Shown: positions 1 through 12,674 of the stretch, piece after piece
Layout: every line of letters begins with the position of its first letter
Numbering within the stretch: the stretch's first letter is position 1
Origin: Anaerolineae bacterium
GTDB taxonomy: Bacteria; Chloroflexota; Anaerolineae; S140-20
Assembly (NCBI GenBank): GCA_027021705.1
Contig: JALUTT010000054.1
Location: 1-12,674 of the forward strand
Length of the DNA stretch: 12,674 nt
Direction of reading: 5' to 3'
Notes under the pieces: model-generated
What the model saw: the letters and a program-made list of their open reading frames with translations, nothing else
What the model was told of the DNA's origin: nothing
The model's database searches: none
Program-made: the position numbers and the translations under genes

Positions 1-149
1 AGGTGCTGATATAGCAGGTCTCGGAACCGGCGAAGTTGGGATTCGCTCATACTCCCAACTTTGCCCGGTTCCGGCCTGATTGTCAAGTCCTCCCAAGGAT
101 GGGAGCAGCTTTGTCAAAAGTCCAATAATATATTACATAAGGAGGATTA
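1..149 (+). promoter_or_regulatory. CRISPR leader (possibly partial)
   Basis: Non-coding, directly abuts the first intact repeat, and has an AT-rich stretch at 111-149 (ttgtcaaaagtccaataatatattacataaggaggatta) in an otherwise GC-rich context. TTGTCA at 111-116 and TAATAT/TATATT at 126-134 are promoter-like, but their spacing is not canonical. Confidence 0.8.
22..73. repeat. Imperfect inverted repeat (about 20-bp arms) in or upstream of the leader; possible terminator or protein-binding site
   Basis: cggaaccggcgaagttggga (22-41) pairs with tcccaactttgcccggttccg (53-73), with one bulge, one G-U pair and an 11-nt loop. There is no clear poly-U tail. Confidence 0.7.
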
Positions 150-3100
150 GTCCCACCCCACAGAATCCCGACCGAGGGATTGAAACAGCATACTGATAAT
201 CTTCCTTGTCAACACTAATCTGAGTCCCACCCCACAGAATCCCGACCGAGGGATTGAAACTCGTATAACCATCTTAAACTCTCCTTACCGAATAAGTCCC
301 ACCCCACAGAATCCCGACCGAGGGATTGAAACATAAAGGAATTCCCTCTAGCAAAAAAGGCAGGAAAAAGTCCCACCCCACAGAATCCCGACCGAGGGAT
401 TGAAACTTCTCTTTTAATTTCGTCGGTTGCGGTGATTGTGGTCCCACCCCACAGAATCCCGACCGAGGGATTGAAACTCCCCGGCCGCATTCGATTCATC
501 TATGTAGGCGGCCGTCCCACCCCACAGAATCCCGACCGAGGGATTGAAACCGCCGGAGCCGGCCGTCCGCTCTGCGAGCAGCTCGAGTCCCACCCCACAG
601 AATCCCGACCGAGGGATTGAAACCGTGGTCGTTGTGGAACGTGCGCAGCTCTTCGGCCAGGTCCCACCCCACAGAATCCCGACCGAGGGATTGAAACCGT
701 AGGCCCCCTGCCCGGAAGTTGGTGTACATCTTGGGTCCCACCCCACAGAATCCCGACCGAGGGATTGAAACGGGCTCTATAAGGCCGGCCTGAGCACCAC
801 GGAGATCGTCCCACCCCACAGAATCCCGACCGAGGGATTGAAACCTCCTGGATGAATCCCCAGATTTTCTGGATGGCCGGGTCCCACCCCACAGAATCCC
901 GACCGAGGGATTGAAACTCTGACCGGTTTGGCCTATCTGAGACCTTAACACTCGTCCCACCCCACAGAATCCCGACCGAGGGATTGAAACACTCTATCGC
1001 CAATTGCGCCCTGATTTATTGCAACGGTCCCACCCCACAGAATCCCGACCGAGGGATTGAAACTTAAGAGCAAGGCCAGAGGATTCATCCTCTTGGGGCG
1101 TCCCACCCCACAGAATCCCGACCGAGGGATTGAAACTTATCAAGACACAATTCCAGATCCAGATATTTAAGGAGTCCCACCCCACAGAATCCCGACCGAG
1201 GGATTGAAACCATTATCACATTTAACCTATTCGGGCGCCCCGGACGGGTCCCACCCCACAGAATCCCGACCGAGGGATTGAAACAATCCGCTTTGCGTCA
1301 TTAGCAAGGCTTTTGACACAAGTCCCACCCCACAGAATCCCGACCGAGGGATTGAAACTCTGACCGGTTTGGCCTATCTGAGACCTTAACACTCGTCCCA
1401 CCCCACAGAATCCCGACCGAGGGATTGAAACAGGCGCTTCTACTTCCGCCTAGCGCTGGCGCTGGGGAGTCCCACCCCACAGAATCCCGACCGAGGGATT
1501 GAAACGAGGGATAGCGCAGCTACCGGAACCGTTCCGCCACGTCCCACCCCACAGAATCCCGACCGAGGGATTGAAACACCTTTCCGGCTCCCCAGCCGGA
1601 CCGGAGACCGGCGTCCCACCCCACAGAATCCCGACCGAGGGATTGAAACTCCCCCACGGACACCTTGTAGAGCGTGCTCTTGGCGTCCCACCCCACAGAA
1701 TCCCGACCGAGGGATTGAAACATCCCACTCTGCGGGATGGGGCTTGAGAGATTGAGCGGTCCCACCCCACAGAATCCCGACCGAGGGATTGAAACCTCGA
1801 GCAGGACCGCGAAGCGGCCCCGCTCCTCGAAGTCCCACCCCACAGAATCCCGACCGAGGGATTGAAACGGGATTCTGTGGGGCGGAGAACGCGCGACTTT
1901 AGAAAGTCCCACCCCACAGAATCCCGACCGAGGGATTGAAACATCCGGGATGCTGATGCCCTTTTCCTTGATCTGCTCGTCCCACCCCACAGAATCCCGA
2001 CCGAGGGATTGAAACGCCCTCTGGGCAATCCCCATCCTGATTAAGACCGCGTCCCACCCCACAGAATCCCGACCGAGGGATTGAAACCATTGCGGATTCC
2101 GACCGGGAAGCGGATATACCCTCCGTCCCACCCCACAGAATCCCGACCGAGGGATTGAAACCGGGGGGTGCTGCCCCGTGTCTATAGGGCTGAGGTGGTC
2201 CCACCCCACAGAATCCCGACCGAGGGATTGAAACGCAGCCCTCTTCGCTGGACAGCACGTCCACGAAGATGTCCCACCCCACAGAATCCCGACCGAGGGA
2301 TTGAAACCACCGGGATTGCTCATCGCATCAAGCGACACGCAGGCGTCCCACCCCACAGAATCCCGACCGAGGGATTGAAACCAGAAATGCCTGGAGGTTA
2401 TGCAGAATTTGGCCGAGTCCCACCCCACAGAATCCCGACCGAGGGATTGAAACTGTGCCCAGGCTGGAGGACGACGGCAAATACTATGTGGTCCCACCCC
2501 ACAGAATCCCGACCGAGGGATTGAAACCGGTCCACGTTCACCGACTATGGCCCATCCGCCGGAGTCCCACCCCACAGAATCCCGACCGAGGGATTGAAAC
2601 CTGAAGGAGGATGACTTCTCCTTCAGCATCCTCCGAGTCCCACCCCACAGAATCCCGACCGAGGGATTGAAACTGGAGGTGGTCCACGCCCCGACCGGCA
2701 ACCCCGCCTAGTCCCACCCCACAGAATCCCGACCGAGGGATTGAAACCATTAAATCTATGGTGGGAATTCCAGAAAACCGATGAGTCCCACCCCACAGAA
2801 TCCCGACCGAGGGATTGAAACCTCTAATGAGCTCCGAAACAGATTATAACGCTCAAGTCCCACCCCACAGAATCCCGACCGAGGGATTGAAACTGGCCAA
2901 ATTAGCAGTCATTCGCAATCAAAATGGCAAGTCCCACCCCACAGAATCCCGACCGAGGGATTGAAACAGGAGGAGATTAGAAAAACTAAGGCCCCGAACT
3001 AACGTCCCACCCCACAGAATCCCGACCGAGGGATTGAAACTACCTCGGCTTCTGGCCCGATTTACTTAGCTACCAGGTCCCACCCCACAGAATCCCGACC

Positions 3101-6100
3101 GAGGGATTGAAACGCAATCTTCCCCTTTTCCCGGACAAACACGGGAGAGGTCCCACCCCACAGAATCCCGACCGAGGGATTGAAACCTCCTCAGGGTTCC
3201 ACTCCACGGGAACGGGGTTGGGGGTCCCACCCCACAGAATCCCGACCGAGGGATTGAAACTTGAATTTGTTTCTCGGCCTTTAACGATTGATGGAAGTCC
3301 CACCCCACAGAATCCCGACCGAGGGATTGAAACTAGAACAGCCACTTCGAGCGTCCGACCGGGGCCAGTCCCACCCCACAGAATCCCGACCGAGGGATTG
3401 AAACTCAATAGCAATTCCAGCCCTAAATGAGAAAATTGAAGTCCCACCCCACAGAATCCCGACCGAGGGATTGAAACACCTACAATGAAGCCGTTGCGTT
3501 CTATAACAAACCGGTGTCCCACCCCACAGAATCCCGACCGAGGGATTGAAACTTCGAGGTGAACTTCTCGATGCTGAACGACGCTATTGTCCCACCCCAC
3601 AGAATCCCGACCGAGGGATTGAAACGGGAGGAGGATATAGTACTCAAGTACTACGATTAGGTCCCACCCCACAGAATCCCGACCGAGGGATTGAAACTTC
3701 CTTAATCCTCTTATTTTCCCTAACTCAATGTTAAGTCCCACCCCACAGAATCCCGACCGAGGGATTGAAACTAACAGCATTAGCAGTAAACGAAGACTTC
3801 ATCTGTAGTCCCACCCCACAGAATCCCGACCGAGGGATTGAAACTTCGACGGAGATTTTGAAGCTGTCGAAGAATTTATTGTCCCACCCCACAGAATCCC
3901 GACCGAGGGATTGAAACATTGAGCGAAACGGTCCCGTTATCGGCTACCGCTTTGGGTCCCACCCCACAGAATCCCGACCGAGGGATTGAAACTCCAAAGC
4001 CCGTTCCTTGTTGAGGTAAGCCCGAAGAGTCCCACCCCACAGAATCCCGACCGAGGGATTGAAACGCCCGGGCGCCGAGGCGCCGGCGTCGCCGGGCGAG
4101 TCCCACCCCACAGAATCCCGACCGAGGGATTGAAACGGGCCACAGGAGGGCCCGGAACCCCACGGGGATCTCCGTCCCACCCCACAGAATCCCGACCGAG
4201 GGATTGAAACGGTTCTCCGTAGCAGCCTCTCCCGCAGCCCGTCAACGTCCCACCCCACAGAATCCCGACCGAGGGATTGAAACCCGCCGCAGAACCGCCG
4301 CCACCACTCGCCCCGTCGGCGTCCCACCCCACAGAATCCCGACCGAGGGATTGAAACAGCCGGGAAGACACTTCTGGCTGGCCCTCGGCATCGGGGGTCC
4401 CACCCCACAGAATCCCGACCGAGGGATTGAAACAGCGGCTGGTTTCATTTCCCCATCTCCAGGATGGCCGGTCCCACCCCACAGAATCCCGACCGAGGGA
4501 TTGAAACCGCGAAGGGATCATCGAAGACTCCCATGACTTCCAGGTCCCACCCCACAGAATCCCGACCGAGGGATTGAAACTCCCCGGCCAGCGCGTCGAA
4601 ATCGCTCTCCTCCAGGTCCCACCCCACAGAATCCCGACCGAGGGATTGAAACAAGAACCAGGACCGGGCCACCATCGGGGGCCTTGAAGTCCCACCCCAC
4701 AGAATCCCGACCGAGGGATTGAAACCTGGCGCCGGGGGCATCCTGGCCCTCGGAGAGTCTCGTCCCACCCCACAGAATCCCGACCGAGGGATTGAAACAC
4801 GTCCTTCGTCGGCCGCCGCATATTGGCCAGCATAGTCCCACCCCACAGAATCCCGACCGAGGGATTGAAACGCCACCATCTGGGCCGCCGTCGAGCCGCT
4901 GGAGCATGTCCCACCCCACAGAATCCCGACCGAGGGATTGAAACGCCGACGCCGGCAACTTCCACGCCGAGATGGATCGGTCCCACCCCACAGAATCCCG
5001 ACCGAGGGATTGAAACCACGGCGAGGAGCCCCGCGAAGGCCCCTCGCCGGCGGGTCCCACCCCACAGAATCCCGACCGAGGGATTGAAACGGGAGCCCTC
5101 GGAATCGCCCCTCGGCATCATAGAGAGTCCCACCCCACAGAATCCCGACCGAGGGATTGAAACTCGGCCTCGGGCGCGGCCGAGGCGATGGTGGGGCTCG
5201 TCCCACCCCACAGAATCCCGACCGAGGGATTGAAACCGAGCCGGCCGAGCCGATTGACGACAAATTGAGCGCCGTCCCACCCCACAGAATCCCGACCGAG
5301 GGATTGAAACTCCGACCTGGCCGAGGCCCTCAAAAACGTGGGGCCCAGTCCCACCCCACAGAATCCCGACCGAGGGATTGAAACGAAGACCCGCACCGCC
5401 CCCTCCAGGACAGCTTGCCGGGTCCCACCCCACAGAATCCCGACCGAGGGATTGAAACCCAACCGCAGTCGTACCCTGCCCCGCACATCGAACATGTCCC
5501 ACCCCACAGAATCCCGACCGAGGGATTGAAACCGCGGCCCCCCGCCACGGGGCGTCCGGGCCGTCGTCGTCCCACCCCACAGAATCCCGACCGAGGGATT
5601 GAAACTTGTCAGGGCAACAGCAGACGGGACACTCCCCCTAGGTCCCACCCCACAGAATCCCGACCGAGGGATTGAAACCTCGTCGAAGACCAGGGTCACC
5701 GGGTAGGCGAGCCGGGTCCCACCCCACAGAATCCCGACCGAGGGATTGAAACTATACTCCACCGAAGCGTTTGTAGAGCTTGTCTGCAAGTCCCACCCCA
5801 CAGAATCCCGACCGAGGGATTGAAACTCGCCCCCGAGGAGGCAGGCGAGAGGGGACCTCGTGTCCCACCCCACAGAATCCCGACCGAGGGATTGAAACCG
5901 GTCAGCTTCTGGTCCTCAGAGCCGTTGTAGAAGGCCGGTCCCACCCCACAGAATCCCGACCGAGGGATTGAAACCTGGAAGCCTACGACATTCTGGAACA
6001 GGGTCTCAAGGTCCCACCCCACAGAATCCCGACCGAGGGATTGAAACGGTTTCCAGGTGGCAGGTGGTTCTGCCGCAGAACCAGGTCCCACCCCACAGAA

Positions 6101-9100
6101 TCCCGACCGAGGGATTGAAACATAGCCCTGCTCGCCAACCTCAATACCTGCTCGGCACGTCCCACCCCACAGAATCCCGACCGAGGGATTGAAACTCTCC
6201 CGGTCGCCACCGGAGACCAGCCGCTTGGGTCCCACCCCACAGAATCCCGACCGAGGGATTGAAACTTCCGCTCAACCTCGACATCCCAGAACGACATCAG
6301 GTCCCACCCCACAGAATCCCGACCGAGGGATTGAAACTGTCCAGGTGATGGATGACTCGGTGATACCCCCAAACGTCCCACCCCACAGAATCCCGACCGA
6401 GGGATTGAAACCCGCCAGAACGCGCAGGAGTGGTACGGCAGGATGTGTCCCACCCCACAGAATCCCGACCGAGGGATTGAAACTGTCTTTAAGGATGAGC
6501 ACCACGCCCTGGTTAACAGCGGTCCCACCCCACAGAATCCCGACCGAGGGATTGAAACCATCCAGCTAAGGACACCGGGATCAAACACCTGTGCCCGGTC
6601 CCACCCCACAGAATCCCGACCGAGGGATTGAAACCTCCTCCAGCACCCCCATTGCTTTGAGGATACCGGCCAGGTCCCACCCCACAGAATCCCGACCGAG
6701 GGATTGAAACCGCCTTGATTTCTTCCATCGCGGTCTCCTTTCCGGCGTCCCACCCCACAGAATCCCGACCGAGGGATTGAAACCGTCTTCGGGGACCGAG
6801 AGGGGGCCGGGACAGGAAATGGTCCCACCCCACAGAATCCCGACCGAGGGATTGAAACGGGCCAGAAGACGCGGAGTGTGATTCCACCACCGCGTCCCAC
6901 CCCACAGAATCCCGACCGAGGGATTGAAACACTACGTGGCTGCTCTGACCGAGGTGGCGGACGTTGGTCCCACCCCACAGAATCCCGACCGAGGGATTGA
7001 AACCGGCTGGCGGGGGCTTCTGGCGGGGCTCCGCGCCGCGTCCCACCCCACAGAATCCCGACCGAGGGATTGAAACGTTCCCGGCCCTCGCTGGGCTGGG
7101 GGGGGCGGCTCCGGTCCCACCCCACAGAATCCCGACCGAGGGATTGAAACGCTATTTGACCTGAAGCGGGCAATGGCGAGGCTGTGGTCCCACCCCACAG
7201 AATCCCGACCGAGGGATTGAAACTCAGGTGCCCTGCCGTTGACTATGCGAAGTAGGCCGTCCCACCCCACAGAATCCCGACCGAGGGATTGAAACCGGAC
7301 CTCGCCCGTCTGTTCGTCAACCGTAGTCCTGTCCCACCCCACAGAATCCCGACCGAGGGATTGAAACACCCTGCGGGACGGCGGATGTTATACTATCATC
7401 CCTGGTCCCACCCCACAGAATCCCGACCGAGGGATTGAAACCACAGGACCCGGTAGGCCCGCAGCATAGAGAGAAAGTCCCACCCCACAGAATCCCGACC
7501 GAGGGATTGAAACCAGCGCTTCCTACTTTCCCTGTTCCCGAACGGAGAGTCCCACCCCACAGAATCCCGACCGAGGGATTGAAACTCCCACGGCAGACGC
7601 ATACGGAGCAAGCTCCGGCTGGTCCCACCCCACAGAATCCCGACCGAGGGATTGAAACACCATGACGTGTCCGTCAACCTGTGCCCACATACTACGTCCC
7701 ACCCCACAGAATCCCGACCGAGGGATTGAAACCGGGAATGTGCCGACCCTGATTGAGGAATGGGAAGAGTCCCACCCCACAGAATCCCGACCGAGGGATT
7801 GAAACCCCAGACGATGGGGCGATCCGACATATCGTGTCTCAGTCCCACCCCACAGAATCCCGACCGAGGGATTGAAACGGCCGGGCGGCATATGACACCC
7901 CGACTCCCCTTGGTCCCACCCCACAGAATCCCGACCGAGGGATTGAAACCTACAATCCTTACCATGACAGCAGAGGGAGATTTGCGTCCCACCCCACAGA
8001 ATCCCGACCGAGGGATTGAAACCCCCTGGAGAGTGGAGGTCCATCGCGGCATGAGCGGGTCCCACCCCACAGAATCCCGACCGAGGGATTGAAACGGTCC
8101 AGTCCTGCGCCTCCTTCAAGAGGCGCAGGGGTCCCACCCCACAGAATCCCGACCGAGGGATTGAAACGGCCCGAAGGCCGCGGACGTAGTGGAACACCTG
8201 ATCGTCCCACCCCACAGAATCCCGACCGAGGGATTGAAACCTCTTCCCCTTGCTCTTCCCCTTTCCCTTGCTCCTGGTCCCACCCCACAGAATCCCGACC
8301 GAGGGATTGAAACGGAGAACAACCAGGTTGTATATGATGCGGAGAAGGCGTCCCACCCCACAGAATCCCGACCGAGGGATTGAAACTTCCCCTATCCCCC
8401 AGGTTTGTGGCCTTGCGCCACGGTCCCACCCCACAGAATCCCGACCGAGGGATTGAAACTTCCCTTCTTCTTCCACTCGGGAGGAGAAGTTATAAGTCCC
8501 ACCCCACAGAATCCCGACCGAGGGATTGAAACAGGACCTATGATACCCTGACCAAGGTGATCAGGGCGGTCCCACCCCACAGAATCCCGACCGAGGGATT
8601 GAAACCAGGAGTTCTAGAGAGGCATCGAGACGCCGTATCGCGTCCCACCCCACAGAATCCCGACCGAGGGATTGAAACTTTCGGGTAAATCTGTCAACCC
8701 TCTCCCAACCTCCTGGGTCCCACCCCACAGAATCCCGACCGAGGGATTGAAACGTCATACAACCACACCTTACGCGGGAGATCAACCTTGAGTCCCACCC
8801 CACAGAATCCCGACCGAGGGATTGAAACGGGCATCGAGTAGACCCCTTCTCCGGGGAGATCCTGGGTCCCACCCCACAGAATCCCGACCGAGGGATTGAA
8901 ACCCGCTTCTCAGGCGCTCTGCCTGGAAGCACCCTCGGGTCCCACCCCACAGAATCCCGACCGAGGGATTGAAACTCGGACCACCAGATGGGAGGGTCCG
9001 GGTTCGACGTGCGTCCCACCCCACAGAATCCCGACCGAGGGATTGAAACTGCAGCTCGGGGCTCAGGCTGGCGATCGCCTCCCCCAGTCCCACCCCACAG

Positions 9101-11982
9101 AATCCCGACCGAGGGATTGAAACCTATCGCTCTCCTCTTCCCGAGGAGAACCAACCGCCGTCCCACCCCACAGAATCCCGACCGAGGGATTGAAACCATA
9201 CGGATAGGGGAGTGTTCCTGCTACCAGACCCCAAGTCCCACCCCACAGAATCCCGACCGAGGGATTGAAACCAAATCCGCCGGATAGCACACGGATTAGC
9301 GTGTGATGTCCCACCCCACAGAATCCCGACCGAGGGATTGAAACCCGCCCCTGCTCTTGGAGCGGGAGCCCTTGTACTTGGTCCCACCCCACAGAATCCC
9401 GACCGAGGGATTGAAACCCGGATCATAGGCGATCAGAGCGCGGGCGACCTCGGGTCCCACCCCACAGAATCCCGACCGAGGGATTGAAACCCGCACTCCC
9501 TTTATGGAGATCGTGCTCCTCGGATAGTCCCACCCCACAGAATCCCGACCGAGGGATTGAAACGGCCAGAGCGTCTGCGTGTTGCTGGAGTTGCGTGCGG
9601 TCCCACCCCACAGAATCCCGACCGAGGGATTGAAACAACATAGCACTCGCAACCGACCGACCGATCATCTACCGTCCCACCCCACAGAATCCCGACCGAG
9701 GGATTGAAACGCTCTACCGCTGGAGGCTCAATGATGGGTTTAGCACGGTCCCACCCCACAGAATCCCGACCGAGGGATTGAAACTCTGGTTGCGCGGCCC
9801 TCTCTCTTAGCGAAGAGGGCTGTCCCACCCCACAGAATCCCGACCGAGGGATTGAAACTTTATCGGCAAAGACGTGGTATCCCACATCCTGCATGTCCCA
9901 CCCCACAGAATCCCGACCGAGGGATTGAAACGCAAATGCGATAAGGAGATCTCCGGGTCACTGGATATGTCCCACCCCACAGAATCCCGACCGAGGGATT
10001 GAAACAGCGGCTATTACCTCCTCACGCTCCAGCAGGAGGAGGTCCCACCCCACAGAATCCCGACCGAGGGATTGAAACTTGCCCACATCCGAGGTGGTAC
10101 TCCATCCCCGGCGGGTCCCACCCCACAGAATCCCGACCGAGGGATTGAAACCTGTCCAGCGAAGATGGCTGGAGCCGCGCCATAGCGGGTCCCACCCCAC
10201 AGAATCCCGACCGAGGGATTGAAACCGATCTGGTCGGGGCTGATGGGGGAGAAGCTATCCCGTCCCACCCCACAGAATCCCGACCGAGGGATTGAAACCT
10301 TCCTCCTGTAAAGGGGAAGGACAGGAACGAGAGGAGGTCCCACCCCACAGAATCCCGACCGAGGGATTGAAACCGGTTCACCCCCTCCCTTGACCGGGCT
10401 GACCTGGAGGTGTCCCACCCCACAGAATCCCGACCGAGGGATTGAAACAAGCTGGAGAGTCGCTCTTCGGTTGCGATCAGCCGCGTCCCACCCCACAGAA
10501 TCCCGACCGAGGGATTGAAACCTCTCCCACAGAATCCCGACCAAGGGATCAGCACCTTGTCCCACCCCACAGAATCCCGACCGAGGGATTGAAACGATCA
10601 GAGCGAAGAGGTTGACATCTTTTTCCGGGAAGTCCCACCCCACAGAATCCCGACCGAGGGATTGAAACCTCCCGGAGCTCCTGGGGGAGGAGTGGGAGGA
10701 GATCGTCCCACCCCACAGAATCCCGACCGAGGGATTGAAACTCCAGTGCGACTTCTCCATCATCCACGATGGAGAAGTCCCACCCCACAGAATCCCGACC
10801 GAGGGATTGAAACCATGCTGGTTTAAGTTCTTGGATGTGTTTTGAGATAAGTCCCACCCCACAGAATCCCGACCGAGGGATTGAAACGCAGCCGTAGAAG
10901 ATTAGCACGCTCTCCAACTCCCGTTGGTCCCACCCCACAGAATCCCGACCGAGGGATTGAAACAGCCCCTCCTCCCTGCCATACGCTCCCGCGCATAGCA
11001 GTCCCACCCCACAGAATCCCGACCGAGGGATTGAAACCGCAGACGGCCGTTCTCACCGTATCTGGCGGTCTTAAGTCCCACCCCACAGAATCCCGACCGA
11101 GGGATTGAAACCGGATGAGAGCCAAATCCGAGATGCGCTTGAATATGGTCCCACCCCACAGAATCCCGACCGAGGGATTGAAACCTCCTCCTTCCCACCC
11201 TGCGCCGAGGGGGAGAGCGCGGTCCCACCCCACAGAATCCCGACCGAGGGATTGAAACGGAGATATTATAGGGTTTTTTAAGAATCTGTATGATGTCCCA
11301 CCCCACAGAATCCCGACCGAGGGATTGAAACAGCAACCGGCAACCGATAGCCGACCGATCTACCGTAGTCCCACCCCACAGAATCCCGACCGAGGGATTG
11401 AAACCCTGCCCGGCGGCCTGGCGTGGGGCGCGTCCTCCCCTAGTCCCACCCCACAGAATCCCGACCGAGGGATTGAAACAGCCCCTCCTCCCTGCCATGT
11501 ACCAGCCACTAGCGCAGTCCCACCCCACAGAATCCCGACCGAGGGATTGAAACTGGGGAAGCGAGAAGTGCGGATAGAATACATGGGGGGTCCCACCCCA
11601 CAGAATCCCGACCGAGGGATTGAAACGCGATAAGGCGTCTGGAGGAAAAGCTGTCCTCCATGTCCCACCCCACAGAATCCCGACCGAGGGATTGAAACAG
11701 GGAAGAGATATGGGAACTAGTTGGAGAGGGAAGATGTCCCACCCCACAGAATCCCGACCGAGGGATTGAAACGGGGCGGTCGTCCGGTCGGTGTTGGCCT
11801 CGGGCCGCGTCCCACCCCACAGAATCCCGACCGAGGGATTGAAACCGCGCCTGCGCTGGCGCGGGCGCGGGCTCGGGCCTCGGTCCCACCCCACAGAATC
11901 CCGACCGAGGGATTGAAACGATTACATTAACATCTTGCAGCGCGGCCTTGGGCGGGTCCCACCCCACAGAATCCCGACCGAG
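150..11982 (+). CRISPR. CRISPR array: 161 full 37-bp repeats plus one truncated 27-bp repeat (11956-11982), 161 spacers of 33-39 bp (mean about 36); likely class 1, tentatively type I-D
   Basis: The repeat recurs every ~73 bp from 150-186 to 11883-11919. It contains the hairpin AATCCC-GACCGA-GGGATT and ends in ATTGAAAC, typical of Cas6-processed repeats. Orientation comes from that 3' end and the AT-rich flank on the left. Subtype is inferred from repeat length and style and from implied GTN PAMs; no cas genes are in the window. Confidence 0.99.
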
Positions 11983-11995
11983 CATCTTCTAAATT

Positions 11996-12001
11996 TGTCA
12001 A
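11996..12001 (-). promoter_or_regulatory. Consensus -35 hexamer (TTGACA) at the IS right end, facing outward
   Basis: Plus-strand tgtcaa at 11996-12001. IS110/IS1111 elements typically carry a right-end -35 that pairs with a left-end -10 at the circle junction. No -10 follows in the integrated state (GTCGGG at 17 bp). Confidence 0.6.
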
Positions 12002-12034
12002 GTCGTCGGGAGGCAGGCAGGGGGCAACGGCCGC

Positions 12035-12459
12035 AGGTTGGGGCAACCTCGGCGAAGGGAAGCGAGGGGATAACGGTTCTCTCGGTCCACGGACAGGGGT
12101 GCGATCCAGAGGGGCTACAACCGGACCAACGGGCTCCCCAAGGAGCCGCCCCGCCAGCCACGGGGAGTGAGATACGGCGTCAAGCGCCCACATCTCCCTG
12201 CGGCGCTAAGTGGGCTGCTCCCAAAGGCGGGATGAGCCTGACCACGCTAGGCAACGGCGTCAAGCGCCCAGGGGAGTTGACGGCGTCGCTCGCGCCCGTT
12301 GCGGGAGCCCCGGGGGAGCACCCCGGCCGGGCCGGGGGAACCGACCTGGCTCTGCCGGCCTCATCGGAAGGCGGGCCGGCGTCGGGGGGGCCTGGGCATC
12401 CTCTCCGGGAACCGAGGGGGGGGCACGAGGCCAGATCACGGGATCACCCCTCCCAAGGG
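12035..12459 (-). ncRNA. Putative bridge/seek RNA of the IS110-family element (boundaries approximate)
   Basis: Internal-loop modules share one layout: 8-9-nt left guide, 2 nt, inner stem-loop, 9-nt right guide. 12408-12355 matches the element end (donor-like) and 12123-12074 matches the repeat at the insertion point (target-like). Two more modules lie at 12278-12247 and 12198-12167. Small hairpins occur at 12132-12147 and 12035-12049. Confidence 0.55.
12174..12270. repeat. Perfect 17-bp direct repeat acggcgtcaagcgccca (12174-12190 and 12254-12270), with a variant third copy at about 12280-12297
   Basis: Read directly; the copies are 80 bp apart. Each forms a GGCG-CTTGA-CGCC mini-hairpin on the minus strand. 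Confidence 0.9.
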
Positions 12460-12674
12460 TCAACGGCGGCGGCCCCGCTTGCGGCGACCCCGCTTGCGGC
12501 GGCCGCCCCGCTGCTTCTTGGCCTGGCGGAAAGCCTCCCACCGCCGAGCCACCTCCGCCTCCATCTCAGGGGTGGTCTGATCCCGGAAGGGCTCATCGGC
12601 CTGCACCAGGTGGAAGCAGATCCGGTTGACCCGATGGGCGGCGTGGATGGTCGCTTCCACCTCGCTCTTGCCCC
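12460..12674 (-). CDS. C-terminal end of a probable IS110-family transposase/recombinase; 5' part lies beyond the window
   Basis: The frame is open to the window edge: GKSEVEATIHAAHRVNRICFHLVQADEPFRDQ...RRKRGRRKRGRRR* (stop at 12460-12462). GK-x4-A-x-I-x-A-A-x-R-x2-R-I-x3-L-x4-EPF resembles the usual IS110 C-terminal helix (GK..K.A.vA.ArKL.ri...l....py). Recognised by eye; the catalytic domains are not in view. Confidence 0.72.
   Translation of the reverse strand, partial: GKSEVEATIHAAHRVNRICFHLVQADEPFRDQTTPEMEAEVARRWEAFRQAKKQRGGRRKRGRRKRGRRR
12473..12501. repeat. 15-bp-period tandem duplication encoding the RRKRG-RRKRG basic tail
   Basis: ccccgcttgcggcg at 12473-12486 and 12488-12501. Confidence 0.85.

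Follow-up and report, generated by a model that had tools for sequence, protein, structure and literature searches.

A repeat-like CRISPR spacer in an Anaerolineae array, probably captured from a foreign copy of a related repeat

The 24th spacer (S24) of a long CRISPR array in an Anaerolineae bacterium begins with the reverse complement of part of the array's own repeat, and this likeness is not due to chance. We consider it probable that S24 is an ordinary immunity spacer, most likely taken up from foreign DNA bearing a repeat that is akin to the host's own without being identical to it. Its likeness to the repeat exceeds chance and is nevertheless incompatible with an origin in the host's own repeats, as expected of a spacer captured from a foreign repeat. 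S24 is a real oddity; a regulatory role is unsupported by our results, and any function ascribed to it is only putative.

The array and the match of spacer 24 to its repeat

The window, i.e. the whole stretch of DNA that was analysed (12,674 nt), contains the array features listed in Table 1. There are 162 repeat copies in the window array, and 160 of its spacers sit between full repeats, with one further spacer. The 5.19-Mb assembly has 242 full-length repeat copies, distributed over the window contig (C54) and the contigs C155 and C106, with no sequence difference among them; spacer length in the three arrays is 33–39 nt. Except for a half repeat on C106, no repeat-like copies were found elsewhere in the assembly. 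Since all 161 full repeats of the window array are identical, the array is young in mutational terms. The repeat has the 3' end ATTGAAAC and is predicted to form a hairpin in which positions 15–20 are paired with positions 27–32. A simple scan of the leader-side flank revealed no sigma-70-like promoter, and a scan for promoters and terminators over positions 1–260 gave no result.

Table 1. Features of the window referred to in the text
Feature	Position	Strand	Description
Leader-side flank	1..149	+	AT-rich beside the first repeat; degenerate repeat at the opposite array end
CRISPR array	150–11992	+	37-nt repeat in 161 identical copies, followed by a degenerate terminal copy; 161 spacers
Repeat 24	1832..1868	+	Directly upstream of spacer 24; perfect
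Spacer 24 (S24)	1869..1905	+	37 nt, normal length; repeat-derived "anti-repeat" spacer
PAM-proximal 14 nt of S24	1869..1882	+	Exact reverse complement of repeat positions 20–7
Repeat 25	1906..1942	+	Directly downstream of spacer 24; perfect
Spacer 142 (S142)	10522..10558	+	Second repeat-derived spacer, sense orientation
Terminal degenerate repeat	11957..11992	+	First 27 nt retained, including the GTC + 14-nt site

Sequence comparison agrees with the first-pass annotation, which had described the first 14 nt of S24 (16 of its first 17) as the reverse complement of repeat bases 20 to 4. Base 15 is a single C/T mismatch and bases 16–17 match repeat positions 5–4, so that S24 departs from the host repeat at base 15 and from base 18 onwards, differing from it by a substitution plus an indel. 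Read on the minus strand of the repeat, the match comes right after GTC, which is complementary to repeat positions 23–21. The annotation had put the number of such GTC-flanked seed sites at up to 162, which is exactly the number we counted in the window; another 63 are found on C155 and 19 on C106, giving 244 in the assembly, every one of them inside a repeat. With regard to its position in the array, S24 resembles a canonical spacer, being bordered on both sides by perfect repeats and having a length within the range of the array.

When 239 spacers from the three arrays were compared with both strands of the repeat, the longest exact matches were those of S142 (17 nt) and S24 (14 nt), the next best being 9 nt. 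None of 4780 shuffled spacers reached 14 nt, and only one reached 13 nt. These figures speak strongly against the view that S24 stems from ordinary DNA with an accidental 14-nt identity to the repeat, as does the presence of two repeat-like spacers in one array. It is true that a 21-mer of S24 has single near-matches (2–3 mismatches, at most three being allowed) in 27 of 400 other genomes of the class, and the four of these that were inspected all proved to be ordinary DNA and not CRISPR repeats, for which reason they were dismissed as the source of S24. An assembly chimera would be the other trivial explanation, and S24 has no independent read support in public data, four public read runs covering the repeats and leaving the interior of S24 uncovered. 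A chimera, however, would not yield a new sequence of the right length, whereas the unit has a normal length and its flanking repeats are perfect. Coincidence or artefact therefore seems extremely improbable as an explanation.

Origin of spacer 24

A comparison of 30 repeat variants from Anaerolineae genomes showed that the last ~24 nt of the repeat are conserved in this family and the first 13 nt are variable. The departures of S24 and S142 from the host repeat fall mainly in this variable 5' part. S142 starts right after the first three bases of the repeat, GTC, and aligns without gaps to repeat positions 4–37 with eight substitutions and an exact core of 17 nt. The two spacers have the motif TCTCC in common in the variable part, and this motif is present in none of the 30 repeat variants. 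Only S24 and S142 stood out among 575 spacers compared with these variants; one weaker repeat-like candidate (12 nt) was seen in another genome. We read both spacers as apparently ordinary acquisitions from foreign repeat copies.

According to the explanation that we prefer, the adaptation machinery (Cas1d, Cas2 and Cas4) would have cut S24 from foreign DNA, which could be a different array, a mini-array or a solitary repeat, located in a neighbouring strain or on a phage or plasmid. The protospacer would lie on the minus strand of the foreign repeat copy, directly after a GTC PAM, and would extend over the initial ~20 bases of that repeat together with ~16 bases on its upstream side. The block CCCCACAGAATCCC would be common to the foreign and the host repeat, and because it is present in both, the PAM-proximal 14 nt of S24 match every host repeat. 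The self-match would then be a tolerated by-product, and a full R-loop followed by cleavage is not to be expected, since the match ends after 14 nt (16 of 17).

An origin within the host's own arrays is incompatible with the sequence, because all 242 repeats are identical and S24 differs from them by both a substitution and an indel. One could still imagine a local mutation: either the neighbouring repeat served as template in a quasi-palindrome conversion (template switching) that altered an ordinary spacer in place, or a self-derived spacer later changed so that it escaped autoimmunity. The inverted match is indeed perfect over 15 bp with the immediately adjacent repeat, and the source of S24 was not found elsewhere. 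The match nevertheless begins exactly at S24 base 1, after a PAM-like GTC, and it continues past a mismatch as homology would; moreover, the length of S24 is normal. Template switching cannot create S142, which is in the sense orientation and carries its eight substitutions, and the uniformity of the repeats in the array leaves little sign of mutation. In addition, had S24 arisen in the host's own array, a host spacer with a particular 3' end would be required, and no spacer with that ending is present. We thus regard local mutation as very unlikely.

With regard to a foreign repeat copy as the source, searches for the protospacer of S24, which the annotation had recommended in the host genome and in viral and plasmid databases, did not yield it. 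The exact 21-mer had no occurrence in the viral_contigs and genome_contigs collections, and in metagenome_contigs it occurred only in the window's own contig. BLAST against plasmids gave nothing, and BLAST against phages gave two 22-nt records with E=6, which were taken as chance. The repeat core, sought in 61 relatives, gave isolated matches at chance level and nothing more. The 3' 20 nt of S24 gave nothing beyond chance matches of 12–13 nt in the 5.19-Mb assembly, and its last 15–20 nt matched none of the host spacers. The core pattern of S142 occurred in three related arrays in genome_contigs, all having G where S142 has A, and had no match in viral_contigs. The phage and plasmid BLAST matches to S142 were at chance level only; the best of these, to Rhodococcus phage Finch (E=0.1), corresponds to a 28-nt intergenic gap with a ribosome-binding site.

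A repeat of this family does occur on a phage: a solitary copy, followed by a terminator, lies on a phage contig that has portal and Mu-F head genes. This repeat is not the source of S24, and a comparison of the element's seed with the host genome and the other loci gave no match flanked by GTN. The proposal of the annotation that S24 was acquired from a variant repeat is accordingly supported, in an indirect way, by the variable 5' part, by S142 and by the solitary repeat on the phage, while the source itself was not found. It should be underlined that in a 37-nt register the deduced source has T at its 5' end, as opposed to the G(T/C) of the family, and that a GT start is obtained only if the source is taken as a unit of 39 nt. 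Because of this poor fit to the repeat family at the 5' end, the source may be a degenerate repeat mimic, or no repeat at all.

The cas locus, the PAM and possible effects on the host array

The window itself contains no cas genes, and the same 37-nt repeat is found on C155 next to Cas10d, Csc2, Csc1, Cas3', Cas6, Cas4, Cas1d and Cas2. The signature genes of type I-D (Cas10d, Csc2/Cas7d, Csc1/Cas5d and Cas3'), downstream of which the repeat lies there, all scored above the NCBIfam cut-offs. A type I-B effector cassette (Cas8b, Cas7b and Cas5b) is inserted in this type I-D locus, and as both effectors belong to the same cas locus, the array could be served by either.

GTN is the published PAM of type I-D (PMC10212523). 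The 5' flanks deduced from overlapping spacers were GTG, GTA, GTA, GCT, GCT and GAC, hence all six start with G, and the 3' flanks displayed no pattern. Moreover, ATT and ATC flank S23-like and S25-like sequences in one public run (X3). GTN thus accounts for three of the eight inferred flanks, the five others all stemming from non-identical variants. The flanks from overlapping spacers lend support to GTN as the PAM that this system would use, and the GTC before the S24 match in the host repeat serves as a proxy for the PAM at the protospacer of S24. The annotation's premise of a type I-D system with a GTN PAM largely holds: type I-D genes adjoin the same repeat and three of the inferred flanks are GTN, against which stand the type I-B cassette and the five other flanks. 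Protospacers of other spacers were not recovered either: S25, sought with a wobble N, and S11 had no matches; a 19-mer common to S148 and S155 led to one viral contig, in which only 20 of 37 nt matched, and which was rejected as a protospacer; the whole array had no megablast match to phages or plasmids; and no full protospacer for any array spacer was present in the host assembly.

The annotation had also suggested that Cascade guided by crRNA24 might park on the repeats, recognising GTC and the 14-nt seed without a full R-loop, with autoregulation or priming as the outcome. Such a guide would form partial R-loops and so repress transcription of the array or prime adaptation, which is physically possible. 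All of the 244 sites combine GTC with a perfect PAM-proximal match, and crRNA24 would, from the sequence, pair with the non-template strand of the array. Furthermore, CreA together with type I-B Cascade represses with only seed positions 1–5 and 7–11 and the PAM (PMC8501985), and partial complementarity is described as generally turning guides into regulators (PMC10120712). S24 does not, however, have the appearance of such a guide. It is a normal unit between perfect repeats, at position 24 of 161, and not a degenerate mini-array beside cas genes; none of the 244 sites lies in the leader or in a cas promoter; there is no equivalent among the 336 spacers of 29 related arrays, and S24 was present in no public run examined. 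Signs of self-priming were absent, as none of the 239 host spacers derives from the host's own repeat–spacer junctions. Finally, free crRNA24 is predicted to fold into a hairpin (-36.4 kcal/mol) in which its seed is buried. A regulatory guide is for these reasons highly improbable, and the suggestion of autoregulation or priming was not upheld. Cleavage of the host's own repeats by way of S24 likewise appears unlikely, because type I-D tolerates fewer than three mismatches: in the Microcystis system, 23 PAM-proximal nucleotides matter and three mismatches abolish activity (PMC8216271).

At the RNA level, the annotation had pointed to a stem that would compete with the Cas6 hairpin. This 15-bp stem (1838–1852 with 1868–1882) is perfect and is part of the predicted minimum-energy fold; its 5' arm consists of repeat 24 bases 7–21 and its 3' arm of base 1868 and the first 14 nt of S24, to which repeat 25 is also predicted to be able to pair. 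In free RNA, S24 is predicted to be able to base-pair with the repeat on either side at the expense of the Cas6 hairpin, and crRNAs 23, 24 and 25 may, on this model, mature poorly. The predicted energies favour such an effect (-30.1 kcal/mol for the duplex as against -8.6 kcal/mol for the hairpin), and in repeats 24 and 25 the hairpin has an equilibrium probability of ~0, compared with a median of 0.98 over the 161 repeats. By the same calculation, however, the hairpin is lost in six of the 161 repeats (24, 25, 4, 5, 64 and 138), hence the loss is not special to S24, and Cas6 might bind repeat 24 co-transcriptionally, its hairpin being made earlier in the transcript than S24. The competing stem is thus confirmed as a thermodynamic prediction, though not as something unique to this spacer. 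A lowered yield of crRNAs 23–25, which would be compatible with capture from a foreign repeat copy, is possible but rather doubtful. A search of Rfam gave only a sub-threshold miRNA-like match, caused by the long hairpin.

Comparison with known systems

Compared with ordinary type I-D spacers (Synechocystis, Microcystis and Sulfolobus; PMC10212523), S24 likewise sits between full repeats and has a typical length, its repeat likewise stands beside Cas10d, Csc2, Csc1, Cas3' and Cas1d, and its putative protospacer follows GTC. It differs in that its protospacer would lie in a copy of a CRISPR repeat, which results in the seed match to 244 host sites, and the host's cas locus differs from ordinary type I-D systems by the type I-B effector cassette. 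S24 offers a natural experiment on self-tolerance, the PAM and the 14-nt seed fitting 244 sites of its own genome while all repeats are intact, a state that fits the strict mismatch limits of type I-D.

In common with CreA/CreR guides (PMC8501985; bioRxiv 10.1101/2023.03.10.532045), S24 combines a PAM with a short perfect seed and would not lead to cleavage, its 14-nt match being longer than the 10 paired seed bases of CreA. Those guides are, as far as these two sources describe them, degenerate mini-arrays beside cas genes with a promoter as target, whereas S24 is a normal unit of a long array and matches repeats only; an ectopic mini-array, a seed match to a promoter and a conserved pairing were all lacking. 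S24 also resembles a tracrRNA in being an RNA segment that is complementary to the CRISPR repeat and can pair with pre-crRNA. A tracrRNA, however, is a separate gene of class 2 systems that takes part in processing by RNase III, while S24 is a spacer in a class 1 array with Cas6-dependent processing. S24 was consequently rejected as a tracrRNA: the locus is of class 1 (I-D plus I-B), and the anti-repeat is a spacer, not a stand-alone gene of a type II or V locus.

The literature search found no paper on spacers that target CRISPR. Related elements are the RNA anti-CRISPRs or solitary repeat units known as Racr (Camara-Wilpert et al. 2023, PMC10651486) and the viral crRNA-like regulators known as Cracr (bioRxiv 10.1101/2024.10.29.618823), and the accessible portions of these two sources make no mention of host spacers against such mimics. 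Repeat mimics of this kind on phages and plasmids would be the likeliest type of source for S24, which would then be the host's record of such an element and not the element itself. That S24 and S142 provide immunity against Racr- or Cracr-like RNAs, which phages or plasmids would carry as repeat mimics directed against the present CRISPR system, is a further step, which we hold to be unlikely. Besides DNA, type I-D Cascade binds single-stranded RNA, for which its Cas7d is the predicted nuclease (PMC10212523); as crRNA24 would be complementary over its full length to the sense transcript of its source, it could neutralise a mimic both as DNA and as RNA. If this were the case, S24 would be an "anti-anti-CRISPR" guide against repeat mimics, bought at the price of a 14-nt self-match that would also modulate the maturation or transcription of the host's own array. 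Taken together, two such spacers and a solitary repeat on a phage suggest that hosts acquire spacers against repeat-carrying invaders, which would be a counter-move to RNA anti-CRISPRs and one that is open to systematic search.

Composite cas locus and associated arrays

The window, which is a whole 12,674-bp contig of the 5.19-Mb host assembly (66% G+C), contains no cas gene. Related records point to uncultured Anaerolineae (Chloroflexota) as its source. An array of 63 copies of the window's repeat lies on another contig of the assembly (C155), downstream of cas genes that all scored above the NCBIfam cut-offs: Cas10d, Csc2/Cas7d, Csc1/Cas5d, an I-D-type Cas3', two Cas6, Cas4, Cas1d and Cas2. 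PADLOC also revealed a type I-B effector cassette inserted between csc1 and the I-D-type cas3', comprising Cas8b (E 9e-141), Cas7b, Cas5b, an unassigned 284-aa ORF, a Cas3 helicase and Cas6. The type I-D label given in the first-pass annotation thus fits the adaptation genes and one of the effectors, but the locus also holds the I-B cassette, and the arrays may be shared by this second effector.

The window array is read on the plus strand because the sequence upstream of its first repeat is AT-rich and its last repeat is degenerate, keeping the first 27 nt alone; a simple scan of the upstream flank found no promoter. The repeat ends in ATTGAAAC and is predicted to form a 6-bp hairpin (positions 15-20 paired with 27-32, -8.6 kcal/mol). 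Spacers 11 (918-953) and 17 (1359-1394) are identical, though their neighbours differ. A third contig of 1.7 kb (C106) has 18 full repeats and the same degenerate terminal repeat and trailer flank as the window, shares none of its 17 intervening spacers with it, and begins on its leader side with just the last 18 nt of one repeat; this contig probably represents either a strain variant or a copy that has undergone rearrangement. A 21-nt motif at 110-131, in the flank on the leader side of the window array, recurs inverted (20 of 21 nt) just past the last C155 repeat (after 23706).

Features of the host arrays and of a phage locus (window coordinates unless a contig or locus is named)
Feature	Position	Strand	Description
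Composite cas locus	C155 (L001), 483-18775		I-D operon with I-B insert, then one Cas4-Cas1d-Cas2 module and one array
CRISPR array	150-11992	+	161 identical 37-nt repeats, one further spacer, terminal degenerate repeat
Spacer 23	1796-1831		Flanks spacer 24; protospacer-like match in metagenome run X3
Spacer 24	1869-1905	+	37 nt
Spacer 25	1943-1978		Flanks spacer 24; protospacer-like match in metagenome run X3
Spacer 142	10522-10558	+	Second repeat-derived spacer, sense orientation
Solitary repeat	Phage contig L048, 1407-1443	-	Between a small ORF (after the Mu-F-like head gene) and the next gene

Repeat-like spacers and the PAM

Read as its reverse complement, the repeat agrees exactly with spacer 24 at the first 14 bases (repeat positions 20-7) and at bases 16-17 (positions 5-4), with a mismatch at base 15 between them. 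GTC precedes this match on the minus strand of the repeat. Counts of the GTC-flanked 14-mer are 162 for the window, 63 for C155 and 19 for C106, and all 244 sites lie within repeats. Both the anti-repeat seed beside GTC and the 162 flanked sites, as proposed in the first-pass annotation, were thereby borne out. When all 239 spacers of the three arrays were compared with the repeat, spacers 142 and 24 gave the longest exact matches, at 17 and 14 nt, and the next best was 9 nt; in 4780 shuffled spacers the longest match was 13 nt, seen once. The match is therefore real and not due to chance, a statistically solid oddity. Reads from four public runs did not cover spacer 24, coverage being confined to repeats.

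Spacer 142 can be aligned gap-free with repeat positions 4-37; it differs there by eight substitutions (its bases 2, 3, 4, 22 and 29-32), and 3 nt of it lie beyond the aligned part. As the alignment begins at position 4, the start of this spacer directly follows the GTC of the repeat (positions 1-3). With three mismatches in its seed, this spacer is not expected to engage the host repeats.

Published type I-D PAMs are GTN or GTH (PMC10212523). To infer flanks for the host system we used host spacers overlapping one another by at least 16 nt. The 5' flanks obtained were GTG, GTA, GTA, GCT, GCT and GAC, with G at -3 in 6/6, and the 3' flanks gave no pattern. Two contigs from X3, a hydrothermal vent metagenome, carry sequences resembling spacers 23 (two differences) and 25 (three differences); these are embedded in non-repeat DNA and are read as protospacers, with 5' flanks ATT and ATC. 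Overall GTN was found in three of eight flanks against about 1/16 expected, and four of the five others are one transition off GTN; all five come from non-identical variants. A GTN PAM, assumed previously, is accordingly supported by three flanks but not by the remaining five, and not proven. The overlaps also show that spacers 148 (10964-11000) and 155 (11480-11516) begin with an identical 19-nt stretch and differ after it, one start having been used on two variants of a single target. Opposite-strand overlaps, within one array and between arrays, link window spacers 13, 29, 48 and 140 with spacer 137 and C155 spacers 23, 17 and 42, the pattern that results when a single region of an invader is sampled repeatedly or by priming.

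Possible action on host repeats and predicted folding of the transcript

In the type I-D system of Microcystis, activity depends on the 23 bases nearest the PAM and is lost with three mismatches (PMC8216271). Since about 20 of 37 positions of spacer 24 are mismatched to the host repeat, cleavage of the repeats guided by it would be unlikely; all repeats are intact. It had also been suggested that the guide parks Cascade on the repeats, giving autoregulation or priming. Such transient binding is physically plausible, as 10 paired seed bases and a PAM suffice for CreA to repress its target (PMC8501985). However, spacer 24 has none of the marks of CreA-type regulators: it does not lie in a degenerate ectopic mini-array, matches no promoter and is not conserved. 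Nor was any host spacer found to derive from the host's own repeat-spacer junctions, and there is thus no trace of self-priming.

With regard to the pre-crRNA, the proposed competing stem (1838-1852 with 1868-1882) has 15 perfect pairs (-30.1 kcal/mol) and belongs to the predicted minimum-energy fold. The predicted equilibrium probability of the Cas6 hairpin is about 0 for repeats 24 and 25 against a median of 0.98. The same prediction, however, loses the hairpin equally in repeats 4, 5, 64 and 138. Free crRNA24 is predicted to form a hairpin of -36.4 kcal/mol that hides the seed, compared with -13.4 kcal/mol for the crRNA25 fold.

Probable origin of spacer 24 and a phage-borne repeat

The host's own arrays were ruled out as the source, as all 242 full-length repeats in the assembly are identical and spacer 24 loses agreement with them at base 15 and again beyond base 17. 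Its last 20 nt matched nothing in the assembly above chance, and the only other repeat-like copy there is the half repeat with which C106 begins. BLAST of 401 genomes of the class gave matches in 35, the host's own among them, and the loci examined, together with three from the species collection, yielded 30 repeat variants. In this family the last ~24 nt, ending GGGATTGAAAC, are conserved and the first 13 nt vary freely. The inferred source of spacer 24 diverges from the host repeat in the variable 5' part, and that of spacer 142 partly so. Both spacers carry TCTCC there, which is present in 0/30 variants. When 575 spacers were compared with the 30 variants, these two alone stood out; a weaker candidate, spacer 11 of another Anaerolineae genome (L022), resembles in its last 23 nt the opening 22 nt of another repeat in the family, with a 12-nt exact core, and is possibly a third repeat-derived spacer.

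The best explanation for spacer 24 is that it was captured in the ordinary, PAM-guided way from foreign DNA carrying a copy of this repeat family, and that its match to the host's own repeats is a tolerated by-product. The earlier proposal of a variant-repeat origin is indirectly supported as to a non-host source diverging in the variable part, but the source itself was absent from the viral, genome, metagenome, phage and plasmid collections searched. A mismatch-tolerant search of the class genomes gave single hits only, and the four inspected were ordinary DNA. It also counts against a foreign repeat that the inferred source, in the 37-nt register, would begin with T and not with the family's G(T/C).

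A single, solitary repeat of the family, identical to the host repeat at 26 of 37 nt, was found on a phage contig (L048) that also has genes for a portal protein and a Mu-F-like head protein; ~60 nt after the repeat comes a strong terminator. The seed of this element has no GTN-flanked match in the host genome. Host spacers directed at repeat mimics did not turn up in a small, word-based literature search. The architecture of the phage locus is that described in PMC10651486 and bioRxiv 10.1101/2024.10.29.618823 for viral solitary repeat units, Racr and Cracr RNAs. The phage-borne repeat is a candidate for an RNA of the Racr/Cracr type that would act on type I systems of Anaerolineae.

Follow-up and report, generated by a model that had tools for sequence, protein, structure and literature searches.

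By what kind of element is a CRISPR array broken off inside one of its own repeats, and how is that repeat chosen? The question is raised by the window, that is, the whole stretch of 12,674 nt of Anaerolineae bacterium DNA analyzed here, in which a long array ends in a truncated repeat copy and foreign sequence begins at 11983, straight after it. The array and its right-hand boundary comprise the following features.

1..149, no strand assigned: end of another multi-copy insertion sequence, which splits the same array from contig C155 and lies outside the finding
150..11919, plus strand: CRISPR array of 161 full 37-nt repeats (GTCCCAC...GGGATTGAAAC) with spacers
11956..11982, plus strand: repeat 162, truncated at 27 nt; it serves as right target flank to the insertion and reads on the minus strand as the CT core followed by CGGTCGGG...
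11981..11982, minus strand: CT core dinucleotide at the right junction, read from the window sequence
11983..12674, minus strand: right-hand part of an IS110-family element, which runs off the contig; of its transposase gene, just the final 70 codons are present

The array was oriented by what we take to be the 3′ end of its repeat, of the ATTGAAAC type. A 5-bp duplication does accompany a different element that occupies these arrays. On the minus strand, the junction at repeat 162 reads ...GAAGATG-CT-CGGTCGGG and the intact repeat GTTTCAATCC-CT-CGGTC; the end of this repeat at base 27, together with the letters and coordinates given for flank and loop in the original prediction, agreed with the sequence when checked. 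No contig of the genome reads GTTTCAATCC-C(T/C)-GGTATAAAC, and the left end of the window copy is unassembled. A stretch of 638 nt (11984–12621) recurs on contigs C86, C104, C106, C121 and C140 at 96–99% identity. The genome has five element-end junctions, that of the window and four on other contigs, and each of them adjoins a CRISPR repeat at the homologous position; the repeats at these ends belong to three different CRISPR types. It is this junction, with its recurrent flank and with every element end on a CRISPR repeat, that stands above chance, and not a 7/7 word match within the element. Inside the element, homology to two of the copies stops abruptly.

12621..12622, no strand assigned: homology break with the internally deleted copies on C86 and C140, where tandem repeats stand in place of the gene body

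The same joint forms a loose end in the public runs X1 and X3, two of the vent metagenomes (X1–X4) in which the locus occurs. In a sequence search, the last 20–53 nt of the window were absent elsewhere in the bin, and the contig is therefore not extendable within it. Contigs from public runs do extend beyond 12674, in a comparison that covered contigs only, contained no joints and in which depth is not usable as copy number.

The identity of the element was read from its truncated gene.

12460..12672, minus strand: C-terminus of an IS110-family transposase (70 codons and the stop codon), assigned by homology

Over its full length, this ORF tail matches the C-termini of transposases of about 495 aa that carry PF01548 and PF02371 at about 70% identity; with P0038 (498 aa; both domains in precomputed annotation) it shares 69.6% identity over 69 aa, covering residues 430–498, and an N-terminal fragment on contig C71 shares 76.9% identity over 65 aa with the N-terminus of the same protein. 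The closest full-length relatives likewise carry PF01548 in precomputed annotation. In a 502-aa protein of a relative genome, 18 of 43 residues were identical to the tail; this protein passes PF02371 with 25.2 bits (cut-off 21.3) and aligns to PF01548 over profile positions 2–155 of 155 with 16.7 bits (cut-off 29). When the loose end of a public-run contig was translated by hand, the frame continued as LNAFDRGKC, which is the family consensus. The homology of the tail to PF01548+PF02371 transposases thus upholds the IS110 identity first proposed. Pfam and NCBIfam searches of the 70-aa tail gave no matches, the window holding only residues after the PF02371 domain, and a search of the whole bin (95%-complete) with PF01548 gave no match, because of which an intact transposase is not demonstrated for this genome. 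A DNA search of 40 relative genomes returned just one 35-nt match, which led to the family. An Rfam search of 11900–12674 returned nothing beyond two miRNA matches at chance level (E 1.6 and 2.4). An IS200/IS605-TnpB element with a 3′ omega RNA was considered and rejected, the protein being IS110-like.

Between the transposase stop codon and the right end lies a non-coding region of 476 nt in the window and of 300–750 nt in relatives, in keeping with the long downstream non-coding region that had been predicted. Membership of IS1111, also predicted, did not hold: subterminal inverted repeats of 11–13 bp were absent in 15/15 complete relatives, where the longest inverted match was 3–7 nt, none exceeding shuffled controls, and the element is therefore not IS1111 proper.

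Complete relatives made the anatomy of the insertion visible on both sides. In L021 and L027, the locus reads GTTTCAGTACC-CT-[IS]-CT-CAATTCGGG and the array carries on at both sides, as expected of a site-specific simple insertion at the core dinucleotide without longer duplication. The complete relatives are units of 1.7–2.3 kb with array on either side, and those from other Chloroflexota sit inside arrays as simple insertions at the CT core. For 10 of the 43 distinct elements with both flanks, LT10+CT+RT12 was present intact as a repeat elsewhere in the same locus, L057, which lies in the window's own repeat type, being one of the ten. CRISPR evidence of any kind was obtained for 49/71 distinct relatives with a readable flank. 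Among 76 distinct elements, the left flank was repeat-like in 35/51 by a loose motif and in 22/51 by a strict motif, against a background of 2.9%, and the right flank lay within an in-locus spaced repeat in 26/63. The same element end also occurs at non-CRISPR sites among relatives, and some relatives combine a repeat-like left flank with an unrelated right flank. The junction letters, the five junctions and the complete relatives bear out that the element is inserted within a CRISPR repeat, at a CT core, and the counts of CRISPR-associated and reconstructed sites extend the habitual use of such repeats to the family. IS110-family RNA-guided recombinases choose multicopy targets, and the elements described here seem to be a mobile family whose landing pad is the immune memory array. 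A duplicated hybrid repeat in L021 suggests that arrays can still acquire spacers beside the elements.

The non-coding region was searched for a guide RNA with a covariance model, regex and stem heuristics having proved noisy.

12233..12295, minus strand: predicted target-binding loop of a bridge/seek-type RNA (covariance model R1, 55.1 bits, E 2.4e-10)
12270–12281, minus strand: left guide strand GTCAACTCCCCT of this predicted loop
12255–12269, minus strand: inner hairpin of the predicted loop
12245–12254, minus strand: right guide strand TTGCCTAGCG of the predicted loop

Model R1 gave one match per element, on the transposase strand, with 77 matches in 100 sources. Helix cells were paired in 97.8% against 86.6% in shuffles (0/500) and 21–61% with the partner slid; alignment A5 was fitted to the covariance model. 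A single-sequence fold of 12140–12300 did not give the two-loop shape (z −0.78) and is uninformative because two near-identical hairpins pair with each other. The number of RNA runs containing the stretch was zero.

In sequence, the left guide GTCAACTCCCCT is similar to the conserved end of the repeat. Across the family, cognate left guides scored 5.81 against 4.81 ± 0.17 for permuted pairs (0/5000; 49 pairs) and, with distinct guides and targets, 5.65 against 4.70 (0/5000; 39 pairs), in permutations that ignore relatedness; with CRISPR-like targets alone, covariation was weaker (5.35 against 4.81; 45/5000). Right guides gave 1.33 consecutive pairs against 0.69 ± 0.11 (0/5000; 60 pairs; relatedness again ignored by the permutations). 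In L026, L031 and L036, left-guide matches were exact at 11/11 (GCGATTGCCCT). Many left-guide matches in the family need 1–2 bulged bases, and 21 of the 60 pairs showed no right-guide match. The covariation of guides with flanks that had been anticipated is thus seen, for the loop at 12233–12295 and in both of its guide strands. In the window itself, ungapped left-guide scores were 8.5 for repeat type B, 5 for type C and 4 for its own type A, which fits the suggestion of a related repeat as cognate target, with the CT still one base out of register against type B. The right guide predicts AGGCAA; of the three right flanks observed, two offer it no leading base to pair with and the third offers one, so that a right-target guide programmed against the element's own repeat was not recovered.

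Toward the right end, a second loop and the element terminus were delineated.

11983..12002, minus strand: right-end terminus CTTGACAAATTTAGAAGATG, the left-donor sequence, conserved in relatives
11996–12001, minus strand: −35-like TTGACA in the right end, a sequence reading
12149..12206, minus strand: putative donor-binding loop, with GCAGGGAGATGT at 12190–12201, the hairpin GGGCGCTTGACGCCG at 12175–12189 and a 3′ strand

In relatives, the 3′ strand of the donor loop covaries with the first three nucleotides of the left end (ATCAG/GAT, ATTAG/AAT, ACCAG/GGT); for the window subfamily, the right-donor guide gave no convincing match to GGTATAAAC. Guide loops that would match target and donor are accordingly recognizable in the non-coding region for the target and in part for the donor. 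The true left end in relatives begins (G/A)(G/A)TATAAAC, on which ground the contig-end sequence X (C86, C106, C121) was rejected as the left end of the insertion sequence; it belongs to another element. Across RE-CT-GG-LE, TTGACA, a 17-nt spacer (13 nt, CT and GG) and TATAAA align at sequence level only, so that a candidate promoter is assembled across the joined ends: joining of the right end, CT and the left end (GG-TATAAAC) would create the −35/17-nt/−10 arrangement of the circle-junction promoter of the family.

The original prediction had placed the guides elsewhere, in a loop that reads on the minus strand as CGGTT (12123–12119), GTAGCCCCT (12118–12110), GACCGAG (12087–12081) and AACCG (12078–12074).

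12074..12123, minus strand: guide loop as first proposed; a family-conserved stretch of the non-coding region, not a target guide

That this is the target-binding loop, with GACCGAG as the right-target and GTAGCCCCT as the left-target guide, is very unlikely and largely refuted. Although GACCGAG is an exact 7/7 complement of CTCGGTC in a loop closed by CGGTT/AACCG, the exact word was found in 0/19 relatives, including three that share the window's right flank, and chance alone yields it in 7.8% of cases when the 476-nt non-coding region is shuffled 5000 times with dinucleotides preserved (10.7% if any of three junction words is accepted). With wobble, homologous 7-mers could also pair CTCGGTC (GGCCGGG in L114, 7/7; GGCCAGG in L057 and L070, 6/7), but the loop is conserved regardless of target: G(T/C)AG occupies its left half in 20/20 aligned members whatever the target, and the homologous 7-mer fits G[GA]CC[GA][GA][GC] in 14/20 despite right flanks such as CAGAACA, CCTATCA, TGCGGGG, ACAGCAT and others. 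In repeats of type B and type C, where the right flanks are different, copies of the element have an almost identical word, GACCGAGG. Since the 7-mer is shared by members with different right flanks, it represents conserved sequence, not a guide that could be programmed. The 5/9 “left guide” match to the window's own repeat was no better than that of the same string to other repeat types, and RNAalifold gave weak structure for the loop region (−6.49 kcal/mol, covariation term −0.35), so that a stem is not put forward as the reason for GACCGAG.

Two further explanations concern the flank as a whole. It might not be mobile DNA but a trailer or leader that arrays have in common, or a regulatory module associated with CRISPR that recombination has spread from array to array, as the promoter-like TTGACA motif and the location of all five genome copies at the distal end of an array contig (in array orientation) could indicate. 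The flank nevertheless ends in a transposase ORF, its relatives are complete units flanked by array at both sides, the same end occurs at non-CRISPR sites, and the distal position is an assembly effect because the k=127 assembly breaks contigs at the repeat; this explanation is already contradicted and its likelihood negligible. On the same array continuity, a shared leader/trailer was rejected; a CAST or tracrRNA-like module was rejected on the one flank common to three repeat types, and an array-targeting Tn7-like transposon does not agree with a repeat split at CT without a 5-bp duplication. It is improbable, if less so than either of the foregoing readings, that an IS110-family element owes its CRISPR location to survival in a harmless multicopy site or to protein-level recognition instead of RNA guidance by the loop. 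Short or missing right-guide matches, the bulges required in many left-guide matches and the members with a repeat-like left and an unrelated right flank would suit such a reading; however, position and orientation are constant at the CT core, and the guide strand tracks the left flank, including matches of 11/11 at non-CRISPR targets. Guidance by such loops is also an established mechanism of the family in the portions of PMC11187229 consulted.

The stretch 11983–12674 (minus strand) very probably belongs to an insertion sequence of the IS110 family (DEDD “bridge recombinase”), of which it is the 3′ part and which lies in a CRISPR repeat at the CT core and encodes a two-loop guide RNA. Loop guidance is said to have been established for the IS110 family, with the IS621 bridge RNA, by Durrant et al. 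and Hiraizumi et al. in 2024. In the element considered here, the guide RNA would be encoded by the non-coding region downstream of the transposase, from which it is presumably transcribed. The 5′ strand of its target loop, GTCAACTCCCCT, runs in the sense of left target and core and would pair with the bottom strand; the last two bases of the 3′ strand, AG, are complementary to the core, and the few bases before them would pair with the right target. The putative donor-binding loop (about 12149–12206) is similar to the right end of the element itself, and a circular intermediate and catalysis are presumed. The left guide appears to mimic the conserved repeat end GTTTCAA(T/C)CCC, which is GGGATTGAAAC on the other strand, and right-target pairing would be short and dispensable; one guide could therefore enter several CRISPR types. 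Repeats of three types in this genome border on one and the same element, whose guide is unchanged wherever it can be read.

More tentatively, and with the balance of our judgment leaning against it, these elements may form a clade of bridge-RNA elements whose left guide has become specialized for that end of CRISPR repeats which codes for the handle, with left-dominated recognition that opens several types to one RNA, and which would act as parasites of immune memory. If this is true, they could sever distal spacers from the leader and possibly drive repeat-to-repeat deletions or inversions; the window element itself may split or silence immunity. In many uncultured Chloroflexota and several habitats, one RNA-guided system seems to seek out the store that another keeps in the genome. 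This provides a case in which the exploitation, or disabling, of adaptive immunity by mobile DNA can be tested, and it might account for arrays that are split or orphaned in metagenome bins. The natural guide/target pairs with relaxed right-side pairing also bear on the specificity rules of bridge recombinases.

In the literature searched (full text), CRISPR repeats were unreported as an IS110 target, although supplementary target tables of bridge-RNA mining papers might list them, and only Tn7-like elements and one phage were found to target such repeats. The Tn7-like transposons of Cyanobacteria, in the available sections of PMC11837452, resemble the window family in using CRISPR repeats as attachment sites with fixed orientation, often several per genome and sometimes at non-CRISPR sites; they rely on a TnsD-type protein and insert in the neighboring spacer, leaving the repeat intact, whereas the window element belongs to the IS110 family, is apparently RNA-guided and splits the repeat itself at CT. 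Phage PhiAP1.1, as cited in the same sections, integrates within the repeat and is said to silence downstream spacers, but is a temperate phage with its own integrase and not an insertion sequence with a guide RNA (PMC11837452). Within the IS110 family, ISPpu9 is found in REP sequences (PMC12288879), and ISC1229 of Sulfolobus has a 3′ flank with sites for the CRISPR-repeat protein Cbp1 and a repeat-like sequence in its 3′ region (PMC10883916); the excerpts of these two papers at hand do not report insertion into CRISPR repeats for either element. With IS1111/seekRNA elements, the window family shares a long target-determining non-coding region downstream of tnp and multicopy targets, but lacks the subterminal inverted repeats of 11–13 bp that define IS1111; since some IS110-type elements have a 3′ non-coding region, the window family fits that exception (PMC11187229, from the passages seen). 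In architecture, the window family resembles IS621-type bridge-RNA elements as described in the accessible part of bioRxiv 10.64898/2026.10.21.760802: a probable DEDD+Tnp recombinase, a two-loop guide RNA, a CT core, a left guide that has the sense of the target and a right guide that is its complement, no duplication past the core and a circle-junction promoter, here a predicted one. Compared with the same description, the window family differs in having its RNA downstream of the gene and not in a 5′ leader, a larger transposase of about 495–500 aa, very short right-target pairing at natural sites and, as its habitual target, the CRISPR repeat.

The sequence flanking CRISPR repeat 162 of the window is repeated, mobile sequence. 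The bin to which the window belongs as an entire contig (C54) comprises 183 contigs from a short-read assembly (k=127), and the 37-nt repeat is present in the window in 161 full copies before copy 162 ends after base 27 at a minus-strand junction reading GAAGATG-CT-CGGTC. The original prediction, whose strings and coordinates were all correct (the loop words at 12123-12074 included), had proposed an insertion into the repeat, and this insertion is real, the element end being joined at CT. The 691 nt past the junction shared 96-99% identity with five other contigs. All five copies bearing the element end, once brought into one orientation, showed the terminus ...CTTGACAAATTTAGAAGATG-CT followed by a CRISPR repeat; the target sites of the three repeat types were similar in their left parts and dissimilar in their right parts.

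Features of the window.
11956-11982: truncated repeat copy 162
11983-12674, minus strand: right-hand part of the element
12074-12123, minus strand: loop with GACCGAG, originally proposed as guide
12233-12295, minus (transposase) strand: target-binding loop, first-module match, 55.1 bits, E 2.4e-10
12281-12270, minus strand: left guide strand, GTCAACTCCCCT
12460-12672, minus strand: 70-residue ORF fragment

Element copies and target sites in the bin.
C86: 613 nt matched
C104: 224 nt matched
C106: 174 nt matched
C121: 174 nt matched
C140: 102 nt matched
Repeat type A (window, C106): intact site GTTTCAATCC-CT-CGGTCGGG
Repeat type B (C86, C121): intact site GTCTCAACCCC-CT-CTTCATCGG
Repeat type C (C104): intact site ATTTCAATCCC-CA-ATCAGGCGG; junction GCT joined to AATCAGG

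Window positions 11850-12674 were also present in hydrothermal-vent metagenome runs (coded X1-X4) from at least three studies, and in one public vent run the same element end was joined to repeat type B, not type A.

The ORF fragment by itself gave no Pfam or NCBIfam match, and searches across the bin returned no match to PF01548 and only an unrelated fragment for PF02371. DNA comparison with 40 relative genomes gave, in one of them, a 35-nt match that pointed to a contig sharing the window's architecture, consisting of a 502-aa ORF, ~740 nt of non-coding DNA and an end ...CTTGACAAATTCTTACAATG-CT, then a CRISPR repeat without its first 13 nt. This protein passed PF02371, aligned to PF01548 over its full length with a score below the cut-off, and was identical to the window's ORF tail at 18/43 positions; its homologues (153 at E <= 1e-3 among 8000 candidates scored) were mostly of 495-510 aa and annotated PF01548+PF02371. 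In one homologue subfamily, identity was ~70% to the ORF tail, reaching as far as the stop codon, and 77% to an N-terminal fragment on contig C71. By homology, the ORF is thus assigned as the tail of an IS110-family transposase, as had been proposed. Contigs from the public runs continue beyond 12674, and one loose end, translated by hand as LNAFDRGKC, agrees with the family consensus ...DAxxRGKSEVEA. The copies on C86, C140 and C113 are internally deleted derivatives that have a 157-bp tandem repeat, found genome-wide, in place of the gene body. This ~157-bp repeat occupies C86 1-948, C140 103-1250 and C113 29758-30356, occurs on many other contigs (C84, C99, C49, C52 and others) and, in the deleted copies, adjoins short GAGGACC repeats.

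Scans of species genomes provided 41 relative loci (44 confirmed by tblastn), to which metagenomes added 80 of 148 confirmed loci, mostly from Anaerolineae, Caldilineaceae, Ardenticatenaceae and other Chloroflexota. Left ends were conserved as (G/A)(G/A)TATAA(A/C)C and right ends as TTGACA-N13-(A/C)G, then CT. The repeat remainder expected at the far end was present in the complete relatives L021 and L027, which are simple insertions at CT within a long array, with repeats on both sides (GTTTCAGTACC-CT-[AATATAAAC...TTTGGAAGATG]-CT-CAATTCGGG). In L023 and L025, additional left-end junction copies recur inside one array.

Target preference among 76 distinct elements.
Left flank repeat-like, loose motif: 35/51
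Left flank repeat-like, strict motif GT[TC]TC[AC]: 22/51
Background of the loose motif (20,000 random positions): 2.9%
Right flank within an in-locus spaced repeat: 26/63
Any CRISPR evidence: 49/71
LT10+CT+RT12 (left flank, core, right flank) present as an unbroken repeat elsewhere in the locus: 10/43, a lower bound because most contigs are <3 kb

The family and its preference for CRISPR repeats, the proposed landing pad, are well supported; any effects of insertion on immunity are inferred. L057, one of the elements with an intact site, sits in the window's own repeat type. Other members occupy non-CRISPR sites, four independent elements, for instance, being found at GCGATTGCC-CT or its one-base variant GCAATTGCC-CT. 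The near-identical elements L013 and L070 have the same loops at different sites: a CRISPR repeat with CGGTCGGGATTC as right flank in one case and a non-CRISPR site (AATTGGATTC) in the other, the right guide fitting the latter better. In L021 (4729-4835, Ardenticatenaceae), the partial repeat directly after the right end is followed by one spacer and then by another 37-nt unit, with which the array stops; this unit joins the element's final 11 nt (TTTGGAAGATG) through CT to the remaining 24 nt of the repeat. It looks like a hybrid leader-proximal 'repeat' duplicated by spacer acquisition after insertion, in which case the length copied during adaptation is fixed and the sequence is not.

The loop at 12074-12123 was rejected as target guide, and the specific assignment in the original prediction is corrected here. 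G(T/C)AG in its left half was found in 20/20 aligned subfamily members irrespective of target, and the 7-mer homologous to GACCGAG fitted G[GA]CC[GA][GA][GC] in 14/20 without tracking the right flank: three relatives sharing the window's right flank (CGGTCGGGA) have GGCCAGG or GGCCGGG, words also found in members whose flanks are unrelated. GACCGAG itself was in no relative of the aligned subfamily, and the exact 7-mer occurred in 7.8% of shuffled sequences. RNAalifold gave weak fold support, and this stretch is a family-conserved part of the non-coding region.

Alignment of the 3' non-coding regions revealed two modules whose inner hairpins resemble each other. The first was turned into a covariance model (21 seeds), which was searched against the window and 99 loci, 100 sources being the maximum; 5 near-duplicate loci, 6 loci above that maximum and 11 distant or partial loci were left out. 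The model gave 77 matches, one per element except for L093 and L115 with two each, and every match lay downstream of the gene and on its strand. In the alignment fitted to this model, the two helices of the target-binding loop covary, with 97.8% of cells paired vs 86.6% in shuffles (0/500) and 74 cells changed on both sides vs 25. The loop 5' strand has the same sense as the left target plus CT and is exact for GCGATTGCCCT in L026, L031 and L036. The proposed covariation of guides with flanks was recovered for this loop: the best ungapped left-guide run averaged 5.81 for cognate pairs vs 4.81 +/- 0.17 for permuted ones (0/5000), an excess kept after de-duplication (39 pairs, 0/5000) and weaker among CRISPR-like targets (26 pairs, 45/5000), while the 3' strand, ending in AG, paired with a mean of 1.33 leading right-target bases vs 0.69 +/- 0.11 (0/5000), with zero in 21/60. 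Many family guides resemble repeat ends (e.g. CAGTCCCCT, CAGTACCCT, CAATATCCCCT, CAATCCCC). The second module starts GCAGTAGATG-like, similar to the right end AGAAGATG, and its 3' strand complements CT plus the first three left-end bases in three variants (ATCAG/GAT, ATTAG/AAT, ACCAG/GGT).

In ungapped register, the window's left guide scored 8.5 on type B, 5 on type C and 4 on type A; fitting it to type A or C requires one or two bulged bases, as is also seen in other CRISPR-inserted members. The right guide predicts AGGCAA; of the leading bases in the three right flanks, it pairs with none in two and with one in the third. The loop of the C86 copy, in type B, is identical to the window's. 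From these comparisons, target recognition looks left-dominated, which would explain the entry of one element into three repeat types.

Other elements were seen in the same genome. A second, different element cuts the same arrays (C98 and C142 at array ends; C86, C106 and C121 at array starts), with ends GGAGGGTCGGACC... and ...CTGTCTTTCCCTC rich in GGTTACG/CGTAACC hairpin repeats, a 5-bp duplication (AAGAG) in type B and a 7-bp overlap in type A; a homologous end adjoins a repeat at another position on an unrelated metagenome contig (L078:1-110). This element may belong to the transposons that make 5-bp duplications and may likewise favour CRISPR arrays. A further multi-copy insertion sequence, whose inverted ends (TTGTCAAAAGTCCAATA...) lie at window 1-149 and C155 23707-23851, has probably divided a single long type-A array between C155 (leader and 63 repeats) and the window; four or five other contigs terminate in copies of each end. 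At C86 1561-1719 the IS copy contains a nested miniature element, an insert of ~160 bp lying 26-34 nt from the right end of the copy; its inverted termini are ~11 bp long (GTGATTGTTCC...GGAACAGTCAC), and it is accompanied by an 8-9-bp duplication. A diverged right-end terminus (CTTGACAAATCGAGAAGACGCT) stands alone at C108 52040-52061 and, at C71 43042-43067, directly before a left end (CT-GGTATAAAC), with TTGACA 19 nt from TATAAA; it may be a remnant end used as target, or one giving a fixed promoter.

An RNA region downstream of the gene is the hallmark of IS1111, a group that PMC11187229 defines by 11-13-bp subterminal inverted repeats. The IS1111-like label originally suggested held for the downstream RNA region, which is common to both, but not for these inverted repeats, which were absent from all 15 complete relatives; IS110-type, with the non-coding region on the 3' side, is the placement that suits the family best. 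Right-end TTGACA lies 13 nt from CT; with the left end GG-TATAAAC included, the spacer is 17 nt, in line with the circle-junction promoter described for the IS110 family in PMC10883916 and PMC11187229. Searches of article full text turned up no account of CRISPR repeats as targets of IS110-family elements. The nearest precedents, both from PMC11837452, are cyanobacterial Tn7-like transposons, whose attachment sites are CRISPR repeats although their insertions lie in the spacer, and phage PhiAP1.1.

Follow-up and report, generated by a model that had tools for sequence, protein, structure and literature searches.

CRISPR arrays have degenerate terminal repeats. They are also known hotspots for spacer capture, and in Pyrococcus furiosus and E. 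coli type I-E this capture uses the normal machinery on protospacers lying beside a PAM, in laboratory events whose substrate is the cell's own array DNA and whose products mostly target the cell itself (PMC5737086). Repeat-like units also occur outside functional arrays. For nearly every CRISPR type there are solitary units that mimic host repeats; as RNA anti-CRISPRs (Racrs) they consist of a single repeat-like unit with a Cas6-type hairpin, and they are defined by inhibition, on viral or plasmid genomes and usually behind a promoter (PMC10651486). Virus-borne mini-CRISPR arrays hold one complete and one truncated repeat close to that of the host (PMC6858448, PMC8616872), and this repeat content would yield protospacers of the kind described below. 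In type I-D, as described for Synechocystis, GTN stands upstream of the protospacer and selection of this PAM depends on Cas4 (PMC5896167).

We analysed a spacer that is itself a near-copy of the host repeat, in a CRISPR array of an Anaerolineae bacterium. Spacer 142 (S142) agrees with the Synechocystis precedent in that its host has the same subtype gene set and in that both S142 and a second repeat-derived spacer, spacer 24 (S24), have starts that fit GTN. It resembles the hotspot events in pointing to the normal machinery and to a protospacer beside a PAM, but unlike them it is natural, has been retained and probably stems from a repeat copy that had diverged and decayed and that mismatches the host repeats in the seed. 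Whereas Racrs are defined on the genomes that carry them, here the evidence is a 37-nt copy held by the host; unlike the case of the mini-arrays, no viral contig with the host's repeat family was found among those searched.

The array and its type I-D host

The window, by which we mean the whole stretch of DNA analysed (12,674 nucleotides), parses into a leader followed by 162 repeats and 161 spacers of 33–39 nt. The repeat is GTCCCACCCCACAGAATCCCGACCGAGGGATTGAAAC in 161 of the 162 copies, and the remaining copy is a degenerate terminal repeat. The features used below, all on the + strand, are as follows.

1–149, + strand: leader, AT-rich beside the first repeat, with TTGTCAA..GTC motifs
150–11992, + strand: CRISPR array assigned to type I-D, 162 repeats of 37 nt and 161 spacers
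1869–1905, + strand: S24, its first 14 nt the reverse complement of repeat positions 7–20, in GTC register
10485–10521, + strand: repeat 142, perfect copy
10522–10558, + strand: S142, 37 nt, repeat-like, 142nd of 161 spacers
10526–10549, + strand: S142 core, equal to repeat positions 8–31 at 23 of 24
10534–10549, + strand: hairpin retained in S142, ATCCC-GACCAA-GGGAT, 5 bp, loop G to A
10559–10595, + strand: repeat 143, perfect copy
11956–11992, + strand: degenerate terminal repeat, equal to the repeat through position 27, then CATCTTCTAA

The genome holds three arrays with 241 spacers and 242 perfect repeats in total. Like type I-D repeats, the 37-nt repeat has an internal hairpin and ends in ATTGAAAC, which by analogy with the description in PMC10212523 would form the 8-nt 5′ handle after Cas6 cleavage. 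The type I-D signature genes Cas10d/Csc3, Csc2 (Cas7d) and Csc1 (Cas5d) are present (TIGR03174, 125.8 bits against a curated cut-off of 60; TIGR03157, 275.1 against 38; TIGR03159, 135.9 against 41.4), together with a type I-D Cas3′ (179.5 bits, cut-off 69.1) and Cas1d (405.2 bits, cut-off 385). Cas4 and two Cas6 proteins are also encoded, one Cas6 being the sole type I-D Cas protein below its curated cut-off, and Cas2 presumably belongs to the adaptation module. These genes lie on another contig of the same genome (C155), where an array with the same repeat adjoins them. Between them sits a second module of four proteins without a family match and one Cas3, whose matches to type I-G and Cas3-core models are sub-threshold. 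As judged from sequence, the array is type I-D.

Repeat likeness, register and proposed tolerance of spacer 142

S142 is 37 nt long, lies between two intact repeats and is present in a single copy, as expected of a bona fide spacer; its own genome contains no second copy (37-mer, up to seven mismatches) and no other solitary repeat-like unit (24-nt repeat core, up to six mismatches). It covers repeat positions 4–37 plus CTT. S142 positions 5–28 align with repeat positions 8–31 at 23 of 24, the one change being G to A in the hairpin loop, while on either side CTCT stands for CCAC (positions 4–7) and CAGCAC for TGAAAC in the 3′ handle, which places the differences from the host at repeat positions 5–7, 25 and 32–35. 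We scored all 241 spacers of the three arrays against the repeat (ungapped local score, +1/−2) along with 4,820 shuffled spacers. S142 scored 21 and S24 scored 14, against a shuffled maximum of 11, and chance is thereby excluded as the cause of the likeness between S142 and the repeat. The initial annotation had described S142 as a near-complete degenerate copy that keeps the ATCCC and GGGAT arms, has its sole core change in the loop and its TGAAAC turned into CAGCAC, has normal spacer length between two perfect repeats and starts at repeat position 4; every element of that description held. Folded alone, the S142 hairpin gives −7.2 kcal/mol with 5 bp, compared with −8.6 kcal/mol and 6 bp for the true repeat. 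The S142 crRNA would carry this internal Cas6-type hairpin, at which Cas6 might cut.

S142 begins directly 3′ of repeat positions 1–3 (GTC), and S24, which lies on the other strand of the repeat, begins directly after the GTC that pairs with repeat positions 21–23. The host repeat contains five GT sites, at position 1 on the + strand and at positions 1, 15, 26 and 31 on the − strand. By our own estimate, which assumes about 35 in-repeat registers per strand, the joint chance of both GTC registers is ~(1/35) × (4/35) = 0.003. Because both spacers start after GTC, S142 is best read as an acquisition and not as decay in place. The GTN PAM register proposed for it earlier was borne out, in that S142 starts directly after GTC in the repeat frame of a type I-D locus; its unseen source would accordingly have carried the GTN PAM. 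Evidence for a GTN PAM in this organism comes solely from where S142 and S24 start within the repeat frame. Protospacer searches with all 241 spacers gave only chance matches of 17–21 nt in the organism's own genome, and neither that genome nor the phage and plasmid collections held a true protospacer for any array spacer. Among 41 spacers from other arrays of the repeat family, sampled as partial loci, none was repeat-like.

All 242 perfect host repeats are GTC-flanked, and S142 mismatches each of them at 8–11 of 37 positions, with positions 2, 3 and 4 among them in every case; the fixed mismatches fall at spacer positions 2–4, 22 and 29–32. The genome offers S142 no near-perfect match beside a PAM, as a self-targeting spacer would have. 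Positions 2–4 lie within the general type I seed (PMC10212523). The seed mismatches invoked previously to account for tolerance are thus present at every host repeat, and it is reasonable to suppose, as regards the mechanism, that S142 would be tolerated because of them.

For comparison with the wider repeat family we searched 400 other genomes of the class, seven of which carry the family, and compared arrays from five of these seven. Functional family repeats vary at positions 2–13, and the only variation between positions 14 and 37 is one instance at position 24. Among the copies compared, those that have lost the 3′ end are all either terminal (the host, G293 and G314) or solitary (L012 and L014). 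The differences of S142 follow this pattern of a variable 5′ zone and a lost 3′ ATTGAAAC end, which gives its source the look of a sister repeat that has decayed. Degenerate terminal repeats keep the 5′ two-thirds and lose the 3′ end, as the S142 source appears to have done. The host's own terminal repeat (11956–11992) illustrates such 3′-end decay within the family, but its sequence is another, GAGCATCTTCTAA, so the source would have to be the end of another array or a stray copy. The G to A change in the loop is absent from every family member compared.

Sources searched and rival origins

The search for a source of the 37-mer, suggested in the initial annotation, returned none from viral and plasmid contigs or from the host genome. 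In 41 relatives, allowing up to three mismatches, S142 was found only in the window's own genome (G000), and the seven repeat-family carriers among the 400 other class genomes yielded no source. An exact 20-mer gave two matches across the genomes of all species, neither extending past the 20-mer, and in metagenome contigs it recovered the window itself and one further locus (L005) but no source. Viral contigs, searched with seven patterns, had no matches to the S142 31-mer, the repeat-core 22-mer, either S24 pattern or the S142 5′ 20-mer. GAATCCCGACCNAGGGAT occurred in 12 viral loci forming two homologous groups, one coding and the other intergenic, antisense to its neighbours and without GTN; CCCACAGAATCCCGACC occurred in three viral loci from which the second hairpin arm is absent. 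Phage and plasmid collections (spacer in distant mode, whole window in near mode) gave weak partial matches only. No carrier of a Racr or solitary repeat was thus found in viral, phage, plasmid, genome or metagenome collections, though the databases may lack it. Rfam returned nothing above the gathering score for the S142 neighbourhood or for the phage element of L024. A tRNA-like reading of a Rhodococcus phage match (23 of 25, E = 0.1), judged by eye only, was weak and was set aside, as was a 10-nt reverse-complement match between window positions 1–10 and S142 positions 27–36, which is at chance level.

These searches bear on the proposal that the source was a repeat mimic on a virus or plasmid, either a Racr solitary unit or the truncated repeat of a mini-array, and that S142 represents immunity against counter-defence. 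The sampled copy keeps a Cas6-type hairpin without the 3′ handle, as a decoy might; solitary mimics are known for almost all CRISPR types (PMC10651486), and a source with few functional repeats would explain why a decayed copy was sampled. The S24 source is preceded, in repeat orientation, by AT-rich TTTCTAAAGT, a very weak hint of a promoter. The absence of S142 and S24 patterns from viral contigs, the coding or GTN-less antisense setting of the GAATCCCGACCNAGGGAT groups, the missing second arm at the CCCACAGAATCCCGACC loci and the weakness of the phage and plasmid matches all count against this proposal, which we regard as unlikely. It is likewise doubtful, and slightly more so, that S142 and S24 together are a natural record of type I-D immunity against a Racr or viral mini-array of the host's own repeat family, an 'anti-anti-CRISPR' memory; a mimic of a repeat that opens with its own PAM (GTC) would by its nature be sampled readily by the adaptation machinery. 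The parts of PMC10651486 consulted do not mention host spacers directed against Racrs. The repeat likeness might instead be secondary, the protospacer being an ordinary gene or phage element that holds the hairpin ATCCCGACCAAGGGAT, or a spacer–repeat chimera. L005 matches S142 positions 13–37 at 25 of 25, within an E. coli-like SpeD reading frame, and four related viral contigs match positions 8–28 at 21 of 21. A speD origin was rejected, however, since L005 agrees at 3 of the remaining 12 nt and has CCT in place of GTN upstream, as was an origin in the second phage group (L024, L027, L028 and L029), which has AGG upstream and flanks matching at 8 of 19. Neither explains the additional CCCACAGA common to S142 and the repeat, and exact matches of 21–25 nt to a 37-mer could plausibly arise by chance in databases of this size (estimated at ~0.01–0.1 for the 25-mer and ~0.5 for the 21-mer, with assumed database sizes); an ordinary element is very improbable as the source. 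The 25-nt exact match in speD and the 21-nt exact match in the phage intergenic group are nevertheless not fully explained away.

Other origins lie within the host or the assembly. S142 could have entered as an exact copy of a repeat in the host's own array and have acquired mutations later, under pressure to avoid autoimmunity. Such an origin would suit both the status of own arrays as capture hotspots (PMC5737086) and a host repeat that starts with a valid PAM. This route requires eight substitutions in 34 nt, yet 161 of the 162 repeats in the window are perfect. Nor are the changes spread along the unit: they concentrate in the 5′ zone, where the family varies, and in the 3′ handle, which is how a homologous copy that has diverged would look. 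Simply losing the spacer would also be a far easier escape. We therefore give it little credence. Decay of a repeat in place after loss of neighbouring spacers would account for a sequence that sits inside the array with most of the repeat kept. S142, however, is shifted by 3 nt relative to the repeat (positions 4–37 plus CTT), has exact spacer length and directly adjoins a perfect repeat on either side, no remnant of another spacer being left, and the shift coincides with a PAM register common to S24 on the other strand, so that we consider in-place decay highly improbable; the strains available for comparison are the four genomes of the host's order. An artefact of a repeat-rich metagenome contig is equally hard to credit. 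The window is a whole short-read-type contig and S142 has no independent read support, but its 13 unique side bases and specific point change would not arise from collapse or chimerism of identical repeats, and the rest of the array is regular. Among 16 public sequencing runs the best share of sampled words was 0.10. Four hydrothermal-vent runs cover only repeats (depth 1.13, 0, 0 and 0 in the bin 10528–10546) and hence say nothing for or against S142.

Probable capture of a diverged repeat copy and its meaning

Weighing these readings, we hold it probable, at about 0.72, that S142 is an ordinary spacer acquired from a decayed, diverged repeat copy on foreign DNA. A diverged member of the host's repeat family would have been present on DNA that entered the cell or already resided there, and Cas4–Cas1d, presumably with Cas2, would have excised from it a 37-nt prespacer directly after the initial GTN of this member (GTC in the host repeat), whose start would read GT.CTCTCCCACAG. 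Integration at the leader would have followed, and about 141 later acquisitions would have pushed S142 down the array. The copy sampled would have had a different 5′ segment and would have lost the ATTGAAAC handle. As this combination is seen in terminal or solitary, non-functional copies in the family, the likeliest source is a sister array in another strain, on a plasmid or on some other mobile element, which would have supplied either its decayed end repeat or a stray one, and the S142 crRNA would target that element. Of the three sources put forward in the initial annotation, the degenerate terminal repeat is the one that agrees most closely with the family data. Its wider claim of capture from a repeat-like unit stands, while the more specific candidates, a Racr solitary repeat and a viral mini-array, found no carrier. 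Against capture from a foreign array, random sampling should hit its many functional repeats more often than its one decayed end. That a decayed copy was sampled tilts the balance slightly towards a source in which functional repeats are few or absent, for instance a solitary unit or mini-array.

Our literature search found no paper on repeat-derived or repeat-like spacers, although such work may be in print elsewhere. S142 indicates that CRISPR repeats can serve as protospacers in nature, and that the resulting spacer can be retained if the sampled copy differs from the host repeats in the seed. Two repeat-derived spacers in GTC register also allow the PAM to be read internally, with no need of a database. 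If the source was a viral or plasmid repeat mimic, S142 would provide evidence for the ability of hosts to target RNA anti-CRISPR loci; with the array end of another strain as the source, S142 would record that CRISPR-bearing relatives in a hydrothermal community exchange DNA. In either case, the array suggests that this host once sampled DNA carrying a worn repeat of its own family.

A repeat-like spacer in a type I-D array

The window spans the entire contig C54 (12,674 bp) of a 5.19-Mb metagenome-assembled genome in 183 contigs, and parsing gave the following features:

1–149, + strand: leader
+ strand: CRISPR array of 162 repeats of 37 nt and 161 spacers of 33–39 nt
1869–1905: spacer 24 (S24)
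10522–10558, + strand: spacer 142 (S142), CTCTCCCACAGAATCCCGACCAAGGGATCAGCACCTT, between repeats R142 and R143
11956–11992: terminal repeat, degenerate from position 28 onward

Perfect copies of GTCCCACCCCACAGAATCCCGACCGAGGGATTGAAAC make up 161 of the 162 repeats. The + strand is the transcribed one, as indicated by where the leader lies, by the decay of the final repeat and by the 3′ end ATTGAAAC. The same repeat occurs in two further arrays of this genome, on contigs C155 (63 repeats) and C106 (19 repeats); no spacer is common to the three. Genes 5′ of the C155 array encode Cas10d/Csc3, Csc2, Csc1, a four-protein module, Cas3, two Cas6 proteins, type I-D Cas3′, Cas4 and Cas1d. Type I-D signature models exceed their curated cut-offs at this locus, and its Cas3 gives sub-threshold type I-G/Cas3-core matches. 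The system belongs to type I-D, at a minimum in adaptation and one effector module.

Between Csc1 and this Cas3, within the type I-D locus, four consecutive genes (1468–6267 of the C155 locus; 768, 313, 254 and 284 aa) lack matches in Pfam and NCBIfam; together they may make up a divergent second effector module. All 63 repeats of the C155 array (19131–23706) are perfect, with a decayed copy at neither end; the last 145 nt hold a leader-like motif, TTGTCAAAAGTCCAATA(A)TATATTA, 12 nt past the last repeat, in opposite orientation and directed into the array. In the window, TTGTCAAGTC occurs in the leader (80–105) and again at 11995–12020, three bases 3′ of the terminal repeat and in the same orientation, and a third copy resembling it, TTGTCAAAAGTCC, lies at about 110–122. 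The C106 array has a degenerate terminal repeat identical to that of the window and a near-identical trailer. On the reverse strand of C106, first ~180 nt, it starts with a repeat cut down to CGACCGAGGGATTGAAAC, immediately following an element with many GGTTACG/CGTAACC motifs; a cluster of similar motifs lies 3′ of a lone degenerate repeat in genome G029 of the class (L014), and the element may be mobile, inserting at, or carrying, repeats of this family. Among the window spacers, 11 and 17 are one 36-mer, and the units R11-S11-R12 (881–991) and R17-S17-R18 (1322–1432) agree along all 111 nt, which reflects either unit duplication or one protospacer acquired twice. Spacers 148 (10964–11000) and 155 (11480–11516) have their first 19 nt in common (AGCCCCTCCTCCCTGCCAT) and diverge thereafter; they may represent variants of a single target or a pair of related ones.

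S142 is flanked by perfect repeats on both sides. Its positions 5–28 match repeat positions 8–31 at 23 of 24 bases, the sole change being a G-to-A substitution in the loop of the hairpin; it further differs from the host repeat in TCT for CAC at positions 2–4 and CAGC for TGAA at positions 29–32. Ungapped scoring (+1/−2) across all 241 spacers of the genome gave 21 for S142, 14 for S24 and 9 for the next spacer, against a maximum of 11 among 4820 shuffled spacers. The S142 hairpin keeps five of six base pairs (−7.2 kcal/mol versus −8.6 kcal/mol in the true repeat). The initial annotation had described a near-complete repeat copy of normal spacer length starting at repeat position 4, and every detail of that description is correct. 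A search of public runs for independent reads supporting S142 found none, the four hydrothermal-vent runs that were mapped covering just the repeats. We conclude that the feature is real, statistically solid and readable in mechanistic terms.

PAM register and the kind of copy sampled

S142 comprises repeat positions 4–37 plus three bases, CTT, and is thus shifted by 3 nt relative to a true repeat; it has exact spacer length, abuts perfect repeats and carries no spacer remnants. This geometry is not expected of a repeat that decayed in place, the alternative named in the initial annotation, and speaks against it. The shift arises because S142 starts directly after the GTC of the repeat frame. 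GT occurs in the host repeat at position 1 only on the + strand and at positions 1, 15, 26 and 31 on the − strand; both S142, with its start at + position 4, and S24, with its start at − position 18, lie immediately 3′ of GTC, which fits the GTN register proposed in the initial annotation. Taking each strand to have about 35 registers inside the repeat, we calculate a joint chance of about 0.003 for the two. GTN immediately 5′ of the protospacer is described for type I-D as a Cas4-dependent PAM, and in Synechocystis any of the four GTN motifs is sufficient to license interference (PMC5896167). We conclude that the GTC register of both spacers is a signature of the adaptation machinery cutting beside a PAM. 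As protospacers of other spacers were not found in the host's own genome or in phage and plasmid collections, these registers serve as an internal PAM reading; from the two spacers and the subtype, we infer that the PAM is GTN.

We surveyed 400 other genomes of the class for the 24-nt repeat core (≤3 mismatches), which was present in seven. In the loci read, functional repeats vary among genomes at positions 2–13 (GTCCCAACCAACA, GTCCAAACACACC, GCTAAACCCCACA, GTATCACCACCCA and others) and are invariant at positions 14–37 except at position 24, in the loop, where one change occurs. Only non-functional copies lack the ATTGAAAC end, namely the terminal repeats of the host, G293 and G314 and the solitary copies L012 (genome G270) and L014, which end in ...GGAATTGGGGA and ...GGGATTGGGCA, respectively. 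S142 departs from the host repeat at repeat positions 5–7, within the family-variable zone, at 25, in the loop, and at 32–35, in the handle, whose loss is otherwise confined to decayed copies. From this distribution, the unit sampled resembles a sister member of the family after decay, and not a mutated form of the host's repeat.

L012 and L014, each a lone repeat-like unit, resemble one another at the 5′ end (GCCTGAACGC and GTTTGAACGC) and have ATTGGGGA and ATTGGGCA in place of ATTGAAAC at their 3′ ends; the L012 stem has a compensatory change (GAATTCC...GGAATT). No further repeats lie beside either unit within the loci examined, and both could be conserved stand-alone repeat units of cellular genomes.

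Repeat positions 7–20, taken as the reverse complement, recur without a change as the opening 14 nt of S24. In repeat orientation the source of S24 reads TTTCTAAAGTCGCGCGTTCTCCG then CCCCACAGAATCCC, with a non-host 5′ part, and differs from the S142 source at 3 of 17 comparable positions, which indicates distinct units.

Predicted processing and self-tolerance

Once transcribed, the S142 unit would be cut by Cas6d after the R142 and R143 hairpins, giving a crRNA with the 8-nt handle AUUGAAAC; Cas6d processing that leaves an 8-nt handle has been described (PMC10212523). With Cascade, this crRNA would attack GTN-flanked DNA bearing the diverged copy. Each of the 242 perfect host repeats is a partial target flanked by GTC and has 8–11 mismatches over 37 nt, those at positions 2, 3, 4, 22 and 29–32 being common to every one. 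The type I seed comprises the first 8–10 nt minus position 6 (PMC10212523), and since mismatches 2, 3 and 4 fall within it, they should block autoimmunity. The mismatches thus bear out the earlier explanation of tolerance in placement and universality, and tolerance itself is an expectation drawn from them. Cas6d recognition would depend on both sequence and structure; the internal hairpin of S142 retains 5 bp and a 6-nt loop, but one base on the cleavage side is altered, and a Cas6d cut inside it is possible. S24 matches all 242 perfect repeats exactly over its 14 PAM-proximal nucleotides, with 11–21 mismatches over its full length at the compared sites, and its crRNA is complementary to 14 nt of each repeat within the pre-crRNA.

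Candidate sources of S142

The S142 source was not found in the host's own genome, in 41 relatives (where ≤3 mismatches matched this genome only), in four genomes of the order, in the 400 other class genomes, in viral contigs searched with seven patterns, or in phage and plasmid collections. One exact 20-mer, which would miss a source altered in those 20 nt, gave two matches across all species genomes, neither longer than the 20-mer, and among metagenome contigs only the window itself and contig L005. L005 matches S142 positions 13–37 at 25 of 25 bases (site 3001–3020 plus flanks) in an E. coli-like SpeD (S-adenosylmethionine decarboxylase) reading frame, ...HTYPESHPDQGISTFRADI...; of the remaining 12 nt, 3 match, and CCT stands upstream. 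In a set of four viral contigs related to one another (L024, L027, L028 and L029), positions 8–28 are matched at 21 of 21, with AGG upstream, in a conserved intergenic element antisense to adjoining HNH and DUF1376-like genes. As sources, both would leave CCCACAGA, which S142 also has in common with the repeat, unexplained, and neither has a GTN; we judge both matches to be chance, on the palindrome ATCCCGACCAAGGGAT. A chimeric origin of S142 is conceivable. Eight other viral loci from the hairpin-pattern search belong to one coding family (..NPDQGI..), and three from another S142 pattern lack the second hairpin arm. The intergenic element (L024 1470–1620) is about 125 nt long; in it, the same hairpin as in S142 precedes a long GC-rich terminator-like hairpin with a T-run; Rfam gave only sub-threshold matches, with a weak one to PK-repBA (E = 0.01).

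In the simplest case, to which we give a probability of about 0.45–0.5, S142 came from incoming DNA with a sister array, either from the decayed repeat at its end or from a stray one. CRISPR arrays are known hotspots of spacer capture (PMC5737086). Contigs assembled from hydrothermal-vent runs contain the exact host repeat in great abundance, there beside other spacers, and one such contig bears a flank known from the 5′ side of the C155 array; relatives bearing the repeat are thus common there. A foreign array with many repeats has many functional copies for each decayed one, so that a hit on a decayed copy slightly raises the odds of a source in which functional repeats are few, either a solitary unit of the RNA anti-CRISPR (Racr) type or a mini-array; functional repeats with the CTCT 5′ variant would be equally tolerated. 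We consider such a source unlikely. The initial annotation had proposed acquisition from a repeat mimic: capture from a repeat-like unit stands, whereas neither a Racr or mini-array carrier nor any carrier of the S142 sequence emerged from the viral, phage and plasmid searches or the host genome.

We conclude that S142 was acquired as a spacer, in PAM register, from what looks like a decayed sister copy within the repeat family to which its array belongs. We found no explicit description of repeat-derived spacers in the literature and make no claim that they are unpublished. S142 is an unusual example of a known phenomenon, and would become notable if a mobile element that mimics repeats turned out to be its source.

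Follow-up and report, generated by a model that had tools for sequence, protein, structure and literature searches.

A 17-nt hairpin sequence that occurs twice near one end of a 12,674-nt contig of an Anaerolineae bacterium probably caps, with its two copies, the two binding loops of an ordinary bridge RNA, in which one loop (module B) would read the target and the other (module C) the donor. The non-coding region 3′ of the gene in an IS110-family element would encode this bridge (seek) RNA; the element homes to CRISPR repeats and inserts at a fixed place in them. Bridge and seek RNAs were discovered only recently, and the natural variants examined in detail are few so far. The candidate described here is distinctive in lying downstream of its gene while having the IS110-type strand order, in its unusual length, in its transposase of approximately 500 amino acids, in its two near-identical hairpin handles, and in its occurrence at a single fixed position within CRISPR repeats belonging to at least eleven families.

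The window, as the whole stretch analyzed is called here, is the entire contig. It contains a CRISPR array (150–11955, plus strand) of 161 repeats of GTCCCACCCCACAGAATCCCGACCGAGGGATTGAAAC (family F1), with the first copy at 150 and the last at 11883. By the crRNA handle rule, which orients an array through the 3′ end of its repeat, the crRNA sense is probably that of the plus strand, as indicated by the repeat 3′ end ATTGAAAC and an AT-rich stretch at 100–149. The array is followed by a truncated repeat (11956–11980, minus strand; CGGTCGGGATTCTGTGGGGTGGGAC in the sense of the element), which constitutes the right half of the target; the next full repeat reads ...TTTCAATCCCT|CGGTCGGG... At position 11981, the minus strand (...CTTGACAAATTTAGAAGATGCT) adjoins this repeat, whose first 12 nt are absent. 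Positions 11981–12674, read in the minus sense, are assigned by sequence comparison to the right end of a multicopy IS110-family insertion sequence. The terminus itself (11981–12004, minus strand) reads ...GACTTGACAAATTTAGAAGATG-CT, with CT as the terminal core, and contains an outward-facing TTGACA at 11996–12001, 15 nt from the tip. The 3′ non-coding region (11981–12459, minus strand), approximately 480 nt in length between the transposase stop codon and the terminus, is the candidate bridge/seek RNA gene, with a structured domain at approximately 12016–12297. It aligns with the corresponding regions of the related loci L023, L019, L027a, L033, L036 and L037.

The last 70 codons of the IS110-family transposase and its stop codon (12460–12462) occupy 12460–12674 on the minus strand, where the reading frame ends in an arginine-rich tail and the gene is cut short by the end of the contig. 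When 40 relatives were searched at the DNA level, a single weak match was obtained, and this match led to another genome of the class (G021) containing a 522-aa gene, approximately 730 non-coding bases, a terminus reading ...CTTGACAAATTCTTACAATGCT and then a truncated CRISPR repeat. The G021 protein (P0002) scored 25.1 bits against Transposase_20 (PF02371; cut-off 21.3) and 16.6 bits, below the cut-off of 29, against DEDD_Tnp_IS110 (PF01548), and the tail encoded in the window is 38% identical to its residues 461–508. Readings of the region as a tracrRNA or CAST, a TnpB omega RNA or a group II intron (no Rfam match) were dropped after this IS110-type transposase was found; a scan of the window against Rfam gave no match at E values up to 1.

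A complete window-type element was found at L023, between two CRISPR arrays of different families. There, an array that ends with GTTTCAATCCCC is followed by a left end that begins with GGTATAAACATGAGAG, a gene of 498 aa, a non-coding stretch of 466 bases, a right end the same as that of the window, and the second array. The L023 protein (P0003) scored 46.6 bits for PF02371 (cut-off 21.3) and 36.3 bits for PF01548 (cut-off 29), carries GFDPIADGSG, which fits the G..P....SG serine motif of the Tnp domain (PF02371), and matches the solved transposases of IS621 and ISCro4 with E values of 6.4e-5 and 1.6e-5, respectively. The protein fragment encoded in the window lies beyond the PF02371 domain and aligns with the P0003 tail, being 65% identical to residues 430–498 (the last 69; E 3.2e-24). 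At the other end of the protein, the end of contig C71, from the genome to which the window belongs, encodes an N-terminus with LDIGKNVHW that is 73% identical to P0003 residues 2–65. A PF01548 search of this assembly, which is 94.9% complete and in which the element body was not assembled, gave no match. Homologous proteins numbered 277 at E ≤ 1e-5 among 8000 scored candidates, including P0004–P0068, with at least 66% identity over at least 94% of the query and mostly on contigs of approximately 2 kb. Matches at E ≤ 1e-20 were present in 18 of 401 sampled genomes of the class, this genome included.

The segment 11981–12621 was found to recur within the genome on contigs C86, C104, C106, C121 and C140 with 96–99% identity. 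At the equivalent place, the terminus is joined to three repeat families, namely F1 (C54 and C106), F2 (C86 and C121) and F3 (C104), and all five right-end junctions in this genome lie inside CRISPR repeats. Since one terminus is joined to three repeat families, the segment belongs to a multicopy mobile element and not to a leader; the candidate reading as a conserved CRISPR leader was rejected on this ground and because the adjoining repeat is truncated. Upstream of 12621, the copies on C86 and C140 run into a satellite of approximately 200 bp in place of the gene. A near-identical copy at L026 sits in a fourth repeat family.

A scan of metagenomes with the terminus motif gave 18 matches at 17 loci, from which L029 and L031 were dropped for a terminus not ending in GCT. 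The rows are partly non-independent, in that L024 is the window, L022 and L030 duplicate contigs of the same genome, L035 and L016 are one contig, to which L025 is nearly identical. The right-end termini of all 16 matches kept end in CT. A second copy of the flank was found within the same locus for 13 of the 16. In 12 of these, the bases before it are the left portion of a repeat, with ...CC-CT, -CC or -CA at its end; in the thirteenth, L028, a sister element's terminus takes that place. The repeat families that host the terminus number at least eleven, and the left junctions of L023, L028, L027b and L032 lie at the matching place in the repeat. The left halves of the observed targets share ...TCA(A/G)(T)CCC-CT, and the right halves share nothing. 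One relative, L036 (genome G087), is located outside any CRISPR array.

Insertion was thus found to be site-specific, flanked by the core dinucleotide and without terminal inverted repeats. Between the two ends of L023, the longest match in inverted orientation is 7 nt, which was equalled in 63 of 200 shuffles, and subterminal inverted repeats of 7–17 bp of the IS1111 type are absent from these ends. By its inverted repeats, then, the element is not of the IS1111 type, which it resembles in the downstream position of its non-coding region alone. The left ends of L023, C71 and L028 start with GG-TATAAA. If the ends were joined in a circle, the TTGACA of the right end and the TATAAA of the left end of these relatives would come to lie 17 nt apart, as in other IS110 elements; a circle junction was not seen among public DNA contigs.

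On the minus strand of the window, TGGGCGCTTGACGCCGT is present twice, at 12254–12270 (copy 1) and 12174–12190 (copy 2), with a spacing of 80 nt. The original prediction of an identical 17-bp scaffold between differing flanks is exact in sequence and position. Module B reads AACTCCCC-TG-GGCG-CTTGA-CGCC-GTTGCCTAG (minus strand, 12278–12247), and module C reads GGGAGATG-TG-GGCG-CTTGA-CGCC-GTATCTCAC (minus strand, 12198–12167). Allowing up to two mismatches, exactly two matches of the 17-mer occur in the window versus 0.01 expected, and two matches were reached in none of 200 dinucleotide-preserving shuffles, which is far above chance. Across the 5.19-Mb assembly, four exact matches and one with a single mismatch were detected, all within copies of one element (two on C54, two on C86 and one on C104), and a control with the reversed pattern gave no match in the whole assembly. 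At their full extent, module B, the candidate target-binding loop (12247–12281, minus strand), comprises a 5′ strand GTCAACTCCCCT, the apical hairpin GGCG-CTTGA-CGCC and a 3′ strand GTTGCCT-AG-CG, and module C, the candidate donor-binding loop (12165–12204, minus strand), comprises a basal stem GCCGC/GTGGC, a 5′ strand AGGGAGATGTG, the same apical hairpin and a 3′ strand GTATCTCACTCCCC. In anatomy, each corresponds to a binding loop of a bridge RNA, with a stem at the base, a small hairpin at the apex and two single strands. The earlier description of guide-like loops of a bridge RNA holds as regards this anatomy, in the 3′ non-coding region of an IS110 element, and fails as regards the extra or relic status given to the loops.

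Modules B and C were found in the same order in all eight window-type non-coding regions compared (the window, the C86 copy, L036, L023, L027a, L019 and the more distant L033 and L037) and also, 73 nt apart, in a mini-element at L028, a 415-nt transposase-less derivative of the sister element. The B-to-C spacing is 80–115 nt in the eight regions and 73–115 nt with L028 included, and in sequences with a complete right end, module C lies 204–214 nt from it. The number of modules, for which a comparison across homologues had been proposed, is constant at two, and no further loop pair conserved across the relatives was found. Module B stems are GGCG/CGCC in six sequences and GACG/CGTC in two. Those of module C are GGCG/CGCC, TGGC/GCCG, GCCC/GGGC and CGCC/GGCG in the window-type clade, GGCC/GGCC in L028, and GACC/GGUC, GGCC/GGCC and GAUC/GGUC in the L012-type clade, in which L032 has a long insertion in the module C loop. 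The basal stem of module C covaries as well, from GCCG.. to GUUC/GAAC in L033. Since pairing is kept while sequence changes, the hairpins are judged to be genuine structures of RNA or of a single strand. Across most relatives, the hairpin of B resembles that of C without being identical to it, and in L036 only the loop differs; the perfect identity in the window is therefore specific to its lineage.

The same compensatory changes bear on the reading of the 17-mers as DNA, that is, as subterminal transposase-binding repeats or promoter −35 boxes (TTGACG). Within the right end of a mobile element, the 17-mers form direct repeats, and they contain TTGAC, like the terminal TTGACA. However, pairing that is kept while sequence changes is a property of a folded strand and not of a duplex binding site, there is no −10 element 17 nt downstream of either copy, and a promoter-seeking MITE in C86 was found to be inserted at the terminal TTGACA and not at the 17-mers. 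Action of the 17-mers as DNA can hardly be credited on this evidence.

The fold of the whole domain was examined at two levels. A long-range closing helix was obtained with RNAalifold from five sequences (columns 49–64 with 359–374), with its 5′ strand (GGGCGCGAGCGAC) at 12285–12297 and its 3′ strand (GTTGCCCCCTGCC) at 12016–12028, both on the minus strand. The motif is kept in both clades; in alignment A2 (the window, L023, L019, L027a and L033) the helix pairs GGGCAGGGGCGAC with GUUGCCCCCUGCC, and the window version has two mismatches. A single-sequence fold of 12010–12300 gave a z-score of −0.90, with 34 of 200 shuffles folding as well, and pairs the two 17-mers with each other. An alternative pairing proposed by RNAalifold for module B, CGUCA/UGGCG, was dropped, as two of its five pairs are broken in one or two of the five sequences and GGCG/CGCC shows compensatory change instead.

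The flanks of the two modules were compared in five sequences sharing the same element ends (the window, L036, L023, L027a and L019). The module C flanks, AGATGT and GTATCTCAC, are invariant in all five, whereas the module B flanks are invariant at 3 of 12 positions on the 5′ side and 6 of 12 on the 3′ side. Conservation of the flanks to the degree of the scaffold had been named in advance as evidence against additional guide loops; the C flanks are indeed as conserved as the scaffold or more so, and the B flanks vary. At the non-CRISPR site of L036, the B flanks are different and the C flanks unchanged. Fixed C flanks and variable B flanks are the pattern to which the assignment of C to the donor and B to the target refers.

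For module C, the 4-mer two positions before the stem is, in four clades, the same as the four bases that immediately precede the terminal CT. The pairs of donor 4-mer and right end are GAUG/GATG in the window type and in L033, GACG/GACG in the C71 type in L028, and AAUG/AATG in the L012 type, and this covariation at two positions marks the left donor guide. The match is less distinct when lengthened: as a 7-mer it is not unique, since the terminal hairpin of L023 offers a better match (7/7), and in L012, L025 and L032, where chance matches score higher, the module C strand lies outside the top three donor matches. The core positions between donor match and stem read UG, UU, UC, GU, AC or AU, not CU.

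For module B, the 5′ strand is C-rich and ends in CCCCU or similar in every element residing in a CRISPR repeat. In all five L012-type regions (approximately 700 nt), the best same-sense match to the left half-site and core is the strand just 5′ of the B-equivalent hairpin. This strand is CAGUCCCCU, to which the left half-site and core fit at 9 of 9 positions in L027b, and in L025 it has changed to CAGUGCCCU along with the target, CAGTATCCT. In L028, UCAUUCCCCU fits TCAACCCCCT at eight positions plus one wobble out of ten. The 3′ strand of module B contains AG, the complement of the CT core, followed by C in all sequences, and the CT/AG pairing formerly noted for the B flanks is as described. 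Strands matching the left half of the target (B) and of the donor (C) were thus found in two internal loops, with a weak fit of B in the window, where the left guide fits the window's own targets, without gaps, over a short length (F1, 4 contiguous bases; F2, approximately 6). The B flanks of the window and L023 differ, although one kind of repeat holds both, and the left flank of L036 fits its own B strand at 6 of 9 positions in a register unsuited to the window. The guide comparison covered approximately nine related sequences. On these data, what is directly observed is where the modules lie, how they are conserved and covary, and to which family the protein belongs.

The mechanism suggested by these fits is as follows. 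The region would be transcribed, and the 5′ strand of module B, ...CUCCCCU, having the same sense as the left half-site and core (...TCCC-CT), would base-pair with the target's bottom strand, with the conserved AG of the 3′ strand complementing the CT core. The 5′ strand of module C, ..GAGAUG.., has in turn the same sense as the last bases of the right end, ..AGATG-CT. The small GC hairpins would serve as handles, held alike by the transposase in both loops, which may be why they are similar in every lineage and identical in that of the window.

On the right-hand side, the fits are poor. Right half-sites predicted from the 3′ strand of module B do not match the actual flanks of the window (CGGTC, CTTCA, AATCA and CGTGT), nor those of L023, L027a, L019 and most L012-type elements; the fits are partial in L033 (5 of 6, with a wobble), L025 (5 of 7) and L036 (3 bases). 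A search for a right donor guide found no strand complementary to the left end (GGTATAAAC). Hence 3′ strands complementary to the right halves of target and donor, core included, were not recognized. The missing right-hand guides lower the claim of a canonical bridge RNA, but not that of a half-site, bridge-like action.

The same absence of right-hand guides from modules B and C would be expected if the two hairpins were structural or protein-binding handles only, with the strands that read target and donor located elsewhere in the 480-nt region. A candidate location is 12063–12087, where GACCGAG complements CT+CGGTC of F1 and CCCTCG repeats the F1 core region; GACCGAG is the sole 7/7 antisense match to the F1 core and right half-site in the region. 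In L023, CTTCGGG likewise matches the other of its flanking repeats at 7/7, and the terminal hairpin contains a match of 8/9 to the donor. However, these matches fall in different, poorly conserved columns in the window and L023 despite the same repeat type, and a 7/7 match in approximately 450 nt is estimated to be expected about once in ten tries (4 and 2 targets). Segments 12081–12087 and 12063–12068 were accordingly rejected as guides, since they match F1 and are not conserved in L023. The variable B flanks beside fixed C flanks and the donor covariation are also left unexplained if the hairpins are handles and nothing more, which makes this an unlikely account, though one deserving some weight.

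In the original prediction, B and C were guide loops, either additional or relic, that accompany the real donor and target loops and that, as an array, would record or broaden the target range. Multi-target behavior is real, since a near-identical element has entered at least three repeat families here (F1, F2 and F3) and a fourth in L026, and the B flanks vary between lineages and strains (12275 A>T). However, the same two modules occur in the same order in the eight relatives and the L028 mini-element, with invariant C flanks, which does not fit an array of extra or relic loops. Neither of the sites predicted from the flanks, AACTCCC-CT-AGGCA and GGGAGAT-GT-GAGAT, occurs exactly anywhere in the genome; at up to two mismatches, the 20 and 36 matches found lie at the level of shuffled-pattern controls (6–55 and 12–40, respectively). 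The second of these sites is near-palindromic because the C flanks are complementary to each other. None of the five right-end junctions in this genome, all in CRISPR repeats, and none of the 16 right-end junctions examined in the scan is at a predicted site. In addition, several targets have one left half-site in common, which a single loop can explain. Extra guides extending the target range are not supported, and the array of additional or relic loops is considered very improbable.

The preferred reading, B as target loop and C as donor loop, can be compared with the characterized systems. In bridge RNAs, a loop is described as pairing through its 5′ strand with the bottom strand (8–9 nt) and through its 3′ strand with the top strand (4–7 nt), both including the core; the 5′ strand has the sense of the left half and core, and the 3′ strand complements the core and right half (PMC11208160). 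Two handshake bases are described after the 3′ strand of the loop (PMC11208158). The present element resembles IS621, as presented in the main accounts (Durrant et al., 2024, PMC11208160; Hiraizumi et al., 2024, PMC11208158), in having a DEDD/Tnp transposase and a two-loop RNA with a small hairpin atop each loop, loop 5′ strands that share their sense with the left half of the target or donor, CT as the core, a right end with an outward −35, and the absence of long inverted repeats, whether terminal or subterminal. It differs from IS621 in that its RNA lies downstream of the gene (upstream in IS621), its folded domain is approximately 290 nt (approximately 450 nt in the L012-type clade) versus 150–250 nt, and its transposase is approximately 500 aa versus 300–460. 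Further differences are the unrecognizable right-hand guides, the CRISPR repeat as target and the use of the same RNA at several repeat families.

The IS1111-family seekRNAs of ISEc11, ISPa11 and ISKpn4 (Siddiquee et al., 2024, PMC11187229) are similar in that the guide-RNA region is downstream of the transposase gene and the target matches are short and overlap at the insertion point. In IS1111-type seekRNAs, as described there, the strand order is reversed: these RNAs are 82–96 nt and have the top-strand match 5′ of the bottom-strand match, whereas the element studied here follows the IS110 type, with the same-sense (bottom-strand) match on the 5′ side. The 7–17-bp subterminal inverted repeats of IS1111 elements (PMC11187229) are absent here. 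A 3′ non-coding region is reported for some IS110-type groups as well (PMC11187229).

As regards the choice of target, IS1000A/B of Thermus thermophilus, of the IS110 family, has an annotated end identical to 32 bp of the host CRISPR repeats (Blesa et al., 2019, PMC6352166). This suggests residence of IS1000A/B in CRISPR repeats and is the nearest hint in the literature to IS110 elements targeting them; the likeness is one of description only, and neither targeted insertion nor a guide RNA is described in that paper (PMC6352166). Among the papers listed in literature searches, none otherwise described IS110 elements targeting CRISPR repeats. Tn7-like transposons in cyanobacteria (Mob DNA 2025, PMC11837452) are described as making the same choice of target, as small multicopy elements in CRISPR arrays, with the wholly different machinery of TnsB, TnsC and TniQ. 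These transposons may be related to a second element type seen here (end A/end B).

What would allow one RNA to serve many repeat families? Because the right halves of the observed targets share nothing and the left halves are alike, the sequences suggest that the left half-site alone suffices for the choice of target. A broader proposal, which is put forward tentatively and is judged possible but short of an even chance, is that the clade homes to CRISPR arrays by reading the left half-site only and tolerates any right half, so that one RNA serves many families, and that the target and donor hairpins evolve in concert as one protein surface holds both. The left half-site shared by many repeat families would, under this tentative proposal, be the reverse complement of the crRNA handle and a C-rich stem arm, ending in CT. 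Half-match recombination is reportedly the subject of a 2026 preprint that is in line with a sufficient left half-site. If the proposal is true, it represents a natural half-site mode of bridge recombination. Reading of the left half-site alone would bear on how much pairing bridge recombinases need and on the colonization, and perhaps disruption, of CRISPR arrays by mobile elements.

The module C flanks are self-complementary (GAGAU/AUCUC), so that a plain extended hairpin is possible there; this self-complementarity, GAGAT/ATCTC in the DNA, had been noted as a caveat and is as described. A look through public sequencing runs recovered the stretch in DNA contigs and in no RNA run. Strain variants in these public DNA contigs were found in the loop of module C (12182), in the 5′ strand of module B (12275, where A>T alters that strand) and between the modules (12239 and 12240). 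The variable loop base of 17-mer copy 2, 12182 A>G on the plus strand, gives a CTCGA loop and is present in the C86 copy and in one run.

The CRISPR repeats are entered by a whole clade of IS110-family elements at one fixed position, directly past the C-rich stem arm. Such insertions were observed in the window at positions 11956-12004 and at loci L019-L035, L012, L016, L058 and L062 of the compared set, and the clade was found to hit at least 11 repeat families. In one repeat family, insertions by two sister clades (L034 versus L020) lie 1 base apart. Outside any CRISPR array, an element of the window type, with a protein identity of 71%, is located at L036 (1430-3407) in another genome, G087, where its flanks read ...GACCTTACG and AATTGGATTC...

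Several derivatives and rearranged copies of the element were also observed. Locus L028 (138-564) contains, within a repeat of the CRISPR family F2, a 415-nt derivative of a sister element without a transposase, which consists of the non-coding region with modules B and C, the two candidate bridge-RNA loops, together with the right end and nothing else; a complete copy lies three repeats beyond it. In contig C71 of the same genome as the window (43040-43338; loci L014 and L055), a terminus resembling the right end, TTGACAAATCGAGAAGACGCT, precedes a CT, to which a left end with the first part of the transposase gene is directly joined. The ends are here connected head to tail in linear DNA, and the non-coding region upstream of this junction is only approximately 330 nt long. 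In front of shortened copies of the element, which start at window position 12621, lie a tandem satellite of approximately 200 bp and short repeats of the GAGGAC type, as seen in L003 (own contig C86; 1-945), own contig C140 (1-1500) and L021 (1-1000). In addition, the right end of one element copy on C86 is interrupted by a MITE of approximately 160 nt (L003 1561-1719), at a distance of 15 nt on the upstream side of the terminal TTGACA. The ends of this MITE are inverted and read GTGAYTGTTCCA, and its duplication is CTGCCTCC.

The same CRISPR repeats also hold a second kind of element, inserted 3-5 bp further along. One of its ends was found on own contigs C106, C86 (L003 1981-2107) and C121, and the other on C98 and C142. 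GGTTACG/CGTAACC repeats are abundant in both ends, and the insertion shows a likely duplication of 6-7 bp. Array-targeting Tn7-like transposons have been described in cyanobacteria (PMC11837452), and the second element, the body of which is missing from the assembly, may be a transposon of this type.

The array of the window itself, which belongs to repeat family F1, has further features. One spacer (1861-1897) includes an 18-base stretch (1868-1885) with 94% complementarity to the repeat of this array, and the spacer seems to have been acquired from a related CRISPR array in the opposite orientation. A 111-nt repeat-spacer-repeat unit is present as an exact duplicate inside the array (881-991 and 1322-1432). 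The first repeat is adjoined by an AT-rich sequence, TTGTCAAAAGTCCAATA.. (80-135), an inverted second copy of which is located on own contig C155 (23707-23760) at the far end of an array of the same repeat family. Thus, with respect to the direction of the repeats, the AT-rich sequence is at one end of the array in the window and at the other end in C155.
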